A DNA stretch of 62,632 nt, filler included, from Basidiobolus ranarum (lineage: Eukaryota): assembly GCA_040143965.1 (NCBI GenBank). It is 25 parts of 25 records of this genome, joined end to end, with 100 filler letters (N's around TTAATTAATTAA, not from the genome) between each part and the next. Parts side by side here need not be neighbours in the genome. Positions count along the whole stretch, not along the records: positions 42,717 to 45,121 come from JASJQH010003374.1; 24 more parts are not named here. One strand, written 5' to 3'. Numbering within the stretch: the first letter of the stretch is position 1; every line of letters starts with the position of its first letter. The position numbers and the translations under genes were made by a program. This document shows, piece after piece, positions 1 through 62,632 of the stretch. Under the pieces are notes generated by a model, which made no database searches, had not been told where the DNA came from, and saw nothing but the letters and a program-made list of their open reading frames with translations.

Positions 1-316
1 ACTCTATAAAAATATTCAGGAGAATATATCAAAGAGGCTAGGGATTTTGAAGGTGACAAATTAGCATTCAAGTAGTAATTGTGTAAAATTTGAGTTACAT
101 TTTTTGCACATGTGTTTATCCATAGTTCTCTGAGAACTTAGCCAATCATGCACAACTATTTTGCAAAATCTTGAAATTTCACTCCTAAAACTGAAAAAAT
201 TGATTAAAATCAAATCTAACTTGACAATTTTATGATGGTAAGTAAACGGTCAATACCAAATGGATTAAAATTTTGATGGTTTTCCTATGATAACAATCCT
301 CAAATTTCTGTCATGG
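1..316 (+). mobile_element. ORF2-side end of CMC/EnSpm-like DNA transposon
   Basis: Near-identical to 38121-38436. Ends CAAATTTCTGTCATGG, a mutated form of ...CTGTCAGGG, and abuts copia RT. Confidence 0.75.
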
Positions 317-2108
317 CTTGATGTTCTTTTCTTTTTGCTATATATCCCTTTGGTTGATCCATGTATATATCTAATCAATTTCTCCATTACAAAATGCTGT
401 CTTGACATCCATTTGTTCAATCAGCACTCCTTGGTGGGTAGCAATGGCTACAATTACTCCAATTGAGGTAAACTTAGCAATGGGAGAAAATGTTTCATCA
501 TAGTCAATGCCATGTTTGTGAGAATAGCCTTTCACTACAATCTGGCTTTGTACTGGTTGATAGATATATCTGAGTCAAGTTTCAGTTTCAGCACCCATCT
601 AATACCAATAGTTTTTCTTCCAGTAGGTAAATCCACAAGGATCCATATGTTATTCTTGATTAAGGAGTGAATTTCATCATTGGTGGCTTTTCTCCATTCT
701 GTTGCTTCATCAGATTTCAGAGCTTGTGTCAAATTTTCTGGTTCCAAAAATACTCTATGTGCACATATATTCCACTCTTTTTCTGAATTGAATCCGTTAA
801 TTTCATGCTCTGATTTGAGACACCCAAAATCCTCAGTAGAATGGTCTGTTATTTCACTTACAGAATGTTTCTGATTTCCAATTGGCAGGATTTCTGAGAC
901 CTGACTGCCTGAATTTTGTAATTGATTGAATACTTGTTATGATTGATTGCATACATCCAATAATTGATTGCATCTAATATCAGCCAAATTGAGGGTAGGA
1001 TATTTCTTAGGAATATGTGTGGTCAGATAATTATTGCCTTTTTTCTGAGCTCAATTTCTGGATTCATGATTGGCTGGAAAAATATCCTTTTTCTGATTCT
1101 CATTTTTTTTGTTGGCAGAGATAATATGCTGATTTCTAGAAGCTGGTTCCAAATTATTGGTATCCTCAGAGTAATTATCAGGTTTTCTGGTATAAATTGG
1201 TGCATTTCCAGTGCTGCCTAATGTTTCACTACTCATATAGCTGCTTGATTCCAGAATATGATGTAATAGATTGTTCTCCTTGGTTTCAGTCCTTGTAGTG
1301 AAGTTTGAGACAGGATTAGCGCTTGTTGGTTTTCTGCTAGGAATATGCATCACAGGGATTGGTAATGATTTGAGCTTTGTCATATATTCATTTGTGGCTG
1401 ATGTTTTAGACCTTGTCCCAGATGTGATATATTTTCTAAATTTGGATAATGTTGAAAGATAGTTTCAGATTCCAAATTTGGCCTAATTCCAGTATCTATT
1501 TCCATTGTACTATTTCCCAACTTGGTTTCAGTACTTGTTAGCTCAAGATTGGTTTCAGAACTTGTTAACTTAGAATCTGAGATACTGAGAAATTGATTTT
1601 CAGCCCAAATCAAATTTCCTTGATTAGAAGATTTGAGATTTTCTTCCGTGAATATAATATCTCTGGAGTTGATGATTTGATTTATTCCAGCAATTAGGAG
1701 ATAATAGCCTGTGTTCTGATGTCCTAATACAATAGTTTTAATTGCCTTTTTGTCCAATTTTCTACACTGAGGTTTAGGAATAAGAGCATATACTATTGAA
1801 CCTGAAATTCTGAGTTGATTCAGATTAGGCTTGTTTCCAGTGCAGATTTCAACAGGAGTTTTAGAGGCATGTTTGCTATCAGTTGAACTTCTATTTTGGA
1901 GACATGCAGCCATTAAAATAGCTCACCCCAATAGGTCTTAGGCAGATCTGAATCAATCAGCATTATATGTGCTTCCTCTACTTAAGTCCTATTCATCCTT
2001 TCAGCAACTCTGTTTTGTTCTGCACTATATGGAATAGTAAATTGCTGATGAATTCCCATTTCTTGACAAAAGCTAGTCATGGATTCATTGTTGTTTTCAG
2101 TTCCATGA
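317..2108 (-). mobile_element. Ty1/copia pol remnant (integrase core, SH3-like region, RT N-terminus)
   Basis: GIHQQFTIPYSAEQNRVAERMNRT (integrase); NLNQLRISGSIVYALIPK...KLDKKA; EPENLTQAL...W..A...EIHSLIKNNIWILVDLP...IGIRWVLKLK...YKARL (RT). Contains stops and frameshifts. Confidence 0.92.
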
Positions 2109-2421
2109 CCCTAACAAAAATAAAATCAATTTGCTCCAGATTGGAACCACCCTCATGATTTCTTAAAGGTCATTTAACAGTATTCAAACATGTTAAAATT
2201 TTGATCCCCAAATTTGGCATGCATGAAGCAATATCCGGTAATTTTTGCAAAAATATAAATTTTGAATGGCAAATTATTGGGTTTACTGCTGTATGAATTT
2301 GAATTAATATACATGCCTTTATATAGATATTTTTGGCTTTGTATTCCAGCCATAATGAGAATCAAAAAATACAAGAATCTTGTTGTGTTTAGTCTCTGCA
2401 TATATACTTACTTTACTAATA
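2109..2421 (+). mobile_element. Transposase-side end of CMC/EnSpm-like element (starts CCCTAACAAAAAT)
   Basis: Reverse complement matches 15107-15441, 40211-40333 and ~58220-58578, all of which end sharply in TGTTAGGG. Confidence 0.75.
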
Positions 2422-2521
2422 NNNNNNNNNNNNNNNNNNNNNNNNNNNNNNNNNNNNNNNNNNNNTTAATTAATTAANNNNNNNNNNNNNNNNNNNNNNN
2501 NNNNNNNNNNNNNNNNNNNNN
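2422..2521. other. Artificial contig linker (N44-TTAATTAATTAA-N44); first of 24 identical linkers
   Basis: Identical 100-nt spacers at 2422, 4942, 7460, 9977, 12492, 15007, 17520, 20033, 22545, 25056, 27567, 30077, 32587, 35096, 37604, 40111, 42617, 45122, 47626, 50129, 52632, 55134, 57634 and 60134. TTAATTAATTAA places stops in all six frames. Confidence 0.99.
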
Positions 2522-3200
2522 ACAAGTGTTTTCTACTTGTACCAGGTCTGTGGCAAGCAACAGTTGCCAATCAACTGTGGCAAAAGTGTAAGAAAACCAA
2601 TAAACACCTGGTTGCTAAGATTGGATTGAACTATCCACTCCTCAGTTGTAAAAGCTGCTTCCTTTACAGTATGTATTAAGAGTGCACTAATAATTGCCAA
2701 TAACAAACAGTCCATAACAAAACCATCATCTTCTTCTTCAACTTCTGATATACTACCATTAGTACTGGAATAACCAAGGTCAACATCTAGCAGCAAGTCC
2801 TCAAAGTTGTCTAGACTTACTAGTTTGACCAAAGTTGCATTTTGACCTACCTCATTCTGGTCATATAACTGTAGTAACTCCATGGTATCATTACTTTTGG
2901 CAGTGTGACCAAAACTTTGAGGCAAACTACAGTTAGTGGAGTCAATGGGCAAAACTAAAGTTGATTTAGTGCACTTATTACTGTTGTTATACACTAGGCT
3001 TTGTGAAGCTGGTGGCTTTGTACAGTGACCAAGCTTGTGATTATTTTTTTTATGAAACCTCTGGCTTTCATAGCACAAGAATTTGTGACAAAGATAGCAG
3101 GGCTTCTTTAAATGTTTGTATTGCCACATGAGAAGGATATTGTGGAAAAAAGAACACCTCCCACATAAGGGTGGTTTTTGAGGTATAGCCTATCAATATT
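2522..3200 (-). mobile_element. CMC/EnSpm-like transposase, N-terminal part (decayed)
   Basis: Homologous to 9220-9976, which runs into the Transposase_21-like core. Confidence 0.8.
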
Positions 3201-3369
3201 ATCATCAGATTCTGTGATGGTGTCACAGATGAGTCATCAGGGAATCTGCAAGATATTTCCGGTGATGGAGGGCAATTTTGGTTTATCATAAGCTTTTTCT
3301 AAGCAATTTCATAACACCAAGTTTACCATCTGAAAATTTCAAAGCTATTCAAAAAGCATTCAAAATCTA

Positions 3370-4663
3370 GGACAAAATTGGCTTCCAAGCCAAAGGCTGC
3401 TGGCACAAAAGAAAAAAAACCAGCAAGAACAGAGGACTTAATTGATTAGCAGTCTAGCAATCCACTATCCACTTTGGAAGGGATTATCATGCCGGAAACT
3501 AACTCAAGTAATGATGAAGCATTAATCAATTTACCAGATGTGTTCCTTTCCAGCAATAGTGCAAGTGAAGAGATTGTAATCCCCAATTATGTAGTAACTC
3601 AATAGTTGAGCAAGGTTCAACCAAAACACCATCAACACCATCAAATTTTAAAATGGCCACTTTGCCCACTGGTGAACAACCCTCCGTAGAAAATTTTGAT
3701 AAAATTACTAAACCAAGGGAGTTGCAGGCACTACACTGTAATGATTTGTATGCAACCATAAGTGAAAACTACAAAGTTGCTATACAGGCCATGACAAGCA
3801 ATAACACTCCAATATTGCAATTAATGCCACATTGGGAAGCTACTAGTCAACAGTTAGAAAGTCACTCAAAAATGATACAAGAACTTCAGAATGCTGTACT
3901 TGAGCCACAGCAACATGCTACTTCCTCCATCCATTCTCAGATGGGATTTTAATCAATCCCACACCAAACAGATGAACATCACTGTGGCAATCTAGCAGAG
4001 CAAGATATGTGTTGAATCATTAAGCCTACACAAAGGACAAAGTTGCTGGGGCATATGAAAGGAGAAATCTCATAGGAACACCAGCAAATCAAAAGACTCT
4101 GAATGTCAGAGCTGCCATCACTTGCTCTGATGATGAGTGGTTTAATATTTTGGAAACTACGCAGAATCTTGCCCAAAATCAACTGGATTTGAGCCATTAA
4201 TGGAAACACCCAAAACCAGGCCTTACTCTGAAGTTTCTTGACTTATTTGATTTGGCTTATCCTGGGTTTTTGCAAGCAAATGGCAATTGGGCTAGTATAG
4301 GCCTATTCATTAAAGATCTCACAAATGTACACAATTATTGACTTAGAAAAGAAAGAAATGCAGCTAAAGAAGTAATGAAGGAGCAGGAACTTAGTACACC
4401 CAAGGGATAAGCAAGGGGCCAGTGAGTTTAGGCTCTACTGTCTCACTTACCAAATTCTTCACACCATTACAAAGATCTGCTTTTCCAGAGTCAGATATAC
4501 TGGCAAAAATCCATAATTTCACCATGGAACCAGGTACACCAGTTGGAAAAGTGCTGAATTTGGTAGTTTATCCAACACCTGGCACTTCTCAGCAAGCAAA
4601 AACACCAGCAAACCAAACTCACCGCTCTCCAACCTCAACTGGTACTTTTCAAAGTGATGAAAT
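3370..4663 (+). mobile_element. Second, divergently oriented ORF (ORF2) of the CMC/EnSpm-like element, decayed
   Basis: Head-to-head with the transposase start in the same contig. 4615-4663 overlaps the start of contig 37704, which continues to the element end. Broken ORFs at 3653-3952 and 4422-4663. Confidence 0.55.
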
Positions 4664-4830
4664 TGTTGAGTTTGTTGTCTTTATCATATTTGTTATCTCT
4701 ATCTTTATACACCTAACTATTTCATATATCACATACCAGTTTGTTAACATTACTTAGTCAAATATCACTTAGCTGAAAATTTGAACATATGATATGTATA
4801 TGTCACTTAGCTAAAAAACGGAACATATAT

Positions 4831-4941
4831 TAGACTTGTTCCATTTTATTGAGCCAGATCAGGCCAGCTAAAAAGTGTGCCAGCACAAATTGGCATGATT
4901 GGGCACTATCCGGCACGATGTTATTTACCATTTTGGAAACA
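4831..4941 (+). mobile_element. hAT-like DNA transposon terminus (TAGACTTGTTCCAT), second end type
   Basis: Shares about 14 terminal bp with 42218, 54988 and 57839, then diverges, as expected for the opposite TIR. Confidence 0.5.
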
Positions 4942-5425
4942 NNNNNNNNNNNNNNNNNNNNNNNNNNNNNNNNNNNNNNNNNNNNTTAATTAATTAANNN
5001 NNNNNNNNNNNNNNNNNNNNNNNNNNNNNNNNNNNNNNNNNGCAAGATATCCGACATGCCACTTGGCTTTATGAGCATCTTATTCATGCTACTATTGTGT
5101 GTTTCCACTGCCATGGCTTATCATTGAGTTACATCGATGAGACAGAATCATCTGTTACCAGTATGATTCTCTTATGTCAGTATATTCATGTTTCTCGATG
5201 TTGCTACGCTCACTAAATATCAAACAAAAGATAGATTGAAATAAACTGTTGCTTAAAGCCATATATATTATTACAGTTTAAGAACATTTCACTTCTGCCA
5301 CAATGAATGCATACTTGGTTGATTTATAAATCTTAAAAATTCTTATCCCATTCTCTAGCTAACTTTAATACTTCACCTACAATTATGTGAATAGGCCAGA
5401 GCTTTTACAATTATATGCAACCTTT

Positions 5426-6220
5426 TGTAGAAATTAGCATTGCCTAAACACCTATATAGTCATATATAGCTTAGTACTTAGTTATCTTATAATTCACTAA
5501 GATATTATCCATTTTTCTCATAAGGAATTTACTTAGAATAATTTACCAACTTAGATTTAGAATTTACTTAGAAGTTATCAGATTTATAGATTTTGATAAC
5601 TTGTGCTAGAAGCCACAAACTTTGCACACATGTTTCTGAGACTTTCCTTAACATATTCTGCATGTTAGTTTGCTTGCATCTTGACAAAACTATGAATGTC
5701 AACTTTCTACTCAATAAATCAATAAGTGAAAACCACCAATTTCTCCGATTCTTCAAACCACTTCCAACAGGCTCCCAAATACTTTAACAGGTTATGTGCC
5801 ATGAGCTTGCACTCTCTGTAATGTCTACTTCTTAAACTTATGAAACATTTCCCTCTTCTGAAAAACTGGATGGAATTAATTATCAAGTTTAGAAAATTAA
5901 AATGAAAATGCTGCTGCAAGAAAAAGAACTTTGGGACACTCTTGTTGGAGAAGAAAACAATGCAAACTATCTGAAACCAAAGTTTTGCTCCAGGTTAAAA
6001 AAGAACCAAGTGCCTTTAAAACAATTTGTCTTAATGTTTAAGACAAGCTGCTAATTCAATGTTCAAGAGCTAAAACTGCCAAGAAGGTATGGAAAGCCTT
6101 TGAAGACACCTACCAAACAAGTTCTGCTGCCCACAAGATGTTTCTAAGAAGATAATTCTTTAACTTAAAGATGAAGCCTGGAGAAGACATTAAATCACTA
6201 ATTAATAGATTGGCAAATGT
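5426..6220 (+). mobile_element. Copia family A 5' LTR (5426-5789), PBS (5790-5800) and gag start (5821)
   Basis: TG..AAATTAG...TTTAACA LTR found in several copies; PBS GGTTATGTGCC; gag EKLDGINY..KIKMKMLLQEKELWD. Confidence 0.9.
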
Positions 6221-6261
6221 TGAGAATAATCTAAATCTGTTAAGAGTTTTCTTAACCATAT

Positions 6262-6543
6262 TGTTGAAAGTCTGGTGACTTGTGGTATAAGTGGTAATTC
6301 CTAAAGAGGAAAATACAGAGTATGGTGACTGCATCTGAACACAAAGTCTAAGGCCAATCAGTTGCTTGTATAGCTGAAATACCAAAGTGCCATACATTGA
6401 CAGACTAGGTTAAGGTTCCCTAGCAATATGGGCATAGCATACAAGGACTGGTAGCTCAGTGGTTAGAGCACCTTGCTAGAGTGAAGGTGGTCCCAGGTTC
6501 AAATCCTGGCCAGACCAATATTTCTCCCTGAAAAATTTCAATA
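6262..6543 (+). mobile_element. 282-bp solo LTR containing a tRNA-like gene (Helenus-like)
   Basis: Termini TGTTGAAA...TTTCAATA. 5-bp TSD CATAT at 6257-6261 and 6544-6548. The empty-site sequence TTAACCATATTGCTTCTTTT is seen at ~37031. A second copy lies at 7560-7670. Confidence 0.85.
6445..6517 (+). tRNA. tRNA-like sequence (pseudo-tRNA) inside the LTR; nominal anticodon AGA
   Basis: GGACTGG-TA-GCTC AGTGGTTA GAGC-A-CCTTG CTAGAGT GAAGG-TGGTC-CCAGG TTCAAAT CCTGG-CCAGACC-A. 73 nt with A box and B box; one mismatch each in the acceptor and anticodon stems. Confidence 0.8.
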
Positions 6544-7559
6544 CATATTGCTTCTTTTATTGCTTCACAGGCAGCCATATATTCTGCTTTTGTTGTTGAA
6601 AGTTCTACAGTAGGTTGTTTCTTTGAATTTCAATAATAGCTACATTATAGCAAAGTAATAAGTATCCTTTTGTAGATCTCCAGTCTTCAATATCTCTTCC
6701 CCAATTTGCATCCGAATATCTCATCAGATCAAAGTTTGATCCAGAATATGTGTATTTTAAGTGCAGATCCACAATTCCTTTCAAACATCTGAAAATCCAC
6801 TTAACTGCAATGATTTGATCAGATCCATAACTTTGAAGATATTAGCACATAACTCCCACAGAATATGTATATCTGGCCATGTTACAACCATAATATGCAT
6901 CAAGCTACCAACCATAGATTGATACAGAAATTTCTGGCTTTCATTGGAATCCAAGAATTTGAACCATTTATGGTCAAGTTAAGATTTGTCTCCATCAAGG
7001 TAGATACTGGATTACATGCTTCCATTTTAAGCTTCTTTAGCATATCTAGGATATACTTTGACTTACTAAAAGTTATTGATTTGGTAGTTCTATCTATCTT
7101 AATTTGAATTCCAAGATAGAATGTCAGTTCACCATGATCAGTCATTTTGAATTTGCAGATAAGCTGGATTTGGTTTTCTCCAAAGTCTTCAAGTCATTGG
7201 TTGCTATAATAGGTCATCTACATATAAGGCTAGTAAAATGGGTTTGTCTTATATAGCCTGAGGTTGTTACTATAGTCAGCATTACTCTTTTGGAATTTGA
7301 GTGTTTGCACAGAAGTGTCTATCTTGCTATTCAAAGCTCTTGCAGATTTTTATAAGCCATAGAGTTTGTTCCAGAGTCTGGAAGCATTTTTTGGGTTCTC
7401 TGAGTCCACAAAACCATCTGGCTGGTCCATATAGATCTTCTCAGCAAGCTCACCATTCANNNNNNNNNNNNNNNNNNNNNNNNNNNNNNNNNNNNNNNNN
7501 NNNTTAATTAATTAANNNNNNNNNNNNNNNNNNNNNNNNNNNNNNNNNNNNNNNNNNNN

Positions 7560-7670
7560 TATACAAGCAACTGATTGGCCTTAGACTTTGTGTTCAGATG
7601 CAGTCACCATACTCCATATTTTCCTCTTTTGGAATTACTGCTTGTACCACAAGTCACCAGACTTTCAACA
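7560..7670 (-). mobile_element. Second, contig-truncated copy of the tRNA-bearing LTR, inserted in the EnSpm-like transposase
   Basis: Reverse complement TGTTGAAAGTCTGGTGACTTGTGG...GTTGCTTGTATA matches 6262-6372. Confidence 0.85.
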
Positions 7671-9976
7671 GAGATACTTAATCTGTGTGCATGGCTTGGG
7701 CTTTGTTGCTGTTATTGCACTCAAACAATGCAAAAACCCATGAGAATTTTGAAAAGAGCCCTTTGTTGGAAGGTTAATATACTCTGGAGTCTTCTTAACC
7801 CATCGCATTATATCCAACACTAATTTTGCTGATACATTGTTAATTGGATTAGCATATGGTAATACTGATGGTTTCACACAGAACATCATTTCACTGAAGG
7901 TGTGCTTCATTGGTCACTCCTAGAATGTGTGACCAGGTCCTATAACTCTAAGCATTGTGAAAGATGCAGCAGGGAATGTGTTGAAAACCAGCATAGATTC
8001 AGTCTATCTTCTTTAAACCTGTAAAAAAGTTTTTATATCCAATTAAAAATCGTCTCACAGTTGCTCTATTGGCCTGAGATCTGCCAATGTGAGTTGATGT
8101 TGTAAGAATATATTAACAATATCAACAAACAACTCCCAATGTTGCCAATACTTAATGGGCTAAAATCTTTTCAAGACTTCACTTGAATATATACAAATTG
8201 AATACTTCCAGTCTTTGCATTTAAATAAACACCTAGATGAGTGGATATTGATGGGAGTCCTGGTAAAATATGATGATATCTTTGCTTTTTCAATCATTTT
8301 CCAAATCAACTCAAACTTTGATTGTATCTCAAATGGCTCATCCATATTGAATTTTCCACTATATAGTGGAGAAAGTAGTATTGGAATGTTTTTGACTAGT
8401 AAGTGCATAGTGCCTAATGGGAAGCTCTGGCTTGAGCTGATCCCCTTTGGCAATATAATTTTAGGCTTATGGCTAATACCAAGTTTGATGTTAGACCAAC
8501 TATTTGGTGAATTGATATCAGTTATCATGTTGAAATCTGGCTGTGCTCTTGATGGTAAAATCATGGAGCTTAGTGTTGTATTTGGATAGTAGTAATGTGT
8601 AGGCCTGATAGAGTAACCTCCTTTCATTTGACAAAATTTACAGCAAGATAGTGTATTGTGCCTGCAAGAACCTCTAAGTTTACTGATGGCAGGAGTGTCA
8701 CCAATACATACAATGATATTAGCTTTCATAGAATATTCACCCATCTGAACCCCATTGGATAACTGTTCTAACTCCACAATCAAAGGCTCCAAGTAGGTAT
8801 CTACAAGCACTTGTGATTTAGGTCCAGATATGATGGATAGTATCAAAATATTATGACTCTTGTACCATTCAGAAGGAGGAAGATTTAAGTTGATTAAAAT
8901 TATTGGCCATCAAGCCTTTCCAATGGTATATTTGTTTAGTAAGAAACCATCCAGAGCCAATGCAAATGCATGATCATATGTGTTCCCAAAGAAATCTTGA
9001 CTTCTCAAATTCTGGTAGTGATATCTGTCAAGTATATTGGTATTATGATTAGCTTTACAGTGAGTACTTTGGTATTGGATCAATGATTTACATTTAGGTG
9101 ATTTTATCAAAATTTTATGATGGGGAATCAACAGTGTGTAAGCCAAATATGAACTATATTTAACTGATTCAGTGAGTGCCAATTGGGTGCTAACAGTACA
9201 TGACTTCAGGTTTTTCAGATCATACGTTAAAGCCTAACAACCATTTTGGACATGAAGGTAGTTTAATTACTGAAGGATTAAAAGTCATACAATTGATAAG
9301 TGTTTTCCTATTGTACCAAGTCTGTGGCAAGCAATAGTTGCCAATCAACTGTGGTAAAAGTGTAAGAAAATCAATAAATATTTGGTTTCTAAGATTGGAT
9401 TGAACTCTCAACTCCTCAATAATCAAAGCTGCTTCCTTTACAGTAAGTGTTACCAGTGGACTAGTGTTTGCCAATAACACAGAGTCCCTAACAAAACCAT
9501 ATTCTTCTTCTTCAACTTCTGATATACTACCATTGGTACTGGAATAACCAAGGTCAACATGTAGCAGCAAGTCCTCAAAGTTGTCTGGACTTACTGGGTT
9601 GACCAAAGATGCACTTCTACCCACATCATTCTGGTCATATAATTGTGGTAACTTCATGGTATTTTGACTTTCGGCAGTGTTAGCAAAGCTTAGAGGCAAA
9701 GTACAATCAGTGGACTCAATGGGCAAAACCAAAATCAATTTAGTACACATATTACTGTTATAATACACCAGGCTTTGTACAGCTGGTGGCTTTGTAAAGT
9801 GACCATGCTTGTGATGATTTTTTTCATGAAGCCCCCAGCTTTAATAGCACAAGAATTTGTGACAATAATAACAGGGCTACTTAAAATATTTGTGAGGCGG
9901 CATAAGAAAGATATTGTTGAAAAAAATACACCACATATGTAAGGGTGGATTTGTAGGTATAGCCCATCAATATCAC
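7671..9976 (-). mobile_element. CMC/EnSpm (CACTA-like) transposase pseudogene
   Basis: NLPPSE.YK..NILILSIISGPK...DTYLEPLIVEL..L..GV...IGDTPAISKL.G..H....CKFC (Transposase_21-like); LPSCP; H.LLHL...GP....E.PM. Confidence 0.88.
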
Positions 9977-11517
9977 NNNNNNNNNNNNNNNNNNNNNNNN
10001 NNNNNNNNNNNNNNNNNNNNTTAATTAATTAANNNNNNNNNNNNNNNNNNNNNNNNNNNNNNNNNNNNNNNNNNNNCCACTCACGTAATGAGTCTCGTTG
10101 TTAGGTTAGCTTATAGCAGTTTGAGTCAGCTTACGTTGATGAACTGGCTCTCATTCTCACATGGAGTTTCCGAGGCATTCAGCCAGGAAAAGGTCCATTC
10201 GGTGTTCACCAGTCGCCATTGTCCGGAAGGATAGATGAGGTCGTATTAGGAAGTTTCTATATCTAGAGATACATCGATGGATTCAAAATATTGCCAAGAA
10301 GTACAAAACATGGTTACATTGTACCAATGATTAGTGGCGATGCTTGCACAACAGATATTCAAATGCCAATACACTTCAATTCACAGTGGTATCAAAAAAC
10401 TTTAACAGCAGCACGAGGTCCAAAACAAGACTAGTTGCTTGCGAATAACCTCTGCCCTTGAAAGGAACTTCTACGGCCTTTCCTTCTTAGCAGGAAATAA
10501 TCTAGGCTACCGACGACGTCAGCTGATTCATCAATAATGGTGAAATCTTGAATCAAGATGCATTCGTCCAAGATTAGAATTGCTGGGGAATGCTTGGCCA
10601 TAATAGTGCTCATTTCTGCGAGGCTCATGTAACCTTATCTGAAAGAATACTGCTCATAGGATGGACGCTGGAAGTGCGTATGAATAAGCCTGTATAATGG
10701 TAATGACTTCATTTGATCGCAAGTATCAGGTTGTTTAGAAAACTTCCCATATTTCGCCCGAATATCCACCCCTCACAACGATCAGAGTGCCTTAATTGGA
10801 TGCTCGATATTTAACTACCAGACAGCGCTGTAGAATAGTGTGAGGGATGATGGGAATCAAGATTGCCTGATATGCACACCCCCGCCCATCAACCAAGCGT
10901 GCTCGTAGGGCAATATTTCGTGCATACGGTGGGTAGTGATCAATGCAAAGCCTCCATGGCACTTCTGTCTAGTATTGTGGTTTTTGCGAACGTACTTTGG
11001 TCTCAAGCTCATCTTAATTGAATGCCTTTGGCAACAAGTTTAATAATGTCCCTTTCCAATTCCGTACATTTTGCCAAATAAGGAACCTTTCACAGCTGTC
11101 CAATTACGAATTTACATGTTCAATTGGCTAGTCAATTGCCCATTAACTATTGTCATATTTAGAGTAAAATTTGCTTTTGGTGTTCGATTTAGAGTTACCT
11201 TGTCAAAGGCAGAATGTCTGGTGATTGGCCAAGCTACTTCTATACTTATAAACGTCCCTGCTATTTAATGCGGATGCTTCATACTCCTTACACTTCATAC
11301 CTCCGAGTAGCCCTCTCAAATATCGGGAATTTGGCTGTTGGAGAGGTGTTGGGCTTTATTTTCTCCTTTGATTTCCATAATCTATTTTTACCTCACATTG
11401 ACATAGTGCATTAGATCTCAAACACCCTATTTAAACCCGTTAGCCCTTGAGAAACGTGAATACTGCCTTGGCCTTGACTCTACAAATTTGATACGTATTA
11501 CCAAGCATACTGCTAAA

Positions 11518-12491
11518 ATGACTACAGAAAGAAATGTCTTTTCCGATGTTTCACAAAAAGCAAAGAATGTTTTGTTTAAGGCCTTGCCTATTGCAAGCTG
11601 GCTTCCATATTACAACAAGAAGTGGCTTTTTGGTGACGCTCTTGCCGGCATTACTGTTGGTGTGATGGTGGTCCCTCAGGTAAGTAATACACTCGAATGT
11701 TCAATTCAAAACTTTGAGGTTAACCGGTTCTATTTCCTCAGGTACTGGCATATGCTCAAGTGGTTGGCCTTCCTGTTCAATATGGTCTTTACAGTGCTAC
11801 GTTTTGCGCCATGGTTTACTGTCTTTTCGGGACATCCAAAGACGTCAATGTTGGACCTATTACCATGCTTTCCATGCTGACTGGCCAAGTATGCAGTCAG
11901 ATGGTTGAGGAGTATGGCTATAGTAATGTTGATGTAGCTATTGCTCTGACTTTTATGACCGGCATCATTTTGTTAGCGTTGGGAATTTTGAGACTGGGCA
12001 TTGTTCTAGATTTCATCTCAGTGCCAGTTATTGTTGGATTTACCTCTGGCGCTGGTATTGCCATTATGACAACTCAGGTGTGTAAACAGATGTCTACTTT
12101 TTAGTGAAATAGTCTCATCTAATTTTCCATATCTTATCCAATGTAGATTCCTAATTTCATCGGTTTGAAAGGGATTAATACTCGGGAGTCTGCCATTAAG
12201 ATTGTTATTAACGTTTTTAAGCATATCGGAAATGCCACTTGGGTAGACGTTGTAATTGGAGTCAGCTCTATCCTCGTTCTCGTAAGTCTTGACCAGATCA
12301 AAAGGCGTTATGGTCGCAGACATTTCGCCATTGGATTCTTGGGGATTGCTAAGAATGCAATCACTATCATCATATTTACATTGGTCAGTTTCATCATCTT
12401 GAAGACCGCCCCAGACACCAAAATCAGCATCATCCGTGATGTCCCCCGTGGTATTGCACCTCCGCGTTTCCCCAACATTGATTTGACCATG
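11518..12491 (+). CDS. SulP/SLC26 sulfate permease, 5' part (exons 11518-11679, 11742-12077, 12147->contig end)
   Basis: LPIASWLPYY..KWLFGDALAGITVGVMVVPQ|VLAYAQVVGLPVQYGLYS...FGTSKDVNVGP...GILRLGIVLDFISVPVIVGFTSGA. GT-AG introns at 11680-11741 and 12078-12146 keep the frame. Confidence 0.95.
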
Positions 12492-14334
12492 NNNNNNNNN
12501 NNNNNNNNNNNNNNNNNNNNNNNNNNNNNNNNNNNTTAATTAATTAANNNNNNNNNNNNNNNNNNNNNNNNNNNNNNNNNNNNNNNNNNNNCTCTCCTTG
12601 GTTTGATTCAACAGCACTACCTTACACTTCAAAGCTAGATCCAGACTGATACTTGACATCAGAGTTCCCTTGATTGTTGATGTTAGCATTGTTCAAGTTA
12701 TTGTGTTTTCTAGTGACAGTTATAAATACCTGCTTGAGTAGTAAGACTGGCTCTGATGGATTTACAGTGCTCAATATTGGCTCTGTAGATTCATTTTGAC
12801 TAGGTTGTAGTTCTCCAACTGCTCTAGTAGCTTTGGATTTCTATGGCAATTAAAATATCTACCAAAAGGGGCTGCAAGTGTTACTTGAGCAAGCAGTACT
12901 GAGGCAATGAGTTAGCTAAGTGTTTGATGCATATCTCTATTGGTATTGGTTGATGTGTATTCTAGTGTATTTTCCTGCATATATATATTATCATAAATGG
13001 TTCTATCTAGCTTGTAACACTGATTTTGTGATTGAAGCCTCTTTAATATATACCATCTACTAAGCAGATTTAGTTGATCTGATTAAAAAGTGTAATGAAG
13101 GAGGCGATAGTGACAGTCAAGTAAGAGATTAAGTGCTGGCATCTAACCACAAACTTGGAAAGCAGGCTTCTCTGGTAAATGTATAATGACATGTAATGAG
13201 TAATAATTTATGTGGGATTACCTGAAATATAAGCAAGAAATAGGAAGTAATGTAGAAGGTGAATCTGATACAACTACAGTTTCATCTTTTCACCAATTTG
13301 TTTGGCCTTCTTCACCTTTAAATTTCAAGCATTTTAGTACCATTTGCACTTTTGAATAATGCTAAAGTGTATACCATGACCCTAATCATTGTTTTGATGT
13401 TGCCCAATAACCTTAACCCTCTCTTATAGCTGTTGCTAATTAAAGAAAAGTATTATACAACCTGTGATGTATTCATTGTTGTCCAGTTGCTGGTTTGCAC
13501 TTTTCTGTTTTTGGTATTCTTTGTGTGACTGTATTTCTTGGAGAGCTTGATATTATGTCCAACTCTTTTTGGGAATCAGTCATTAGTTCCATCTCCATTT
13601 TAACTTGCCATATTAGCTCTTCAATTGGTGTTAGACTGCAAGCATGACGTGATTATGGGAATGTATGTCTCACTTGCTAATTCATTAGCTTTTCCAAATA
13701 TTGGTGCTATCAAAGGAGAGTGTTTGCTTCAATGCCAAATTACTTGAGAATTTTCAGGATGATTGCACTAAAGACACCTTGAGCCTGAGCATTTGGGCTC
13801 TTGTGGCATTTCTGGCAAACTTGTGTCGAAGATCTGGCTGTAGATTAGGTTATGTCTTTATATATAATCTGGTTGGAAAGTTAGAGGTATACTTGGATTT
13901 TTATTATTTATCAAAGCATTTATTATATGCACTCTAGCTTGTTCCAATTGGTGTATTATATTGTCGCACTTAGAGTATATAATTGTCCTTTGAATACAGA
14001 TACAAGATGTTTGAGACAATACTAGCATAAATCTCCTTTCCTCTGAAATTACTAGGGCTTCTATAGAAAAAATCAAACGAATTGTTCATACTTTGGAGCT
14101 TTGTATGGTTTATTGCTTCATGCTTGATAATATTGAATACAAGGTAATTGTTTGGTGATGGTAAATGTATTAATAAATCATACTTTAATTACACCTATTA
14201 CAACTTGAGCCAGAAGATTCGGGCTCTTTAGGTTCTACTGGCAAAAAGGGCTGTTCTTGTTCAATGGGTTGCAAAGGCTGATATGCACCTAAAGCATGCC
14301 ACAAAATGCCAAAGACTACTAAAAATGACGGAGC

Positions 14335-15006
14335 GTATGGTGATAACAAACACCTTGTATGGAAAGCACTTAAAAGAGAGTCTAGGTAGTACTAAAGACT
14401 AGTGACAAGCGATTAAGGGTATGATGCCAAGAAATGACCGGTATGGAAAACACTTAGAGCACATTTTATCAAGTTCTATATACAACTGACAAGTGGCAAA
14501 GGGTAAGGCTACTGACAAAAGAACCAAGCGGTATGGGAAATACTTAAAGAAAAGTTTATAAAGTGCTATAAACTGGTGAAAAATGACATAGTGTACTGGA
14601 TCAAGAAATGATAGATATGGGAAATACCTGAAGGAGAGCCTATGCAGTGCGAGAGACTACTGGCAAATATTGAAGGGTATGGGAAATACTTCAAACAGAG
14701 TCTAGGAACAGTGGGTATAGGAAACGCTTAAAATTGAGTTTAAAAGTGCTAGAGAAAACTGACATGTGAAAAATGATGTGGTGTTGTAAAAAGACGGGTA
14801 TGGAAAACACTCAATAGAGAGTCTTGAAAGAACTAAAGACTACTGTCAAATAACAAAGGGTATGATGCCAAGAAACAACGGATATGGGAAAACCTTACTG
14901 ACAAATGACAAAGGGTACGAGCTAATAAACAAGCGATATGGGAAACACTAAAAGGATAGTCTACCCAGTGCTAAAGACTACTGACAAATGACGATGGGTA
15001 TGAAAA
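14335..15006 (+). repeat. Degenerate tandem array, ~40-90 bp units with a GTATGG(G/A)AAA core
   Basis: Core at ~14357, 14441, 14531, 14616, 14677, 14716, 14798, 14883 and 14937, with a recurring AAGACTACTGACAAATGAC. Confidence 0.8.
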
Positions 15007-15106
15007 NNNNNNNNNNNNNNNNNNNNNNNNNNNNNNNNNNNNNNNNNNNNTTAATTAATTAANNNNNNNNNNNNNNNNNNNNNNNNNNNNNNNNNNNNNN
15101 NNNNNN

Positions 15107-15441
15107 TTTTGATTCTCATTATGGCTGGAATACAAAGCCTAAAATATCTAAATAAAGGCATGCATATTAATTTGAATTCCTACAGCAGTAAACCCAGTAA
15201 TTTGCCATTCAAAAATTTTATTTTTGCAAAAATTGCTGGTTATTGAATAACACATGCCAAATTTGAGGATCAATATTTTAACATGTATGAATACCATTAA
15301 AATACCATCAAGAAACCGCCATCACTCCATCAAAATCCCTGGCAGAATGCAAGCCAGCAATATTGTGAAGGTTCTCTGACAGTTTTGCTATTTTGGAGGG
15401 TGGATCTGATCCTGATCAAATTGATTTTATTTTTGTTAGGG
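15107..15441 (-). mobile_element. CMC/EnSpm-like element end (ends TGTTAGGG on +)
   Basis: Matches the reverse complement of 2109-2370, plus 40211-40333 and 58220-58578. Confidence 0.75.
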
Positions 15442-16656
15442 ATACTGGAAGCTCTGGGAGTTCTTCTTAGTTATTACTAATATTTTTGAAACACATGTTG
15501 ATCATCACAGAGTTGTGTTAGATTCAGTAGCTCTGTTAGCATTCTAAGAGAGAATTGACATGTAGTTTTATACATATAATTTTAAACAAATGAAGTGCTG
15601 CCAACATTCAGTTCTTACTTTTATTCTTAATAACATTCTTTAGAGGTTAGAGCACTATGCTTTACTTTCTGGGAGCTTCCTATGCAACACATATGTGGAA
15701 ATATATTGCATTAGGCAAAGTCCACTGTGCTATTATATGCAAACTATACTAAGACTGTTACAGCTAAGTTGATTTTTAACACAATGCATTGAAGCTTAGA
15801 TGCCAATGGACATAGTATAGTGGAAAATGGTGTAGTTTGCTGGCCTCAAGAGCTATTATGGTTGCTGGGGAAATGTAAAGCAAGTTGTCATCAACCCTTG
15901 GCCAATGAGAAGCACCTAAGCATCTCTCTTCCTACAGTCATGATTACAAAAGTAACACTATTATTGACTTTAGCACCATGAGCTGAATGTATTTACGGGA
16001 TTACCCTGGATGGATTTCAACTTTTGAACTTTGTATAGGGTTATTTACTCTAGTAGTGTTACAAGATAGTGGTGCAGAATGTTTAGTTCATCTTATAAAG
16101 GGATATTCTGGCTGAACACCCAATGTGGCATAGAATAAATATATTTATTGGCAAATTGTGAAAGTTTACTTATAGAAACACTGCAAGAATCCTTTAAGAA
16201 GAACATTGGGTAATCAATGCAAAAGTAGCAAAACTCCAAATTGATAGTATTATTCTGGCTCTCTGTAGTCTTTGCAGTAATTTGGGCAGGATCCAATCCA
16301 AGTCATCTACAATTTATTTCCATAGGAAGCTGTAGCAGAGTGCATTAGAAAGAAGTGGTATTAGTAGTGCAGGTATATTAATATTTCTGTGAAATAGGTG
16401 CCAATAAAAGGTTCAACAAGAAGAGCTTATTGTTGCTTCCTACACAGGATCTGGCCGTCATTCTGACCAGTGATATGAAGCATATGACTGACTGCAGAAA
16501 TATCTTCTGTACAGAAATTTGCTACAATTTTAAATTGATATTGGTAATTCAATGTGGGACATTTCAAACCATAAACTGCTCTGCAGAGCAATTCAAAAGC
16601 ACTATGCTGCATCTTCCTGATGGAATATGATAGGCATATAAAATGTATAAATTTAC

Positions 16657-17004
16657 TATCAAAATCACTATTGCCTGATCACCTATATAGTGATATATTT
16701 GTTAGTACTTAGATATCCTATATTTAATGAAGATATCACCAATTACTCTCAATTAGAATTTACTTTAAAAACTCCACCAACCTGGATGCTCTTATTTATA
16801 CAATATTTTCAAACTTTTGCTAGAAGCCCTAAGCTTTGCACACATATTCCTGGGACATTTCTTGAATGAATATACACATTATTTTGCTTACATCTTGACA
16901 AAGCTATATATGTCAAGTTCCTATGCAATCAATTGATAAATGAAAGCCAACAATTTCTCTATTTCTGCTAAGCACTTCCAACAGGTTCCTAAAATACTTT
17001 AACA
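16657..17004 (+). mobile_element. Copia family A solo LTR with 5-bp TSD TTTAC
   Basis: Homologous to 5426-5789; TTTAC at 16652-16656 and 17005-17009. Confidence 0.85.
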
Positions 17005-17619
17005 TTTACAGCTTATTCTGACAAATCATAGTAATTATTAACAGGTACACTTTGTTTTAAATCCCTGCAAGTTCACTTGAGCATAGTTGGTATTATTGTC
17101 AGTCAACCTCTTGAACAAATATATTTCATGTACATTGAGGTTAATAGATACCAGTTTTGTAAGGTATGTGGCACTTGTGTCTATATGTTTAATTTTTTGT
17201 CCTTTTCAGCCTTCATAGACCATGTCAGAGTATATTGCAACACATATTTTGTAACAACCAGACTCCTGCTCCAAGACTTTTGTCTGGCCAATGTTGATTC
17301 AATTCTCTTTCCAATGTAGAAGCTTACCAAAACTATGGCATGAACCTGGTCTTCTTCTGGTAAGTGAAATTAAACTACATAATCTCACTTATTATGAATG
17401 TGAAATATAAAATAGCTAGCAGAATAAGTATAGGGATAACAAATACAATTGAGGTTGCAAGATCTTTAAATTGTCAATTTTTTGCATATGCCATTCAAAT
17501 TACAAGTATTTTCCTTCATNNNNNNNNNNNNNNNNNNNNNNNNNNNNNNNNNNNNNNNNNNNNTTAATTAATTAANNNNNNNNNNNNNNNNNNNNNNNNN
17601 NNNNNNNNNNNNNNNNNNN

Positions 17620-18459
17620 CAAAGTGTAGAGAGTGCTTTCCTCTGCTTCTTTTGAAAGGCAAAGATAGCTTCTGGTGGTCCCTTTGGCTCTATTTCTTTT
17701 CCTGTAACAAATCCCCAAAGGTCCTTGTTTGCTAGCACCATTTGCATCTTGAACTTCCAAAGGTGAAAGTCTTCACCATCAAACTTCTCTGTGGATGCAA
17801 AAATGTAGGTAATAGTACTGGTAGACATTCTTTTAGCAGCTAGCTTGGGGCTCATAACCAGATAAAAGTGCTTAGGGAATTTGGAATTTTTTTGGACAAG
17901 ATTAGTATTTGTGAGTTAGACACTTATGTTTTATTGAATTGAATTTGTCCTATATATAGTTTACTATGAAATAGGACTTTTGGACATGCTTAGATCATAG
18001 CAAATGTGCTTGTTAAGTATAGCTGAAAATTTGATATGATTTGGAGAGGTTTTGAGAAAAAAGTGAAAATTAGTAAAAGTGATTGAATTGATATTTCTAT
18101 CAGATAGAGCAATAAACACACATTTCTGGATGACAGAATTGAGTCCAAGATAATCAGAATACAACTGAACTAACCACTAGGCATTAAGTTGCTATTTCCC
18201 TAATTTCAACATTCCCACACAACTAATTATATTGTATTTCTTCTAAACCTAACTTTTATAGTGATGATTCAAATTGTGCTTTAGCTAAAGGCTTGGTGAA
18301 GATATCAGCCGGCACTTCTTCAGTAGGGCAATAGACAAGTTCAAATATATCATTCTCTAATGCTTCTCTGATCAAATGATGCCTAATATCTCTATGTTTT
18401 GTTCTATCATGAAATATAGGGTTTTTAGCAAATGAAATACAACTATGATTATCTTCAAT
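17620..18459 (-). mobile_element. Copia family B: RNase H end, PPT, LTR (17860-18211), PBS and gag start
   Basis: Minus strand reads HDRTKHRDIRHH...ADIFTKPL, purine tract, TGTTGAAATTAGG LTR, PBS GGTTATGAGCCCC, then gag MSTSTITYIFASTEKFDGEDFHLWKFKMQMVL. Confidence 0.9.
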
Positions 18460-20032
18460 TATTGAAATTAGGTAAATAGCTACTCATCATTTAGTAGTTA
18501 GCTTATTCAAATTCTGATTATTTAGCACTCCATTCTGCCATTCAAAAACGTGTGTTTATTGCTCTAATTGATAGATATATCAATCAGATCACTTTTACCA
18601 ATTTTCACTATTTTCTCAAAACTTCTCCAAATCACCCTAAATTTTCACCCTTGCTTAATGGGCATGTTTTTATGATCTAAGCATGTCCAATAGTCCTATT
18701 TCATAGTAAACCATAAATAGTACATATTCAATTCAATAAAACCTAAGTGTCTCATTCAAAAATTCAAATTTTGTGCAAAATACTTTCAAGTGCTATGAGC
18801 ACTTTTATCAAATTATGAGCCACAAGCAAGAGGTGAAAGTAATGTCTACCAGTACTATTACCAATGTTTTTACATCCACAGAGAAGTTTGATGGTGAAGA
18901 CTTTCACCTTTGGAAGTTCAAGATGCAAATGGTGTGAGAAGACAATGACCTCTTGGGTTTTGTTACAGGAGAAGAAATAGAGCCAAAGGGACCACCATAA
19001 GCTATCCTTGCCTTTCACAATAAGCAAAGGAAAGGACTCTCTGTACTTTGTCTACATCTCAGAGATTTTCAATTGAGGCACATACAATCAGCCAAAAACA
19101 TCAAAAATGCTTGGGAAACACTTGAGCAACTATATGAGACTTGAAGCCTGGCTAATAGGCTATATCTTAGGCAAAAACCATTCTCAATTCTGATGAATCC
19201 TGATGATTCTATGCTTAATCATAAAATAAGATAAAAACTGTGGTAGATCAGCTCACCTCCATTGGAGCACCTCTAAATGAAGATGACTTAGTCATGACAC
19301 TACTTGGAAGCCTGCCAGACAAGTTTGGGAACCTCATAATTGCCCTAGCTTCAAGATCAGAACTATTAACAATGGAATATGTTGGTGCTAGGCTCTTGAA
19401 TAAAGAATTAAGGAGAGCTAATTCTCAGCAACTAATGCAGAACAGGCATCTTTTGGAGCTGTAAATTGCCCAACAGGCTTCAATAATGGTGCCCCTATTA
19501 GGAAATTAATCATCTGCAAGTATTGCAAGAAAGCAGGCAATTGTTTCAAAGAATGCAGAAAAAGGATTTTTGCCAAAATGCTAAAATTGGAATAAGCAAA
19601 TTGAGTAAGCACTGATAGAGATCATTTAGTTGTGTCTGTCTTGTTAGTAACCACTAAAGAAGACTCAGAAATGTGGTACATTGATTCAGGAGCTTTTCAG
19701 CATATATCAAACAGGAAAGATTGGTTTTCCAGCTTAAAACTAATCCAAACATGGAAAATCTACTCAGGTAATGACTTTGCACTAGATGCAGTTGGTAAGG
19801 GCACAGTTGTACTCAACTTAGACCAAAATTCAGCTACACCATCTGCAAAATTAGATGATGTACTCTATGTACCAAAGATAGCCAAGAACCTACTCTCAGT
19901 AAGCCAAGCAACAACTCAAGGATTAAATTTTGTGTTCAGCAAGGCTTGATGCACTATCACAGAGCAGAATAAATCCAAATTAGCCACTGAGATCAAAACT
20001 CATAACTTAAACAAGCTGAAAATCAACAAATT
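18460..20032 (+). mobile_element. Copia family B 5' LTR (18460-18810), PBS, gag and protease
   Basis: gag ATG at 18842; LLGSLPDKFGNLI; zinc knuckle CKYCKKAGNCFKEC; protease WYIDSGA; DVLYVPKIAKNLLSV. Confidence 0.92.
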
Positions 20033-20170
20033 NNNNNNNNNNNNNNNNNNNNNNNNNNNNNNNNNNNNNNNNNNNNTTAATTAATTAANNNNNNNNNNNN
20101 NNNNNNNNNNNNNNNNNNNNNNNNNNNNNNNNAATATTACATTCAATCAGAATTCTTAAAGGCTGGGGCA

Positions 20171-20459
20171 TGTTAAACTTAACATAGTCTAAACATCTAT
20201 ATAGTCATATATAGCTTAGTATTTAGTTATTCCATGTTGAACTGGTATCGCCTATTATTCTCAATCGGAATTTTCTTAAAAGTTTGAAGATATATGGAGG
20301 CCCCAAACTTTGCACATATGTTCCTGGGACCTTCCTTAACACATTTTACACGTTTGTTTGTTTACCTAACTATAAATGTCAACTCCATGAACCAATAAGT
20401 GAAATCCACAAATTTTAACTCTCCAAACCACTTCCAATAACTCCCAAAATCTTTCAACA
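20171..20459 (+). mobile_element. Copia family A LTR (diverged, internally deleted)
   Basis: TGTTAAA...TTTCAACA, homologous to 5426-5789. Confidence 0.75.
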
Positions 20460-22644
20460 AACCCTGTCGAGATATGTCTATTCAGAACTGCCTTAGAATG
20501 AATCAAAGATTCGTGGAAGAATCAACCCTCAAATGTATTTAGACAATACAGAGATTTTAAGCTTTGCTAAGTAGAATGTTCTTGAGCTATCTATATGGCT
20601 TGGCCATCAGTTTTTCAATTTTAGACAATAATTAGTAATGAGATATATCTTGAAGGACTCGTGTCTAAGTACCATTGAAGAGTTGTGATCCACTTTAAAT
20701 AACATTACTCACAAGACTGTCAGATGTTGATGGATACCAGTAACATAAACCTGCCTACGAATCTCAGTCCAATTTATACATTTGTGTTCTATTAAATATC
20801 GCCATTTGAATTAGCAAAAAGTTATACCTGTCATTGTATATAACTAAAAACAGGTTGGTTAAATACTTCTGAAGATTATACTCCTCCCCCCTCGCCGTTG
20901 GGATATATCAGGTGACATGTCACGTGTATATGTCAGATATATATAATGCATGAGAAAGGGATATATACCAAGTTTTCTTAGCAAGTATTTGATATTATTC
21001 GAAGAATATCGGTCTTAGACCTGTACTAATGTAAAAGATGGTGGTTTAGATCAAATTCAAAGCAAAATAGAAGGATTTCTAGACTGCTCAAAGAAATAGA
21101 TACGAGGTTTACTGTAATTTTAAGATGGTGCTCTCTTTCCACCATAATTAGAGGATATGTTTCGATTTTACCTTGCGAATAATATCCAAGATAGAAATAG
21201 TATCCTAACAACTATATTTCACTACTCCAGCGTTGAACTGTCAACAGTCAAGAGAATCAACACAAGTATACATGTACTTGAAGCCCAAATATGCAAATCG
21301 TATATTGGTACCCCAGATGATATGAGGAGACATTCAGGATTTGCCCCGGTAGATAGAGTCACCAACAATTCGTTAATCTACCGCGTTGTATGCTTTGAGT
21401 TCAGAATAGAGAGCAAAGTAAAAAGAGAATTTAGATTGATACCCAAAGAGCTATGGGTGCACAATGCTTATTGAGGTTGAAATCCAATCAACCTTCGAAA
21501 TATATACTGGTTCGTGCATTGTTATTAATGAATATATAGCTAATAATCTCTTTGGTACTAGAATTTTAGTTCTCCATTGTTGGCTGAATAACTGATATCT
21601 CGATATAACCCTTCCACAAGTATGCATCTTATTCCTAATGTATAACGGCTAATTTCTGGGATTGCCAAGATTCTCTAGACTCATTGGTACAAGTTTCGTT
21701 TAGAATAAAAAACAATATGCATCCTTGTAAATAAAGCTTCTGGACTCACTTCTTTTTCAATCACAAAGGGTATTCAGGAATCTTCCTGCCGATCATGTAA
21801 TTGAAATTACCTGATCATGTAGTGCCTACAGGCCAAGAGCAATAAGCCATAGTTGAGAATAAGATGTGCATCAACCTGAAACACAAAGTTAAGGGGTATT
21901 CGAGATCTTGATTATAAAGAGCTACGCTGAAATTGCATATTGGTATAGCCAATCCAGGTTTACTTCTGTTAACGAGAGAGTGCGGGCGGATCTAAGTGGT
22001 CGTAAGTCAATGCTAAAATATACTGCTTTAGTGTTATACAAGCTATACCTCGGCTGATTGAGGTGCATTAATTAGGACCGGCTAAAGGGCCTAGTTGTGC
22101 AGATTGAAACATCACTCAGCCGAAAGATAGGCATCGGTATATTCGAAAGGTCTCGGATCGAGGCTCCCTTTGTGACAAAAAGCTCCTAGTGTAGGCATGC
22201 AGGTTCATACAAGCAAATAAAAGCCATTCAAAGGATCTCTCTGTCATTACTCTTGGCATATACCAAATATCAGTAAAGTAGCCTAAACTGAATATTCATT
22301 TCAGGTCAACTGCTCGATCCAGCTCCATCGTTAAGTACTATATATGGAGATTTAATCACCAAATATCCATATTTGCATCCACATGCATATGAAAATGTAG
22401 CATTTGCTCAAGTTTTAAATTGAGAAAAGCATTTGTCAATATAAATAGGTAACCTGGGAGCCATACCGCCAGTTCATAGACATTTACAAATCTCTCTCCT
22501 TCTGCCTCCTACTAACGAATTTACTATGGCTGATGATAACAAACNNNNNNNNNNNNNNNNNNNNNNNNNNNNNNNNNNNNNNNNNNNNTTAATTAATTAA
22601 NNNNNNNNNNNNNNNNNNNNNNNNNNNNNNNNNNNNNNNNNNNN

Positions 22645-23790
22645 TACAGGAGGCTATGAAGAGTCCCAACACAAGGTTTTGGAGTGCTGCAATGGCAGAG
22701 GAGTATCAGTCACTCATAGATAACCAAACTTGCAATTTGGTTAAGTTACCAGAAGACCAAAAATCAATTGGATGCAAATGGGTGTTTAAAGTTACACAGC
22801 AAGCTGATGGATCTGTAAAAAGATACAAAGCCAGACTTGTGGCTTAAGGAGACTCTCAAATGGAACATATATTATATATATACATGAATAATGAGAGAAT
22901 TAGCAATTCCTTATTGGAAATTTCAAACTCATCCAAGTTGCCCAAATATAGCTCATTTTAATCCCAAAGATTTTCTGAACACAACCCCAGGGTTAGTTTT
23001 CTGTATTTACACCACAATGTATAAATGCTTTTTTTCTGGACAATAATTAACTATCCCACAAAAGCTATTGGCTACTCCACTTTTCTCAAGTTCCTCCAAA
23101 CAGCCCATATATTCCCAATATTTGAATGATTGGAACAGGAGAAATTTCTTCTTGCCTTCATCTGAGATCATTTTCATTTAACAAAAGACCCCTGGACTTG
23201 ATGAACTGGAAAATCTTGGTATCATAGAGTCTGTAGGCCTTGATTTGAGTACAATAACCCAGAAATATGCATTTCTTACTTTTTACATCATGTTTAGACC
23301 AATTTTTAGTCATAACCTTGACCTTTGCAATGGGAAGTTTTCCCATAGCCTATTAAAGCATTTTCTTAATTTTTTTTGAATCTCAATTTGAATAAATCTT
23401 CATCCGGAAGTCTGCCATATATATAATTGAAGGTCAAATCCATTTCATTCACTTAAAGATTGAATCTATTTAATAGTGATTCAATGTCTTCTCCAAGCTG
23501 CATCTTCAAGTTAAGAATGATCTTCTTAAAAGCATTTTTTGGAAGTAGATCTTGTTTTGTAGGTGTCTTCCAAGGCTTTCAAATCTTCTGGGCAGTTTTA
23601 GCACTTGAACCTTAAATTTGCAATTTGTCTTTAACATCAAGATAAGTTGTATTAGAGGCCCTTGTTCTTTCTTAACCTGGAGTAAAACTTTAGTTTGAGA
23701 TAGTTTTGCATTGTCTTCTTCTCCAATAATGTTGTCTGCATTTCCTTTTTCCTGCTGCAGCATTTTCATTTTTATTTTTCAACCTTGATA
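22645..23790. mobile_element. Mosaic of copia fragments: RT (+, 22645-22870), integrase C-terminal region (-, ~23100-23350), family A gag (-, ~23460-23790)
   Basis: IGCKWVFKV...RYKARLVA; KKCIFLGYCTQIKAYRLYD; KMLQQEK...GEEDNAKLSQTKVLL. Confidence 0.85.
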
Positions 23791-24157
23791 ATTGATATTG
23801 GGGATGGATATAATGCAATGGGCTAAGGAGACTCCAGACTATATTAACATTCAAACAAAGGCCTCTTTTCAATGTGCTCACGTATTTTTGCATTGTTTGA
23901 ACATAATGACAGCAACATAACCCAATCCATGTACACACAGTAAGTATCTATTTAATTTGGACTGTTTTATGTGATCAATAATCTGACAGTATTGCTAGGA
24001 AAGCTTCCAGACAGACTTCTTGGTGAGATAAATCAAGATACAAAGAATTATGTTCTAGCCATGGAGTAATTTATACAAGCCATATCATATCTACTTGTGG
24101 CAGCACATTTGTTGACGGCAAGTTGGGATATTTTGACTGAATCCTTTATGAAAATTT
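23791..24157 (+). mobile_element. CMC/EnSpm-like transposase C-terminal fragment
   Basis: MDIMQWAKETPDYINI matches 7671-7820. Its 3' half matches ~57860-58040. Confidence 0.75.
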
Positions 24158-25055
24158 TGTTGAAATTAGGTAAATAGCAACTCATTATTTAGTAGTTAGT
24201 TCATTCCTATTCTGATTATTTAGTACTCAATTCTGTCATTCAAAAATATGTATTTGTTGCTCTAATTGATAGAAATATCAATCAGATCACTTTTACCAAT
24301 TTTCACTATTTTCTCAAAACTTCTAAAAGAGTGAAATTCATCAAATTCATGTATTTGCTATGTTTTACCAACCAGAATAATAGAAACATATTCTTGAAGG
24401 TCTGAGCTGAGTGCCAAGTAATATGAATGTGAATACTTAAACTACAAAATCATTAGTTGTTAATTATCTACTCTCTTCAAGACATACCATGTTGAGCAAT
24501 AAAAACACCCTTTTGAATTTCAAAATTGAGCATGGGGTACAAGCCATTTGTTAGCTAAAAGCTTGGCAGAGATGTCAGTAAACCTGCCTTTAACAGGGCA
24601 ATTAACAAGTTCAACCATGCACTTACCAATGCTTTTCTAACAAAGCAGTAACATATATCTAAATGCTCTTTTCTGAGTATTTGCTATTTTTGTTGAAATT
24701 AGGTAAATAGCAACTCATTATTTAGTAGTTAGTTCATTCATATTCTGATTATTTAGCACTCAATTCTGTCATTCAAAAATGTGTGTTTATTGCTCTAAAT
24801 GATAGAAATATCAATTAGATCACTTTACCAATTTTCACTCTTTTCTCAAAACTTCTCCAAATCACCTCAAAATTTCACCCATGCTTAACAGGCATGTTTG
24901 TTATGATCTAAGCATGTCCAATAGTCTTATTTCATAGTAAACTATAAATAGGACATATTCAATTCGATAAAACTTAAGTGTCTAATTCACAAATCCAAAT
25001 CTTCTCCAAAACACTTGTAAATCCCCTAAACACTTTTATCAGGTTATGAGCCCCA
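24158..25055 (+). mobile_element. Copia family B LTRs (partial 24158-24323; complete 24690-25041) and PBS 25042-25055
   Basis: TGTTGAAATTAGGTAAATAGC...CACTTTTATCA followed by GGTTATGAGCCCCA. Confidence 0.9.
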
Positions 25056-25155
25056 NNNNNNNNNNNNNNNNNNNNNNNNNNNNNNNNNNNNNNNNNNNNT
25101 TAATTAATTAANNNNNNNNNNNNNNNNNNNNNNNNNNNNNNNNNNNNNNNNNNNN

Positions 25156-27566
25156 ATTTCTTCACCTCACCACCCTGTCATCCTTGGTATCTCAAGGCTG
25201 ATGCAGCACAATCCAGTAATAAACTGGAAGAAGAAGATTATCATGTTCAAGCAAGCTGCACCTCCTAGTCCTATTTGCCTACCTACAAAGCATCCAACTC
25301 ACCATCAGCCCAATCCTCAAAGATCTATGAAGCCAATATCCATTGACAGTGTTGCTGAAGAGCTGAAACCAACAGAAACTATGGTTCATATGCTCCTACC
25401 CAACTATTTAGCCTCTGATGATGTCTCTGACCAGAAGAAATTTGTTATACTCTCAGCTCACTGCCCTTATGATTGCCCTATAGATCTACAAGAAGGAAGA
25501 CAACCACCATTTGGGCCTATCTACGGGCTGGCCTAGCCACAACTCAACATTCTGAAAATGTGTATTGCAGAAAATTTGGAGAAAGGGTTTATTCAACATT
25601 CAAAGTCTCCAGTAGGCTCTCCAATCTTATATGTTAAGAAAAAGGATGGATCTATCCATCTCTGTGTTAATTATTGAGGCCTCAATAGAATTACAGTCAA
25701 AAATTGGTTCCCCTTACCATTAATAAATTCACTCTTGGATCAGCTTGCTTCAGCCAAGATATTTACAAAGATTGATTTAAGAGGTGCTTACAATCTTGTA
25801 AAAGTCAAAGCAAGAGATAAATGGAAAACTGCCTTTCAAACTTGCTATGGACACTTTGAATGCAATGTCATGCCATTTGGACTTACCAATGTCCCTGCAG
25901 TCTTTAAGCACATGATTAATGATATCTTCAGAGAGTATCTTGACCAGTTTGTAGTAATCTACCTGGAAGATATGTTGGTCTTCTCAAGCTCTCAAGAAGT
26001 ACATAATATTCATGTTTTGAAGTCCTAGAAAACTTGAAAACCTCTGGTCTTGATGCTAAACTTGAGACATGTAAGTTTGACCAAGCTCAAGTTGAATTCC
26101 TTGGAAATAACATTTGCCCATCAGGCTTCTCCATGGACCCTAAGAAGGTTGTGTCTGTTTGGTCTTGGGATATTGCTAAGAGTGTGAGGGATGTCCAATC
26201 CTTCCTGGTATTTGCAAACTTTAACCAATGGTTTGTTAAGATTTACTCCAAAATAGCTGCTGCATTAACAAACCTTACCAAGAAAGAAGTCCTATTTGAC
26301 TGGAACTCATCTTGCCAACACACATTTGTAAGTTTAAAGAATGCTTTTGTCTCAACACCAATCCTGGCACACCCCAAGCTAGACAAGCCATTTATTGTTG
26401 AAACAGATGCATCCAACTTTGCTCTAGGAGCAGTACTATCACAGTAAGGTGGTGACAACTTACTGCACCCTGTTGCCTTTTACTCAAGAGAGTTCTCTGC
26501 TTCAGAAATCAACTATGACATCTATGACAAGGAATTATTAGTAATTATTGGTGCAGTTGAACAATGGCAACAATACTTGGATGGTGAAAATCACACAATC
26601 ACAATCTATTGTGAACATAAGAATCTTCAGTATTTTAGTACAATCAAAGTTCTCAACTGCTGTCAAGCAAGATGGTCATTATTTCTTGCCATTTTTGATA
26701 TTATGATTACATGTCAACCAGGTAGCCTGCAGGGAAAACCTGATGCCTTATCATGTAGAGCTGAATATCAGGCTAAAGAAGGGGATGAGGCTGCAGGCCA
26801 ACAAAATACTTCCTTGCTGAAGCCCCACCAACTTCAAATTAGGACAACTGCTCTTTCTCTGCCCAGTAGAAGCATATTTCAAGAAGACATCTGCAAACTT
26901 TGGTATGAAGACCCATTGGTAATATCAATCAAGAAAACCAGGATACACCCAAAGGTCTCTCAAGCTTGGACTTGTACCCCCATTTCTCTATCATCCATGA
27001 TCTCTTGCTTTAAAGGAGCACCCTTACATTCCAGACCACACTTCCAGACTCAAAATCATGCTGGAAAGACATGACTCACCACTTGCAGGATACTGTGGTA
27101 TTGCTAAATCTTATATGTTGGCATCCAGGGATTATTGGTGGCCATAAATGTTTGCATTTGTCAAGACTTATGTTTCCACCTGTGATGCTTGTGCTTGAGT
27201 GAAGACACCAATATGTTAGCCCTATGGCCTCCTACTCCCACTTCCTATTCCTGATCAGCTGTGGGAATCCATGTCCCTCTATTTCATAACTGATCTACCC
27301 TTGTCTGTTAAATATGATTCAATTCTAGTAATTGTTGACCATCTAACAAATATGGCCCACTTTGTGCCCTGTAACAAGTCAATTGATGCAAAACAAACAG
27401 CAGAATTGGTAACTCAAAATATTTTCTGCCTTCACAAACTCCCTAAAACTATCATCTCTGACCAAGGACCTCAGTTTGCTGCCAAATTTTGTAAAGTCTT
27501 CTCCAAACCTTGAGGGTCTCTGGCAATCTCTCCACTGCTTTCCCTCGCCAATGTGATGGCCAAACA
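25156..27566 (+). mobile_element. Ty3/gypsy (Tf1/Tf2-like) pol pseudogene: RT, RNase H, integrase
   Basis: [38 protein letters not shown] (decayed YLDD); ETDASNFALGAVLSQ; NYDIYDKELL; SLYFITDLP; IISDQGPQF. RT-RH-IN order. Confidence 0.95.
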
Positions 27567-27666
27567 NNNNNNNNNNNNNNNNNNNNNNNNNNNNNNNNNN
27601 NNNNNNNNNNTTAATTAATTAANNNNNNNNNNNNNNNNNNNNNNNNNNNNNNNNNNNNNNNNNNNN

Positions 27667-30076
27667 TTCCCACTCAATTAATTATTTTGTATTTCTCCTA
27701 AACCTAAGTTATATCTTGATAATTCAAATTTTGCTTTGGCTAAAGGTTTGGTTAAGATACAGGCGATCATATCTTCAGTAGGTCAATAGACAAGATCAAT
27801 TATATTATACTCTATTGCTTCTCTAACAAAATGATGCCTAATAACTATATGTTTTGTTCTAGTATGAAATGTAGGGTTTTTTGCTAATGAAATACAACTT
27901 TAATTATCTTCAAGTACAGTAGTAGCACATTTTTGCATGTATCCAAAGTCTGTAAGAACTTCCTTAATCACATAGCTTCTTGTGTAGTAGCAGAGGCAGC
28001 TATATACACTGATTCTGTAGTGGAAAGTACTATGGTTGGTTGCTTCTTACTATTCCAAGCTATGGCTCCATTACCATAGAGAAAAGTTTACCCAGTTGTT
28101 GTTCTTCTATCATCAAGGTTTCTTCCCCAGTCTGCATCACTGTAGCCTTCAAAATATTGTGCATCAGGAGTGGCAGAGTATTCCAGAACTAGATTTACAG
28201 TTCCTCTCAAATACCTGAATATTTATTTACTGCAGTTTTGTGCTCAGATCCTGGATTTTTGAGATATTGGCTGACAGTTCCCACTGCCCAAGTAATGTAT
28301 GGATGTGTTCCAACTATTGTATATGTAAAACTACCAACAATGGATTGATGAGGGAACTCCCGGCTTTGATTTGTGTCATGTTGGCCCAAATTAGATGCAA
28401 TTTTATTTATTTTCACATTGGGATCCATTGGTGTTGATACAGGCTTGCTATACTCCTTGTTGAAGCGTTTTAGGAAGTTTAGGATGTATACAGAGTGATT
28501 CAGCCGGATTTTCTTATTGGGTTCATCACTCTTGTTTTGGATTCCAAGAAAATAACTTAATTCACCCATGACAGTCATCTGAAATTGGTTTGATAAGCTG
28601 CATTTTGTCTGATTAAGTGCTTCTAGATCATTTGTGGCTATGATTAAGTCATCCACATATAGTGCCAAGATAAGGATTCTATTTCCAGTTGTTTTGACAT
28701 AAACACTGTGATCTGCTGTGCATTTGTGGAATACTAGTGTTTCCAAACAGGTATCTATCTTGTTGTACCATGCGCTGGGTGCTTGCTTGAGTCCGTATAG
28801 TGGTTTTTGCTGTTTACAGACCATATCAGGATGTTTTGAATCAACAAATCCATCTGGTTGCTCTATTTAGATCTCTTCTTCTAGATTTCCATTCAGAAAG
28901 GCTGTTTTTACCCCCATTTGATGTAAATCAAGGTTATGGATGGCTGATAGTGCCAGGAGTGATCTAATGGAGCTAATCTTAGCTACTGGAGCAAAGGTTT
29001 CATTAAAATCAACTCCTGGAGTCTGGTAATAGCCTTTTGTGACTAATCTTGTTGTGTAACATTCTTCAATTCTAACAGCTCAGTTTTGACTTTGTAGGCC
29101 CATTAGCAACCTATTGGCTTTCTCCCTGCTGGAAGTCAACATAAAACCCACATTTTATTGTCCTGAAGTGAAGAAAACTCATCTGACATAGCTTGTTCCC
29201 ATAATTTTGATTCTGGAAACTCTTGAGCTTGATGCAGAGTCCAGGGCTTATCACAGAATGCTGTATAAGAATATACATCATTATTCAAAGTATTCCACCA
29301 GTTTCCTGGCTTATTTCTCCTTCTGGTTGATCTTTAAGGTCTCTTATCATCCCCTGATATAATTGGGACTGGAATTTCAGTTGAATAGGGCTCCAAAACA
29401 GCTGGAATTCCATCACACTTCCTGAATAGGTTGATTGTGTTTTCTGGATTAAGAACTGTGATTTGGGATGAAAATTTGATTTTTCATCAAAAATCACATC
29501 TCTGCACTTGAGTAACTTCAGATTTTTGGTATCAAACAGTCTGTAGGCCTTAGATCCATTGCAGTAACCAAGATGTATACATTTCCTGCTTCTAGGTTCC
29601 AATTTAGAGTATTTTTGAGCTGGTATTAGGCAATATGCCATGCAGCCAAAGATCCTGAGATGAACCACATTTGGTTTTGACTCATATAGGCCTGCAAAAG
29701 TAGTAGATTTTTGTAGGAATCTTGTTGGTATCTGTTTTTGACAAAGACTGGAGTGGAGACAGATTCAGCTCAAAATTGGTAATCTAACTTATGATCATAT
29801 AACATTGATTTGCCAACTCCACTATGGTCCTATTAGCACATTCTGCAACTCTATTTTGCTGTGGAGCCTAAGGTACTGTAGTTTGTTGCTTAATTCCATG
29901 TTTACAGCAAAAACTAGCAAAGTCTCTAGAGCAGTATTCTCCAGCATTATCACTCCTTAGTACCCTGATCTTCTGGGTCCTGCATCATCCTTTGATGTAA
30001 TTGGGACTGAAATTTTGGTTGAATTGGGCTCAGATAGAGCTGGAATTTTGTCAGACACTTCCTGAATAGTGCTGAT
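27667..30076 (-). mobile_element. Copia family B pol pseudogene (integrase, RT, RNase H, PPT)
   Basis: HLRIFGCMAY...KCIHLGY; KPLYGLKQAP; ALYVDDLII; HTRTKHIVIRHHF. The PPT at the contig start matches 18212. Confidence 0.93.
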
Positions 30077-30176
30077 NNNNNNNNNNNNNNNNNNNNNNNN
30101 NNNNNNNNNNNNNNNNNNNNTTAATTAATTAANNNNNNNNNNNNNNNNNNNNNNNNNNNNNNNNNNNNNNNNNNNN

Positions 30177-30503
30177 AAGAAGTCCAAAATCAACGTTGAA
30201 TACATTCACATCTCTGCTCTTCTTGGTTTCGTCGAATCAACTTTGATTTGGGCCGTCACTACCCTGAAGCTCGAGAGAGAACATGAACTAAGAGTTATCT
30301 TAGCATTCAACAAGGTTCTTTGGTTACAAAATGATTTCTTTGCAAAGTACTATGCTAAGGATGGCTCTGATGTACCCAACTCTTTTGGCTTACACGCTCA
30401 TCCAATCAAATCTTCTAAATTTAACCTCGACAGTGCTATGATTGGTGGCGCCATGGCTGTTGTTATAGTATTGCTTGTGCAAAAATTTTTAGCTTTGTAT
30501 TGA
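30177..30503 (+). CDS. Fungal protoglobin-domain protein, C-terminal part with hydrophobic tail
   Basis: Frame open from the contig start: INVEYIHISALLGFVE...AFNKVLWLQNDFFAKYY, a motif I recognise from fungal protoglobin-family proteins. C-terminus AMIGGAMAVVIVLLVQKFLALY. Confidence 0.75.
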   Translation, partial: KKSKINVEYIHISALLGFVESTLIWAVTTLKLEREHELRVILAFNKVLWLQNDFFAKYYAKDGSDVPNSFGLHAHPIKSSKFNLDSAMIGGAMAVVIVLLVQKFLALY

Positions 30504-31285
30504 TATTTTCTAACATTGCATGTACTTTGTTTTATTTTTAACTAGAAATGTAGCTTTGTGAAGCACAGTTAGGGTTAGAGTTATTTTACAACATATTGTA
30601 TCGATTATTTCCATCATTTAACTACCCTGTTCCATCTAATTTTTCTTAACACTCTTGTATTCCATTAACTGGGATAATCATTTTAAAGCTACAGAAATGT
30701 TTGTTTCAATATCAGTTGTGCACACCTAAAAACTAAAAGCGAATTCAGTATCATTAACTACCGGCCTTCAGAACCTTGTCTCTTTTATAAACTATAAACG
30801 ACATAAAGTTCATCCAATTAACAAGTTATTTGATCATTATTTATCAAGATGGGCTCGATACCATTGTATCTTTCTCACAATAAACTGGTGCTTGTGCTGC
30901 TACCCTATTTGATCAACCATCCAATTGTATATAAAGCCGTTGATGGCTTGATGAAGCTAACGTATGATGACTGTCATTTATGGCAGTAACATGTGTAGAG
31001 ATATTTGATTGAAATAAATCTGCCACTTCAATGTCATTAACAAAGCGACAATGAAGTCACATATATCCATTGTGTAAATATATTGTGACGGCTTAATTCC
31101 AGGATAGCAAAGTATAGTCGCACACCATGTCCAACACCTAGTTAACAGCCCCTTTTTGTCTGTACCTTGGTTTGTCTACATCACCTCATTAGAATCTCTC
31201 CAATATGCTTGAACTTGTGGCATATTGCTTTTTATCCTCTAAAACTAAGTTTGTACTAAAAATATTTCAACAGAATATGAGACCA

Positions 31286-32586
31286 GAACCTGCACTCTCT
31301 GTAATGTCTATTTCTCAATTTTTGGGAACTTTTGGCTCCTCCAAACAATTGGATGGAGCCAATTGTCTGTTAAAGTATTTGGGAGCCTGTTGAGAGTGGT
31401 TTGGAGAAATAGACAAGTTGGTGGTTTTTGCCGATATTAGCATTGCCTTAACACCTATATAGTCATACATAGCTTAGTATTTAGTTATGTTATATTTCAC
31501 CAAGATATTACCCATTATTCTCAATTAGAATCTACCTAGAATATTGACACTAATTTAGAAGTTCTCAGATATACCAATTTTTTCAAACTTATGCTAGGAG
31601 TCCTAAACTTTGCTCACATGTTCATTGGACTTTCCTTAACACATTCTACATGCTGATTTGCTTATATCTTGACAAAAGTTTATCAGTCAATGTTTAAATG
31701 GATAAATCATTAAGTGGGAAACACCACTTTCTCTAATTATCCAAGCCACTGCCAACAGGCTCCAAAATACTTTGACAGCTATGAGCCCTAAGCTTGCACT
31801 CTCTGTAATGTCTACTTCTCAAATTTCTGGAAATTTTCCCTCTTCTGAAAAATTGGATGGAACCAATTATCAAGATTGGAAAATAAAAATGAAAATGCTG
31901 CTACAAGAAAAGGACTTTGGGACACTGTTGTAGGAGAAGAAAACAATTCAAAACTATCTGAAACCAAAGTTTTACTCCAGGTTAAAATAGAACAAAGTGC
32001 CTTTAACACAATTTGCCTTAATGTAAATGTTAAAGTATTTGGGAGCCTGTTGGAAGTGGCTTGGAGAATTAGAGGAATTGGCGGTTTTCACTTATTGATT
32101 CATTGAGTAGAAAGTTGACATTTATAGTTTGTCAAGATGTAAACAAACAAACATGTAGAATGTGTTAAGGAAGGTCCCAGGAACATATGTGCAAAGCTTG
32201 GAGCTTCTAGCACCAGTTTGAAAAATCTATATATCTGAGAACTTCTAAGTTGGTAAAAAAATTCTAAGTAAATTCCAATTTACAATAATGGATAATATCT
32301 TGGTGAGTTATAAGATAACTAAGTACTAAGCTATATATGACTATACAGGTGTTTAGGCAAAGCTGATTTCAAAACTCTCCCTCAACTAAATAGTCATATA
32401 AACTCATCCTAATAAAGGTCTAAATTTCTCAAATTTCTGTATAGCTAATGGTTTGGTTAATATATCAGCAATCATATCTTCTATAGAACAATAAGTTAAG
32501 TTGATAAACTTGTTCTCTATAGTCTCTCTAATGAAGTGATGCTTAATATCTATATGTTTGCTTCTATTATGAAATGTGGGATTTTT
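31286..32586. mobile_element. Nested copia family A cluster: gag start; partial LTR (-) 31368-31428; LTR (+) 31429-31777, PBS and gag 31808-32027; 3' LTR (-) 32028-32374, PPT and RNase H
   Basis: LTR homology to 5426-5789; PBS GCTATGAGCCC; PPT AGTTGAGGGAGAG; HNRSKHIDIKHHF. Confidence 0.9.
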
Positions 32587-34293
32587 NNNNNNNNNNNNNN
32601 NNNNNNNNNNNNNNNNNNNNNNNNNNNNNNTTAATTAATTAANNNNNNNNNNNNNNNNNNNNNNNNNNNNNNNNNNNNNNNNNNNNCTATGCAGAATAGA
32701 TAGCAGGTCGTGGGGGGGGGGTTAGACACCAGCACGGAAAGCCTGATAGGGAATATTAGGTAGTAAAGTACTGTTGTGTGTATTAAGTCAGTATACTATT
32801 GTGGTGAGACTCAGTAGTCAGATCATATTCTGCACAATACGCCAAGATGTTTTGCGAATAGTGAGAGGGCTTGGAATCATTCTCCTCCATTCCATAAACA
32901 ATATAGGGATGTATGTGTGAACCTTTAAGAGTGCCTTAATGAGATAAAGCACATGATAGCACTATGCCTAACAAGGCCTATCCTAAGGAATAAAAAGAAT
33001 GCATACAGAACTGTTTGACAAGATCCCATGAATGATTACATAGTCAGACAGGCCAAACAAATACATTATTGAGGAATATCGGCTATACATATTTGTATGT
33101 CAATACCGAGCAGGTACATTGTAAGATCAAGCATTCTAAGTGCATAATGAGCTCTACATATTTATATTTTCTGCGAGGTACACTTTTGCCAAAAATCTAA
33201 AAAACCTTTGATAAAGCCCTAGCTAATTATGGATTTAGTATTTAACAATAGTAGTGACCTTTCTAGGTAGAATGATCCCCAAGTGTCAAAGGGTTTTATT
33301 TCCATCAGAGAATATAAAGTCAAACTCAATGTACAGCGAAAGAACTCAAATCAAAGTATACATACAGTTTTCATTGGGTTTTTAGTTTAGGACGGCTGAT
33401 TCGGGAATGTCTGAAATAATAACTACATACGGCCTGTAATTTTAGCTAAGTGCTATTACGTAAGTAGAGAAAATGTGAAATGGAACAATTTGGTTAATGC
33501 AAGGATAAAGAGCAATATGTACTTGACTAGAAGCGGTTGCCAGTTGATCATATGCATTTAATGAGGGACAATATTCAATGTGGCAGTACTAGGTGATATC
33601 CTGAAGTTAGTTGTGAGACCTTCAATGTTGAACTCAGGGTACTGCACATAATATAAATGAATTTAAAAGTATGCTAAAAAGAAAGCACGGATTTACCTCA
33701 AGCACTCCATTTGACATGATTAAACGATTAAAGCGAATAATATCCCAATGGCACTAATTTCGATGAAAGTACAGTTGTCAGGTGTGACAAAGCACCAATA
33801 AGTAAACTGAGACGAAGCTAAATTCTAATGGACAATAATGTGTCACATCTGCCCAATTCAGGAAATAGGTGCCTATTTAATGGGAAACTAATCCTAGCTC
33901 AAACCAATATAAGTTAGTTCATATTTACTATTATCGAAATACGGCTAGCTGCGATTAGGATGGAACTAATTAAGATTCCTGACTTCCAGATATAGTCTAA
34001 TTATGCATGTCTCTGAATCTCTCTAAATACCCGGTATACAATGGTACTAAGATCAATCTAGACTAATTATGCTGAACTTCAACTTGTTCGCTACTAAAAC
34101 TACTTACATCCACATGCTCTTGACAAAGAGTCTGGTGGACAGAAGGATTCATGCGAGTCCTATTTATTTGTGCTGTTTCAATGTGCATCTGAAAGAAAAA
34201 GGATTAAAAATCCATATGGGGAAAACTATGACGAGAACAAGTCGCGACATATAATATTCATTGGTTCATATTGTTAAGCAGAATAGATTTACG

Positions 34294-35095
34294 CTAAATA
34301 AAGTCACCAAACTTAGTTTCTGGAGATACATTGGCTTGAAAGTATTGTTGAGCAAGGCGAGCAGTGGCCGTTGCTAAAACTGTAGCTACTGCACGACGTG
34401 GCAACAACTGTACCCCTCCTTGAGATAGTTCCACTCCATAGGTCGCTGCATTGCATGCTATAGCAATACTATCTCGGAATATATCTCCCGATTTAATCGG
34501 TATCTTAGTTGAACTAGCACTTTTCAAGGCATCCATTGCTGCGTTTACATAGTCCTCTGCTGCACCATATACTACATCCGATGATTTTTTCAGATCCTTT
34601 GGATGATAAAGATACGTATCAAGAGGTGAGAACATTGCAATGCTATTAAGAAGCACACAGGATTGTGCCATGACTTGTGCAGGATCAAAACCTTTAATTA
34701 TCTCTCCAACTGCTCTCCAAAGTTTAGCATCAGGAAAGGACATCCAATCGACGAACATATCCTTTTGCTGTTGCGAAAACTGATCGCCAAGATTCTCCAT
34801 GATGGGCTCAGCGATATCAGCTACCGTCTTTCTAACAGAAAGCATATCCATCTTGGCCAGATTGTCATAGGTGCTACGAATGGTATCAAATGATCCCTGA
34901 TTGCTAGTGACTGTTGCCATTTGAATCATCACTCCAGAAAGTTGCTTCGCCTTCAAGAGCATCTCAGCATTGGTGGGGGTGATATTTGACATAGTAGCAA
35001 GTCCTACGGCCGAAACTAATGCTACAGTGCAAAATTTGCCTTTAGTTGATAACAACTTTGAGATTAAGTCATTTGCTGCTACAAGACCCGGCTCT
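34294..35095 (-). CDS. Hypothetical protein, C-terminal >=266 aa, 5' truncated by the contig end
   Basis: Uninterrupted frame from 35094 to the stop at 34294. CpG retained, normal protein composition, no family recognised. Confidence 0.7.
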
Positions 35096-35280
35096 NNNNN
35101 NNNNNNNNNNNNNNNNNNNNNNNNNNNNNNNNNNNNNNNTTAATTAATTAANNNNNNNNNNNNNNNNNNNNNNNNNNNNNNNNNNNNNNNNNNNNCATCT
35201 TTAATTGTGTCACCATAGGTCATTGGTACAGTGGAACCAGTTGTCTGTGTATAGTTAGTTGTACTAAGTCAATATTTGGG

Positions 35281-35560
35281 TTAGGGGGATGAAAAGCACC
35301 AGGCAGTGTGGACTTTATTTAGCTTATATACTAATCTAAACAAAGTGGCAATCAAGATATTAATCTTTTAAGATATTGTGACAATATTGGATCATATCCA
35401 TACTCAACTTGATGACCAATTTAGGGGGATGAGAAGCACCAGGTGGTGTGGGCTTTATTTAGCTTATTTACTAATCTAAACAAAGTGACAATCAAAACAT
35501 CAATCTTCTAAGATATTCAGACAAAACTCAATCATATCCATACTGAGCTCAATGACCAAT
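35281..35560. repeat. Two tandem 140-bp direct repeats at the 3' end of a LINE-like element; third copy at 37470-37603
   Basis: Units start TTAGGGGGATGA at 35281 and 35421 and end ...TGACCAAT. Confidence 0.85.
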
Positions 35561-35704
35561 GTAATCCAGTTCTGGGGATGTAAATATAGTATTAAGGGGC
35601 AAAGGTGGTAAGCAGAAAGGAAGATATTCAGTATGAACCATGTGGATAATAGAACAAAAACATGGAATAATGGGGGTCAAGAAAGGTGTCTTAGAGGCAA
35701 GGTA

Positions 35705-36387
35705 TCACTTCCAAAGTACTAGCTGAAAGTCTATAGCAACAACTTTAGGCAGTTTTGTTACATATAGTTGTAATGCTAGTTCAGAAACAAGAGTGTCTTC
35801 TTGTATTAGTTTCCTGCATGACAGTGGATTTGAAAATGGTGTGGCTAGCCACTTCTTAACCTGTGAATTTCTGCAGTCATTTAGTTGGAGTAAAAATCTA
35901 GCTCTCACTAGCACTACTCTAATATGATATGGGCAGAATCCAAAAGTTTCATTCAGAGCATGATCATAGGGAGTCTCCAGCAAGCCAGGCATGAGCAGCC
36001 TGAGGCAGTAGCTGATGAATCTATCAAGCATGGAATAGTCTCTCTGGTTGAGTGGGAGTTGATGTACTCCATTTTGCAGAACTGGTTTCACAAACTGCTT
36101 GCAAAGTCTTTGGCATCTGTGATAAGATGTATTGGGAGGTGTAACTGTAAGGAACTTGCAAACAGCCTCTTTAGCCAAGAAATTTCTAATTAACAGGTGC
36201 TTCTACAGATCAATGGCTACTTGAGTAAATGGGAGGCCAAAATAGGTTGCATGGCTCACTTGAGTAGGCTCATTATCATACAAGGTTATAGTACCACCAA
36301 GTGGAATTGCTTTGGCAATGGAAAGCTCCAAGTTATTTTCTAATAGATACCTCTGAGCAGTAGCAGTATCCTGCAGAGGCTGAGTAA
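35705..36387 (-). mobile_element. Non-LTR (LINE-like) reverse transcriptase C-terminal remnant
   Basis: LQDT...ENNLEL..AK...TYFGLPF..AID...RLCKQFVKPVLQNG resembles RT domains 6-7 and the thumb (YLG.PF..GID; K.F.RP.LEYG). Cut by a copia LTR at ~36388. Confidence 0.6.
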
Positions 36388-37469
36388 TTTTAAAGTATTT
36401 GAGAGCCTGCTGGAAGTGGTTTGGAGAATTAAAGAAATTGATGGTTTTCACTTATTGCTTTATTGAGTAGAAAGTTGACATTTATTGTTTTGTCAAGATA
36501 TAAACAAACTAACATGTAGAAAGTGTTATAGAAGGTCTCAAGAACATGTGTAGATAGTTTGGGGCTTCTAGCATAGGTTTGAAAAATCTATATATCTGAG
36601 AACTTCTAAGTTGTTAAAAATATTCCAAGTAAATACCAAATGAGGATAATGGACAATATCTTAGTGAAATAAAAAATAACTAAGTACCAGGCTATATATG
36701 ACTATATAGGTGTTTAGGCAATGCTAATTTCAACACTATCCCTCACCTGAATAGTCATATAAACCAATTGTAAGGAAAGACTAAAGTTCTAAAATTCCTG
36801 TCTAGCTAATGGTTTGGTTAATATATAAGCAATCATGTCTTCTTTAGAACAATAAGTTAAGTCAATGGACTTATTTTCTATAGTCCCTTTTTTGAAGTGA
36901 TGCTTGATATCAATATGTTTGCTTCTATTGTGAAATGTAGGAGTTATAGCTAATTTGATACAACTTTGATTATCTTGAAATATTGCAGTTGGTAAATTTT
37001 TGGAATAACCTAAATCTATTAAAAGCTTTGTTAACCATATTGCTTCTTTTGCTGATTCATAGTCAGCCATGTATTCAGCTTGTGTTGTTGAAAGTGCTAC
37101 AGCAGGTTGTTTCTTTGAGTTCCAAGAAATTGCTCCATTACAGCAATGTAAAAAGTATCCTGTTGTAGATCTCCTGTCTTCGACATCTGTTCCCCAATTT
37201 GAATCTGAATATCCCATCAGATCAAAGTTTGATCCAGAATATGTCTATTTTAAACATATATCCACAGTACCTTTCAAATATCTGAAAATCCACTTAACTG
37301 CTATGATGTGCTCAGATCCATAATTTTCAGGATATTGGTACATAACTCTCACAAAATATGCAATATCTGGCCATGTTCCAACCACGATATACATCAAACT
37401 ACCAAGCATAGATTGATAAGGAAATTTCTGGCTTGCATTTGAATCCAAAAATGTCTGATTTGAGCCATT
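36388..37469 (-). mobile_element. Copia family A 3' portion: RT end, RNase H, PPT and 3' LTR (36388-36735)
   Basis: GYSDSNWGTDVEDRRSTTGY; SKKQPAVALSTTQAEY; FHNRSKHIDIKHHF; LTR terminus TTTCAACA at 36735. Confidence 0.93.
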
Positions 37470-37703
37470 TTAGGGGGGGATGAAAAGCACCTGATGGTGT
37501 GGACTTTATTTAGCTTAAATACTAATCTAAACAAAGTGACAATCAAGACATCAATCTTTTAAGATATTGTGACAATACTGGATCATATCCATACTTAACC
37601 TGANNNNNNNNNNNNNNNNNNNNNNNNNNNNNNNNNNNNNNNNNNNNTTAATTAATTAANNNNNNNNNNNNNNNNNNNNNNNNNNNNNNNNNNNNNNNNN
37701 NNN

Positions 37704-38436
37704 AACTCATGGCTCTCCAACCTCAACTGGTACTTTTCAAAGTGTTGAAATTGGTCCCAAAGGTAAAGGCAAGCAAAAAGCCACACAAACACCACAGAGC
37801 ACCCTCAGTAGTATCACACTACAAGGACATACAAAAATAGTCAAAGTGCTTGAGGAGTATTTTCAAAAGTATAAAGGGAAAAATGCAGTGCAAGTATGCA
37901 GAAAGTGGCTTCAGAAGAAGAACATTCAACTTGACATTCAGTCTGGTGTTGACCATGCAGATATCTGGGAAGAACTAAATACTAAGTGGCACAATATTGC
38001 AGGGTATCTGCCATATAGCTGGAAGAATGTTGATTCAGCAATGTTAATACAATGGTGTGCTTTGATGGAGATATTGATACAAACTTATGTTGGGTATGAG
38101 CTAAACCTTGGGTATGAAGAACTCTATGAAAATATTCAGGAGAATATAACAAAGAGACCAGGGATTTTGAAGGTGACAAATTAACATTCAAGTGGTAATT
38201 GTGTAAAATTTGAGTTATGTTGTTCACACATGTGTTGATCCATAGTTTTCTGTGATTGTAGCCAATCATGCGCAACTATTTTGCAAGATCTTGAAATTTC
38301 ACCCTTGAAACTGAAAAAATTGATTAAAATCAAATCTAAGTTGACAATTTTATAACAGTAAGTAAATGGTCAATCCCAAATGGATTAAAATTGTGATGGT
38401 TTTCTGACAATAACAATCCTCAAATTTCTGTCAGGG
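37704..38436 (+). mobile_element. CMC/EnSpm-like ORF2 C-terminus (to 38184) and element end (...CTGTCAGGG)
   Basis: Start overlaps 4615-4663; 38121-38436 matches 1-316. Confidence 0.65.
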
Positions 38437-40110
38437 ACAATAAAGGAAGCAGCTTTGATTATTGGGCAGTGGAGAGTTCAATCCAATCTTAGCAACCAGG
38501 TGCTTATTAGTTTTCTTACACTTTTACCACAGTTGATTGGCAACTGTTGCTTGCCACTGACCTGGTACAAGTGGAAAACACTTGTCAATCATATGACTTA
38601 TAATCCTTCAGTAACTGAACTGCCTTCATGTCCAAATGGTTGTTTGGCTTTAACTGGTGATGTGAAAAACCTGAAGTCATGTACTGTTTGCACACAATTA
38701 GCAATCACTGAATCAGGTAATTATTGTTCATATTTGGCTTACATACTATTGATTCCTCATCTTGAAGTTTTAATGAATTCACCCAAATATAGATCATTGA
38801 TCCTATACCAAAGTACTCACTATAATGCTGATGGTATTACCAATATACTTGACAGATATCACTACCAGAATCTGAAAAGTCAAGGTTTCTTTGGGAATAT
38901 GTATGATCATGGATTTGCATTGGCTCTGCATGTTTCTCATTAAATAAATATCCCATTGGAAAGGCTTGCTGGCCACTAATTTTAATCAACTTAAATCTTC
39001 CTCCTTCTGAACGGTATAAGAGTCAAAATATTTTGATACTATCCATCATATCTGGACTTAAATCACCAGTGCTTATAGATAGCTTCTTGGAGCCTTCAAT
39101 TGCAGAATTTGAACAGTTATCTAAAGGGGTTTAGATTGGCAAATATTTCATTAAGGCTAATATCATTGTATGTATTGGTGACACTCCTGTCATCAGTAAA
39201 CTTGGAGGTTTTTGTGGGCACAATGCACTATCTTGCTGTGGATTTTGTCAAATCAATGGAGTTTACTCTAACAGGAATACCCATTACTACTATCCAAATA
39301 CAACACTAAACTTCATGATTTAACTGTCAAGAGCCTAGTCAGATCTCAATATGATCACTGATATCAATTCACCAAATAGTCAGTCTAGCATCAAACTTGG
39401 TATTAGTGATAAGCCTAAGATTATATTGCTAAAAGGGATCAGTTGGAGCCAGGGCTTCCCATTAGGCACTATACACTTACTTTTCAACAACATTTCAATA
39501 CTACTTACTCAGTCACCTAGTGGAAAATTCAATATGAATGAGCCATTTGAGATAGGATAAAAGTTTGAATTGATTGGGAAAATGCTTGAAAATATTAAGA
39601 TACCATCATATTTTACCAGGACTCCCATCAATATCCACTCATCTAGGCATTTATTCAAATGCAAAGACTGGAAGTATTAGATTTGTGAATATTCAAGTGG
39701 AATGTTGAAAAGATTTCTGCCTCATAAGTATTGGCAACATTAGAGTTGTTTGTGGATATTGTTAATATATTCTTATGGCATCAACTCACATTGACAAATC
39801 TCAGGCAGAAACAGCAACTATGCAAAGGTTTTGTAATTGGATATGAAAAACATTATCACTGGTTTAAAGAAGATAGACTGAATCTATGCTGGTATTCATT
39901 ACATTCCCTGCTGCATCTTTCACAATGCTTAGAGATTATAGGCCCTTACTATACATTCTGGGAGTTCCCAATGGAGCACACCTGTGGTGAAATGATGCTC
40001 TGTGTGAAATTGTCAGTATTACTATATGCTAGTCTGATTAACAATGTATCAGCAAAATCAGTGATGGATGTAATGCAATGGGTTAAGGAGTTTCCAGAGT
40101 ATATTGACCT
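38437..40110 (+). mobile_element. CMC/EnSpm transposase pseudogene
   Basis: LPSCPNGCLALTG..NLKSCTVC; HSLLHLSQCLEIIGPYYTFWEFPMEHTCG. Colinear with 7671-9445. Confidence 0.88.
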
Positions 40111-40210
40111 NNNNNNNNNNNNNNNNNNNNNNNNNNNNNNNNNNNNNNNNNNNNTTAATTAATTAANNNNNNNNNNNNNNNNNNNNNNNNNNNNNNNNNN
40201 NNNNNNNNNN

Positions 40211-40333
40211 CCGTCACACCATCAAAATCCCTGGCAGAATGCAAGCCAATGATATTGTGACGGTTCTCTGATGGTTTTGCTATTTTGGAGGGTGGATCCG
40301 ATCCGGATCAAATCAATTTTATTTTTGTTAGGG
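40211..40333 (-). mobile_element. CMC/EnSpm-like element end; CpG-retaining copy
   Basis: Ends TTTTTGTTAGGG; matches 15318-15441. Confidence 0.75.
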
Positions 40334-42217
40334 TATTTTAGCTTCAGTCTGTTTAAAGTACATCTATTAGCAATCAGATGGTGAGACATTGCCTTATGTG
40401 ATCAAAGAATTTTAGTAAATATGATGCTTCCCCCATCCTTGGAAATCAACAGTTACATCTATAGTAACATTCCATTAACTAAGAAGGCACATGGGAACAA
40501 GGAAAGAGATAGAGAGCTTGGATAATAGCAACCCTCTTGCAGATTCCTCAGCTCCACAACTAAGAAAATGATTAACAGAGCTTAGTACATGTTCAGAGTT
40601 ACTTTCAAAATGCTTGACTTTACCTTGCAACAAAGCACACTAGTGCAAAAAGCACAAGGATCATATACTTATGCAACATCTGTAACATTTCAATTGGTAA
40701 TAACACCAGTAACTAAGCTCCACAGCTCTCCAACCAGAACTGTAACTTTTCACAGTGTTGATAATAGTTATAAGTGCAAAAGCAAGCAAAAAACCATTAA
40801 AAGCCCATTAAACAAAGTGAGTAATATCTAGCTAGACAGTTATACAAAATACCCAACCATACTTGGAGAATACTTTGAAAAGCTTATAGGGAAAGACACA
40901 GAGGTATTGTGCAGCAAGTTGCTTTCTAAAAATTACTTTCAACTTTATATTGATTTTGATATTGATAAGCAGATATCTGGGAAGAACCTGATGGAAAGTT
41001 GCACCAGGTTGTAGGTTACCCACAAGATAACTAGAACAAGATCAACATTACAACATTATATCAATGGTGATATTTGGGGGAATTACTGGTGCAATTTGAT
41101 GTGAGATATTGACTAAACTGGACATTTGAGACACTTTATTGCAGTATTTAGGAGAATACAGAAATGAAACTGGATATTTTCAAACAAGAATATCAGTCAA
41201 AAAGTAATAATTGAGCAAAATTTGAGTCATGGTTTTCAATTATTGTTGGGTCTTGAGTTGTCCACTACTTTAGCATTTGATAAAAGACTATTTTAGGAAA
41301 TTTGAAAGTTTCAATTCTCAAATTAGAAAGTATAGTAAACTTTAATTCTTAAATTTCTTTTTGAAATATATCAACAAGTTCTGACACTGCGCCAATGACT
41401 GCACATCTCAAGTGCCAGGACCTCAGATTTTAAACAAGTCCTTAAATGTCCCTGTCACCATATTTTGAGATATGCAATGGCCAATGTGTACCAGGCTTTG
41501 ATTAATGAGCAAACTTGGATCAATATATTAAACTAAATGTAATTGAAATTGCTCATGCCAGAGGGTGATGGATAGTGCCAAATTATGCTGCATATATTTT
41601 AGAATACTTTATCCAATATGTTACATACCTTACAATATGGCACTGTTACCAACAACAAGGCCAATATACATGATTGTAACAATTTCTGCTAATTGTTAGC
41701 TTCATATATATCAAATGGTTGTGAAAAGAGCTTGTTTAAGTGGTGAGCTTGCTGAGGAGAGCTATATGGACCAGCAGATGGATTTTTGGACCTAGAGTAT
41801 ATTGTGTATTGAAATAATGACTTCATAGGAAAATATATATATATGTTAGTTGAAAACAAACAAGCATACAAACAATATCAGACATTTACAGCAAATACAA
41901 ATAAAGAGTTACTTTAACAAGACTATGAGATGCTCTGATGATAAAAATTAACAGTTGCAATAATGGCAAAATTTACCTTGCAATGTCAACTTTTGGCAAT
42001 ATTATTGGAAAAAGTTTGCAATAATAGCATATAAAGAAGGTAGAGAAATGGAGAAATGGAAATAAAATGGAATTGAAATAGTCTGGGAAAGAGATTTGGA
42101 GCTGGTTGGAAGAAGTTTGGAGAAATAGAGAAATTGGTAATTTTCACTCATTGATTTATTGTGTAGAAAGTTGACATTGATAGTCTTTTCATGATGTAAA
42201 CAGATTGACATGTAAAA

Positions 42218-42616
42218 AAGACTTGTTCCATCAGACCAGGTCAGATTGTGCCACTTGATCCAGCCTGCTAGTACACCATCTGGTACAATCTGTCAATTAT
42301 CATGGCTGGATCCTATAACACTCAATTGGACACTACAAGGAACAATATGGCACTATCCCACCACAATCAGACATGATGATTTTATTGTAGAAATCTTGCC
42401 CGCCTGTACCAAGTTACCCAATTTAGTATTGCCAAATAACAATTTTGGGTAACTGACAAAGCAAGTTCATCCCCTGTTTTGTAACTTACAAATTAATGAA
42501 TGTGTAACAATAAACAATTTATACTGTAACTTACACAATCAAATGTATAACCAAGACACTCACATGTTTTTAGGACAATCATTTGTCCCTCACTAACACA
42601 ATATCCTGATTTTCAA
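42218..42616 (+). mobile_element. hAT-like DNA transposon end, inserted in a copia A LTR (partial, ~42080-42215)
   Basis: (T/A)AGACTTGTTCCATC terminus; matches the reverse complements of 54600-54988 and 57734-57839. Confidence 0.6.
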
Positions 42617-42716
42617 NNNNNNNNNNNNNNNNNNNNNNNNNNNNNNNNNNNNNNNNNNNNTTAATTAATTAANNNNNNNNNNNNNNNNNNNNNNNNNNNN
42701 NNNNNNNNNNNNNNNN

Positions 42717-45121
42717 CAGGAAGACATTGCCATCGGCTCTCCTATTGCTAATCGTAATCGTGAAGAGATAGAAGCACTAATCGGGTTCTTTGTCAACACT
42801 CAAGTGATTCGGGTTCAGGTGGATCGTGCGTTGACATTCAAAGAGCTGTTGGCACAGGTCAAAGAGGTTACTTTGGGCGCGTATAGTCACCAGGATATTC
42901 CATTCGAACAAATAGTAGCCGAATTACAACCAGAGCGTGACCTTAGTCGTAATCCTTTGGTTCAGGTGATGTTTGTCTTGCAAGACACTTCGTTTGATGA
43001 CTTCAAATTTGGAGATATAGAAGCCATGCAAATTAGTACGGCAGAAATCAACACTCGATTTGACCTTGAAGTTCATTTTTGGAAATGTGGTGAAGGGTTA
43101 AAAGCCAAGTTTGTCTATAGTACTGATTTGTTCAGTCCAGACACTATACATAGAATGCTCTCTGGCTTGCAAAAGATTCTTGAGGCAGTTGTTAAAAATC
43201 CGGATCAAAATATAGATGATATACAATTGCTAGAAGATTTGGAGCGAGAACAACTTTTAGTGGCACTGAATAATACAAATATCAGTTATCCTAATGACAA
43301 ATCAATAGTAAATATCTTTGAGGAGCAAGTCAAATACACGCCGGACGCAGTAGCTGTAGTACAGAATGACGAGTTCCTAAGCTATTATCAACTCCATGAG
43401 ATGTCTACTCAACTAGCCATCTATCTTATTGAACTCGGAGTTAAAAATGAGGCACCAGTTGGCATTTGCATGGAGCGATCACCTCAGATGGTAGTTACTC
43501 TCCTAGCTATTCTCAAGGCTGGTGGAGTTTATGTACCGTTGGATCCTCAATACCCAATGGATAGAATACAGTTTATGCTTACCGATACCAAATCCTCAGT
43601 GATAATATGCCAGAAATCAACTTTGAGCGTATTACCAGACGGAGATCACAAGATCGTATGCTTGGACGAAGAAATCAACAAAATAATGAGTGTATCTCAC
43701 GAGGCTGTCCCAGTACAGCCAGTTGCCACCAATCTTGCCTACATCATATATACTTCTGGTTCCACCGGAATACCCAAGGGAGTTCTTGTGGAACACCGTT
43801 CTGTAGTTCGTTTAGTGAAAAACAACGAGTACATGAGTATTGGAGGTGACGATAAGGTTGCCCACATAGCCAGTACCTCTTTCGATGCAGCGACCTTTGA
43901 AGTGTGGGGTGCAGTCCTCAATGGTGCAACATTAGTGTGCATTAACCATACTGAAGTACTCGATATGAAACTGTTTGCAAAGAATGTCGCAGCTCACTCA
44001 GTCTCTATTATGCTGTTAACTACTGCCCTCTTCAATCGTGTTGTAGAGGATGCTCCAGATGTATTCAATGGCGTGAAGCAAATTCTATTTGGAGGTGAGG
44101 CTGCGAATTATCGTGCTGTCCAAAGCTTCCTCAATCTTCCCAACCGTCCAAGACTATTGAATGCTTATGGGCCTGCGGAGAACACAGCACTTTCAACCTG
44201 GTACGAAGTCAATGAGATTACTAGTCATATCCCAATTGGCAAGCCGATATCGAATAGTCGGGCCTATATTCTAGACCATCACTTAAGTCCGGTGCCTATC
44301 GGATTCGTAGGTGAGCTCTGTGTGGCTGGTGATGGTTTAGCTAGAGGTTACCTGAATCGCCCTGAGCTAACTGCTGAGCGTTTCGTAATCAATCCAAACC
44401 CAGAGTGTAACGGAGAACGAATCTATCGTACTGGAGATCTAGCTCGCTACAAAATTGATGGAAATTTGGAGTTTGTTGGTCGTATGGATCAGCAAGTAAA
44501 AATACACGGATTCAGAATCGAGTTGGGTGAGATCGAAAATGTACTATTGCAACAAGATTCAATCAGGGAATGCGTTGTTGTTGCTTGTAATGATGCATCT
44601 GGGGAGAAACAACTTGTCAGTTATGTGGTGGTAAGTGGAGAATTGACGACTGGAATGGATACTGAGCAAGTCGATAAGTGGGGAGCAGTATTTGATCAAC
44701 ATGTTTACGAGGACCTTGAAGAGGATCTGGCCGAACCTTCATTCAACATTACAGGGTGGAAATGTACCCTTACCGGTGAAGATATTCCCTCAGATGAAAT
44801 GAGAGAGTGGCTCAAGGACACCATTGCTGGAATCAGACAGCTAGGAGGCCAAGATATTCTCGAAATTGGATGTGGTACTGGAATGCTACTATTCGAGATC
44901 GCTCCATATTGTGAGCGTTACGTTGGAACGGATGTTTCCAGTGCTGCTTTGGCCTATGTCAACAAATACTTGGATACCTACAAACTACGGGATACAGTGC
45001 AGTTAGAACAACGCAGTGGTGATCAGCTGGACTCTATGGAAGAGGGAAGTTTTGACACGATAATATGCAACTCTGTAGCTCAATACTTCCCGAATATTGA
45101 GTATCTCAAAGATGTGGTGGT
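42717..45121 (+). CDS. Nonribosomal peptide synthetase, internal fragment: condensation (C-terminal half), adenylation, embedded N-methyltransferase
   Basis: Open across the whole contig (~801 codons, no intron). IGSPIANR..IGFFVNT; AYSHQDIPFE; LAYIIYTSGSTGIPKGV; FDAATFE; NAYGPAE; GELCVAGDGLARGY; YRTGDL; GRMDQQVKIHGFRIELGEIE; ILEIGCGTG; NSVAQYFP. Confidence 0.98.
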
Positions 45122-48100
45122 NNNNNNNNNNNNNNNNNNNNNNNNNNNNNNNNNNNNNNNNNNNNTTAATTAATTAANNNNNNNNNNNNNNNNNNNNNNN
45201 NNNNNNNNNNNNNNNNNNNNNCTTAGTACAGTGCTATATACAACAGTAAAAATGCCATACAAATTGATATCATACTGCAACTTCAATAATGCGGAATGAG
45301 GAATGTTATAATATGGGATTGCTACCATCCAATTCCGCATCACCTTAAGGCAGGTAATATGTGATAATTAGACCATTTTGGACGAAGTAACATCGACATA
45401 TATCGCTATAGAGGTTGACTGTAGTTCGAATCATTAGCATTTGAATTGGTATTCTTTGTCATTTCAGGTTTGAGCTAAAGCATTCAAAGAATTAAGTAAT
45501 TAAGAATGTTAATAGTAATAAGCTAAGGTAGAAAAATATTCTTGTTTGAGATAAGAGCTTCCAGGTAAGCAAAGAGATCACATCACAGATGGGTACATTA
45601 TCCAAAACTATAACTCGTGAAAGAGCAACGGATGAATCTAGTTAGCGACTGAACATGTGACCGGTCCCTTATGCTTTTCAATGGGAGGAAAGTAGCAGTG
45701 AGGAAATGCCAGATATACAAGTAATAGGTGTAGAAGACGTTAGTTTTCGAAAAGGTTGTACACTTAGCTGGTGTAGCTTTGGCCGAACTTATGGGTATAT
45801 TTCCCCACCTATATTGGAAGAAGGTATATGGGTTGGGATATCCAATTTTGCGACATGTAGAGGACATGAGTGAGATAGGACCACCTTAAAACAGGAATTT
45901 AGGTCCCGAATAATACTCATTACACAAGGTTAGGAGTGACTAGATCATGTAGTTACAGGCAAATAGCTGGAGTAGTTTGGCAGTACGTAATTTATTTGGT
46001 GATTTTATAGATATATATTCCATGTTCATTAGATCACAGTAAACTATGAGGAAATAAATGATATATAACATAGTTAGCAATCTATTTAGCCAGGTTCTTG
46101 TTTCACCGAACACGTTTTTTTCCCATTTGCAAGAGGCATTACCATTCACTCTCATTAGCTTTATACAGTAGAACTTCAAGATCTAGATCAGAGGAATTGT
46201 TATACAAGAAGCATTGAGCGAATTGTATCTGCTGCACTAGTTAGTAATGCTTGACAACGAAGTTGAACGACAAAATGCATATCTTGTGTGAGGAATTTTT
46301 TGTAAGCTATCATCGTATATTGGCTTAAGCAGGTTGGAATGTGGATCAATAGATTCTTGATGGTTACTCTGCAATGGCATCTCTGGATATATGGTTGATA
46401 TAACTGCAACAATCAGGCGCTTGCTCCACTCTATACCTAGCTCCTTGTAGGTTTGAGGGGTAGCTATAACAAGGCATGTGTAACTTGATATCCTAGCCTG
46501 TGAAAGATAACTACAATGTTCACATATAGAATTAGAAGGAGGTATATATGCCGGAGTGTGAGAAACATGATGTAGAAGGCAAGTCAAAATGCCCAACTTC
46601 TCTTGTATTGTCTGTTGGACAAATTTAACATCCAGACAGGATACCCCGGTCCAAAATCACCGAAAGAATCGATGAAATGGATGTATGGCAAAAGTAGCGT
46701 CGTTGTCGAACCATGTATCAAACCTTATATTACAACTGAGTGTATGTTGTATGTAGAGCACAGGTCTGGGCTCGTATTCACCGCAACAGGGATTGTTTCA
46801 TTCCAGTTTCTGATGGTTGTGACTACTTGGCAGTATGCAAATGTTGATATTAATGCTCTGTCAATCATTGTACTACAATTCCGAGTCATTGACGGTTACA
46901 TAACTATTTCTCGACGCAGGCTTTAGTTACACTGTGTATCTGAACACGGAGTATTACTGGCTGGAATCCTCACAGCAGAGTACAATGCTGCAATGACCGC
47001 AAGAAGCCAATCTTAGCAGCATTGCATGGTGTTGTCTGGCATGTACGTTTGAGCAGGCTGAGTATTTCTTTGGAACTGACTTCTTGAAAGGTGCAGAAAA
47101 GTTAGTAACACTTGATGAGCATATTAGTCCATCCAAAGACACGGGTAATATAGCAAAGGATGCTAAAGAGTTACCATCAACTGCGTTGAAACGCTCATCT
47201 CCATCTAGAGCTGGAGATCGCCTTGGAGAAGTCAATAGGTTTGATCTAGTCGTTCGATGGATATCATATTTATTCATCATGTAAGACACAATAAAGGACG
47301 CAAGTGATACATGTATATATATATGCTGATACGGATTGATTGAGATGCTTTTCTTTGGAGCAAAGAAGTTACAAAACTCAACTTTGAATGAATTACAGAT
47401 ATAAATGAGGCCTATTGGAGGAGACCCATTTACCAATATATCAAATTATACAGGGAATTTTAGAGAGGACGGTATGCAGTAATACAAGAAGTTCAATGGG
47501 AGGGACGGGAATTAGTATGTATGAACAATCAAGCCGCGAGGAAATTATATAGAGCGTATGGCTTTAGGATAAAACGAGGGGTTAATTGAAGTCGTTTTGT
47601 TGTGAGTGGTAATGTGTGAATATAGNNNNNNNNNNNNNNNNNNNNNNNNNNNNNNNNNNNNNNNNNNNNTTAATTAATTAANNNNNNNNNNNNNNNNNNN
47701 NNNNNNNNNNNNNNNNNNNNNNNNNCAATGGCCATATTTGGAAGTGCCGGCGGTAGTACAATGGGGAATATAGTCATTGATCCAAGGAAATTGGTTCGTA
47801 TTTTTATCTGTTTCAGAAGCCGTTGGAAGCGCAGGTAGATCTCAGCAACAATGCCCACGATTCGAGCGGATGAAATACAAATTACGAATGTCTAACACCG
47901 TGGACAAATTAAACGCAATTGGACCCTACCTCGTAATTAAAAATATGCGATTCATAAGCTTAATAGTTATCGGATCTGGATGCCCACGTTATATTGCCCT
48001 AAGACAGAGAACTACTGTTTAGAAGCCTCAGGTCACATCCAGTGTTGCGAAATCGGTGATAGAGTCGGCTGCTTTAGGAAAGAGCGCAGTAAAAGCACAC

Positions 48101-50427
48101 TCGAGTTATTGGTATAGGATTTTTAGATCACATCATTGGCAATTCACATGGACTTACACCAATTGTAGCAAGCCTATCACGGTGAGTGGATTCCATCCAG
48201 CGTTTCGAACACCATGTTTAAGAATGATGATGTACTTAAGCCTCCAAACATGAGTCTCAGTTGATGCAACGTCGAGGAAAAGGGTTTAAAATCACAGCGT
48301 CGTACACAACGGTTACAAAATATGACTTCCGATGCCATCAAGAGTTGCTACATCACTGCAGAGGGATGATGCAAAATTATCATGCATTGTTTTCCATAGC
48401 TATCGAAAGGATGGTACAACGGGAGACCACGAAATGTTGGGGAAGTTTGGCCAAGTTTGATCTGTCGGGGAATGCAAAAGGTTGCACTGCCACTGTAAAA
48501 AAACTCCTACTGTTTAAAGCGGTATCTTGAGAGTGAGACAAAGAGAAAAAGGGTTTGATATTTGGAACACTTTTGATGATGCCTTAAATGTGGAGGACGC
48601 CGCGAATACTGAACCAATATTAAAAGCTTAGATATCCACGTTTTGTATCCGCTATATCTGCATCTTGATTAAATATACTGTCTGTTAATATAAAATCTCA
48701 ACCTAATCCGATTGATCGCCCTCTGGAGCCTATTATATGCCAGACTGGATATGCGCGATAAGTAGCATATCCTATATATATATTATATAGTATAGATGAG
48801 AGATGGTTGCAATATTCTGATAGAACTAGCAAATCAGAATCCTAATTTTTGAACGAATCACAGTTAGAGGTTTAACAAAAATTATCAACCGATGATGGAG
48901 GCAAGCAAAGGGCGGGAGATCATCTTGCTCTTATTAACAGCACCTGAGTAATTATGTTTAATTATTGACTTATATATACACTGGATGCCCACGCTCAGAG
49001 CTTAGCTGGTCGCATTAATTATGAAGTAATAATAACAGTGTACAGCTACTTGAGCTGTATAGAAACAAATCACAGTGTTAGAATCCAATTTGCTAGTTGC
49101 AGGGTTGTTATTGTTTGTAACCCGATATACCGAAAAACTCGGAAAGAGGATTGAAGATAGCCTGTTAGTATGGTATTACGGATAACTTTACTCTTTAAAG
49201 CGCCATATCTAGACCATTCTATTACCCGTATTACTACCAAATGGTAGTAGTCAAATGGCACAAAAGACTGGTATAATATCGGGAATTGCAAATCTAGCTA
49301 GAGACTTCATTTCTTTACCAAATTAATACATCGTAAACTTGAAATTACGGGAAACTATTGGGTTCTTGGATAATTAAAGGTGAAACCTGATTTTTAAAAT
49401 CATTCTTCAATCTCATAAGCCTTTGAGTTGCTTAGTTGTTTCTATTAAGAAACTCATCTTGGATATACAGTCTGAAACATGCAATGTCCGATCCTGGATT
49501 CGTGGTCATCTTTCTGGTCAATATCATCACTAGATGCATTTTAACTGAGTCTTCATTTGACGTAGTAAGATGGTGTGATGTTTGGGTTTCGTGGAAAGGA
49601 ATGGGCAGAATATTATTGATGCCAGGAATAGAGACTGATTGGCAAATAGTAGCCTGTTTGGACGCTACAAATATCGTGAGATATCTTACTGTAAAAGTTG
49701 GTTAATGTCCAAACAATCACTAAGATCAATACTGTTGAAGAATTCTGTTCATCACAAACTTAGTCTTAGTTTTCAAGAGGGTGTCTTATCTTGAACTTCC
49801 ATTCATTTACAATAGGCGAATACTTGCTGGTCTATATGGATGGGATATGGTTACGGTATAATCAAAGTATGACAACGATAATGCATCTTACTTCCTGCTT
49901 AATTATGGCATGGCTCAGTTAATAATCACCATTGGATACGAAAATAAACCAAAATCAGCAAAGTCAATAGTGAGTGTCCAAGCTGACATGATGCGCATTC
50001 GTGTAACCATTGAACTGACAACACAGATTCGGGGAGGCTCTACACGTGCGTTCGCTTTCTTTCCAAGTCATATAAAAGGCTATGTAGCTGAAAGGGTTCG
50101 CCATAATCATATTCTCCAACTTCTTATCNNNNNNNNNNNNNNNNNNNNNNNNNNNNNNNNNNNNNNNNNNNNTTAATTAATTAANNNNNNNNNNNNNNNN
50201 NNNNNNNNNNNNNNNNNNNNNNNNNNNNTAAAGTATAGATTTCCCCGCACCCTCAATATAGACTAGGACATGTTAATAGACGTTTCTGATGAACACTACA
50301 TTAGTAAAGCATGCTTAATACATCGTTAGTGTGTAGATGCTAGTAAAAAGACGTCGCTAGGAAGTCTTCGGGTGTTGGATGTGGATTGTGGATGATACCG
50401 AACAATAACGGAATTTGCTTCAAGATG

Positions 50428-50492
50428 GTGTGTAGACCAAAGAAAGTGTGTAGACCAATGGAAGTGTGTAGACCAAAGAAAGTGTGTAGACC
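50428..50492 (+). repeat. 18-bp minisatellite (GTGTGTAGACCAAAGAAA) x ~3.6
   Basis: Direct tandem repeats visible in the sequence. Confidence 0.9.
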
Positions 50493-52425
50493 CAACCATT
50501 TTGTATCTAGATCAAAGATAAGTTAACTGGCTTAACAAGTATTAGGTGAAAAGTGAAACCAATGGCACATATATGTGTTTCGGTGTATTGAAGACAATGG
50601 TATCTACTTCCACCGTGACATGATTGACCAAACTTGTAGGACTTTACCTACGGTCCGCATACATTCCTTTGATCTAGCTGCCCACATAAAGTATGCCAAT
50701 ATAGGCACAAAAGTACTCCAACATTAGGTGAATATTCGTTTGCCTATTTAATATACTTCGTGATATATAGTCAAGTCTAAATATCTGATTGGTGCTCACG
50801 TGGTGGCGGAAATATTCCAAGCCAATCAACATAGGAGCGGAAGCGAAATAAACATAATAAAAATGGTGAAAATTCTTTAACTGGCCGGAATTTGAATTAG
50901 AGTACTCTTTTGTACCAACATTGAATCTCATTGCTCAACTAGTGTATCTTGGACAGGGACTGGACTAGTCCATAAAAGTGAAACACTCGATATATCTGAG
51001 TGTATTCTAGAATAACCTGACCCTAAGAGCGATCAAAACTACCAATTGTGCTCTTGTGTTCTTTAATAAGTTCCTGATAGAAGCATCATTAATCTATACT
51101 TGTACTTGATAAACTAGATTTACCAGGAAAATTGTTTGTTCTGTTGCTTCATCTGTCGCAAATCTTATTCGTTAATCATTAGTCAGCTATATACGATGAT
51201 GTACATGTATTAACCGTGTATGTACTAACCGTGTTGAATTGTATTTCTATTTCGGGAATCAGTGGTTCAAAAAGAATTAGTCCGAAACTGAAATAAAAGA
51301 TCCACATCTATATATATTTATATTGAAAGCTTCATTAATTTATACTACCATTGCTTCCACATGGCGTGATTGACCAAACTGTGGCTTAATATCTTATATC
51401 TACCACATTGGTAAATTCCCCATATACAAAGATATGGCCCAAAAATACTCCAACATTATTAGAAGCATCTTGTTAGGTGACTATTCGTTTGCTTTGTTGA
51501 TATATTATTGCTCTCGTGGAATCCGTGTGGTTTAGGAACCAGTTTATATAATAGGAGTGGTTAGGTTGTGACAGCAGTCATGTGGGTAAGTAAGTGTGTG
51601 CTTGGGTTAATGATGTATAATTTCAGTATGGAGCTGTGTCTATTAATGCAATTTGTTCTAACCACTGGCAGATTGCCGCTACTAATATGAGTAGGGTTAG
51701 GGTTCGGATGCTCGCTTTGATATTGAATGAAAATTCTGCTCAAGTTGGTCATCGAGAAAATATTTGACATACACTTTAAAAAAAAGTGAATTTACCATCC
51801 ATTTTCTGAGATACAGCATTGAGCACAGAATCGTAGTCTAAGTTAAGAGGTTCAGCCTCGTTACCAGTTATCTTAAATGCTTATAGAAGGGTCATATGAA
51901 AAATAGCAATTCAAAAGCATTAGTTATCTTGGTAGGTATTAGGGTCTATCAATTTATATTTAATACTCTGCGGCCTAGTTATCTACTTGTTTGGAATCAT
52001 CACAGAATATTTGAAATATATGACATTTTTGTTAACTTTGAGAGGCTTCAATGTTAGTTTTCGTATTAAAGGTCAAGATGGATACTGCTTCATAAAGCCG
52101 ATGGTTCGTTTACGGCAAATTTCCTATGATATCTATAAGTACTTTGTCGCTTGTGCACAACGTTCTACGCACTTCCTCAAGCGCTACAATGCCTAAAATT
52201 ACCTTTCAACGCCTAGAGTATAATTCATATCCAACAAGAAGCGCTCTTTGATGTTAACTTCTACATATGTATATTACTATTAGAATATTTAGAGTTAAGG
52301 CTATGTGTTTAAGCAAACTTTAATGTATAATCTCAAATAAAATCAATAAACAGCATCTATCTACATTTGTGGGCTTCTAATACTTGGGTACTAGAAGAGA
52401 AAGGTATCTATGTATAATGCGCTCT

Positions 52426-52631
52426 TCAGAGCTTTTCTGGCTTTTCATCGCTAGTTGCACTACCTCCGAACATGTGATCGATTTGCTCAAGACTCTTGCC
52501 CTTGGTCTCGGGAACAAAGAAGATAATGAAAATGAGCATTATTACACCGCATGCACCAAAGATGATGTACAATCCCCAATTGATTGACTTCATCAAAGGA
52601 GGAACGACCTCACCAATGATGAAGTTGAAGA
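52426..52631 (-). CDS. MFS sugar porter family transporter, C-terminal end
   Basis: FNFIIGEVVPPLMKSINWGLYIIFGACGVIMLIFIIFFVPETKGKSLEQIDHMF...*, with the PETKG signature. Not in the ORF track. Confidence 0.92.
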
Positions 52632-52731
52632 NNNNNNNNNNNNNNNNNNNNNNNNNNNNNNNNNNNNNNNNNNNNTTAATTAATTAANNNNNNNNNNNNN
52701 NNNNNNNNNNNNNNNNNNNNNNNNNNNNNNN

Positions 52732-53220
52732 TGATGCAAGGATGATCAGGTGACCTTCCATGGAAGATCTTGGCAGAAATACACTATGTGTGGGATGATA
52801 TGATTGGTTAGGTTTCATGGAATGTTTCAACGAACATGACTTCCATATAAGGTAATCTGGACCAACTAACACAAGATTGCCAAGAAGAGATGGCACAGCA
52901 GATATGATGTCATAATCTAAAAATAGAGGAGTTCTATCTGAAGTGGATCAGTATGTTGAGTTCAGAATCATGACAATTCCACTGTTGACTAATAATGGAG
53001 CAGAAATTTGACAACCAATGGAGAGGCCCCTTCAAAATTTTTAATGTTGTAGGTAATGGAAGCTATTACACAGCAAAAGTTGATGGAACAGAACTCTGAC
53101 TACCAGTTGCAGGGAATCAACTAAAGTTATTTAAGACTAGAGGAAATGACTCAACCTGCTGAGTTAGGTTCTTTACTTGAGATCAAAATTGAGAGGGGAT
53201 CAATTTAGTGGGGCAGCATT
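52732..53220 (+). mobile_element. Ty3/gypsy integrase C-terminal remnant and probable PPT
   Basis: WRGPFKIFNVVGNGSYY..KVDGTEL..PVAGNQLKLF (GPF motif), followed by the purine-rich GAGAGGGG...AGTGGGG. Related sequence recurs at ~54995-55133. Confidence 0.6.
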
Positions 53221-54599
53221 ACTACCCACTGGCTGATTGACTTATTTTCACTCCAAGCTCATATCATTACTATTACACAATTTCTATTTTATTATCCTTG
53301 TTTGACTTACCAATATCTTCTAGCCAATTATATTACACCATTAGTATTATCACAAATAATTTTGATTTATCAGTATTAACCTAAAATAGTCCATTTATTT
53401 TCTGCATATTGTACAATCTTCCAGAACATTACACAAGATTCTTGGAATATTGGATGATTCATTGAATTTTGAACAATCAAAACTTGATTTTGCCAGAATA
53501 TTCCATGGCATTGTTTCTTATTCTACAATCATCCAGAACATTTCATGGCTTACCAATCTTTTGCTTTATGATGATATCATTACCCCAGATACCCACTAAT
53601 AGAATTCTCCAGGACTTTCAGGAATTTCTCATTAGTGATCATTGCTACCATCAGAAAAGTATAAATCAGAGCCATATCTTTTCAAATTAAAATCATCCTG
53701 TTTTTCAACTAACAATTATTATTTGTGATCACCCCTGATTTTCATCACCACTTACAAGATATTTGAAGTGGAAGCTCAAGAGAGACTACTAGAGACAGCG
53801 TCAGGCTACTGTGTGACCATAAGTGAGACTTTCTGCGTTGATGTGTAGAACTGTGCACAAGCAGCAATGGCTGTTTAATCCATTAAGTTAAGGCTCTACC
53901 TCTGAAGAAGAGACTGTAGATTCAAACAAATCACAAACTATACCAGACAAGCCAACACATACTACAGTACATCAACTTCAAACCACAACTCATGATGGCC
54001 AAGGTAGAGGAACTTCAGCAGGATCAAACAAACCAACCCAGTATAGAGGTTGAAGCAAAGATCCTTCCATGGAAATATTAAGGAGACACCAAAAATAACA
54101 GAAGCAAATCAGCATGGGCTAGTTCACACCTGGCCTACTACTGAATGCAATTGTTCATTTCTTACATTATCCTCTCTTTACTGTTTAGCATATCATGTTT
54201 ATTGATATGGTTTGCAGTTAAATACGGTATCAATTTCATTAGCTAGATCACAATTGCTTATTCCTTTGTGGAACACAGATAGCGTGAAATCATCATATAA
54301 CAAAAAAATCAAGATGGCCTATTAAAGCAAGCAATCTCACTTCAATTAACTGAAAATGTCTGACAATAAAAAGCTTGTGCAACCATATTGGCTTGATATG
54401 GCTCAATGTATTCATATTCTCACCAAAACTTACATTGCTGAATGAATAATTTGCTGATCTAAAAATGATGAAGCAAGCAATCCTGGGCAATACTAACATA
54501 CTGTATATCAATTCATCACCAAGTGCTGTAATTTGTCACTGGTATGCCAAAACTACTGGTGTTTCATAATGCAGGAGCCATTATGTGCAGTTGAAGATC

Positions 54600-54988
54600 A
54601 GGATATTATGTAAGGAAGAGACAAATGATTGGCCTATTAAGATAGGAATGTCTTGATTTTATAATTCAATAGGTAAGTTACAGTGTAAGTTTTTTATTGT
54701 TACACATTCAATAATTGGTAATTTACATACTAGGGGATGAACTTGCATTGCCAGTTACCCAAAGTTGTAATTTCTCAAAACTATATTGAGTAACTTGGTA
54801 CAAGCTGGCACAATATCTCCAAAATAATCCTCATATCAGATTGTGGTGGGATGGCGCCATATTATTCCTTATAGTGGCCAATTGAGTGTTATAGAAACTG
54901 GCAATGATATCTGACTGCTCATGCCAGATGTTTGTTAGCAGTCTGGATTAAGTGGTACAATCTGGCCTGGTCTAACAGAACAAGCCTA
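54600..54988 (-). mobile_element. hAT-like DNA transposon end (diverged)
   Basis: Reverse complement of 42218-42616; ends GAACAAGCCTA. Confidence 0.6.
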
Positions 54989-57733
54989 AAGAACATGATT
55001 TCCATAAAATGGAACCTGCATGCCAAGCAAGGATTGCGCAGAAGATGTGATGCCATTATCTAATAATAGTCAAGTTCTATTTGCAGTGGACAAGTATGCC
55101 AAGATCAGAATCATGACAGTATCCCCTCTTTAANNNNNNNNNNNNNNNNNNNNNNNNNNNNNNNNNNNNNNNNNNNNTTAATTAATTAANNNNNNNNNNN
55201 NNNNNNNNNNNNNNNNNNNNNNNNNNNNNNNNNATTCAATGGAATTCAAAACTATGGGATTCTCACAACAAATGACGTAGATTTGAAGGGCCGTCATTAA
55301 GGCCACCGATGGCCAGCCTTGCGGAAAGCAAATAGTATGCACGGCTTACTCACCCCTGGCACTGCCATATTCGAAGCAAATACCAAGTGCATGATTGTAT
55401 TGTATTTCTAAACCACTTTTCATGGGAAATCGAGAACCGAGACCCTCCTTCATCGCAACTGCTCAATGGTATGCTTAATTTGTAAGGCTGGATAATTGGT
55501 CTTTGTCAGAGCCCGAGAATATTGAGAACAGTCGATCTGCTCACACATATACTCTGTTTGCCGCCGATTGATGATGACTATACACTTCAAGACACTCCTA
55601 TGCACCAGGTAACACTGGTTTTCCCCAATCGAGGATGACTAAGTTTATTTCATCTATATACTGAACCAAACTACGCTCGTACCAACCCAGGATTCTCATT
55701 CTGTGAAATTGATAGTTCTTCAGTATTTGGCAATGTCTGGGAGCTGTGTGCCCATATAACCAGAGCCTAGCAAATGGTAGCTGGTTTGATGTTTTTCCAA
55801 GGAGATTAATTGGCAAGAGGATCGTAGATCAGTCATGTAATTGCAAGGGATATACTGGCTGTTTGTAGCTGAGTGCGCTTGTCTTCTATTTTTGGAGTGG
55901 TCTTATAAGTAGATTATGAGAGTTAGACACGTTCCGACTCACCTTTCGTGCAGATTCATGAGTGAGATTTCGCCTTACTTATCCTCCTATTCCGCAATTA
56001 CGGTATTTTAACTGGATGCACCAGCGTTAGGCCTGATCACATTGGGTATGCTAATTGTTTAATTTTGGATGGAACGATTTCCTTTCCCTTCGATCTATTT
56101 TGTGATGCCCCAGGTGTTCGTACAACTATCCATCATCGCTCTTACCTTCTTTTGTAACTGAGGGCTGATACGACTCAAGTACATATCCCCAAACCTTCAA
56201 CCTGTGTAATTAAGGTCGCCACTTTTGGCTGACAGTTGATGTAACGTGAAATAATAGCAAACTTCACCCTGTACTTTCGATCGCTCACCTAAACGTCCTT
56301 CGCAATAGGATGCTAAAGCCTATCCAACATGCCCTGTATGATCTGATACTCGTGCATAAGCAAGATCATATGCTATTGCTCCTAGTTTTGCCGAATTTTT
56401 TTGGGATACGAGTTTCTCATTAGTAGTAGCACAGGTTGGATATACATCAGATTTGGATGTTTATTATGTATATTTTATTGTCGCATGTTACTCCCCATGA
56501 AGTTACATGAACACCAGTAGTATACAGAGAACTACTGATGGGTTCACATTGAAGATGTGTGAACCAACGCGAAACACAGGCCATATACAATGCCATTGTC
56601 AATATTAGGCGGGTCCATGTTGAATAATGTACAGCACCAAGAAATGGCTTGATTTAGATGTAAGCCACAGGTAAATTGATCCATCTTGTTGCACCAACCG
56701 ACTTCTACATCACTAAAACATGCCTCAAAACTAGTCTTTTCTTCTTCTTTCTATTGAGATGGACACTGTGATTCATTTTATTTACTTCAAGGGGCCACAG
56801 GCGAATTGTCTCTTACAATTCTAGCCTACATTCAAGTAAAGGGATGCAATTGTGTTATTTAGATATTATAATAGTATTGCTGATTTTACTTCTGGTAATC
56901 CAAAGTGTGATGGGAGAATAAAAATACTCTAGAGTGGTCTTTCCCAATTGGTGACAAAAAAACCTGCTTCTGGATAACATAGACATATTCTAGAATGATA
57001 AGAGCTAGCATTATATCTTTCTACTTTGTTCTAGTAGCATTAAGCAGAAAAATGTTCAAAAAGAATGAACATGAATATTGTAGCATTGTTACTTCACTTC
57101 TGCCTAATATAATCGTTACCAATTATGTAAGCAATAACCGATAGCTTTAAGCGCTTCGCCGATCGATCGATAGTAGTATTTCTGAATCGAGGGAAGGGGG
57201 TGTTTTCATCAAAATTAGGCCAGATGATATAATAAAGGAATATACCGAATTGTTGGTGTCAGGTATGTTACCAAATCGTGCATGATATTCCTTTTTTAAT
57301 ATAGGATTAAGGGATTTAGATACAACAAAATGGAGAATCTATGGATTCGCTATATTTAAATTCCCCAATGAATATATAATATATATATATAGACATATTA
57401 TAGCACATATTCACTGCCTTGTGTGAAAGAAATTTTATCAACATAAGCATCATTTACTCCAATCTAAATTAGATCAGCGATTGCATTCTATAGTGTATTC
57501 AAGACTACTACTTGATGTGACCATACACTAGGTATACATATGGTTCAGCCGTTCAATAAAAGGGTGGGACAGAGATTGTTCTGAATTGCTTGATTGGTGT
57601 ATAACTTTTAAACAAGAGGCATAGAGAGTTGGGNNNNNNNNNNNNNNNNNNNNNNNNNNNNNNNNNNNNNNNNNNNNTTAATTAATTAANNNNNNNNNNN
57701 NNNNNNNNNNNNNNNNNNNNNNNNNNNNNNNNN

Positions 57734-57839
57734 GAGTGTTATAGGACCCAGCCATGGTAATTGACAGATCGCGCCAGATGGTGTACTAGCAGGCTGGATT
57801 GAGCAGCACGATCTGACCTGGTCCGATGGAACAAGTCTA
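57734..57839 (-). mobile_element. hAT-like DNA transposon end (CpG-retaining copy)
   Basis: Ends GATGGAACAAGTCTA; matches 42218-42323. Confidence 0.65.
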
Positions 57840-58578
57840 TAAAACTAATTTGTTAGTGTGATAATCTGAGGGTATTTCTAGGAAAGCTGCATGTCATACT
57901 TCTTGGTAAGATAGATTATGTTACACGGTATTATTGTTTTAGCCATTGGGTAATCTATCCAAGCAATGACACATCTACTTGTGCCAGAGCATTTGTTGAC
58001 TGCAAGTTGGGGATATTTTGGCTGAATTCTTTACAGAAATTGCCTAAATCCAAGAGCTTATTCTGATTGTGAATGGTGACAAGAGTCTGATAGTTGCCTA
58101 GTGTCAGTGTCATTCAAAATTTCAGGTGTTTAGCAATTTTTCCACCATCACTTAGCTGGTAAAGCATATTAGTGTTGTTGAGTTTTATCTCTTCAGTCAA
58201 GTATATGCTTATGTAAAGACCAAACACAACAAGATTCTTGTATTATTGAATATTGATTATGGCTTGAATACAAAGCCAAAAATATCTTAATAAAGGAATG
58301 AATATTTTTTCAAATTCCTACAGCAGTAAACCCAATAATTTGCTATTTGAAAATTAGTTTTTTGCAAAAATTGTTGGAAGTTAAAGAACACATGCCAAAT
58401 ATGAGGATCAATGCTTTACCATTTAGGAATGGTGTCAAAATACCATGAAGAAGCCACCATCTCACCATTGCAATCTCTGGCAGAAGAAAGTCAATAATAC
58501 TTTGATGGTTCTCTGACAGTTTTGCAACCCAGAAGGGTGGATCCAATCTGGATCCAATTGATTTTAGTTCTGTTAGGG
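57840..58578 (+). mobile_element. CMC/EnSpm-like transposase 3' region running to the element end (TGTTAGGG)
   Basis: 57860-58040 matches 23975-24155; 58220-58578 matches 15107-15441. Confidence 0.7.
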
Positions 58579-60133
58579 TTAAATCAAAGCTAGAGTGGAA
58601 CAGCTCCGATCAAGTAGAACATCTCTTCTTGAAGAAGATATAGTGATCATACTACTGTGAAGCTTGTCAGACAAGTTTGGCAATCTCATAATTGCATTAG
58701 TACAAAGATCAGAGCCATTTACAATGGAATATATTGATGTCAGGGTTTTGAATGAGCAATCAAAGAGATCCGATATTTGGCATATTAATTTGATTCAGAC
58801 ATTTTTTAAAGTTTTAAAACATTCATCAGGCTGCTGTAATTTAATTTAGATTGGGAAGCTTCCCAGCATATGGCAAACCACAAAGATTGGAATTCCAGCT
58901 TAGAACCAATTTAAACAATGAAATTTAAGTTAGGATAATACTATACACTAAATGCAGGATTGTAAGAGCACAGATTTGCTCAATCTAGTTTTACTCCAGC
59001 TACACCTGTTGCAAAACTGGATGAAAAACTCTATGTACCAAACATGGCTCACAATCTGCTATCAGCAAGCCAAATAACAGCTCAGGGACTCTAACTTATG
59101 TTCCACAAGGCTGGATACACCAATTATGCTCTAAATAGCATTGTATATAGTACATAGATCAAAACTCATAGCTAGTGTAGGCAGAAAATCCACAAAATGT
59201 ATTCCAAGTATTCTAACCTGGCTACAGCTGGGTTAACAAGCCGTCAGATGTGACATAGAAGATTACGCAACATTGAGGAACAAAAAATGATCCAAATGAT
59301 GTAAAATTAGTTTGTCTCAGGCTCAAAAATAGGAAATTTGACAACATTGAATATATATGAAGGGTGAATATATGGAAAACTTCACAGACAGCCATTTTCA
59401 AGCCCTCAGGATGTCACATCCACTCAAAGTTTATATTGATTTATTCTGTCAAATTTGGGCCTTTATTATACATCTTACTGGGAGGCCACAGGTACCTTAT
59501 GGCCATTATTGACATAACAAGATACACTTGCTTGTTCTTTTTCAAATGAAATTTAAAGCCTCAGCATGTTTCAAGAACTACAAAGCAATAGCAGAGCAAG
59601 AATCAACATAAACACTCAGGGCTATAAGGTGTCTTGATGGTTGTTAATAATGATCATACACTTTGTAAGTTTTTGTTTTGAAATGGAATTAAGCAACCAA
59701 CTACGGTACCTGATACTCCACCACAAAATGGAGTTGTAAAATTTGCTAATATAAATGTAAGGGAGAAGGCAATGTCTATTATACATGATCAAAAGTTAGA
59801 TTACAACAAGCAGGTTGAATCTGTCTCCATCACAGTCATGATCAAAAACAGATGCCCAACAAGAGTGCTACAAGTTATAGCTCCATTTGAAGCCCTGTAT
59901 AGATCAAAACAAATTTTAGAACATCTGTGGATCTTCATAGTTCTATATATTGGCTCATTTGAGCTCAAAAATGCTCTGAATAGAGATGCAGAAGCTGTAA
60001 TAGTGTATTTTTAGGCTACTATGATGATTCTAAGGCCAGCACACTGTTTTAAATCAAAAATCAGTAGTTAACATGTGTGGAGTTGGGATAATTGATCAAA
60101 AAGCTAACTATTCAGCTCAAGTTACAGTTCTTG
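58579..60133 (+). mobile_element. Heavily decayed copia gag-protease-integrase (family B-like)
   Basis: SDKFGNLIIAL..RSE..TMEY as at 19318; LYVPNMAHNLLS; TVPDTPPQNGV; KNRCPT. Confidence 0.85.
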
Positions 60134-60484
60134 NNNNNNNNNNNNNNNNNNNNNNNNNNNNNNNNNNNNNNNNNNNNTTAATTAATTAANNNNNNNNNNN
60201 NNNNNNNNNNNNNNNNNNNNNNNNNNNNNNNNNCGTCCATATTAAGTTTTGAAAAAGTATGTTTAGCTTGAAGGACAGCACAAATGCGATCAACAGATAG
60301 TTTGAAATTGCGCTCAGCTTGGGAAGGAGCAGTAGCGGCATCAGTATCAGTATCAACAACGCCTGTGACAACAATGTCGGCAGTATTATATTCTTCATTA
60401 GCAACCGACTCTACTTCAGTAAGACCTTCCAGATGCCGAACTCCAGCATTTAACTCCAAAGGAATCTAAGTATATGAGCAAGTT

Positions 60485-61345
60485 TTAGGATTTGTCGAAG
60501 CATCCGAAAGTGTCTTCCGTTTCAATTGCTCGCTGGTTTTTTGTGTATCGAAAAACAGACTTATTTTGAGGAGTACTCGTTTCATGCATACAATATAAAA
60601 GATCACTACGAACAGGATTGATAACCACACACTTATCTATAGTCTTAAGGATTTCATCTTTTGACAACTCTTCAATACAAGGAACACCATCATCAACAGC
60701 CTTCATTTTCCGGCGACTGCTTAAAGCGCCTCTTCTGGCAGTGCTGAAGTTTTGTTTGAGTATAGACATACCGACTCCATCTGTTTCAATGGTCCCTTCA
60801 AACTTCATTGTCTTGGCATTTTGACTTTTGAGAGCTTTACAGTTTAGATTAACAACACTACCCTAAATATCAACCTTGTTTCCAGTGAAATTCTTGTTCT
60901 TCAATATATGATAGTTCAAGGTCTTAGTATCTACAGTTATACAAGAAGGGATAAAGCCTTTTCGCAGTGGGAAGCAGTTAGACAATTTCATATTATTATC
61001 TTCACATATTTTCGTGAGCATAAAAAATGGGCATAAATGCTGCTGCAGGTTTGCTTTGGATTTGATGCACAGCCATGTCGTCCAAGAAATTTGCTGGGGC
61101 AGTTGGTACAGTTCTTGAAGATATTTCTGCTTTAATCTTATCACAAACATCAAGTATATTGGCTTTGACTGAAGTTTTTATTTCCTCTTCTGAGCAGCTG
61201 TTGTTTTTCATATCTTGAGTCAGCTTCTTGATCTTTTCTTTTTTTTCTTAGAACCTTGTTTATAAACATTCTGAAATGATTTCCAAAGTGAAGTGCTATA
61301 TTATTAATGTAGGCAGTATGAAGCTTGGTGCTTTCATAAATTGCT
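60485..61345 (-). pseudogene. Fanzor1-like (eukaryotic TnpB-derived) nuclease remnant
   Basis: AIYESTKLHTAYINNI..HFGNHFRMFIN...CFPLRKGFIPSCITVDTKTLNYHILK...DI*GSVVNLNCKALK...MKFEGTIETDGVGMSILKQN...CIEEL...KCVVINPVRSDLLYCMHETST...FRYT. This matches my recollection of Mucoromycota-type Fanzor1 (FPLR, TDGV, RuvC-I IDPGR.DL). Confidence 0.75.
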
Positions 61346-61367
61346 ACAACAAAACTGAAATAAAAGA

Positions 61368-61850
61368 TCAGGCACCAAAGACTTGAGCCCAGTAGTGTCT
61401 ATTGGCAACATAACCAGATCCAAAAGAGGTGAATTGAGAATTGAGAATGTTTCGTCGATGTCCAGCAGAATTCATCCAACCTTCCATGACAGCCTCGATA
61501 CTAGAATACCCCTGAGCTACGTTTTCCCGATAGATCTCCATTTGAAACCAGTTTCAGTAACACGGGTACTCAAAGGTCTTCCAAGTTCGTCGTGGGTCAT
61601 TTTGTCTACACGAGCTTGATAATCAGTATGCTTTTGAGCTGCTTGTACCAAACGATTGTCCAGTTTAAGTGGTTTAACTCCATTTTGTTGACGTTGCTGG
61701 TTAACGAGAGTGAGCATTTTTGTGAAGATCCCTGTTGCCTGATGGGGATGTTTTCACTTTCCTTTGATGTCTATTAATATAACTGACATCTTGGGAACCC
61801 GCAATAACTAAGGTTAGGGGAATAGGAATAATTGCATAAAGAGAGCACAT
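61368..61850 (-). pseudogene. Secreted CAP/SCP-domain protein (bacterial YkwD-like type) with two frameshifts
   Basis: Signal-like MCSLYAIIPIPLTLVIAG; MLTLVNQQRQQNGVKPLKLDNRLVQAAQKH..MTH; after a frameshift ENVAQGY.....VMEGWMNSAGHRRNILN...YWAQVFGA*. Confidence 0.85.
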
Positions 61851-62632
61851 GTGAACCAGATATCGGAATACATACAAATGAGTTCTATAACGAAACAATT
61901 CGTTCTATGCACTAAGTAGTTTGTGTATAATTTATAACGCTAAGAAATGCCCAAACACGTAGGGATCAGTGAGAGTAAGGAATGAGCCAAAAAAGACTTA
62001 GACTAAGAGAGTTAATTCACATAGAGCTTAAACCTTATTTCAAAGGACTGACTCATCAGTTTTTGTTATTAAACCCTATATGGGACTCCTACGGTTAGGG
62101 TTAGGTAAATATGGTACTGATGGATGATCACTGTATTCAAAATCCGAACTCAATATGGACGAGAAAGACGAGATCACTAAGTAGATGAGGTAGTACACCT
62201 AAGTTTCTCATGGTCGGGTGTGGCTTGACCTATTACCCATAGTATGTGTGCAAAGAATCGTATGAAGCTATAAATAAGGTGTTGGCTTTTCATTCTATTC
62301 TCAAGTTACAATCATTTGACATTGAAGTTGTAAATGTCCCAAATCTTCCGTCCAGAAAGCGAGAAAAATGCTCGCTCAATCACTATAACAACCAAGGATG
62401 GTTCTGTGAATCATGTTACTTCATTGAATCGTATTATTGCATTTATTCAATGGCATTACGGCACTACCACTAATAACAGAACTCCAGAACAGATCGAGAA
62501 AGAACGTTATCTTTACGGGGATATCGCCTTCAACCGTTGGTTACCGATGTCAGCCGCGGTGCAAATTCAATTATGCTGTGGTTCACTATATGCATGGAGT
62601 GCATTTAACAGCTTGATTGATTTGCATGTAAG

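Follow-up and report, generated by a model that had tools for sequence, protein, structure and literature searches.

Cassandra, a plant TRIM, carries 5S rRNA in its LTRs. Helenus (TRIMp3) elements are likewise TRIMs, less than 1000 bp long and non-coding, with tRNA-derived sequence in their two LTRs and a short interior bounded by a PBS and a PPT (Kojima 2024, PMC10886601). Among fungi, Helenus is listed for rust fungi and a few Agaricomycetes only: 113 families have been described in the Pucciniales, together with Agaricus, Coprinopsis and Amylostereum, and the fungal elements are characterized by 5-bp duplications, links to copia elements and frequent solo LTRs (PMC10886601). [quoted passage not shown] In the genomes of rust fungi, Helenus accounts for many tRNAscan calls in which anticodon and tRNA body conflict, with a large excess of tRNA-Ser-AGA (PMC10886601). 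Insertion of a SINE has been proposed as the origin of tRNA-bearing LTRs, and it has been argued that the autonomous partners of these elements should not themselves bear such tRNA-like LTRs (Kojima 2024, PMC10886601).

We describe here a 282-bp insert in Basidiobolus ranarum which is almost certainly a solo LTR from a family integrated by copia, with a tRNA-derived unit inside the LTR. The kind of element, a tRNA-bearing LTR, was already published in 2024 (PMC10886601), and the Basidiobolus case is probably an extension to a new fungal phylum. Basidiobolus and Zoopagomycota have 0 occurrences in that publication, and Basidiobolus is absent from its Table 1. Since the published screen was seeded from Repbase and then extended to relatives of the seed hosts, absence of Basidiobolus from the list is no evidence of absence (PMC10886601). 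Our own full-text literature search, which returned mostly listings and the opening parts of abstracts, contained no report of tRNA-bearing LTR elements in Basidiobolus.

The window, by which we mean the whole 62,632-bp stretch of DNA that was analyzed, is composed of 25 pieces (2421 down to 2399 bp), which are contigs from a single fragmented assembly, sorted by size and with spacers between them. These spacers contain 48 runs of N44, paired around TTAATTAATTAA (N44-TTAATTAATTAA-N44; for example at 2422-2521, 4942-5041 and 7460-7559), and distance or neighborhood across them is meaningless. The tRNA-bearing insert sits on piece 3 (5042-7459). The proposal of an earlier note on this DNA that the host is an early-diverging fungus is borne out by host gene fragments, which identify Basidiobolus ranarum. 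A sulfate permease gene with an intron (11724-12491, plus strand) has an exon on piece 5 (11724-12101) that is 99% identical to a partial B. ranarum protein, with the next 4 matches also from Basidiobolus. A globin-sensor (protoglobin) gene fragment on piece 13 (30177-30500, plus strand) shares 95% identity with a B. ranarum protein and 83% with one from B. meristosporus, the best 7 of 17 matches being from Basidiobolus. Pieces 13 and 3 have transposon repeats in common, at 81-84% identity. As piece 13 combines these repeats with a host gene, the transposon-rich contigs come from the same fungus.

The insert lies within a degenerate copia pol sequence, and a related sequence lacking the insert is found elsewhere in the window. 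The features of the insertion and its target are:

6211-7459, minus strand: decayed copia pol (end of the reverse transcriptase, and RNase H), the target of the LTR, with stops and frameshifts in its translations
6257-6261, no strand: target-site duplication CATAT, left copy, 5 bp
6262-6543, nominally plus strand, taking the tRNA-like part as sense: solo LTR, 282 bp, TGTTGAAA...TTTCAATA
6544-6548, no strand: target-site duplication CATAT, right copy, 5 bp
36989-37194, minus strand: paralogous empty site in a copia RNase H with intact frame, with a single CATAT at 37036-37040

After in silico deletion of the insert together with one CATAT, piece 3 aligns without gaps over the junction to 36989-37194 on piece 15. 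Homology to piece 15 begins at about 6210, about 51-52 bp to the left of the insertion, and to the right of the insert the two sequences share 85.9% identity across 417 bp. What the insert interrupts is the C-terminal portion of a minus-strand copia pol, in which Pfam RVT_2 ends at 6903-7193. More than 1200 copia pol proteins match the intact paralogous ORF (36792-37244), with identities of 37-58% among the 120 matches listed, nearly all of which carry PF07727; searches of PDB and Pfam with the RNase H ORF gave no match. A 282-bp insert splitting a copia RNase H with a CATAT duplication is thus confirmed as earlier described. The empty site that had been placed near 37031 also exists, on a separate contig, and is not a neighbor of the insert: because the window is made of separate contigs, it is a paralogue elsewhere, neither an allele nor adjacent sequence. 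At about 6211, a plus-strand copia gag fragment is abruptly joined to the minus-strand copia RNase H fragment; a nested insertion, a deletion or a join made in assembly may be the cause.

The ends of the insert read TG...TA, one transition away from the canonical TG...CA, and in its terminal inverted repeat, TGTTGAAA/TATTGAAA, 7 of 8 positions agree. Of the TG..CA ends assumed in the earlier note, the TG start is present, whilst the 3' end is TA. The insert has no internal terminal direct repeats, just two repeats of chance size (11-12 nt), and so is not a miniature two-LTR element. As expected of a solo LTR, it stands alone between the two copies of a duplication whose length is that produced by an integrase, and an empty site exists elsewhere. 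The solo-LTR type of insertion that had been proposed is accordingly upheld by the 5-bp duplication, the TG...TA ends, the inverted repeat and the precision of the empty site.

Within the LTR is a tRNA-like unit, with the following features in and downstream of it:

6445-6517, plus strand: tRNA-like cloverleaf of 73 nt with an AGA anticodon and a short variable arm (ARAGORN, Rfam and folding)
6452-6462, plus strand: A box, TAGCTCAGTGG, which fits TRGCY...YGG, Kojima's Helenus pattern
6496-6506, plus strand: B box, GGTTCAAATCC, which includes the GGTTC conserved in Helenus
6555-6558, plus strand: first T4 run 3' of the unit, where Pol III might terminate on the solo copy

Across the whole 62,632-bp window ARAGORN reports one gene only, tRNA-Ser(aga) at 6445-6517. 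The same unit scores 57.7 bits against Rfam RF00005 (gathering score 29; E 7.5e-10) and is the only one above the gathering score among the 7 Rfam matches listed. It occupies positions 184-256 of the 282-bp LTR. The cloverleaf with A and B boxes, ending 26 bp before the end of the LTR, that the earlier note had recognized is confirmed. The tRNA ancestry proposed for the unit rests on the covariance-model score, its thermodynamic fold being unremarkable by itself (z-score -1.06). Serine tRNAs have a long variable arm. The unit combines an AGA anticodon with a short variable region, and so is not a normal tRNA-Ser. Infernal additionally identifies two stem mismatches, a single one in each of the acceptor and anticodon stems. 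The unit therefore has neither the long variable arm nor the intact stems of a functional tRNA-Ser, and its description as an abnormal tRNA, with AGA on a short-variable-arm body and mismatched stems, holds in full (Infernal, ARAGORN). There are no runs of T4 or longer inside the LTR. We considered this as a sign of Pol III read-through and rejected it as not significant, since T4 is also missing from 351 of 2128 (16%) background 282-bp windows and from 36.6% of shuffled sequences.

Set against the described systems, the insert most resembles Helenus. It has the defining tRNA-derived LTR sequence with box A and box B motifs, the 5-bp duplication typical of the fungal elements, the solo-LTR state and co-residence with copia. 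The resemblance to the Helenus elements of rust fungi extends to the Ser-AGA pseudo-tRNA call, with anticodon and body at odds. Indeed, the LTR has every Helenus characteristic that is readable from a solo LTR. It differs in its host, Basidiobolus (Zoopagomycota), and the comparison is one between a published description and an insert known from a solo LTR and a 111-bp fragment. Cassandra is similar in having a small Pol III gene embedded in the LTR, but that gene is 5S, whereas the insert has no 5S match in Rfam at E values up to 10 and only tRNA rises above threshold. Like tRNA-derived SINEs (SINE2), the insert is a short repeat bearing a Pol III promoter that derives from a tRNA. Those elements, however, have a 5' tRNA head, a 3' tail and duplications of variable length, whilst in the insert the tRNA-like part does not begin until position 184 of the 282, the ends are TG...TA, the duplication has a fixed length of 5 bp and there is no tail.

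A BLAST comparison of the insert with the window returned, besides the insert itself, one significant match among the 18 matches listed. This second copy and the paralogue of its flank are located at:

7560-7670, minus strand: second LTR copy, positions 1-111 only, 94.6% identity, ending at the end of contig 4
23797-23949, plus strand: empty-site paralogue for the flank of the second copy, 82.4% identity, on piece 10

The second copy starts at exactly the same base as the 282-bp LTR and differs from it at six positions (5 transitions and 1 transversion), all within the first 58 bases. Similarity between its flank and the paralogue extends up to 1 base or less from the LTR boundary, beyond which the paralogue is unrelated sequence. 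A second copy with the same 5' start and its own empty-site paralogue indicates two independent insertions with a common 5' boundary. This bears out the suggestion that the LTR belongs to a repeated family, with the second copy stopping before the tRNA-like part. In wider searches a 23-mer and a 25-mer from the LTR had 0 matches in viral_contigs and genome_contigs. A 20-mer matched 4 loci in metagenome_contigs, which we ascribe to chance because the match is confined to the 20 bases in all 4. The 49-aa antisense frame of the LTR, searched against 1.84 billion representative proteins, gave one match, to an unrelated tandem-repeat protein.

Two families of copia LTRs are recognizable in the same window:

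24691-25053 (LTR 24691-25041), plus strand: copia LTR family 1, TGTTGAAATTAGG...CTTTTATCA, followed by the PBS GGTTATGAGCCC
18211-17848 (LTR 18211-17860), minus strand: second copy of family 1 with the PBS GGTTATGAGCCC, followed by copia gag, on piece 8
5426-5801, plus strand: copia LTR family 2, TGTAGAAATTAGC...CTTTAACA, with the PBS-like sequence GGTTATGTGCCA
36748-~36388 (LTR 36735-~36388), minus strand: 3' LTR counterpart of family 2, with a polypurine tract

The family 2 LTR at 5426-5789 is followed by the PBS-like site at 5790-5801 and then by gag to about 6211. At both family 1 sites GGTTATGAGCCC lies directly 3' of the copia LTR, and family 1 copia is a candidate autonomous partner of the tRNA-bearing LTR. 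There are 19 occurrences of the octamer TGTTGAAA in the window, 6 of them at recognizable LTR starts, and the octamer is common to three LTR families, the tRNA-bearing LTR included. The idea that the termini of the insert are the same as those of local copia elements is thus correct for this 5' octamer. It fails for the other end, where the copia LTRs finish in CTTTTATCA and CTTTAACA rather than TTTCAACA, although the 3' ends are similarly T/A/C-rich. The local Ty1/copia LTRs differ from the insert in having no tRNA-like unit (Rfam), and beyond the termini there is no similarity between them and the tRNA-bearing LTR (scores of 9 and 10 versus shuffle means of 10.5 and 10.3). A local copia without LTR similarity to the insert is in keeping with the relationship of Helenus to its partner as published (PMC10886601). 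The ends of the insert are near-palindromic, and either orientation matches the local copia ends equally (8-9/10 at the 5' end and 5-8/10 at the 3' end). An attempt to derive the polarity of the insert from its terminal likeness to local copia LTRs consequently ended in a tie, and the tRNA-like part may lie either in sense, 26 bp from the end of U5, or in antisense within U3. At 17848-18860 a nested or rearranged insertion is present, in which a 240-bp fragment separates two copia 5' ends (LTR-PBS-gag) in head-to-head arrangement, one having the PBS GGTTATGAGCCC and the other a decayed AATTATGAGCCA.

The best single reading of these observations, to which we assign an even chance by analogy with described elements, is that the family is a Helenus-type, Pol III-driven TRIM. 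[quoted passage not shown] Members of the family would bear, within the LTR, a tRNA-derived unit whose internal Pol III promoter boxes are intact, the architecture of Helenus. The full element would, by analogy, be short and non-coding, with the organization LTR-PBS-PPT-LTR. It would be transcribed by Pol III from the tRNA-like unit, and then copied and integrated in trans by resident copia gag-pol. The solo copy is itself immobile and would at most form a small Pol III unit of ~110 nt, reaching to the T run at 6555, whose transcript would be antisense to the copia RNase H. The insertion with its duplication and ends, the tRNA-like structure, the second copy and the host are observed, whereas we infer the TRIM nature, polarity, Pol III activity and partner of the element. 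We give even odds to the possibility that the family is a TRIMp3 lineage of independent origin in an early-diverging fungus.

Several other explanations have to be weighed against a Helenus-type TRIM. One that is possible, though on the unlikely side, is that the insert represents an LTR from an autonomous copia or from a large non-TRIM derivative, with a tRNA or SINE segment as a passenger. Such an element would be driven by Pol II, leaving the boxes idle in transposition, and the segment may even be antisense within U3. The solo-LTR features are equally compatible with a passenger of this kind. The length of the insert, 282 bp, is near that of the local autonomous copia LTRs (~350-365 bp), and its ends fit the local copia ends equally in both orientations. 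It has also been noted that several Repbase LTRs are similar to tRNAs and that only some of these belong to TRIMs (Kojima 2024, PMC10886601). Against this, Helenus TRIMs are described as having just such a complete cloverleaf with an intact A box and B box (PMC10886601), and no copia 5' end visible in the window uses the tRNA-bearing LTR. Furthermore, the second copy has not retained the TATA-like motif seen at LTR positions 25-30.

We think it improbable that the insert is the LTR of an autonomous Basidiobolus copia with a complete, promoter-intact tRNA-like Pol III gene in each LTR. If it were, this would be a dual Pol II / Pol III LTR that spreads small tRNA-like transcription units genome-wide. 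The published argument that autonomous partners should lack tRNA-like LTRs, cited above, runs counter to such an arrangement.

It is also unlikely that the tRNA-like segment is private to one copy, having entered an already integrated solo LTR as a tRNA retro-copy or a tRNA-derived SINE. The second copy would permit this, as it stops at LTR position 111, short of the tRNA-like part. In a search for a duplication bracketing the segment, we found just a 6-bp direct repeat, CAATAT, at 6424 and 6516. However, we estimate that chance would yield ~0.6 6-mer repeats of this sort in the space searched, and an A-rich or simple-repeat tail is absent directly after the unit.

An origin outside the LTR retrotransposons altogether appears very unlikely. 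The terminal inverted repeat and small size of the insert could suggest a small non-autonomous DNA transposon, with 8-bp terminal inverted repeats, 5-bp duplications and chance tRNA-like cargo. Yet the octamer that makes up the repeat is the 5' end of at least 2 bona fide copia LTR families, each LTR being followed by a PBS and one of them by gag, and a 5-bp duplication is the copia length (PMC10886601). Finally, a working tRNA gene that has merely been carried along or targeted can be dismissed almost completely, since the high Rfam score in its favor is set against an AGA anticodon lacking the serine-type long variable arm, mismatches in the acceptor and anticodon stems, and the position of the unit strictly within the mobile insert.

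If the Helenus-type family is confirmed, tRNA-type Pol III LTR elements would reach from the Pucciniales and a few Agaricomycetes to the Zoopagomycota, giving support to repeated independent origins of tRNA-bearing LTR elements. Confirmation would also call for caution in annotation, as tRNA-Ser(AGA) calls in Basidiobolus genomes could then be carried by transposons, and would provide a culturable fungus for work on Pol III-driven LTR retrotransposition. The single solo LTR has no evident effect on its host.

Other elements and genes are present in the remaining contigs. The contig that holds the second LTR copy also contains a CACTA/En-Spm-type transposase fragment (8160-8909, minus strand; Pfam Transposase_21, E 2e-15), with paralogues of this transposase in pieces 2 and 16. 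A Ty3/gypsy pol fragment with RVT_1, RT_RNaseH and rve is found on piece 11 (25678-27510, plus strand). The whole of the contig at 42717-45121 (plus strand) is a single open frame that encodes a non-ribosomal peptide synthetase fragment with condensation, adenylation and N-methyltransferase domains, and its GC content is 43%, compared with ~35% in the transposon contigs.

What the first reader, a model, noticed from the sequence alone, without database searches (positions are those of the whole stretch)
42717..45121. Intronless, bacterial-like NRPS module with embedded N-methyltransferase
Seen: 2.4 kb fully open, with C domain, A domain and a SAM-dependent MT (LEIGCGTG, NSVAQYFP) inserted after motif A8. 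By-eye alignment to GrsA gives a pocket of about D-A-F-L-L-G-A-A-L-(K), suggesting an aliphatic residue (tentative). Established: this interrupted-A architecture makes N-methylated peptides (cyclosporin/enniatin synthetases, cyanobacterial NRPSs), and Basidiobolus and Mortierella carry NRPSs of bacterial origin. Inference: part of a large multi-module synthetase broken by repeated modules, possibly making an undescribed N-methylated cyclic peptide.
Basis: partly seen in the sequence, partly recalled or inferred. Interest (0 to 1): 0.7.

Follow-up and report, generated by a model that had tools for sequence, protein, structure and literature searches.

The report
Basidiobolus N-methylating peptide synthetase fragment
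This is a 2.4-kb loose contig from the frog-gut fungus Basidiobolus ranarum that encodes part of a bacterial-type peptide-building enzyme with a built-in N-methylating unit, a kind of gene already reported for this fungal genus.

Summary
Bases 42717-45121 are open in one frame for 801 codons. They encode the C-terminal half of a condensation domain, an adenylation domain through motif A8, and the start of a class-I SAM methyltransferase inserted after A8.

The stretch is exactly one 2405-bp contig. The window is 25 unrelated contigs joined by N/TTAATTAATTAA linkers, so there are no real flanks.

The contig is already annotated as Basidiobolus ranarum K7432_017132. Three further copies in that assembly are 69-72% identical. 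Two of them show the layout ...T-C-A(MT)-T-C-A-T-TE. Every other relative found is at most 52% identical, and every one that carries an organism name is bacterial except one Linnemannia protein.

In C, A and MT trees the Basidiobolus copies form one clade. Only the A-domain sister is well supported: an unnamed metagenomic C-A-T-TE family.

[quoted passage not shown] This is therefore a new member of a known kind. The pocket differs from its paralogues at four positions, which is the only fresh point.

Read depth, RNA and flanks could not be tested, so a contaminant is unlikely but not excluded.

The parts
42617..42716 (.). Artificial linker (44 N, TTAATTAATTAA, 44 N) that joins the previous contig. 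It is not genomic sequence.
42717..45121 (+). The whole 2405-bp contig, one open frame of 801 codons. It is annotated at NCBI as K7432_017132 of Basidiobolus ranarum, with a model of 684 aa covering aa 85-762.
42717..43259 (+). C-terminal half of a condensation domain (aa 1-181). The catalytic HHxxxDG motif lies upstream of the contig start.
   Evidence: Pfam PF00668, profile 269-456 of 456. Paralogues carry HHIVSDG or HHIISDG.
43317..44354 (+). Adenylation domain core (aa 201-546) with motifs A3 YTSGSTGIPKG (aa 345), A4 FDAATFE (aa 389) and A5 NAYGPAE (aa 482).
43884..44192 (+). Span holding the nine visible specificity-pocket residues (aa 390, 391, 394, 433, 457, 459, 483, 491, 492), which read DAFLLGAAL.
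44478..44537 (+). Motif A8 (GRMDQQVKIHGFRIELGEIE, aa 588-607). It has His where 125 of 126 aligned relatives have Arg (aa 597).
44529..44648 (+). First strands of the small C-terminal adenylation subdomain (aa 605-644), before the insertion.
   Evidence: PF13193, profile 1-39 of 76
44649..45119 (+). N-terminal roughly 157 residues of the inserted class-I SAM methyltransferase. The SAM-binding motif ILEIGCGTG is at 44856-44882 and NSVAQYFP at 45069-45092. The domain is cut off by the contig end.
45122..45221 (.). Artificial linker to the next, unrelated contig.

Best explanation
The contig is a fragment of a nuclear gene of Basidiobolus ranarum. The gene belongs to a small family of bacterial-type non-ribosomal peptide synthetases that this fungal lineage most likely acquired from bacteria and then duplicated.

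**Shown**
- The fragment covers one elongation module from mid-C domain to early MT domain.
- The frame is intact, and the near-invariant residues of the family are kept.

**Inferred mechanism**
1. The A domain activates a hydrophobic amino acid as its AMP ester and loads it on the downstream carrier domain.
2. The methyltransferase sits in the a8-a9 loop and uses SAM to methylate the alpha-amino group of the tethered residue.
3. The C domain then joins the upstream peptide to this N-methyl residue.
4. By analogy with the two longer paralogues, a further C-A-T module and a thioesterase would follow and release the peptide, probably as a ring.

The pocket DAFLLGAAL differs at four of nine positions from the DAFFLGVTF of the three paralogous MT modules. 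This copy therefore probably loads a different hydrophobic residue.
For: **Identity and relatives**
- Domain calls and open frame.
- The contig's protein is listed by NCBI as B. ranarum K7432_017132, on a 2405-bp contig.
- Three more copies in the same assembly:
  - P0019: 72% identity, 577 of 801 residues.
  - P0002: 71%, 571 of 800.
  - P0364, named K7432_017285: 69% over 573 aa.
- The next best relative over the full length is 47.7% identical (P0457, a Pyrinomonadaceae MAG). Over C-A only the best is 52% (P0159).

**Layout of the longer paralogues**
- P0002 and P0019 read T-C-A(MT)-T-C-A-T-TE.
- After the MT, P0002 carries NELTQYRY, an A9 motif LPKFMVP and an A10 motif NGKINR.
- Their C domains carry HHIVSDG or HHIISDG.

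**Trees**
- The Basidiobolus rows form one clade for each domain: C, 4 rows, support 97; A, 5 rows, support 100; MT, 4 rows, support 100.
- IQ-TREE on 45 rows gives 100 for the A-domain clade.

**No sign of decay**
- The contig departs from only 3 of 114 columns that are at least 95% conserved. The median over 127 rows is 2 and the maximum 9.

**Composition fits an AT-rich host**
- GC at codon positions 1/2/3 is 0.56/0.34/0.39, in a window of about 0.35 GC.
- The FYMINK/GARP amino-acid ratio is 1.25 for the contig and 1.24-1.41 for the paralogues. It is 0.21-1.16 in 20 other relatives checked.

**Insertion site**
- It is the same as in PDB 5WMM. That entry is TioS(A8MIA9)4, the representative of the backbone N-methylating family 1 of interrupted A domains (PMC8341866; passages and section 10 read).

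**Literature on Basidiobolus**
- Tabima 2020 (PMC7466969; passages read) reports NRPS enrichment, bacterial best hits and host-like read depth.
- It reports a median of 0 introns in transfer candidates.
- It also describes a tetramodular gene with two N-MT domains and a TE.
Against: - Residence in the fungal genome therefore rests on the NCBI label, the four-copy clade and composition.
- **Mild compositional outlier.** Of the 25 contigs this one is the most unlike the rest:

| Measure | This contig | Nearest other contig |
|---|---|---|
| GC | 0.431 | 0.417 |
| Dinucleotide distance | 111 | 105 |
| Trinucleotide correlation | 0.81 | 0.88 |

  It is also the only contig that is coding from end to end, so this test is inconclusive.
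- **No second Basidiobolus species.** No protein of B. meristosporus or B. heterosporus appeared in any search. However, the searches covered only 440-4005 and 4760-5000 residues, and the representative library collapses relatives at 50% identity. The published tetramodular gene may simply have been out of reach.
- **One unusual residue.** R597H in motif A8 is unusual, and its effect is unknown.
- **Untested chemistry.** N-methylation rather than another methylation, the substrate, and cyclisation are all inferred.
Confidence: 0.8

Rival explanations
1. The contig and its three relatives come from a bacterium that was sequenced together with the fungus (a culture contaminant or an endobacterium) and were labelled as fungal by mistake.
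For: - All relatives outside Basidiobolus that carry an organism name are bacterial, except one Linnemannia protein.
- In the ESM Atlas look-up, every displayed row through rank 15 is a 100% bacterial cluster.
- The frame has no intron over 2.4 kb.
- The contig is the compositional outlier among the 25 contigs of the window.
- All four copies sit on short contigs of 2.3-17 kb.
Against: - No bacterial protein exceeds 52% identity. The searches covered about 5.8 billion proteins and 1.84 billion representatives. The source would have to be an unsampled bacterium.
- GC3 of 0.39 and an AT-type amino-acid make-up match the AT-rich host. They do not match the closest full-length relatives (Acidobacteriota loci, GC3 0.56-0.70).
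- Tabima 2020 found host-like depth and fungal neighbours for such genes in three other Basidiobolus assemblies (passages).
Confidence: 0.1
2. The contig is not a separate gene. It is a different module position of one of the already seen B. ranarum synthetases, for example the first of two N-MT modules as in the published tetramodular B. meristosporus gene. The assembly would have separated it from the rest of that gene.
For: - P0002 starts inside the end of an upstream A domain, so its gene model is cut at the 5' end.
- In the A-domain tree the contig branches apart from the clade of the other three MT modules (support 98), at the same depth as the non-MT module 2 of P0002.
- Tabima 2020 describes two N-MT domains in one four-module gene.
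- The contig's first 90 residues and aa 661-750 lie among the stretches most conserved among the paralogues, at 73-93% identity against 46-80% between them.
Against: - The module directly upstream of P0002's MT module has an uninterrupted AMP-binding_C (profile 9-76 of 76 at aa 3-81). The contig therefore cannot be the module immediately before it.
- No DNA of the other contigs could be read, so no overlap or linkage was tested.
Confidence: 0.3
3. The copy is a decaying duplicate (pseudogene fragment) with no function.
For: - It is the most divergent of the four copies, at 69-72% identity.
- It carries R597H in motif A8.
- It has a pocket not seen in the other 1579 A domains examined.
Against: - There are 801 codons without a stop or frameshift.
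- Only 3 of 114 near-invariant columns are changed, close to the median of 2 for all 127 rows.
- All core motifs that fall on the contig are present.
Confidence: 0.07

Closest known systems
Bacterial-derived NRPS genes of Basidiobolus, in particular B. meristosporus gene model 387529 (ORX93211.1), tetramodular with two N-MT domains and a TE (Tabima et al. 2020, PMC7466969)
   Same: - Same genus.
- NRPS with an embedded N-methyltransferase and, in the paralogues, a terminal TE.
- Bacterial best hits.
- Few or no introns.
- Proposed product: a cyclic peptide with methylated residues (passages).
   Different: - The sequence of 387529 could not be fetched, so orthology is untested.
- Tabima placed its A domains as sister to the Dikarya cyclosporin-type clade. 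Here the A domain has a well-supported sister among unnamed metagenomic C-A-T-TE proteins.
- The pocket of this contig, DAFLLGAAL, differs from its B. ranarum paralogues.
Family 1 interrupted adenylation domains (A8MbA9), represented by TioS(A8MIA9)4 of thiocoraline biosynthesis, PDB 5WMM (PMC8341866)
   Same: - The methyltransferase sits between a8 and a9.
- It has a class-I SAM fold motif.
- Residues 566-800 align colinearly with 5WMM 411-646 (E 1.5e-54).
- The structure was solved with L-Val-AMP bound (legend of Fig. 1), a hydrophobic residue as predicted here.
   Different: - TioS is actinobacterial and needs an MbtH-like partner. No such partner can be looked for here.
- Only the first 157 residues or so of the M domain are on the contig.
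Cyanobacterial cyanopeptolin or micropeptin-type synthetases with an N-MT module (source names McnC of Microcystis, P0077; OciB of Planktothrix, P0253)
   Same: - The C-A(MT) module is colinear over 100% of the query.
- Some bacterial proteins match the whole T-C-A(MT)-T-C-A-T-TE layout of paralogue P0002 at 38-42% identity, for example P0006 of Nostoc.
   Different: - Only 40-41% identical.
- They are not the nearest branch in any of the three domain trees.
Bacterial-like NRPSs of Mortierella alpina (malpicyclin and malpibaldin synthetases; bioRxiv 10.1101/2020.08.21.262279, search listing and start of abstract only)
   Same: Early-diverging fungus with bacterial-type NRPSs that make cyclic pentapeptides.
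   Different: - Different fungal phylum.
- The one Mortierellaceae hit here (Linnemannia gamsii, P0194) is 41% identical, lacks the MT and has an unrelated pocket, DVWNIAMVH.
Dikarya N-methylating synthetases (cyclosporin, enniatin, beauvericin; recalled, and named in Tabima 2020)
   Same: Same working principle: an A domain carrying an N-MT makes N-methyl peptide bonds.
   Different: - No Dikarya protein is among the named hits of any search.
- Ascomycota clusters first appear at rank 17 in the Atlas look-up.
- None was placed in my trees.

Membership tests
NRPS elongation module (C-A-T) | Condensation domain with catalytic HHxxxDG | tested here: inconclusive
   Only profile positions 269-456 of 456 are on the contig, and the His motif lies upstream of the contig start. 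Paralogues P0002 and P0019 carry HHIVSDG or HHIISDG.
NRPS elongation module (C-A-T) | Adenylation domain with core motifs A3-A8 | tested here: met
   PF00501 covers profile 1-384 of 384 (E 1.5e-86). TIGR01733 scores 443 bits against a cut-off of 317. Motifs A3, A4, A5, A7 and A8 were found.
NRPS elongation module (C-A-T) | Carrier (T) domain with a phosphopantetheine serine after the A domain | not testable with these tools
   It lies beyond the contig end. It is present after the MT in the paralogues (FFDLGGHSL at aa 1601 of P0002).
Interrupted A domain family 1 (A8MbA9, type I M domain; PMC8341866) | M domain inserted between motifs a8 and a9 | tested here: met
   A8 is at aa 588-607 and the MT follows from about aa 645. 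The stretch is colinear with 5WMM 411-646. The a9 side is off the contig. In P0002 the A9 and A10 motifs follow the MT.
Interrupted A domain family 1 (A8MbA9, type I M domain; PMC8341866) | Class-I SAM-binding GxGxG motif | tested here: met
   ILEIGCGTG at aa 714. Pfam Methyltransf_12/25/11 hits.
Interrupted A domain family 1 (A8MbA9, type I M domain; PMC8341866) | M domain of about 390 +/- 21 residues with six N-MT motifs | tested here: inconclusive
   The contig holds only about 157 residues of the M domain. The paper's motif table was not in the held text. In paralogue P0002, A8 (aa 1048) and A9 (about aa 1530) are about 480 residues apart, which leaves an insert of roughly 410-430 residues. 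The link between the motif NELTQYRY and N-MT domains is recalled, not from a call.
Interrupted A domain family 1 (A8MbA9, type I M domain; PMC8341866) | Backbone N-methylation of the tethered amino acid | not testable with these tools
   Inferred from the similarity to 5WMM and from a pocket that predicts a residue with no side-chain O or S to methylate.
Horizontally acquired NRPS of Basidiobolus (Tabima 2020) | Encoded in a Basidiobolus genome | tested here: inconclusive
   NCBI names the protein and three paralogues as B. ranarum. Other contigs of the window carry eukaryotic retroelement and transposase pieces: 4 of 12 ORFs tested. Those contigs are not linked to this one.
Horizontally acquired NRPS of Basidiobolus (Tabima 2020) | Nearest relatives outside the genus are bacterial | tested here: met
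   The one exception is Linnemannia gamsii at 41%.
Horizontally acquired NRPS of Basidiobolus (Tabima 2020) | Read depth like the host scaffold and fungal genes on the same scaffold | not testable with these tools
Dikarya cyclosporin/enniatin-type clade (CYCLO of Bushley and Turgeon, as used by Tabima 2020) | A domains group with Dikarya CYCLO-clade A domains | tested here: inconclusive
   No Dikarya sequence reached any hit list, and the A domain has a well-supported non-Dikarya sister. No CYCLO-clade sequence could be put in the tree.

The most novel reading that the evidence does not exclude
This contig may be the only sampled piece of a further Basidiobolus N-methyl-peptide synthetase module that changed its substrate after duplication. 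Its pocket DAFLLGAAL differs from the DAFFLGVTF of its three paralogues at four positions (F to L, V to A, T to A, F to L). Among the 1581 A domains examined it occurs only in the query itself and in its own NCBI annotation. If so, B. ranarum makes an N-methylated, probably cyclic, peptide with a residue not found in the peptides made by the paralogous enzymes and not among the cyclic pentapeptides so far isolated from the genus.
Probability: 0.3. Interest if true: 0.4.

Novelty: new member of a known kind. Interest (0 to 1): 0.25.

Why it matters
Basidiobolus is the best-documented non-Dikarya fungus with bacterial-type peptide synthetases. According to a 2024 paper (PMC10964425, passage read), only two sets of cyclic pentapeptides have been isolated from the genus, and Tabima et al. 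2020 note that their link to an NRPS gene still awaits genetic confirmation.

This fragment adds one more diverged copy of the N-methylating module in a second species. It shows that the family has expanded to at least four loci in B. ranarum, with one copy carrying a changed pocket. That is useful for genome mining but does not change the picture.

The practical lesson for the scan is that this window is a chain of unrelated short contigs. No finding in it can use neighbouring sequence as context.

Tried and rejected
- **Own genome and reads.** A search of the window's own genome failed because no genome is held. I tried no other route to read data.
- **The published B. meristosporus gene 387529 / ORX93211.1.**
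  - The paper's supplements are not held.
  - The accession occurs in no other held paper.
- **Direct alignment to GrsA (PDB 1AMU) for the pocket.** 1AMU ranked 19th and 14th, and only the best five alignments are printed. Instead I took the pocket columns from a 127-row alignment. The same columns give widely repeated codes in the bacterial rows: DAWFLGNVV, DFWNIGMVH, DLFNNALTY, DILQLGLIW, DAWTIAAVC. I recall these as the standard Leu, Thr, Ala, Gly and Phe codes. The substrate labels are recalled, not from a call.
- **A wrong guess.** I expected representative hits of about 3100-3200 residues to be Dikarya enniatin or beauvericin synthetases. The named ones are Streptomyces, Sphaerisporangium and a Pseudonocardiaceae MAG.
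- **Composition as a contaminant test.** It is inconclusive, because this is the only all-coding contig of the 25.
- **Other NRPS pieces in the window.** tblastn with P0002 and P0019 found none outside this contig.
- **Dual epimerisation/condensation motif in the paralogues' C domains.** My pattern for it, written from recall, found no match.
- **Earlier scan notes.** The look-up by sequence and by words gave nothing on this family. The look-up by place gave one note on other NRPS genes of the same genome.
- **Not used.** No structure prediction or complex prediction was run, because sequence similarity to solved structures was already decisive.
Full report
**1. What the window is**

The 62,632-base window is not a stretch of chromosome. 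A script that lists runs of N shows 25 blocks of 2421 down to 2399 bases, in strictly falling order. They are joined by identical 100-base linkers of 44 N, TTAATTAATTAA and 44 N, which can be read directly.

The finding, 42717-45121, is exactly one of these blocks, a 2405-base contig. Its neighbours are unrelated contigs. Of 12 longer ORFs I tested from them, 4 carry pieces of copia or gypsy reverse transcriptase, a retroviral SH3-like domain or a Tnp2 transposase, and 8 match nothing. tblastn with the two long paralogues finds NRPS similarity nowhere else in the window.

**2. The observation**

Frame +1 is open for all 801 codons.

Pfam gives:
- Condensation, profile 269-456 of 456, at aa 1-181.
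- AMP-binding, the whole profile, at aa 201-546 (E 1.5e-86).
- The first 39 profile positions of AMP-binding_C at aa 605-644.
- Several class-I methyltransferase families at aa 714-795.

NCBIfam's adenylation-domain model passes its cut-off, 443 against 317 bits. All equivalog models for named synthetases stay far below theirs.

Motifs A3, A4, A5, A7 and A8 are present. Residues 566-800 align colinearly with residues 411-646 of PDB 5WMM (E 1.5e-54). According to PMC8341866 (passages and section 10), that entry is TioS(A8MIA9)4. It is the structural representative of interrupted A domains that carry a backbone N-methylating M domain between a8 and a9.

**3. The pocket**

I could not print an alignment to GrsA, because 1AMU ranked 19th and 14th and only five alignments are shown. 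Instead I aligned the query with 126 module segments:
- the 80 best-scoring segments covering C-A-MT,
- the 45 best covering C-A only,
- the Linnemannia hit.

These were chosen by BLAST score from 1338 segments. I read nine columns anchored on motifs A4 and A5 and their surroundings.

In the bacterial rows the same columns give codes that recur many times: DAFFLGVTF, DAFWLGGTF, DAWFLGNVV, DFWNIGMVH, DLFNNALTY, DILQLGLIW, DAWTIAAVC. I recall several of these as standard specificity codes, which supports the choice of columns. The substrate labels are recalled and come from no call.

| Module | Pocket |
|---|---|
| This contig | DAFLLGAAL |
| Three paralogous MT modules of B. ranarum | DAFFLGVTF |
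| Module 2 of P0002 | DAFFIGGTF |

An HMM-based extraction covered all 1581 A domains of the 549 proteins held, plus the query itself. It finds DAFLLGAAL only in the query and its own annotation. The nearest codes are DAFLLGATL (1 domain) and DAFLLGATI (2 domains), in unnamed proteins.

The pocket is hydrophobic throughout, so a hydrophobic residue is likely. Which one cannot be said here.

**4. Whose gene it is**

The 'near'-length search returns a protein 100% identical over 85% of the query. NCBI names it hypothetical protein K7432_017132 of Basidiobolus ranarum, on a contig of 2405 bases. The model starts at an internal Met (aa 85). It follows the open frame to aa 761 and ends in a few residues that are not in that frame. 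I take this ending to be an annotation artefact at the contig end.

Three more B. ranarum proteins are close:

| Protein | Name and size | Identity to the query |
|---|---|---|
| P0019 | K7432_010368, 2719 aa, contig 10.4 kb | 72% |
| P0002 | K7432_006735, 2980 aa, contig 17.3 kb | 71% |
| P0364 | K7432_017285, 675 aa, contig 2.3 kb | 69% over 573 aa |

Among themselves these three are 75-83% identical, so the contig is the most divergent copy.

Everything else is far away:
- The best full-length match is 47.7% (P0457, a Pyrinomonadaceae MAG).
- The best C-A match is 52% (P0159, unnamed).
- The scan of prokaryote genomes confirmed 4 loci out of 88 pattern matches, at 38-40% identity: two Acidobacteriota MAGs and two Bacillus sp..

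Named relatives in all lists are cyanobacteria, myxobacteria, Acidobacteriota, Actinomycetota, Bacillota, Chloroflexota, Gemmatimonadota and proteobacteria. The single exception is Linnemannia gamsii at 41%. In the ESM Atlas look-up every displayed row through rank 15 is a 100% bacterial cluster, and Ascomycota clusters first appear at rank 17.

That is not independent evidence.

**5. What the whole enzyme probably looks like**

Pfam on the two long paralogues gives this order:
- end of an A domain,
- T, C, A,
- methyltransferase,
- T, C, A, AMP-binding_C, T,
- thioesterase.

After its MT, P0002 carries NELTQYRY, then LPKFMVP (A9) and NGKINR (A10), then a carrier motif. Its C domains have HHIVSDG and HHIISDG.

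Bacterial proteins such as P0006 (Nostoc), P0031 and P0074 match P0002 colinearly over about 2700-2850 residues at 41-42% identity. The two-module end with an N-MT in the penultimate module is therefore itself a bacterial layout.

The contig matches the MT module of this layout. Whether it belongs to a fourth locus or is another module of one of these genes is open. The module just upstream of P0002's MT module is not MT-interrupted, which excludes one arrangement.

**6. Trees**

From the 127-row alignment I cut three parts and built FastTree trees:

| Part | Residues | Rows | Basidiobolus clade | Support | Sister group |
|---|---|---|---|---|---|
| C | aa 1-181 | 125 | 4 rows | 97 | Weakly supported (72) |
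| A | aa 195-640 | 127 | 5 rows, including the non-MT module 2 of P0002 | 100 | Seven unnamed C-A-T-TE proteins of 1193-1373 residues, support 100 |
| MT | aa 645-801 | 83 | 4 rows | 100 | Weakly supported (8) |

Rows with under 60% of a part filled were dropped.

The A-domain sister group is P0157, P0159, P0163, P0167, P0170, P0171 and P0181. An IQ-TREE run on 45 rows (LG+G4, short search) keeps both results, with the Basidiobolus clade at 100 and the sister relation at 99. Those 45 rows are the 13 rows of interest, the 22 best C-A-MT rows and the 10 best C-A rows.

The same run places the contig outside the clade of the other three MT modules, which has support 98.

The look-up of the seven sister proteins gave only generic function names and no organism. 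No Dikarya N-methylating synthetase could be obtained, so the relation to the cyclosporin-type clade is untested here. Tabima et al. reported that relation for B. meristosporus 387529.

**7. Resident gene or contaminant**

What can be said:

- *No known source.* No bacterial protein above 52% identity exists in collections of 5.8 billion clusters and 1.84 billion representatives.
- *Family structure.* Four copies form one clade in one assembly.
- *Codon composition.* GC at codon positions is 0.56/0.34/0.39. The window is about 0.35 GC.
- *Amino-acid composition.* The FYMINK/GARP ratio is 1.25 for the contig and 1.24-1.41 for the paralogues. It is 0.21-1.16 in 20 other relatives checked, and 0.81-1.0 in the three named cyanobacterial ones.
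- *No decay.* The sequence departs from 3 of 114 near-invariant columns, against a median of 2 for all rows.
- *Against residence.* The contig is the most unlike the other 24 contigs:

| Measure | This contig | Nearest other contig |
|---|---|---|
| GC | 0.431 | 0.417 |
| Dinucleotide distance | 111 | 105 |
| Trinucleotide correlation | 0.81 | 0.88 |

. It is also the only fully coding contig, so this does not decide the matter.

For three other Basidiobolus assemblies, Tabima et al. report (passages):
- host-like depth for such genes,
- fungal genes on the same scaffolds,
- no difference in codon usage,
- a median of 0 introns in transfer candidates against 2 in fungal genes.

I put the contaminant reading at about 0.1.

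**8. What is already known**

Tabima et al. 2020 (PMC7466969; passages read) describe:
- The NRPS enrichment of Basidiobolus and its bacterial origin.
- Gene model 387529, with four modules, two N-methylation domains and a TE. It was the most highly expressed secondary-metabolite gene under laboratory conditions.
- A proposed, but genetically unconfirmed, link of 387529 to the cyclopentapeptides basidiosins.

Later papers list basidiosins A-L and meristosporins A-C of B. meristosporus as the only characterised Basidiobolus metabolites. They are cyclic pentapeptides with D and L residues (PMC10964425, passage; PMC10478498 and PMC11376311, passages). I could not read the isolation papers themselves, so I do not know whether those peptides are N-methylated.

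My searches for 'Basidiobolus' with 'N-methyl' and 'peptide', for 'basidiosin' and for 'Basidiobolus ranarum' with 'genome assembly' found no paper on this B. ranarum gene family or on the product of an N-MT module.

**9. Verdict**

The finding is real and correctly read, but it is a new member of a known kind. The one point worth a note for genome miners is the changed pocket in this copy. The one point worth a note for the scan is that the window is a chain of unlinked contigs.

Noticed in passing
window 1-62632: The window is 25 unrelated contigs of 2421 to 2399 bp in falling order of length. They are joined by 100-bp linkers (44 N, TTAATTAATTAA, 44 N). No feature in this window can use neighbouring sequence as genomic context.
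   Followed up: yes
window 28207-28866 (-), 26448-27074 (+), 8160-8909 (-), 1380-1922 (-): ORFs on other contigs carry pieces of copia-type reverse transcriptase (RVT_2), gypsy-type RT RNase H, a Tnp2-family transposase and a retroviral SH3-like domain. The short contigs of this assembly look repeat-rich.
   Followed up: partly
window 42969-45002 (NCBI model K7432_017132, P0122): The public gene model starts at an internal Met (aa 85 of the open frame). After aa 761 it ends in six residues that are off the open frame, although the frame continues and matches the paralogues. This is probably an annotation artefact at a contig end.
   Followed up: partly
P0019 (K7432_010368), residues about 2120-2130: In this paralogue the second C domain runs directly into the middle of the second A domain, and motifs A3 and A4 of module 2 are missing. 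This suggests a wrongly placed intron or a collapsed assembly in that gene model.
   Followed up: no
proteins P0157, P0159, P0163, P0167, P0170, P0171, P0181: This is a recurrent family of unnamed single-module C-A-T-TE proteins from metagenomes. They are 1193-1373 residues long, and one 90% cluster has 39 members. They are the well-supported sister of the Basidiobolus A domains (support 99-100) and share 50-52% identity over C-A. Their organism is unknown.
   Followed up: partly
window 44505-44507 (aa 597): Motif A8 reads KIHG where 125 of 126 aligned relatives have KIRG. The effect of this change is unknown.
   Followed up: no

Follow-up and report, generated by a model that had tools for sequence, protein, structure and literature searches.

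We find that the minus strand between positions 60235 and 61359 of the window, that is, of the whole stretch of 62,632 nucleotides analysed here, very probably holds part of a decayed Fanzor1 gene of Basidiobolus ranarum, a pseudogene of the type represented by Fanzor1 of Parasitella parasitica (PpFz1). By homology the fragment would be an ordinary transposon relic, and it is one of at least seven fragmentary Fanzor1 copies in B. ranarum. The window is composed of 25 contigs of 2399-2421 bp each, arranged longest first and separated by 24 identical linkers, and the relic sits on the last contig (60234-62632, 2399 bp). The linker that precedes this contig (60134-60233; N44 + TTAATTAATTAA + N44) is artificial and separates two unrelated contigs. 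An initial annotation of this DNA had described a Fanzor1-like relic from the sequence, and homology searches bear out that identification.

Four reading-frame pieces were searched, each separately and unaltered, against 177,635 PDB sequences using phmmer. The four minus-strand pieces, running from 61359 to 60515, matched PpFz1 (PDB 9cf0) with their order preserved. Residues 14-62 of the frame at 61150-61398 matched residues 627-675 of chain 9cf0_P (E = 1.2e-7), residues 2-64 of the frame at 61002-61247 matched 665-725 (E = 1.8e-6), residues 42-96 of the frame at 60863-61177 matched 748-802 (E = 4.2e-11), and residues 1-112 of the 125-residue piece encoded at 60485-60862 matched 814-925 (E = 1e-26); this chain is PpFz1 fused to maltose-binding protein, and the chain numbers refer to the fusion. 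The frame at 60485-60862 also matched Fanzor1 of Spizellomyces punctatus (SpuFz1, 8gkh_P) over chain positions 700-806 (E = 3.2e-9), and the remaining PDB matches listed for it (E values of 0.25-1.2) were regarded as chance. The four motifs on which the initial annotation had relied occur in the order it gave, all on the minus strand, with TAYINNIALHFGN in 61150-61398, CFPLRKGFIPSCITVDT in 60863-61177, and FEGTIETDGVGMSI and KCVVINPVRSDLLYC in 60485-60862. Membership of Fanzor1 is indicated by this ordered homology to characterised proteins across the REC, WED and RuvC-I parts.

A read-through query of 230 aa, with X at the position of an in-frame TAG, was searched against 1.84 billion proteins and recovered 495 proteins at E<=1e-3 and 168 at E<=1e-10, the top match being a protein that we call P0002 (E = 1.4e-65); similarity of this extent greatly exceeds what chance would give. 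When seven frame pieces were searched against Pfam, no family scored above its cut-off for the Fanzor pieces; the Pfam version used holds no model for this part of Fanzor1, and full-length relatives themselves gave only a sub-threshold match to TNB (PF07282). A match to EFP_N (E = 0.005) scored 17.3 bits, below its cut-off of 23, and was dismissed as chance. The B. ranarum paralogues bear a precomputed label, PF26935, which the Pfam version used did not report. Homologues that align end to end make it unlikely that the PpFz1 and SpuFz1 matches reflect a domain held in common with some unrelated family.

The initial annotation had suggested that a Fanzor family is present in this lineage, and six annotated paralogues in B. 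ranarum attest to it. These proteins (P0004, P0005, P0014, P0030, P0076 and P0154; 92-213 aa) are encoded on six different contigs of 6.2-23 kb and are 68-89% identical to the relic in local alignments. The RuvC-I motif is kept as IDPGR in P0076 and reads IDPGC in P0014, and P0154 has an internal gap of its own. The best long relative is P0002 (591 aa; 60% identical), which matches PpFz1 with an E value of 3.8e-107. A second long relative, P0010 (732 aa), aligns with PpFz1 over chain positions 566-1254 (E = 5.6e-197) and bears IDPN, GDW, NEFNTSSKCPDCE and NRDM, its D, E and D falling on D383, E541 and D606 of SpuFz1, as well as CPDC where the zinc-finger region starts. GDW together with a downstream Glu is the 'rearranged' RuvC-II site of Fanzors, as described by Jiang et al. 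(2023). The initial annotation was to be given up if RuvC similarity were absent or if full-length homologues lacked the catalytic triad; since P0010 carries the triad, matches PpFz1 and shows SpuFz1-type RuvC similarity, neither situation applies.

To locate lesions in the relic, we aligned close relatives to it by tblastn and counted residues per column in an alignment of 77 rows. At the 5' side the gene is truncated. Homology starts at about 61359, and, in comparison with PpFz1, roughly 250 residues are absent from the N-terminal end; tblastn of four relatives (P0018, P0010, P0008 and P0007) reached upstream to 61344-61359 and no further. The first piece, ...VVAIYESTKLHTAYINNIALHFGNHFRMFINKVLRKK (61234-61359, minus strand), is read in the frame of the ORF at 61150-61398; it precedes the WED and RuvC parts and would belong to the REC lobe. 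It is followed by a frameshift in an A-rich run at 61234-61244, a 1-bp slip from frame -2 to frame -3 on the minus strand, across which the P0030 HSPs overlap (61269-61234 in frame -2 and 61244-61053 in frame -3). The second piece, KKEKIKKLTQDMKNNSCSEEEIK...PANFLDDMAVHQIQS (61053-61244, minus strand), is 86% identical to P0030 over 64 aa and ends at the junction of a first deletion, of about 21 codons, at 61053-61057, where the minus-strand reading changes from frame -3 to frame -1. Between ...HQIQ and KAN/KPQQHL, P0030 carries NSLDVYPDIYKLAKGSVYYDV and P0002 a similar stretch, and the corresponding segment of PpFz1 (chain 726-747) is unmatched; in the window the HSPs abut at 61053/61057 with zero intervening DNA. 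The frameshifts and the apparent internal deletion read in the initial annotation are therefore real, the latter being seen in the approximately 21 residues that P0030 and P0002 carry and the relic lacks.

The third piece, KANLQQHL...NCFPLRKGFIPSCITVDTKTLNYHILKNKNFTGNKVDI (60866-61057, minus strand), is 75% identical to P0030 and 84% identical to P0004. It is closed by an in-frame TAG at 60863-60865 on the minus strand, at a position occupied by the Trp of VDIW in P0002, P0030 and P0004. This column is W in 72 of the 75 non-gap rows, and the proposed TGG>TAG change accordingly holds. The fourth piece (60515-60862, minus strand) comprises the C-terminal part of WED, including FEGTIETDGVGMSI, and the first RuvC segment as far as ...FRYTKNQRAIETE. 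It matched SpuFz1 residues 306-412 or thereabouts, counted from D383 at chain position 777. That range includes K312, R315, R317 and Y345 of WED and D383 and R407 of RuvC, all of them SpuFz1 residues named by Saito et al. (2023; PMC10432273).

Within the fourth piece, the motif INPVR (60608-60622, minus strand) had been interpreted as a decayed IDPGR, and this interpretation is upheld by its alignment to MDPGR of PpFz1 and IDPNK of SpuFz1. The Asn (AAT, 60617-60619) stands in a column that is D in 70 of 71 non-gap homologue rows, and it falls on SpuFz1 D383 by a count along the printed alignment. In the column of the Val (GTT, 60611-60613), the 72 non-gap rows have G 48 times and N 22 times. 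In SpuFz1, Mg2+ is coordinated by D383, N385, E541 and D606, according to Saito et al. (2023; PMC10432273). The RuvC-I catalytic aspartate of Fanzor1 is thus absent, which makes the relic a member of Fanzor1 by descent and not a functional one.

The initial annotation had the ORF breaking off after RAIET. The frame in fact extends to ...IETEDTFGCFDKS and is stopped by TAA at 60485-60487, and homology resumes at 60465-60235 in another frame. The interval between, 60466-60520 on the minus strand, is the junction of a second deletion. Here about 55 nt stand against about 59 residues in P0002 and PpFz1, so that some 40-45 codons are gone; residues 256-314 of P0002 and chain positions 926-985 of PpFz1 find no counterpart. 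The deletion takes away RuvC sequence downstream of the first catalytic motif, and its junction also contains the TAA, a frame change and a TAG at 60466-60468. Beyond it lies the fifth piece, IPLELNAGVRHLEGLTEV...KLSVDRICAVLQAKHTFSKLNMD (60235-60465, minus strand), which represents the variable segment between RuvC-I and RuvC-II. By tblastn, identity to this piece is 70% for residues 63-142 of P0076 and 79% for residues 127-150 of P0004, and the piece also gave a weak match to residues 391-428 of P0002 (pairwise E = 4e-4). P0002 itself does not align to PpFz1 in this segment, and a search with 60241-60465 returned no PDB match at E<=10.

In sum, the reading frame is interrupted by one frameshift, two deletions and at least three stops (60863-60865, 60485-60487 and 60466-60468), and the longest open frame encodes 125 aa with no conserved start. 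With its catalytic Asp lost, its frame broken repeatedly and two segments deleted, the relic copy is, as read from its sequence, without function, in agreement with the initial view that the copy is dead. We considered whether the organism might have an intact gene whose apparent breaks come from errors of sequencing or assembly on a 2.4-kb contig of low quality. One lesion does lie in the A-rich homopolymer run at 61234-61244, and that frameshift by itself could have arisen in sequencing; the contig is tiny, as are many others, and the neighbouring gene carries a single frameshift as well. This neighbour, a CAP/PR-1-domain gene read in two frames, lies directly upstream and outside the relic (61368-61753, minus strand), with Pfam matches to PF00188 for 61368-61553 (E = 8.4e-10; profile positions 59-114) and 61517-61753 (E = 2e-7; profile positions 1-57), and its frameshift lies near 61517-61553. 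However, errors do not account for the clean TAG that replaces a conserved Trp, the replacement of Asp by Asn and of Gly by Val in the catalytic motif, the deletions of 21 and 40-45 codons or the absent 5' part, and the same post-deletion junction is present in P0014, which ends with ...KSRHFDKS, identical to the sequence that follows the deletion in the relic. An intact gene obscured by errors is thus extremely improbable.

The second deletion is common to at least one other copy (P0014), which suggests that it arose before copying or duplication. The gene models of P0076 and P0004 skip the same short region. We infer that the deletion of 40-45 codons predates the duplication of these copies, reading it from the protein models of the paralogues and not from their DNA. 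The ancestor would have been a double-stranded-DNA endonuclease with a single RuvC active site (D-E-D/N), guided by an omegaRNA, dependent on a TAM and carried by a DNA transposon. An omegaRNA-guided, TAM-dependent and transposon-borne mechanism is reported as established for PpFz1 and SpuFz1 in PMC11423790 and PMC10432273, respectively, and homology to these two proteins suggests the same for the ancestor of the relic. An internally deleted derivative may then have been copied, or a segment duplicated, after which the relic would have decayed further. Having lost its N-terminal part, and carrying a frameshift, two deletions, stops and Asn in place of Asp, it now does nothing.

The position of the relic and the existence of gene models raise a different explanation, in which this fragment, or the short copies as a family, would be expressed as a truncated, nuclease-dead protein derived from REC/WED or as a regulatory RNA, for example within the 3' end of the CAP transcript. 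The stop of the CAP ORF is at 61368-61370, and homology of the relic begins no more than 10 nt past it on the same strand; the genome annotators gave gene models to all six paralogues. Base composition points the same way, as the relic is not CpG-depleted, unlike the retroelement contigs. CpG observed/expected is 0.50 in 60485-61345 (14 CpGs) and 0.57 over 60234-61359, whereas 14 of the 25 contigs have values of <=0.13 with a TpG/CpA excess of 1.27-1.45, and the initial remark that the copy keeps some CpGs is correct. Pfam matches on the CpG-depleted contigs, where present, are to fragments of copia, gypsy or Transposase_21. Against expression in such a form, the longest open frame is short and lacks a conserved start, and the interruptions differ among copies, P0030 keeping the 21 codons that are deleted in the relic and P0076 keeping DPGR. 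Interruptions specific to individual copies form a pattern that resembles independent neutral decay, and we consider a retained role of this kind very improbable.

Elsewhere in the window we detected no further part of the family. A blastn search of the relic contig against the whole window returned the self-match only, the other 24 contigs showing no similarity at the DNA level, and tblastn of 150 listed representative homologues (P0002-P0151, full-length ones included) found no Fanzor piece on those contigs; the 197 HSPs at E<=1e-3 all fell within 60000-61500. On the relic contig, an ORF at 62334-62630 on the plus strand resembled a transporter N-terminus by eye; it had no Pfam match, and no claim is made for it. 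As a separate observation, contig 18 of the window is filled by an NRPS reading frame of 801 aa, a stretch of which is 100% identical to the B. ranarum protein K7432_017132 (684 aa), the match covering 85% of the query.

The initial annotation had also taken RuvC-II/III, the zinc finger and the omegaRNA to be missing through the break in the ORF, and this part does not stand. Homology of the fifth piece extends to the last contig base before the linker, 60234; the contig ends inside the element, and the 3' half is not assembled beside the relic. The relic ends where the contig ends, and RuvC-II/III, together with the zinc finger, the omegaRNA and the transposon end, is consequently unobserved, which does not demonstrate that any of them was deleted. 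The RuvC-II Glu (E541 in DEYKTSS of SpuFz1; NEYKTSS in P0002 and NEFNTSS in P0010), the RuvC-III Asp/Asn (D606 in WNRDM of SpuFz1; NRDM in P0010) and the CCCC zinc finger of the TNB/NUC domain are all expected past 60234.

Searches for an omegaRNA and for element ends were negative. No Rfam match was found in 60234-62632 at E<=1, this contig being without the 3' end of the element, and the core 20-mer of the PpFz1 omegaRNA, the 20 nt common to two PpFz1 omegaRNAs in the supplement of Saito et al. (2023), had 0 matches in the window with up to 3 mismatches allowed. Within the contig there were no plausible terminal repeats; one 18-nt direct pair (78%) and four inverted pairs of 14-16 nt are at chance level, none flanking the relic sensibly. 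With no transposon ends, transposase or omegaRNA found, the link to a mobile element is one of homology alone.

A contig that stops inside the element, as assemblers do at repeats, and a deletion of 40-45 codons common to copies would also suit a non-autonomous deleted element, with a working omegaRNA and a transposon end on the unassembled 3' side, that is served in trans. The 'ghost' loci of SpuFz1, with an omegaRNA and no protein, provide a precedent (Saito et al., 2023; PMC10432273). On the other hand, no intact B. ranarum Fanzor is present among the six named paralogues (<=213 aa) to serve such an element, and neither the Rfam search of the contig nor the core 20-mer in the window gave an omegaRNA-like match, the 3' side being unassembled. 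We regard this arrangement as distinctly unlikely, and favour a dead copy.

Among the relatives of the relic, thirty representatives were looked up by taxon, of which 17 carried an organism name and 2 more could be named via cluster members. Five of the named ones are from B. ranarum, and all the others are from Mucorales, namely Rhizopus microsporus, R. stolonifer, R. arrhizus, R. azygosporus, R. delemar, Parasitella, Helicostylum, Thamnidium, Pilaira, Mucor mucedo and Cokeromyces. A quick, unrooted IQ-TREE phylogeny was built from 77 rows and 187 columns. The 176 proteins that matched locally were reduced to 84 covering the region and to 72 that were used, by leaving out hits that did not cover query positions 55-205 and 12 near-duplicates in 90% clusters; the 77 rows were completed by four partial B. 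ranarum paralogues and the row for the window itself. In it, P0002 and two R. microsporus rows form a group with the five B. ranarum rows (SH-aLRT 97). This group is nested in a clade of 35 rows (SH-aLRT 95), and every one of the 19 other named rows of that clade is from Mucorales.

Such nesting could indicate exchange of the element between Mucorales and Basidiobolus. The protein identity of 50-60% is about as high as that among Mucorales Fanzors. In an AU test, for which the group was named only after inspection of the tree, a tree holding the 19 Mucorales rows together, apart from B. ranarum and the outer rows, was not rejected (p = 0.20, log-likelihood difference 15.2). As monophyly of Mucorales survives this test and the tree is unrooted, we do not claim horizontal transfer. 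The fuller possibility, that B. ranarum has a multi-copy PpFz1-type family exchanged horizontally with Mucorales, and that an intact, active copy with its omegaRNA may lie unassembled or unannotated, appears to us doubtful.

The closest characterised system is PpFz1 (PDB 9cf0-9cf3; Cell 2024, PMC11423790), which belongs to the same family and has the same order of parts, INPVR of the relic lying on its MDPGR. In contrast to PpFz1, the relic has no N-terminal part, two internal deletions, stops, a frameshift and Asn in place of the catalytic Asp. [quoted passage not shown] The hosts also differ, that of PpFz1 being in Mucorales and Basidiobolus lying outside it. SpuFz1 (PDB 8gkh; Saito et al., Nature 2023, PMC10432273) is homologous in the C-terminal part of WED and in RuvC-I, and is far more distant. 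That paper gives 42 SpuFz1 loci in the S. punctatus genome, 19 of them full-length, and on these figures S. punctatus, like B. ranarum, has many partial Fanzor1 copies. Inverted repeats of 30 nt are defined for SpuFz1 loci, which also have an omegaRNA; neither was seen on the relic contig. Prokaryotic TnpB (IS200/IS605, IS607)/Cas12 is presented as the ancestor of the superfamily, with a WED-REC-RuvC-zinc finger architecture and omegaRNA guidance, by Saito et al. (2023) and Jiang et al. (2023). The relic pieces gave no direct sequence match to TnpB/Cas12 and, unlike TnpB/Cas12, the nearest relatives of the relic have the Fanzor-type rearranged RuvC-II Glu (GDW ... NEFNTSS in P0010).

A search of the literature found no joint mention of Basidiobolus and Fanzor. 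Parasitella and Rhizopus are listed in the supplementary tables of Saito et al. (2023) and Yoon et al. (2023), and Basidiobolus was not found in the spreadsheet text that was searched for these tables. By itself the relic is minor, a dead fragment of a well-studied family in a fungal group for which an abundance of Fanzor1 has already been reported. Its value is modest, in that it adds one record and points to the presence of a Fanzor family in a lineage absent from the catalogues checked. If an intact Basidiobolus copy exists, it would provide one more PpFz1-like nuclease, possibly with a different TAM, and if the family moved between Mucorales and Basidiobolus, this would represent transfer of a transposon between distant fungal phyla.

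The Fanzor1 relic lies next to a CAP/PR-1-domain gene (61368-61753, minus strand), which is on the same strand as the relic and immediately upstream of it. A single frameshift near 61517-61553 splits this gene into two frames, and Fanzor homology begins no more than 10 nt past its stop codon. At the other end of the relic, the segment running from RuvC-I to RuvC-II (60235-60465, minus strand) is acidic and variable, and similarity to PpFz1, the Fanzor1 of Parasitella parasitica, could not be detected across it. By position, this segment matches the place at which PpFz1 carries its cyclophilin-binding FRI insertion. The Cell 2024 paper (PMC11423790) describes the FRI insertion from Parasitella and Rhizopus only.

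Protein database entries for three B. ranarum paralogues of the relic (P0004, P0005 and P0154) carry the precomputed Pfam label PF26935.1. Our own Pfam search returned no family for P0004 or for the pieces of the relic in the window, and PF26935.1 may be a newer Pfam model that spans the part of Fanzor1 represented by the relic.

The window is made up of 25 contigs of 2399-2421 bp each, arranged with the longest first and separated by linkers of the form N44-TTAATTAATTAA-N44 (for example, 2422-2521 and 60134-60233). Gene neighbourhoods that span linkers are artificial. Three further gene fragments were found, each on a contig of its own: a CACTA/EnSpm-type Transposase_21 (8160-8909, minus strand; E = 2.2e-15), a sulfate permease (11724-12104, plus strand; E = 1e-35) and a protoglobin domain (30177-30503, plus strand; E = 4.9e-10). 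An NRPS fragment with condensation, adenylation and methyltransferase domains (42717-45121, plus strand) occupies an entire contig, and the B. ranarum protein K7432_017132 matches it at 100% identity. Among the matches listed after this protein, identity was at most 52%, and those named were mostly bacterial, many of them cyanobacterial. Bacterial-like NRPS genes have been reported in Basidiobolus.

CpG observed/expected was bimodal across the contigs. Values of 0.02-0.13, with a TpG/CpA excess of 1.27-1.45, were seen in 14 of the 25 (contigs 1-4, 7, 8, 10-12, 15-17, 22 and 24; for example, 1-2421 and 25156-27566), while nine of the remainder gave 0.56-0.83 and two gave 0.24-0.29. Where CpG-depleted contigs had Pfam matches, these were to copia, gypsy or Transposase_21 fragments. 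This combination of low CpG, TpG/CpA excess and transposon fragments is consistent with methylation-linked CpG decay of repeats.
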